Shown: positions 1 to 5,499 of the stretch, in pieces
How positions within the stretch are numbered: the stretch's first letter is position 1
How the letters are laid out: each line of letters opens with the position of its first letter
DNA from: a virus
Lineage: Duplodnaviria; Heunggongvirae; Uroviricota; Caudoviricetes
Reading direction: 5' to 3' (one strand)
IMG/VR virus record: IMGVR_UViG_3300029847_000110
Location: 1 to 5,499 of that record
Length of the DNA stretch: 5,499 nt
Notes under the pieces: model-generated
Seen by the model: the letters and a program-made list of their open reading frames with translations, nothing else
Databases searched by the model: none
What the model was told of the DNA's origin: nothing
Made by a program: the position numbers and the translations under genes

Positions 1-1
1 T

Positions 2-23
2 AAAGCCGCGCTCAGGCGGCTTT
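2..23. terminator. Stem-loop at the distal end of the leftward operon, overlapping the stop codon of the 12..380 gene; possible terminator truncated by the window edge
   Basis: Perfect 8-bp inverted repeat aaagccgc (2-9) / gcggcttt (16-23) with a 6-nt loop, seen directly. No complete U-tract is visible inside the window, so strand and function are uncertain. Confidence 0.3.
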
Positions 24-380
24 GATAGTCATATCATCTGAATCAAATATTCCTGATGTATCGATATCGGTAATTCTTATTCCTTCACTACCATCCATTG
101 GAGGCCATCCTTCCTGACCATTTCCATCATCCCAGTCGAACTCACAAACAACACCATATGCATTTAAGTCTTTCGAAATTGCTATAAGCAGAGCATGTTG
201 CGCCAGCATGATTAATACAGCATTTAATACAGCGCCGTGTTTATTGAGTCGGTATTCAGAGTCTGACCAGAAATTATTAATCTGGTGAAGTTTTTCCTCT
301 GTCATTACGTCATGGTCGATTTCAATTTCTATTGATGCTTTCCAGTCGTAATCAATGATGTATTTTTTGATGTTTGACAT
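12..380 (-). CDS. Hypothetical very acidic small protein (122 aa), distal gene of the leftward pL-type operon
   Basis: Intact ORF with ATG at 380 and GAGGA Shine-Dalgarno about 9 nt upstream. About 23 Asp/Glu versus about 9 Lys/Arg, with an acidic C-terminal third (EFDWDDGNGQEGWPPMDGSEGIRITDIDTSGIFDSDDM). No family recognised from memory; length and position resemble lambda ea10 but I cannot verify that sequence. Confidence 0.7.
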   Translation of the reverse strand: MSNIKKYIIDYDWKASIEIEIDHDVMTEEKLHQINNFWSDSEYRLNKHGAVLNAVLIMLAQHALLIAISKDLNAYGVVCEFDWDDGNGQEGWPPMDGSEGIRITDIDTSGIFDSDDMTIKAA

Positions 381-398
381 CTATTCATATCCTCATAG

Positions 399-426
399 AT
401 AAAAAATCGCCCTCACATTGGAGGGC
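399..426 (-). terminator. Rho-independent terminator (minus strand) immediately upstream of the 122-aa gene
   Basis: Stem gccctc (409-414) / gagggc (421-426) with a 6-nt loop; on the minus strand it is followed by GATTTTTTATC (plus-strand A-run 401-406). It sits about 20 nt upstream of the RBS of the 12..380 gene. Confidence 0.6.
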
Positions 427-488
427 AAAGAAGATTTCCAATAATCAGAACAAGTCGGCTCCTGTTTAGTTACGAGCGACATTGCTCC

Positions 489-516
489 GTGTATTCACTC
501 GTTGGAATGAATACAC
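489..516. repeat. Perfect 9-bp inverted repeat (gtgtattca / tgaatacac, 10-nt loop) in the intergenic gap between two terminators
   Basis: Seen directly. It lies in a ~115-bp non-coding stretch (429..544) with no convincing ORF; could be an RNA structure or a protein-binding palindrome. Confidence 0.5.
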
Positions 517-544
517 AGTGCAGTGTTTATTCTCTTGTTTATGC

Positions 545-570
545 CAAAAATAAAGGCCGAATATTCGGCT
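545..570 (-). terminator. Candidate rho-independent terminator (minus strand) directly after the 62-aa ORF stop
   Basis: Palindrome GCCGAATATTCGGC (556-569) followed on the minus strand by CTTTATTTTTGG. The stem is short with a tight loop, so confidence is moderate. Confidence 0.45.
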
Positions 571-759
571 TCATTCCTCAAACTTAATCTCTGCTATTTC
601 CCGGTCACCATCGCAAAACAGGTAAGATTCAGGGAACTGGTTTATAAATGAAATTATTCTTTCAATTTTAATTAGCGAATATTTCTGCTCTAATGGGTTA
701 TGCGGCTTAAACGAAGCACAGTCCAGAATCGCAGAATTGTATAAGATCCATTTGTGCAT
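571..759 (-). CDS. Hypothetical small protein (62 aa from ATG at 759; the track ORF uses a GTG at 771)
   Basis: ORF with a GGTGG Shine-Dalgarno-like motif 5 nt upstream of the ATG. It overlaps the 3' end of the upstream 285-aa gene by 53 nt in another frame, so it may be a genuine overlapping gene or spurious. Its stop abuts the terminator hairpin. Confidence 0.35.
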   Translation of the reverse strand: MHKWILYNSAILDCASFKPHNPLEQKYSLIKIERIISFINQFPESYLFCDGDREIAEIKFEE

Positions 760-1564
760 TTTTACCACCACTAGGTGTTAGTGGTGCCTCAGATAGTGGA
801 ACACCATATTTAGTAAGCCACAAATGAGGCCACTTCATTTGTATCTCTTTTTCATGCTGACATGCTCTTTCAAAATCAGATGGGACGTTATTTTTCATAT
901 AAAGCCACAGATCATCATCTCTGTTAGGGCACATCCAGCAAAGCGAGGCAGGTGGTGTAGGAAGACCATAATCCTCGACACATTGAATTGCCATCTGTTT
1001 AGTCATTAGCATTTCAATAAGTGGATAGCGCCTCTGCCACTTGCCAGTTGGGTATTTCGCTCTTCGTTTAGCCTCTTCAATGCTTATCCCCATCCAACTA
1101 TCCACTCCTCTTGCTGTAAGATACTTCTCTCCATATCTTTCATTTAAAAATCTCTGAATAACTTCAGTTTTCCACTTTATAGAACAAAATGCTGGTTGCT
1201 TTCCAGCGCACATTCCTTTTGAATCCCTTCCCTCGTATTCTGTGAAATATCCAGGTAGAGGAACGTCTGGATCAGGCCCATCAATGTCGTAGGTAGCAAA
1301 TCTACTTTTAGGAACAATCAGGTAATCAACACCCATATCTTCACAAATAGGAGCTATATATTTTTTCTGATATTCAAATACATTACTTGCCTCACGTTCT
1401 GTATCTGACATAACGATAATGTCAGGCTTTGGAAGAACGCCAGCATGTACTAAGCAGATTATTGCGTTACTTTGAGTACCACCACCGGAAGAAATAACAT
1501 TTAGTCTTTCTGGATTATGCTTGAATTCTCTTCTTGGTATGAATTTACTTGTAAATCCTGGCAT
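707..1564 (-). CDS. PAPS-reductase-like / PP-loop ATP pyrophosphatase superfamily protein (285 aa), likely with a C-terminal cysteine cluster
   Basis: Strong AAGGAG Shine-Dalgarno 6 nt upstream of ATG at 1564. N-terminal hydrophobic strand plus glycine-rich loop (LNVISSGGGTQS) resembles the SGGxDS PP-loop, followed by a strand and DTE...F motif (IIVMSDTEREASNVFEY) resembling the DTG..FPET motif of the PAPS reductase / DndC / SspD fold. Cysteines at CAGKQPAFC and CWMCPNRDD fit the Fe-S ligands of some family members. Assignment is by motif recall only. Confidence 0.75.
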   Translation of the reverse strand: MPGFTSKFIPRREFKHNPERLNVISSGGGTQSNAIICLVHAGVLPKPDIIVMSDTEREASNVFEYQKKYIAPICEDMGVDYLIVPKSRFATYDIDGPDPDVPLPGYFTEYEGRDSKGMCAGKQPAFCSIKWKTEVIQRFLNERYGEKYLTARGVDSWMGISIEEAKRRAKYPTGKWQRRYPLIEMLMTKQMAIQCVEDYGLPTPPASLCWMCPNRDDDLWLYMKNNVPSDFERACQHEKEIQMKWPHLWLTKYGVPLSEAPLTPSGGKNAQMDLIQFCDSGLCFV

Positions 1565-1565
1565 G

Positions 1566-1697
1566 TTATCTCCTTGTCTTTACAATTTGATAATCCTGAC
1601 CTGTTTGTTTAGCGTATTGCTCAGCCTGTTCTTTTGTTTTGAAAGAGTTTCCGCAAACCCATCTACCGCAACTTCTGTATTGAATTTGGTAGCTCAT
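1566..1697 (-). CDS. Small hypothetical protein (43 aa, MSYQIQYRSCGRWVCGNSFKTKEQAEQYAKQTGQDYQIVKTRR), translationally coupled to the downstream PAPS-reductase-like gene
   Basis: Not in the supplied ORF track (below its size cutoff). ATG at 1697 is preceded by GAGGGG inside the last codons of N. Its TAA stop (1568-1566) is 1 nt from the ATG of the next gene and its 3' end supplies that gene's AAGGAG RBS. Two cysteines in a C-x4-C arrangement. Confidence 0.45.
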   Translation of the reverse strand: MSYQIQYRSCGRWVCGNSFKTKEQAEQYAKQTGQDYQIVKTRR

Positions 1698-1700
1698 ATC

Positions 1701-2034
1701 TCACCCCTCATACAGTGGTTTGCTGCCTAATTTCATTTTCTGGCGACCAACACAAGTCACACCCATTTCACTGCGTGGCTTGCTGTACCATGTGCGCTGA
1801 TTCTTGCGCTCAATACGTTGCAGGTTGCTTTCAATCTGTTCGTGGTATTCAGCCAGCACCGTAAGGTCTATCGGATTCAGTGCGCTTTCTACTCGTGATT
1901 TCGGTTTGCGATTCAGCGAGAGAATAGGGCGGTTAACTGGTTTTGCGCTTACCCCAACCAACAGGGGATTTGCTGNNNNNNNNNNNNNNNNNNNNCTCTG
2001 CGCGACGTTCGCGGCGGCGTGTTTGTGCATCCAT
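1701..2034 (-). CDS. N: Lambda-type antitermination protein N (about 110 aa), interrupted by a 20-nt run of N
   Basis: Minus strand from 2034 reads ATGGATGCACAAACACGCCGCCGCGAACGTCGCGCAGAG = MDAQTRRRERRAE (the arginine-rich motif). After the gap the frame gives ANPLLVGVSAKPVNRPILSLNRKPKSRVESALNPIDLTVLAEYH...QRIERKNQRTWYSKP, matching my recollection of lambda N. The extreme C-terminus differs from what I recall for lambda. The start and track frames disagree by 1 nt across the N-run, so the gap length is not exact. Confidence 0.9.
1976..1995. other. Run of 20 ambiguous bases (assembly gap or masked bases) inside the N coding sequence
   Basis: Literal n characters in the sequence. The flanking frames imply about 18-19 real nucleotides are missing. 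Confidence 0.95.
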
Positions 2035-2192
2035 CTGGATTCTCCTGTCAGTTAGCTTTGGTGGTGTGTGGGAGTCGTAGTCCTGAACGAAAACACCCCG
2101 CGATTGGCGCATTGGCAGCTAATCCGGATTCGCACTTCCGGCCAATGCTTCGTTTCGTATCACACACCCCAAAGCCTTCTGCTTTGAATGCT

Positions 2193-2223
2193 GCCCTTCT
2201 TCAGGGCTTAATTTTTAAGAGCG
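2193..2223 (-). promoter_or_regulatory. nutL: nutL N-utilisation site (boxA CGCTCTTA, boxB GCCCTGAAGAAGGGC)
   Basis: Minus strand reads GACGCTCTTAAAAATTAAGCCCTGAAGAAGGGCAGC. boxB is a 5-bp stem with a GAAGA loop (plus 2193-2207) and boxA is at plus 2216-2223. Matches the lambda nutL sequence as I recall it, in the expected place between pL and N. Confidence 0.85.
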
Positions 2224-2254
2224 TCACCTTCATGGTGGTCAGTGCGTCCTGCTG

Positions 2255-2335
2255 ATGGCTTAAAATTACAAGAAAGATTGTATGCTGTAAACAAGAAATA
2301 TTGTAAAAATGGGCGTGAAAAACAAACTCCATTGT
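2255..2335 (-). promoter_or_regulatory. oL/pL: leftward early promoter with three 434-type operator sites
   Basis: Three 14-bp sites of form ACAAnnnnnnTTGT at 2268-2281 (acaagaaagattgt), 2291-2304 (acaagaaatattgt) and 2322-2335 (acaaactccattgt), the same family as the oR sites. Downstream on the minus strand the leader ATCAGCAGGACGCACTGACCACCATGAAGG matches the lambda pL leader from memory. Exact -10/-35 not assigned. Confidence 0.75.
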
Positions 2336-2385
2336 TTTTAAACGGAAAATAGTTTGTTTTTTGGTTGTCGAAATCGAGGTGAGGA

Positions 2386-3738
<1,353 letters not shown>

Positions 3739-3746
3739 GACATTCC

Positions 3747-3778
3747 CGCTCTTACACATCCCAGCCCTGAAAAAGGGC
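3747..3778 (+). promoter_or_regulatory. nutR: nutR N-utilisation site (boxA CGCTCTTA at 3747-3754, boxB GCCCTGAAAAAGGGC at 3764-3778)
   Basis: CGCTCTTACACATCCCAGCCCTGAAAAAGGGC directly after the cro stop. boxB is a 5-bp stem with a GAAAA loop. Matches lambda nutR as I recall it. Confidence 0.85.
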
Positions 3779-3784
3779 ATCAAA

Positions 3785-3835
3785 TTAAACCACACCTATG
3801 GTGTATGCATTTATTTGCATACATTCAATCAATTG
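3785..3835 (+). terminator. tR1-like rho-dependent terminator region between nutR and cII
   Basis: CCACACCTATGGTGTATGCATTTATTTGCATACATTCAATCAATTG matches the lambda tR1 / cII-leader sequence from memory and contains the ATGCA...TGCAT dyad. No intrinsic terminator structure, consistent with Rho dependence. Assigned by homology of position and sequence only. Confidence 0.4.
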
Positions 3836-3857
3836 TTATCTAAGGAAATACTTACAT

Positions 3858-4136
3858 ATGCAACTTACAAGTACTCGCAAGAAAGCGAATGCAATTACAA
3901 GCAACATCCTGAATCGAATTGCTGTACGTGGTCAGCGAAAGGTTGCTGACGCGTTAGGAATTAATGAATCGCAAATTTCGCGATGGAAAGACAGCTTCAT
4001 CCCAAAAATGGGAATGCTTCTGGCTGTTCTTGAATGGGGTGTTGAAGACGAGGAGTTGGCGGAACTGGCTAAGAAAGTAGCCAGAATGCTGACAAAAGAA
4101 AAAGCCCCGAAGAACGGCGAATTCTTCGAGGCCTGA
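3858..4136 (+). CDS. cII: cII-type transcriptional activator (92 aa), divergent from lambda cII
   Basis: ATG at 3858 preceded by the lambda-type leader TAAGGAAATACTTACAT. The protein shares with lambda cII the HTH block ...SQISRWK... and the motif IPKxxMLLAVLEWGV. N- and C-termini diverge from lambda. The track ORF 3798..4136 is an upstream extension. Confidence 0.85.
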   Translation: MQLTSTRKKANAITSNILNRIAVRGQRKVADALGINESQISRWKDSFIPKMGMLLAVLEWGVEDEELAELAKKVARMLTKEKAPKNGEFFEA

Positions 4137-4161
4137 TGTAGAAAGACTGGATCAATCCACA
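4095..4161 (-). ncRNA. Candidate oop-like antisense RNA overlapping the 3' end of cII
   Basis: Minus-strand intrinsic terminator inside the cII 3' coding region: stem CGAAGAA (plus 4108-4114) / TTCTTCG (4122-4128) with a 7-nt loop, followed by GGGCTTTTTCTTTTG. A candidate extended -10 TGTCATAAT lies on the minus strand at about 4176-4168, placing the 5' end about 25 nt beyond the cII stop, as for lambda oop. No good -35. Boundaries are approximate. Confidence 0.35.
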
Positions 4162-4170
4162 GGAGTAATT

Positions 4171-4332
4171 ATGACAAAACGTCGTAAGAAATACCAGGAA
4201 AAAGAAGAGATTCGACACCCTGATTCACCTGAGGGATTAGTGGTAGCCGCAGCAAATAACAGGGCGTTCGCAGAGCGCCTTGTTGGTGTTTACAGACTAG
4301 CCAAAGCAGGAGTGAAACATGGGCGTCGTTAA
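4171..4332 (+). CDS. Small basic hypothetical protein (53 aa, MTKRRKKYQEKEEIRHPDSPEGLVVAAANNRAFAERLVGVYRLAKAGVKHGRR) between cII and the replication gene
   Basis: Not in the supplied track (below its size cutoff). AGGAG Shine-Dalgarno 5 nt upstream of ATG 4171. The stop overlaps the first codons of the O-like gene by 14 nt. Confidence 0.45.
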   Translation: MTKRRKKYQEKEEIRHPDSPEGLVVAAANNRAFAERLVGVYRLAKAGVKHGRR

Positions 4333-5209
4333 GTTAGCTGATTACAGGCATAACCCTGTACAACATCAGGAGGCATCCAGTATGGGGTATGTCTCTATAC
4401 ACCGCCAGTTTATGGACAGCAGGCTCTATAAGGACTCTCAGGCAGTACATCTTTGGCTTCACTTAATCCTCAAGGCTAATCACGAATCTACTGTCGTCAA
4501 TACGGATATCGGTCCGATAACTGTTGATCGCGGTCAGATGATAACTGGACGCCCGTCGCTGGTCAGAGAAACATTCATCCCCGACAACAAAGTTCGGAGC
4601 TTATTACGGACTTTTGAGTCGAAAGGGATGCTTAATATTTGCTCGATGGGGAAGAAATTTAGCCTGTTTACAATCGTTAAATATGATGATTTTCAGGCAA
4701 AAAATTGTCCAACGGTTGTCCAACGGTTGTCCAACGCAAACACCAGTAATGGCGCGGCTCTCAGCGGAGATTGTCCAACGGTTGTCCAACGGTTGTCCAT
4801 AAACAATAATATAAATAATATCTCTAATACTGACGTATTAGAGAGTGCCACAGCAGACAAAAAGTCTGACAAGAAAAAACCTTCCGTTAGCTGTCAGGAT
4901 GTTGTCGATGCTTACCACGAAATCCTTCCTGAAGCGCCAAGAATCCGCGCACTGAATGACAAGCGTAAAAACCAGATCCGAACGTTCTGGCGCAAAGCCG
5001 GAGTGATAACCCGCCAGCTTGACGGGCATGGGTTCACGATGCAGGACTGGAGAAATTATTTGAGCTACGTAGGCGAAAATTGCCGATGGATGTTCGAAGA
5101 GCGCCCAAACCATCAACGCGGAACCGTCTGGCACAAAAAGGGATTTGATTTCCTGCTTAACGATAATACCTACCTGAAAGTTCGTGAGGGTGAACACGAT
5201 GACCGATAA
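4319..5209 (+). CDS. Replication initiator protein (lambda O functional analogue, 296 aa) with the origin embedded in its coding sequence
   Basis: Long ORF directly upstream of a DnaB-type helicase gene with overlapping stop/start. It contains two clusters of 11-bp iterons and an adjacent AT-rich palindrome mid-gene, the hallmark of lambdoid O genes. AGGAG RBS before ATG 4319; an alternative start at ATG 4382 (AGGAGG 8 nt upstream) cannot be excluded. Not lambda O by sequence. Confidence 0.85.
   Translation: MGVVKLADYRHNPVQHQEASSMGYVSIHRQFMDSRLYKDSQAVHLWLHLILKANHESTVVNTDIGPITVDRGQMITGRPSLVRETFIPDNKVRSLLRTFESKGMLNICSMGKKFSLFTIVKYDDFQAKNCPTVVQRLSNANTSNGAALSGDCPTVVQRLSINNNINNISNTDVLESATADKKSDKKKPSVSCQDVVDAYHEILPEAPRIRALNDKRKNQIRTFWRKAGVITRQLDGHGFTMQDWRNYLSYVGENCRWMFEERPNHQRGTVWHKKGFDFLLNDNTYLKVREGEHDDR
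4705..4800. repeat. Origin iterons: two clusters of tandem 11-bp direct repeats TTGTCCAACGG (4705-4737, three copies; 4771-4800, about 2.7 copies) separated by 33 bp
   Basis: Seen directly: ttgtccaacggttgtccaacggttgtccaacgc ... ttgtccaacggttgtccaacggttgtccat. The period is about one helical turn. In frame they encode the repeated peptide CPTVVQRLS. Confidence 0.9.
4801..4844. other. AT-rich stretch plus perfect 10-bp inverted repeat adjacent to the iterons (candidate DNA-unwinding element of ori)
   Basis: aaacaataatataaataata (4801-4820) is nearly pure A/T. It is followed by tctctaatac (4821-4830) / gtattagaga (4835-4844), a perfect inverted repeat with a 4-nt spacer. Confidence 0.7.
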
Positions 5210-5499
5210 TTTTTATGCGCCGCCCCATAGCATCGAGGCAGAGCAGGCGGTGATTGGTGGATTGCTTCTGGATGATGACAGCAGTGAGCGCGTCCAGAAA
5301 GTTCTGGCGATGCTGAAGCCTGATTCATTTTACAGCCGGCCACACAAAATCCTTTTCGAAGAAATAACCAGAATGCACCGGGAGCAAAAGCCAGTAGATG
5401 GCCTGACGCTTTTCGATGAACTGGAGCGTAAATCGTTAACTGTGTCTGTTGGCGGTTTTGCTTATATCGCTGAGATCGCAAAGAACACGCCAAGCGCCG
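5199..5499 (+). CDS. DnaB-family replicative DNA helicase, N-terminal part (continues beyond the window)
   Basis: ATG at 5199 overlaps the O-like stop by 11 nt, with GAGGG 8 nt upstream. Translation MTDNFYAPPHSIEAEQAVIGGLLLDDDSSERVQKV...SFYSRPHKILFEEITRMHREQKPVDGLTLFDELERKSLTVSVGGFAYIAEIAKNTPSA matches the conserved DnaB N-terminal domain (E. coli DnaB: PPHSIEAEQSVLGG...DFYTRPHRHIF...VGGFAYLAELSKNTPSA). Absent from the supplied track because the ORF is open at the window edge. Confidence 0.9.
   Translation, partial: MTDNFYAPPHSIEAEQAVIGGLLLDDDSSERVQKVLAMLKPDSFYSRPHKILFEEITRMHREQKPVDGLTLFDELERKSLTVSVGGFAYIAEIAKNTPSA

Follow-up and report, generated by a model that had tools for sequence, protein, structure and literature searches.

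An acidic protein encoded behind a terminator in a lambdoid early left operon: identity, expression and possible role of Ea10 (DUF2528)

What is the role of a small, strongly acidic protein whose gene stands directly behind an intrinsic terminator, at the far-left end of the leftward pL operon of a lambdoid phage or prophage? The question is raised by a stretch of 5,499 nt of viral DNA (positions 1 to 5,499 of IMG/VR record IMGVR_UViG_3300029847_000110, Caudoviricetes; hereafter, the window), which covers an early control region. The original prediction, made from the letters of the sequence without database searches, took the 122-aa ORF at this position for a DNA mimic of the Ocr/ArdA type, active against restriction or other host defences and made only early in lytic growth, through N-mediated antitermination from pL. 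Here, the identity of the gene, the signals that surround it, the family to which its product belongs and the functions that have been or might be ascribed to that product are considered in turn.

Identity of the reading frame and its surroundings

By homology, the ORF is shown to be ea10 of a lambdoid prophage or phage that combines 434-type immunity with lambda-type N and nutL (Table 1). The encoded protein, which begins at an ATG at 380..378, is identical to lambda Ea10 (lambdap45, NP_040621) at 119 of its 122 residues with zero gaps, the substitutions (lambda residue first) being S50A, S70K and N84D, and its identity to the annotated Ea10 of phage mEpX2 is 100%. The match to the Pfam family PF10800 (DUF2528) spans model positions 1-104 of 104, with an E-value of 4e-46 and a score of 156.2 bits against a cutoff of 22, whilst PHROG 646 ('unknown function') is matched over the full length (E 8e-70); the RefSeq name of the protein is 'DUF2528 family protein'. 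Lambda Ea10 had been given in the original prediction as an example of a finding that would refute it, as a recombination or ssDNA-binding protein. It is this very protein that the window encodes, yet the 'ssDNA-binding' label of Ea10 is itself unsupported, as discussed below.

At the DNA level, positions 1..573 share 98.8% identity with mEpX2, and more than 300 lambdoid and Stx phages align with them at 95-99%; of 5426 complete E. coli genomes, 2299 contain matches to the ea10 region. Judged by alignment, mEpX2 is the nearest deposited relative over the ea10 segment. Lambda and the window have in common a 122-aa Ea10, its ribosome-binding site, the terminator tL2a, the LPR1/PreS sequence and the pL-N-nutL control region, and ea10 occupies the same operon position, directly downstream of tL2a, with the upstream part base for base as in lambda. 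The genes cIII and kil, which lie downstream of ea10 in lambda and mEpX2, fall beyond the window edge. Both ea10 and tL2a were described in the early 1980s, and ea10 behind tL2a is an already known object rather than a new one.

The window differs from lambda in its immunity, which is of 434 type whereas lambda has its own, and in what lies upstream of the shared block, where lambda carries ral, orf28 and sieB and the window a 285-aa PAPS-reductase-like ORF and a 43-aa ORF. It further encodes cII and an O-like replication gene with iterons; the TGTCCAACGGTTGTCCAAC repeat units within the latter are presumably origin iterons, as in the lambda ori.

Table 1. Positions of ea10 and of the features around it, in the window unless another locus is named
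Feature	Position	Strand	Basis
Hairpin across the ea10 stop codon	2..23		
ea10 CDS, DUF2528 family, 122 aa + stop	12..380	-	ORF list, lambda Ea10 identity, PF10800, PHROG 646
Shine-Dalgarno GAGGA, 9 nt before ATG	390..394	-	upstream sequence; kept in lambda and mEpX2
Intrinsic terminator tL2a, 8-bp stem, 6-nt loop, U6	401..428	-	terminator scan, RNA fold, lambda identity
LPR1/PreS homologue, 5' end approximate (by length only)	401..490	-	lambda identity save one terminator-loop base
9-bp inverted repeat	489..516	-	
Second terminator-like hairpin GCCGAATATTCGGC, then T-rich tail	556..569	-	terminator scan
285-aa ORF	707..1564	-	
43-aa Cys-containing ORF	1566..1697	-	
Antiterminator gene N, lambda type	1701..2037	-	alignment with lambda pL-N; ORF fragments MDAQTRRRERRAE..., ...ANPLLVGVSAKPVNRP...
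nutL: boxB GCCCTGAAGAAGGGC (2193..2207) and boxA CGCTCTTAA (2216..2224)	2193..2224	-	lambda-identical block
pL/OL region	2258..2335	-	lambda homology begins at pL transcript start, near 2257
ACAA-N6-TTGT 14-mers, 434-type operator-like	2268..2281, 2291..2304, 2322..2335		
158-aa ORF	2386..2862	-	
434-type cI	2787..3419	-	window gene content
Cro, 434 type	3523..3738	+	window gene content
nutR boxB	3764..3778		
Repeat units in the O-like replication gene	4706..4800	+	
DUF2528 gene outside lambdoid phages	L009 5001..5342; further loci L005, L006, L007, L010, L011, L012		

Three further ORFs of the control region are recorded here as observations in their own right. The 285-aa ORF, situated between N and ea10, matches PHROG 424 ('PAPS reductase', E 5e-35) and, weakly, SspD of the PADLOC library (E 3e-7); it is only 21% identical to lambda NinC and has no Pfam or NCBIfam match at the E-value limits used. 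The region 560-1700 has no megablast match among 50,697 phage records and is 99% identical to hypothetical genes of a few E. coli chromosomes. This ORF may be a DNA-modification or counter-defence moron carried in the pL operon. The 43-aa ORF, which comes directly after N, has a weak match to PHROG 15891 and sub-threshold zinc-finger-like Pfam matches. Between cI and pL, at the position of rexAB in lambda, lies a 158-aa ORF with a match to PHROG 2651 (unknown function). Near its N-terminus is a hydrophobic stretch that ends in Cys and resembles a lipoprotein signal; as listed, the ORF shares sequence with the 3' end of cI, and its true start is therefore probably internal.

Terminator, small RNA and expression of ea10

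A strong terminator had been predicted about 20 nt upstream of the ribosome-binding site. The terminator itself is borne out: the terminator scan finds a stem-loop of 8 pairs (428..407), 5 of them G-C, followed by TTTTTT at 406..401, and the RNA fold has an energy of -12.9 kcal/mol (z = -4.0), with none of 200 shuffles as good. The end of the U-tract (401) lies 6 nt upstream of the Shine-Dalgarno sequence and 20 nt upstream of the ATG, and the predicted spacing is approximately right only when taken from the hairpin centre. The accompanying claim that no promoter lies between terminator and gene agrees with the promoter scan, which gave zero sigma-70-like sites on the minus strand, both from the terminator to the ATG and in the whole of 381..700.

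Apart from one loop base, the terminator is that of lambda tL2a, with which it has the hairpin-plus-U6 architecture in common; on sequence, the two show no functional difference. Near base-for-base conservation in the window, lambda and mEpX2 extends from just past the lambda ral stop codon through ea10, such that about 170 nt upstream of the ATG, including tL2a and LPR1 (PreS), are as in lambda, minus that loop base and a few leader bases. The lambda early-left hairpin named tL2a is also the 3' end of the sRNA LPR1, an Hfq-bound RNA of about 88 nt, later named PreS, which is confined to the lytic cycle and up-regulates host dnaN (bioRxiv 10.1101/2024.10.31.621285). On the strength of this near identity, tL2a of the window is taken to carry the same second and already published role, as the 3' end of an Hfq-dependent sRNA. 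A 101-nt stretch (395..495) that contains the LPR1/PreS homologue folds at z -4.0, and an Rfam search of the whole window at E<=1 returned zero families, LPR1/PreS having no model there.

Other inverted repeats flank these elements. Just upstream of the inferred 5' end of LPR1/PreS, a 9-bp repeat (GTGTATTCA...TGAATACAC) is fully conserved in lambda and mEpX2 and could be a processing site or a further member of the tL2 cluster. The block shared with lambda has its left edge at the second terminator-like hairpin, as seen when the window is aligned to lambda and mEpX2, and lambda has the end of ral at this point. At the opposite end of ea10, AAAGCCGC-CTGAGC-GCGGCTTT forms an 8-bp hairpin that spans the stop codon and is without a U-tract; its pairing is kept in lambda via two G-U wobbles, and it may serve in RNA processing or stability where ea10 adjoins cIII.

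The elements that would govern read-through of tL2a are likewise present in the window. Gene N, of the lambda/434 type, looks frameshifted in the ORF list, since 20 masked letters (N, 1976..1995) take the place of 19 nt of lambda N. The boxB of nutL is an exact match, with 0.01 expected by chance, and a nutR boxB is also found. The pL/OL block is matched by phage 434 and by lambda imm434, and the cI and Cro of the window are of 434 type; from the known 434 operator consensus, the three 14-mers in this block are probably the 434-type OL operators.

Given the identity of tL2a and the lambda type of both nutL and N, expression of ea10 by N-antiterminated transcription from pL corresponds to the established lambda mechanism, and N-dependent read-through of tL2a into ea10 can be expected in the window with high confidence by homology. 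Transcription would begin at pL and N would load at nutL, after which the N-modified polymerase would pass tL2a and reach the ribosome-binding site of ea10; without N, the tL2a hairpin would halt transcription. Accorded this control, ea10 would belong to the early lytic genes that depend on N. The literature describes its product as abundant, Ea10 being made in such quantity from pL that it was once taken for the kil product. What the original prediction had proposed about antitermination is thus supported by the lambda-type signals in the window, and N-dependent read-through from pL for ea10 is textbook lambda biology and already known.

Predicted fold, acidity and distribution of DUF2528

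An AlphaFold2 model of Ea10, built on a 58-sequence alignment, was obtained with a pLDDT of 95.5 and a pTM of 0.87. In this model, a beta-hairpin (residues 4-22) is followed by helices (28-79), a long loop (80-100) and a strand (101-107); one of the four predicted helices (51-70) is fully hydrophobic and would form the core. The model shows Ea10 as a compact single-domain alpha/beta protein without a detectable relative of known function. Foldseek comparison of the model with the PDB gave zero matches at E<=0.001, and comparison with BFVD a single match, to an uncharacterised 121-aa phage protein. Neither the single protein nor the family profile gave a significant match in sequence searches of the PDB, and NCBIfam has no model for Ea10. 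The model was also compared at the fold level with the SPFH/Band-7 domain (HflK/C, stomatin, flotillin, prohibitin).

The most conserved element of the protein is a Gly/Trp/Pro-rich loop, EGWPPMDGSEGI (E90-G-W-P-P-M-D96-G-S98-E-G-I, residues 90-101), and the invariant set of DUF2528 comprises Y7, D22, F37, W38, R44, L56, F81, E90, G91, D96, G97, S98, G100 and I101. The conserved loop, taken together with Y7, D22, F37, W38 and R44, resembles one discrete site, for docking or for catalysis, more than an array that mimics phosphates.

The acidity from which the DNA-mimic reading arose is confirmed by calculation. Ea10 of the window has a pI of 4.31 and a net charge of -14 (23 Asp+Glu versus 9 Lys+Arg), and its C-terminal third is Asp-rich as had been described, the last 41 residues containing 9 Asp with a net charge of -9. 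This acidity is real, not extreme. The charge per residue of -0.115 is half the density of Ocr (-0.239), and Ea10 ranks fifth of 72 lambda proteins in this measure, the four ahead of it being orf28, NinF, tail protein U (-0.153) and orf206b, whilst tail protein T is about as acidic (-0.111). Among 58 full-length homologues the pI ranges from 4.05 to 4.79 and the net charge from -8 to -20, whilst 120 distant representatives (24-53% identity) have a median net charge of -13, with 118 of them at -5 or below. Across distant DUF2528 members the only fixed acidic positions are D22, E90 and D96, the others being free to drift. Retention of net charge during drift of the acidic positions is the pattern expected under selection for charge, and this conserved family acidity speaks most strongly for an acidic-decoy mechanism.

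A DUF2528 profile search over 1.84 billion cluster representatives (cut-off E<=1e-3) returned 576 representatives, almost all of them stand-alone proteins of 110-140 aa. Domain fusions were not found among the longer members, whose N-terminal extensions carry no Pfam domain. Every sampled member belongs to an early or DNA-metabolism module, whether in lambdoid phages, in Mu-like phages or in the one lytic-type phage. In lambdoid prophages the DUF2528 gene comes after N, directly so in a Rosenbergiella prophage; in Mu-like phages and prophages (Salmonella, Serratia, Oceanobacter, Burkholderia, Stenotrophomonas) it is located between MuB and Gam/GemA/Mor; and in the lytic-type contig it is flanked by a family-A DNA polymerase (PolA) and a DNA ligase. 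As far as profile matches reveal, these loci show that DUF2528 is distributed far more widely than the lambdoid phages, reaching several gammaproteobacterial and betaproteobacterial genera.

Possible functions of Ea10

Taken as a whole, the best explanation of the locus, and one considered fairly probable, joins the identity of the protein as Ea10 and its N-dependent expression to a role as an acidic, protein-binding accessory factor. The last of these elements is itself put forward tentatively, at rather less than an even chance, in the form that Ea10 acts stoichiometrically and early in infection. The conserved net charge and the early or DNA-metabolism gene context fit an abundant early accessory factor that binds protein. 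Contact would be made by the loop E90-I101, with D22, F37/W38 and R44, on a basic surface of a nucleic-acid-handling protein of host or phage origin, and such docking early in infection would serve host takeover or counter-defence. The lambda two-hybrid map reports one single Ea10 interaction. By CRISPRi mapping, ea10 is non-essential in lambda, and the gene is routinely deleted, interrupted or used for insertions in laboratory strains, with no effect reported. A search of the literature on Ea10 and DUF2528 found no functional study, the protein being described only as 'not fully understood', non-essential and abundantly produced. Mimicry of the SSB C-terminal tail by the C-terminal segment FDSDDM was considered separately and set aside, as this segment does not form the very end of the chain, is folded in the model and shows only partial conservation across the broad family.

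The conserved site could instead belong to a small metal-dependent enzyme, a hydrolase or an enzyme that modifies nucleotides or nucleic acids, with D22, E90, D96, S98 and R44 in its active site, although this is thought unlikely. Three invariant carboxylates accompanied by a Ser, an Arg and a Gly-rich loop are retained in DUF2528 down to 24% identity, as a catalytic centre might be, and the His of an EIDH(D) motif is nearly invariant among closer members; in the broad family, however, this residue (H23) varies. Residence in DNA-metabolism modules, beside PolA and ligase or, in Burkholderia phage vB_E430, with a pyrophosphatase neighbour, would also suit an enzyme, but no enzyme family matches Ea10 in Pfam, NCBIfam or PDB profile searches. 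Moreover, the high abundance of Ea10 better suits a stoichiometric binder than a catalyst, and 122 aa with one hydrophobic core helix would, according to the model, leave small room for a substrate pocket.

Two readings turn on nucleic-acid mimicry. In the first, regarded as rather unlikely, DUF2528/Ea10 would be an acidic decoy of new fold, a nucleic-acid mimic that neutralises a conserved DNA-binding factor of host defence or repair. The second, which is the function originally predicted and is judged improbable, holds that Ea10 is an Ocr/ArdA-like DNA mimic whose DNA-like carboxylate array ties up a DNA-binding defence complex, be it Type I R-M, BREX or another. Like T7 Ocr (gene 0.3) and ArdA, Ea10 is a small, acidic, early protein of the kind found in phages and plasmids; it is abundant, its family keeps a negative charge in the 120 distant homologues while acidic positions drift, and its gene sits in accessory early regions that gather counter-defence genes, ral and gam among them. 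Known DNA mimics have folds unrelated to each other, so that the absent fold similarity leaves room for mimicry as such.

The comparison with Ocr and ArdA nevertheless yielded no positive support, in sequence, profile or fold. Alignment of the DUF2528 family profile with T7 Ocr by hhalign gave a probability of 0.2%, and none of the 58 members matches the Pfam models of Ocr (PF08684) or ArdA (PF07275), even at E<=10; neither sequence homology to ArdA nor its elongated three-domain fold is found in Ea10, and the PADLOC defence library contains no match to it. Ocr and ArdA present an elongated carboxylate array, whereas Ea10 is predicted to be a compact alpha/beta domain with a conserved loop. 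The strongest conservation falls on this Gly/Trp/Pro loop and on hydrophobic core residues rather than on an acidic array, and the charge density is half that of Ocr, with lambda tail protein U more acidic and tail protein T about as acidic, as given above. In addition, a restriction-alleviation protein, Ral, is already encoded by lambda two genes upstream of ea10, and lambda restriction alleviation maps to ral, away from ea10. Ea10 as a relative of Ocr or ArdA is excluded.

Finally, the legacy view that Ea10 is an ssDNA-binding protein ('ssb') aiding Red-mediated recombination or replication is highly improbable. In its favour are the label 'ea10 (ssb;122)' in the original lambda record J02459, since copied into many phage records, the operon that ea10 shares with gam, bet and exo, and the occurrence of DUF2528 members near Gam, RdgC-like, RecT and replication genes. 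Against it, so acidic a protein could not offer the classical surface for binding ssDNA; the model (beta-hairpin, four helices, one strand) has no predicted OB fold and no SSB among its structural matches; Pfam SSB does not match Ea10; and the mEpX2 operon has a genuine SSB gene in addition to ea10. Current RefSeq/PGAP annotation has dropped the label for 'DUF2528' or 'hypothetical protein', and no experimental paper backing it was found in the searchable literature; the inherited label is not credible. Ea10 is thus most probably not an SSB, just as it is no relative of Ocr or ArdA.

The object itself is of small importance, being lambda ea10 behind tL2a, carried by a large share of E. coli genomes. 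Its residual interest is that Ea10 is an abundant early lambda protein still without an assigned function. An acidic decoy, if true, would supply the function of a lambda gene that has been an orphan for 40 years and define a class common to lambdoid, Mu-like and some lytic phages. Conserved acidity and one invariant loop, on an apparently orphan fold, offer a concrete and testable start on this old question.

Follow-up and report, generated by a model that had tools for sequence, protein, structure and literature searches.

The window analysed in this study is a 5,499-nt stretch of a Caudoviricetes virus, a lambda-like prophage (IMG/VR record IMGVR_UViG_3300029847_000110, positions 1 to 5,499), in which three small to medium-sized genes lie on the minus strand directly after the antiterminator gene N. 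Gene N itself (1701..2030, minus strand) was recognized by Pfam N36 (E 8e-9) and is annotated as N in matching phage records, and its coding region includes a run of masked N bases. Downstream of N, after a gap of 3 nt, lies the gene for a 43-aa small protein (1566..1697, minus strand), identified by its ORF, its dN/dS and its family of homologues. A single base separates its TAA from the ATG of a 285-aa NinC-like/SspD-like enzyme with the PAPS-reductase (adenine-nucleotide alpha-hydrolase) fold (707..1564, minus strand), whose Shine-Dalgarno sequence, AAGGAG, is found within the final codons of the 43-aa ORF. The original prediction had described precisely this arrangement of two ORFs after N, 1 nt apart, with the small one supplying the ribosome-binding site of the larger, and our data confirmed it. 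The third gene, overlooked in that prediction (571..759, minus strand), encodes 62 aa from an ATG at 759 or 66 aa from a GTG at 771, and runs, in a different frame, across the final 17 codons of the enzyme gene.

Directly 3' of the three genes, and within a shared 1.4-kb module, is an intrinsic-terminator-like hairpin, GCCGAATATTCGGC, with a T-run (546..569, minus strand). The terminator scan gave 569-556 as the first good terminator after N, and it also detected a weak terminator-like site at 1207-1191, inside the enzyme gene. Further upstream, the minus-strand hairpin gccctgaagaagggc (2193..2207), read from the sequence and flagged by the scan, is the boxB of nutL, as in lambda; Rfam showed no match anywhere in the window. 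The order of the unit would be pL - nutL - N - 43 aa - enzyme - 62 aa - terminator, a layout suggesting that N and the enzyme share one transcript from pL; synthesis of the enzyme would then begin right at the onset of infection or induction.

The placement of the enzyme relied on PHROGs, PADLOC, hhalign and fold comparison, since Pfam and NCBIfam were negative. The PF01507 search proposed as a check in the original prediction failed, because no Pfam model, PF01507 included, matched the window protein at E<=1; PF01507 matched just 4 of 39 homologues, at E>=0.002, and NCBIfam showed no match to the enzyme. The phrog_424 profile, labelled 'PAPS reductase', matched residues 11-284 (E 4.7e-35), and lambda NinC matched the same profile (E 1.2e-89). 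When the enzyme-family alignment (A1) was compared with lambda NinC by hhalign, a score of 97.2% was obtained (E 3.9e-11, 201 columns), with the P-loop, DTG/DTE, FC..K, W.G..E..R and C..C motifs aligned. The PADLOC SspD profile (PDLC02782), which has no curated threshold and also picks up lambda NinC (E 1.8e-14), matched 39 of 39 family members (best E 8e-21) and the window protein at E 3.1e-7, over residues 120-252 only. At E<=0.1, the DndC profile matched none of the 39 members and the BrxP profile one. The search of PDB sequences returned a single marginal match, 'PptA' (21fy_C, E 0.006), and a literature search found no paper explaining PptA. The enzyme has the Rossmann-like alpha/beta/alpha fold common to PAPS reductase, TtuA, GMP synthase and others. 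The assignment to this fold and superfamily was thus borne out by PHROG 424, SspD and NinC. It is well supported that the enzyme is a diverged, stand-alone, single-domain member of the phage NinC clan (PHROG 424), and equally that SspD is its nearest relative among defence systems. The gene is a new member of a known phage family, and contributes an E. coli representative to a large subfamily invisible to Pfam.

Concerning the motifs of the enzyme, SSGGGTQS (residues 25-32) and DTE (54-56) were present as originally read, whereas the CxxC pair described as C-terminal, CWMC, sits at 209-212 of 285 residues; the true C-terminal pair is a second one, C278-x4-C283, located on a flexible or disordered tail. 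The phosphate-binding loop SSGGGTQS follows strand 1, which is the expected place, and its G27, G29 and Q31 are invariant. It departs from the canonical SGGxDS PP-loop in that the canonical Asp is replaced, so that ATP pyrophosphatase chemistry cannot be assumed for this enzyme. The motif residues and five cysteines (C127, C209, C212, C278 and C283) were invariant in homologues down to 30% identity. C127, C209 and C212 stand in the order expected of a C...CxxC [4Fe-4S] site and resemble an Fe-S site to that extent, namely in their order along the sequence. The enzyme is under strong purifying selection, as its dN/dS was 0.027 against L046, the homologous module of about 83% nucleotide identity that served as the reference for all dN/dS comparisons. 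Because of this value and of the invariance of motifs and cysteines, the enzyme is likely to be catalytically active.

The 43-aa ORF is also a real gene under strong purifying selection, with 16 synonymous and 3 non-synonymous differences from L046 (dN/dS = 0.015). Its product has a predicted beta-beta-alpha-beta fold (AF2 pLDDT 88.7) and showed only weak sub-threshold Pfam matches (NDUS4 and others). Across the 20 clusters of its family, Q6, Y7, R8, G11, W13, G16, N17, A25, A29, D35 and Y36 are invariant. The window protein carries C10-x4-C15, of which Cys10 is limited to the window and P0250, and Cys15 to those two and P0257; in all other aligned clusters, position 10 is N, G, H or F and position 15 is N, and both cysteines are confined to E. 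coli-type variants. A metal or redox function of C-x4-C was rejected, since nearly all homologues lack the cysteines. The gene stands beside the enzyme in 2 of 69 lineages, while most of its homologues occur without the enzyme in the early regions of Autographiviridae phages (lytic podoviruses), and one plasmid-like element also carries it without the enzyme. The "cassette" of a two-cysteine peptide coupled to an enzyme that the original prediction put forward therefore fails, in the co-occurrence of the pair as well as in the conservation of the cysteines.

The third small gene is likewise real and conserved. In its 45 non-overlapping codons, dN was 0.12 and dS 1.13 against L046, whereas dN exceeded dS in the other two frames. 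Its homologues occur only directly after the enzyme, and its 62-aa product has been called by others (P0269). Both flanking small genes accompany the N-proximal position in particular lineages, and are not partners that the enzyme requires.

The enzyme family comprises 1796 clusters at 50% identity (E<=1e-30), nearly all of 240-290 aa, with hosts that span many phyla; at the looser limit of E<=1e-10, the clusters number 4,442. In many temperate phages, the gene is located in an early or accessory region, and its settings include lambdoid pL operons, a position before gpA in a P2-like prophage, D3-like and Thermus phages, and a site adjoining a C5-methyltransferase in Orbus; small genomes, such as that of the 17-kb Thermus phage P23-77, carry it too. 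In one lineage (L001), the slot of lambda NinC is occupied by a Dam methyltransferase. To analyse the neighbours, all ORFs within +/-4 kb were clustered for 117 loci, representing 69 lineages, and no conserved partner gene was found among them. The most widespread neighbour was common to at most 7 of the 69 lineages, and the clusters that recurred most often were shadow ORFs antisense to the enzyme gene. The view of a lone enzyme without partner genes was thereby upheld. None of sspA, sspB, sspC and sspE is present in the window or recurrent within +/-4 kb in the 69 lineages, and dndDE or brx neighbours were absent from these lineages as well. A Dam-type methyltransferase lies immediately upstream of the enzyme gene in 6 of 69 lineages, and with other methyltransferases nearby in several more, the association extends to about 12 of 69; it could simply reflect the abundance of methyltransferases in phage early regions.

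PAPS-reductase-like genes are among the most commonly reported viral "auxiliary metabolic genes" (cysH), from which ecological conclusions have been drawn (e.g. PMC13369170). Meanwhile, PAPS reductases have been noted within Aca-regulated anti-defence operons (PMC13551039), and a Vibrio podovirus escapes the Dnd system of its host by means of a PAPS-domain::Dam fusion and a single neighbouring gene (bioRxiv 10.1101/2021.05.05.442762). For the enzyme studied here, the order of its motifs and its fold suggest an Fe-S and sulfur-transfer function: it would be catalytically active, use ATP to transfer sulfur and probably have nucleic acid as its substrate, in the service of DNA modification or anti-restriction. 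The SSGGGTQS loop and DTE would bind ATP or adenylate, and C127, C209 and C212 would bind a [4Fe-4S] cluster in which, as in DndC and TtuA, one iron stays free. The cysteines of the disordered tail, C278 and C283, may shuttle sulfur or reducing equivalents into this site, in the manner of the C-terminal cysteine in PAPS reductase. The enzyme would activate its nucleic-acid substrate with ATP and then transfer sulfur to it; phage DNA would be the most likely substrate, and the mark might protect it from modification-dependent host defences, or blind them. Taken as a whole, this explanation, which joins NinC-clan identity, expression from pL and ATP-driven sulfur transfer with flanking genes that are not required, is tentative, and we give it a little under an even chance. 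One point against it is that SspD acts jointly with SspB/C and DndC with DndD/E, and no partners of these types are linked to the window enzyme. Within it, the general role in nucleic-acid modification or anti-restriction is plausible. A bolder form, in which this one protein suffices to write a sulfur mark on DNA (phosphorothioate or thio-base), needing only housekeeping IscS and ATP, and is expressed with N as infection begins so that defences sensing modification are escaped or blinded, is unlikely; if it were true, the whole NinC clan, including many 'viral cysH' genes of viromes, would be a family for DNA modification or anti-defence.

A metabolic function has also to be considered, namely that of a CysH-type PAPS/APS reductase serving as an auxiliary metabolic gene that boosts assimilatory sulfate reduction of the host during infection or lysogeny. 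We judge this quite improbable, as PAPS_reduct and NCBIfam do not match the window protein (4 of 39 homologues match, at a best E of 0.002), the SspD profile fits far better, and the family is present even in genomes as small as that of P23-77. E. coli, moreover, already encodes its own cysH. The neighbours are early regulatory, replication, recombination and methyltransferase genes, none of them metabolic. The affinity to SspD instead of CysH, together with neighbours for regulation, replication and DNA methylation, weighs against the metabolic label and favours a nucleic-acid or anti-defence role, and NinC-like phage enzymes are usually mislabelled as sulfur-metabolism genes. The substrate might still be RNA or free nucleotides, modified in an ATP-dependent manner by, e.g., a TtuA/NcsA-like tRNA thiolase or another PP-loop-type tRNA editor that tunes translation or shields tRNAs from anticodon nucleases of the host. 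There is a small chance that this is the case, but the enzyme is a bare 285-aa domain lacking TtuA-type zinc fingers and RNA-binding extensions, the sequence profiles favour SspD, NinC, BrxP and DndC over tRNA enzymes, and the genes that recur as neighbours or fusion partners encode DNA methyltransferases.

The other two alternatives concern partners. The 43-aa protein, the enzyme and the 62-aa protein might form one system, in which the small proteins replace SspB/C or DndD/E as target-recognition, regulatory or sulfur-relay subunits. The genes are tightly packed, with the 1-nt gap upstream and the overlapping gene downstream, and purifying selection acts on each of them. Two diverged lineages carry the whole trio, with identities of 80% (enzyme), 56% (43-aa protein) and 67-69% (downstream protein). 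The enzyme also keeps the 43-aa gene beside it behind different N types, and the downstream gene is found only beside the enzyme. However, neither small gene was detectable in 67 of 69 enzyme lineages, even by profile HMMs, and the 84%-identical enzyme of L004/L011, located 5 kb from N, is without them. In L131/L132, another sequence has taken the place of the downstream gene's body, with no change in the enzyme, and the 43-aa family, with its unconserved cysteines, is mostly found in podoviruses and the plasmid-like element that lack the enzyme. Such a three-gene system is thus improbable. The resemblance to SspD without partners of its own would also fit a non-catalytic decoy that titrates Dnd/Ssp partner proteins of the host (or IscS) and so disables phosphorothioate-based defence, and a phage PAPS-domain protein has been linked to Dnd escape (bioRxiv 10.1101/2021.05.05.442762). 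This seems very improbable, since the nucleotide-binding and cysteine motifs are invariant down to 30% identity, as expected of an active enzyme, and the hosts belong to many phyla, with any single target system unlikely to be present in most of them. As the enzyme lies in a lambda-type pL operon in E. coli, its function is directly testable by standard lambda genetics.

Among known systems, CysH-type enzymes are characterized by a Cys-Cys pair and a C-terminal ECGLH. The window enzyme differs from CysH/APS reductase in having one cysteine in place of this pair and a C-terminal FCDSGxCFV in place of ECGLH, in failing PF01507 and NCBIfam, and in its phage early-region context. From IbrA-IbrB, a PAPS reductase with a ParB-like partner, it differs as a single-domain protein without the DUF3440-type C-terminal extension; the window has no ParB-like gene, and an IbrA/ParB pairing was rejected, as an HTH_ParB gene two genes upstream was found only in a Serratia-type lineage.

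DndC of Dnd and BrxP of BREX type 4 belong to the same superfamily as the window enzyme, and its three conserved cysteines suggest a DndC-like Fe-S site. The enzyme is, however, much shorter than these proteins, whose profiles span 468-779 positions, and its family differs in profile matches (none to DndC, 1 of 39 to BrxP) and in having no dndDE/brx neighbours. SspD, the sulfur-inserting ATP pyrophosphatase of Ssp DNA phosphorothioation (SspABCD(-E)), provides the best defence-system profile for all 39 members tested, and the PAPS-reductase-like fold is common to both. The difference is that the window enzyme is phage-borne and stands alone, without linked sspA (cysteine desulfurase), sspB (nickase), sspC (ATPase) or sspE.

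Two phage proteins are also comparable. Lambda NinC (orf290, nin region), the founding phage example, has to our knowledge no known function; like the window enzyme, it is a phage-borne, single-domain protein of about 285-290 aa in PHROG 424 that matches the SspD profile. The two differ in sequence (about 21% identity by hhalign), in the loop (SFSGGRTS in NinC, SSGGGTQS in the window family) and in position, since NinC lies between ninB and ninD in the nin region on the pR side and the window enzyme in the pL operon after N. Further, NinC weakly matches the BrxP and DndC profiles and APS reductase sequences, whereas the window protein matches none of these. The other protein, p0018 of Vibrio podovirus 44E38.1, belongs to an anti-defence set and combines a phage PAPS-reductase-type domain with a Dam-type methyltransferase (bioRxiv 10.1101/2021.05.05.442762). 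It is a 479-aa fusion with a PAPS domain that Pfam recognizes (bioRxiv 10.1101/2021.05.05.442762), whereas the window enzyme is unfused and no methyltransferase gene is present in the window. A further parallel is that Dam genes stand directly upstream of the window family in the 6 lineages described above.

The results support the placement of the 285-aa enzyme (707-1564, minus strand) in the PAPS-reductase superfamily, as the original prediction had proposed, since the profile matches and the structural comparison agree. The enzyme belongs to phrog_424 ('PAPS reductase'; E 4.7e-35, residues 11-284) in PHROGs, and the PADLOC SspD profile matched both the enzyme (E 3e-7) and every one of the 39 aligned homologues, with a best E of 8e-21. 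Lambda NinC (orf290 of the nin region) is also found in phrog_424 (E 1.2e-89), also matches the SspD profile, and aligned with the enzyme-family profile at 97.2% probability (E 3.9e-11), the NinC and family motifs corresponding as SFSGGRTS/SSGGGTQS, DTGCE/DTERE, FCTDRLK/FCSIKWK, WIGIRADEPKR/WMGISIEEAKR, and CIFC/CWMC. The AlphaFold2 model, built with the 39 homologues as input, had a pLDDT of 90.6 and was confident except for the final ~14 residues; its best viral structural match was a phage 'PAPS reductase' model (E 4.5e-12). The Pfam PF01507 search suggested together with the prediction was negative for the enzyme, which had no Pfam match at E<=1 and none in NCBIfam, and PF01507 matched only 4 of the 39 homologues, at E of at least 0.002. 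The PADLOC DndC profile matched neither the enzyme nor any of the 39 homologues, and BrxP matched one member. The nearest named relative of the enzyme is NinC, the nearest defence protein is SspD, and its membership in the NinC/PHROG 424 clan, with a PAPS-reductase fold, is assigned with high confidence. The sole solved-structure sequence matching the family profile was PDB 21fy chain C ('PptA', 270 aa; E 0.006, over the FC..K to C..C region); a literature search found no paper describing it, and a close relative may here have been solved for the first time.

Concerning the active site, the enzyme carries SSGGGTQS at residues 25-32, DTE at 54-56 and CWMC at 209-212. The predicted CxxC pair is present but not C-terminal, the C-terminal pair being C278-x4-C283. 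In homologues down to 30% identity, G27, G29, Q31, T55, E58, C127, K132, W157, G159, E164, R168, P181, L182, P204, P205, S207, C209, C212, P213, C278, G281, and C283 are invariant. The motifs run from the phosphate loop through a DTG-like motif, then a cysteine with a basic residue after it, and the CxxC to cysteines on a flexible C-terminal tail. Because Fe-S APS reductases and DndC have the same motif order, three of the cysteines may form a [4Fe-4S] site and the tail may shuttle sulfur or electrons. When all 1.84 billion representatives were scanned, 1796 clusters matched at E<=1e-30, and the looser cut-off of E<=1e-10 gave 4442. Nearly all are 240-290 aa long, so the family is large and made up of bare single-domain proteins.

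The window represents a lambda-like prophage's immunity and early region, and the ORFs and motifs originally predicted, a two-cysteine ORF followed by a PP-loop-like enzyme, were all found at the same positions. On the minus strand, ORF and profile reading gave cI (2787-3419), followed by the nutL boxB hairpin in the window sequence (2207-2193), N (1701-2030; Pfam N36, E 8e-9), the 43-aa ORF (1566-1697; C10-x4-C15), the enzyme gene, a third small gene (571-759, 62 aa from ATG, or 66 aa from a GTG at 771), and a DUF2528 gene (12-380). The plus strand carries cro and cII, along with a replication gene of the O type that contains iterons, and the first part of a gene for a DnaB-type helicase. The 43-aa ORF has its ATG 3 nt from the N stop codon and its TAA 1 nt from the enzyme ATG, and AAGGAG lies within its final codons. 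Twenty masked N bases in a row (1976-1995) interrupt the N gene, so that its product is incompletely readable. In the place of lambda rexAB lies a gene of ~134 aa (2386-2790, minus strand; phrog_2651, E 6.9e-59, function unknown), whose N-terminus looks like a signal peptide and which is probably expressed in the lysogen because its start codon overlaps the stop of cI (ATGA). The O-type gene contains repeated tgtccaacggttgtccaacg units (4706-4740 and 4772-4800, plus strand) that resemble origin iterons.

A block of ~1.4 kb (~387-1787) was common to other E. coli prophages by sequence comparison, extending from the N 3' end to a second terminator-like hairpin (428-407, minus strand), and the same block stands behind differing N types. 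Few E. coli strains carry the module: 2 of 5,426 complete genomes have >=80% of it, and deposited phage genomes contained none at the nucleotide level. Within the block, the stretch 395-580 (minus strand), which spans both hairpins and contains a perfect 14-bp hairpin, showed unusually good RNA folding (z -5.56) and matched nothing in Rfam; it is possibly a cluster of terminators or else a small RNA.

Of the 121 loci collected to describe the genomic settings, 117 had a complete gene, and a cut-off of 90% enzyme identity grouped these into 69 lineages. In lambdoid pL operons, the gene either directly follows N or stands 5 kb further on, beside int. In a P2-like Vibrio prophage it stands just 5' of gpA, in Orbus it follows a C5-methyltransferase gene, and in Serratia HTH_ParB and ParE-like genes are nearby; a D3-like Pseudomonas phage also has it. 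Assemblies labelled Chryseobacterium sp. (L013) and Pseudomonas lundensis (L017) carry, in prophage contexts like those of Serratia, enzymes that share 74-75% identity with the E. coli enzyme; these unrelated genus labels suggest contaminated or mislabelled assemblies. No neighbour protein family was common to more than 7 of the 69 lineages, the commonest being integrase (7), SSB (7), cI (6), and Dam-type methyltransferase (6). The Dam genes lie directly 5' of the enzyme gene, and several more lineages have other methyltransferases. In the E. coli prophage L001, which has the same module, a phage N6-adenine (Dam) methyltransferase (18745-19272) occupies the slot between ninB and ninE held by NinC in lambda (L126, 8082-8954); at this slot, NinC-type enzymes and Dam methyltransferases appear interchangeable.

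As the first good terminator (569-556, minus strand) sits after the three genes, the enzyme gene would share the pL transcript of N and be expressed immediate-early. It may bind ATP or adenylate, with C127, C209, and C212 holding an Fe-S cluster and the C278/C283 tail delivering sulfur or electrons. The affinity to SspD and the recurrent adjacency, fusion, and allelic replacement with Dam indirectly suggest that it may modify nucleic acid, most likely phage DNA, and would so evade modification-dependent defences. Further indirect support comes from the PAPS::Dam gene set with which a Vibrio phage overcomes host Dnd (bioRxiv 10.1101/2021.05.05.442762) and from PAPS reductases within Aca-controlled anti-defence operons (PMC13551039). 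The specific mechanism, sulfur placed on DNA, is a tentative and rather doubtful proposal.

Alternatively, the 43-aa protein, the enzyme, and the 62-aa protein might form a three-protein system. The enzyme and the 43-aa ORF are real genes, as indicated by their low dN/dS against the L046 module (~83% nucleotide identity), namely 0.027 and 0.015, the latter from 16 synonymous and 3 non-synonymous changes. The third gene, overlooked originally, overlaps the final 17 enzyme codons in a different frame, ends 1 nt ahead of the terminator hairpin, and is under purifying selection (dN 0.12 and dS 1.13 over 45 non-overlapping codons against L046; dN>dS in the other two frames). Its family of four clusters lies directly 3' of the enzyme in each case and nowhere else; in the L005 lineage it encodes 46 aa and starts in an ATGA overlap with the enzyme stop, and in E. 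coli prophages L131 and L132 its body is swapped after 'HNPL' next to an unchanged enzyme. The 43-aa family is small and well conserved (20 clusters among 5.8 billion proteins; YQIQYR..G.W.NGN.F.T...A..YA..T..DYQI), with a predicted beta-beta-alpha-beta fold (pLDDT 88.7). Its C-x4-C is no functional signature, since Cys10 occurs only in the window variant and cluster P0250, and Cys15 in those plus P0257; in all other members position 10 is N, G, H, or F and position 15 is N. Nor is the coupling fixed: by tblastn and profile HMM, the 43-aa gene adjoins the enzyme gene in only 2 of 69 lineages, plus close variants of those two, and the L004/L011 enzyme, 84% identical to the window's, lacks both small genes; the L005 enzyme (80%) keeps the 43-aa gene. 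Most remaining members belong to Autographiviridae phages (44-46 kb; Pantoea, Erwinia, Klebsiella, Pectobacterium, and Edwardsiella), in whose early regions they lie; one is in a plasmid-like element, and none has the enzyme nearby. The pairing therefore goes with proximity to N in some lambdoid phages, and the 43-aa gene is, judging from these comparisons, not required by the enzyme. RefSeq PGAP and metagenome gene callers systematically miss this gene in several records, where it is identical and under selection (13010-13138 in L001; 2563-2694 in L131 and L132).

The enzyme might also be a true CysH-type metabolic gene. Relatives occur in very small genomes, a distribution that fits poorly with a dispensable metabolic role: distant ones in a Sigmofec virus (H68; 5.5 kb, microvirus-sized, E 2e-4) and Thermus phage P23-77 (H59; 17 kb), where the gene adjoins a replication gene. 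The enzyme calls for caution before NinC-type 'viral cysH' genes are counted as sulfur-metabolism genes. A tRNA or nucleotide modifier and a non-catalytic decoy are further alternatives to the modification of phage DNA, and the enzyme offers a tractable E. coli/lambda handle on the real role of these genes.

In summary, the enzyme is a conserved, phage-borne, stand-alone, SspD-like protein under selection, packed in the N transcription unit. It is a new diverged member of the known NinC/PHROG 424 clan. It falls short of the Pfam PAPS_reduct family's own threshold and is not a component of Ssp, Dnd, or IbrAB, because their defining partner genes are missing; on present evidence, its working is most like that of SspD and DndC.
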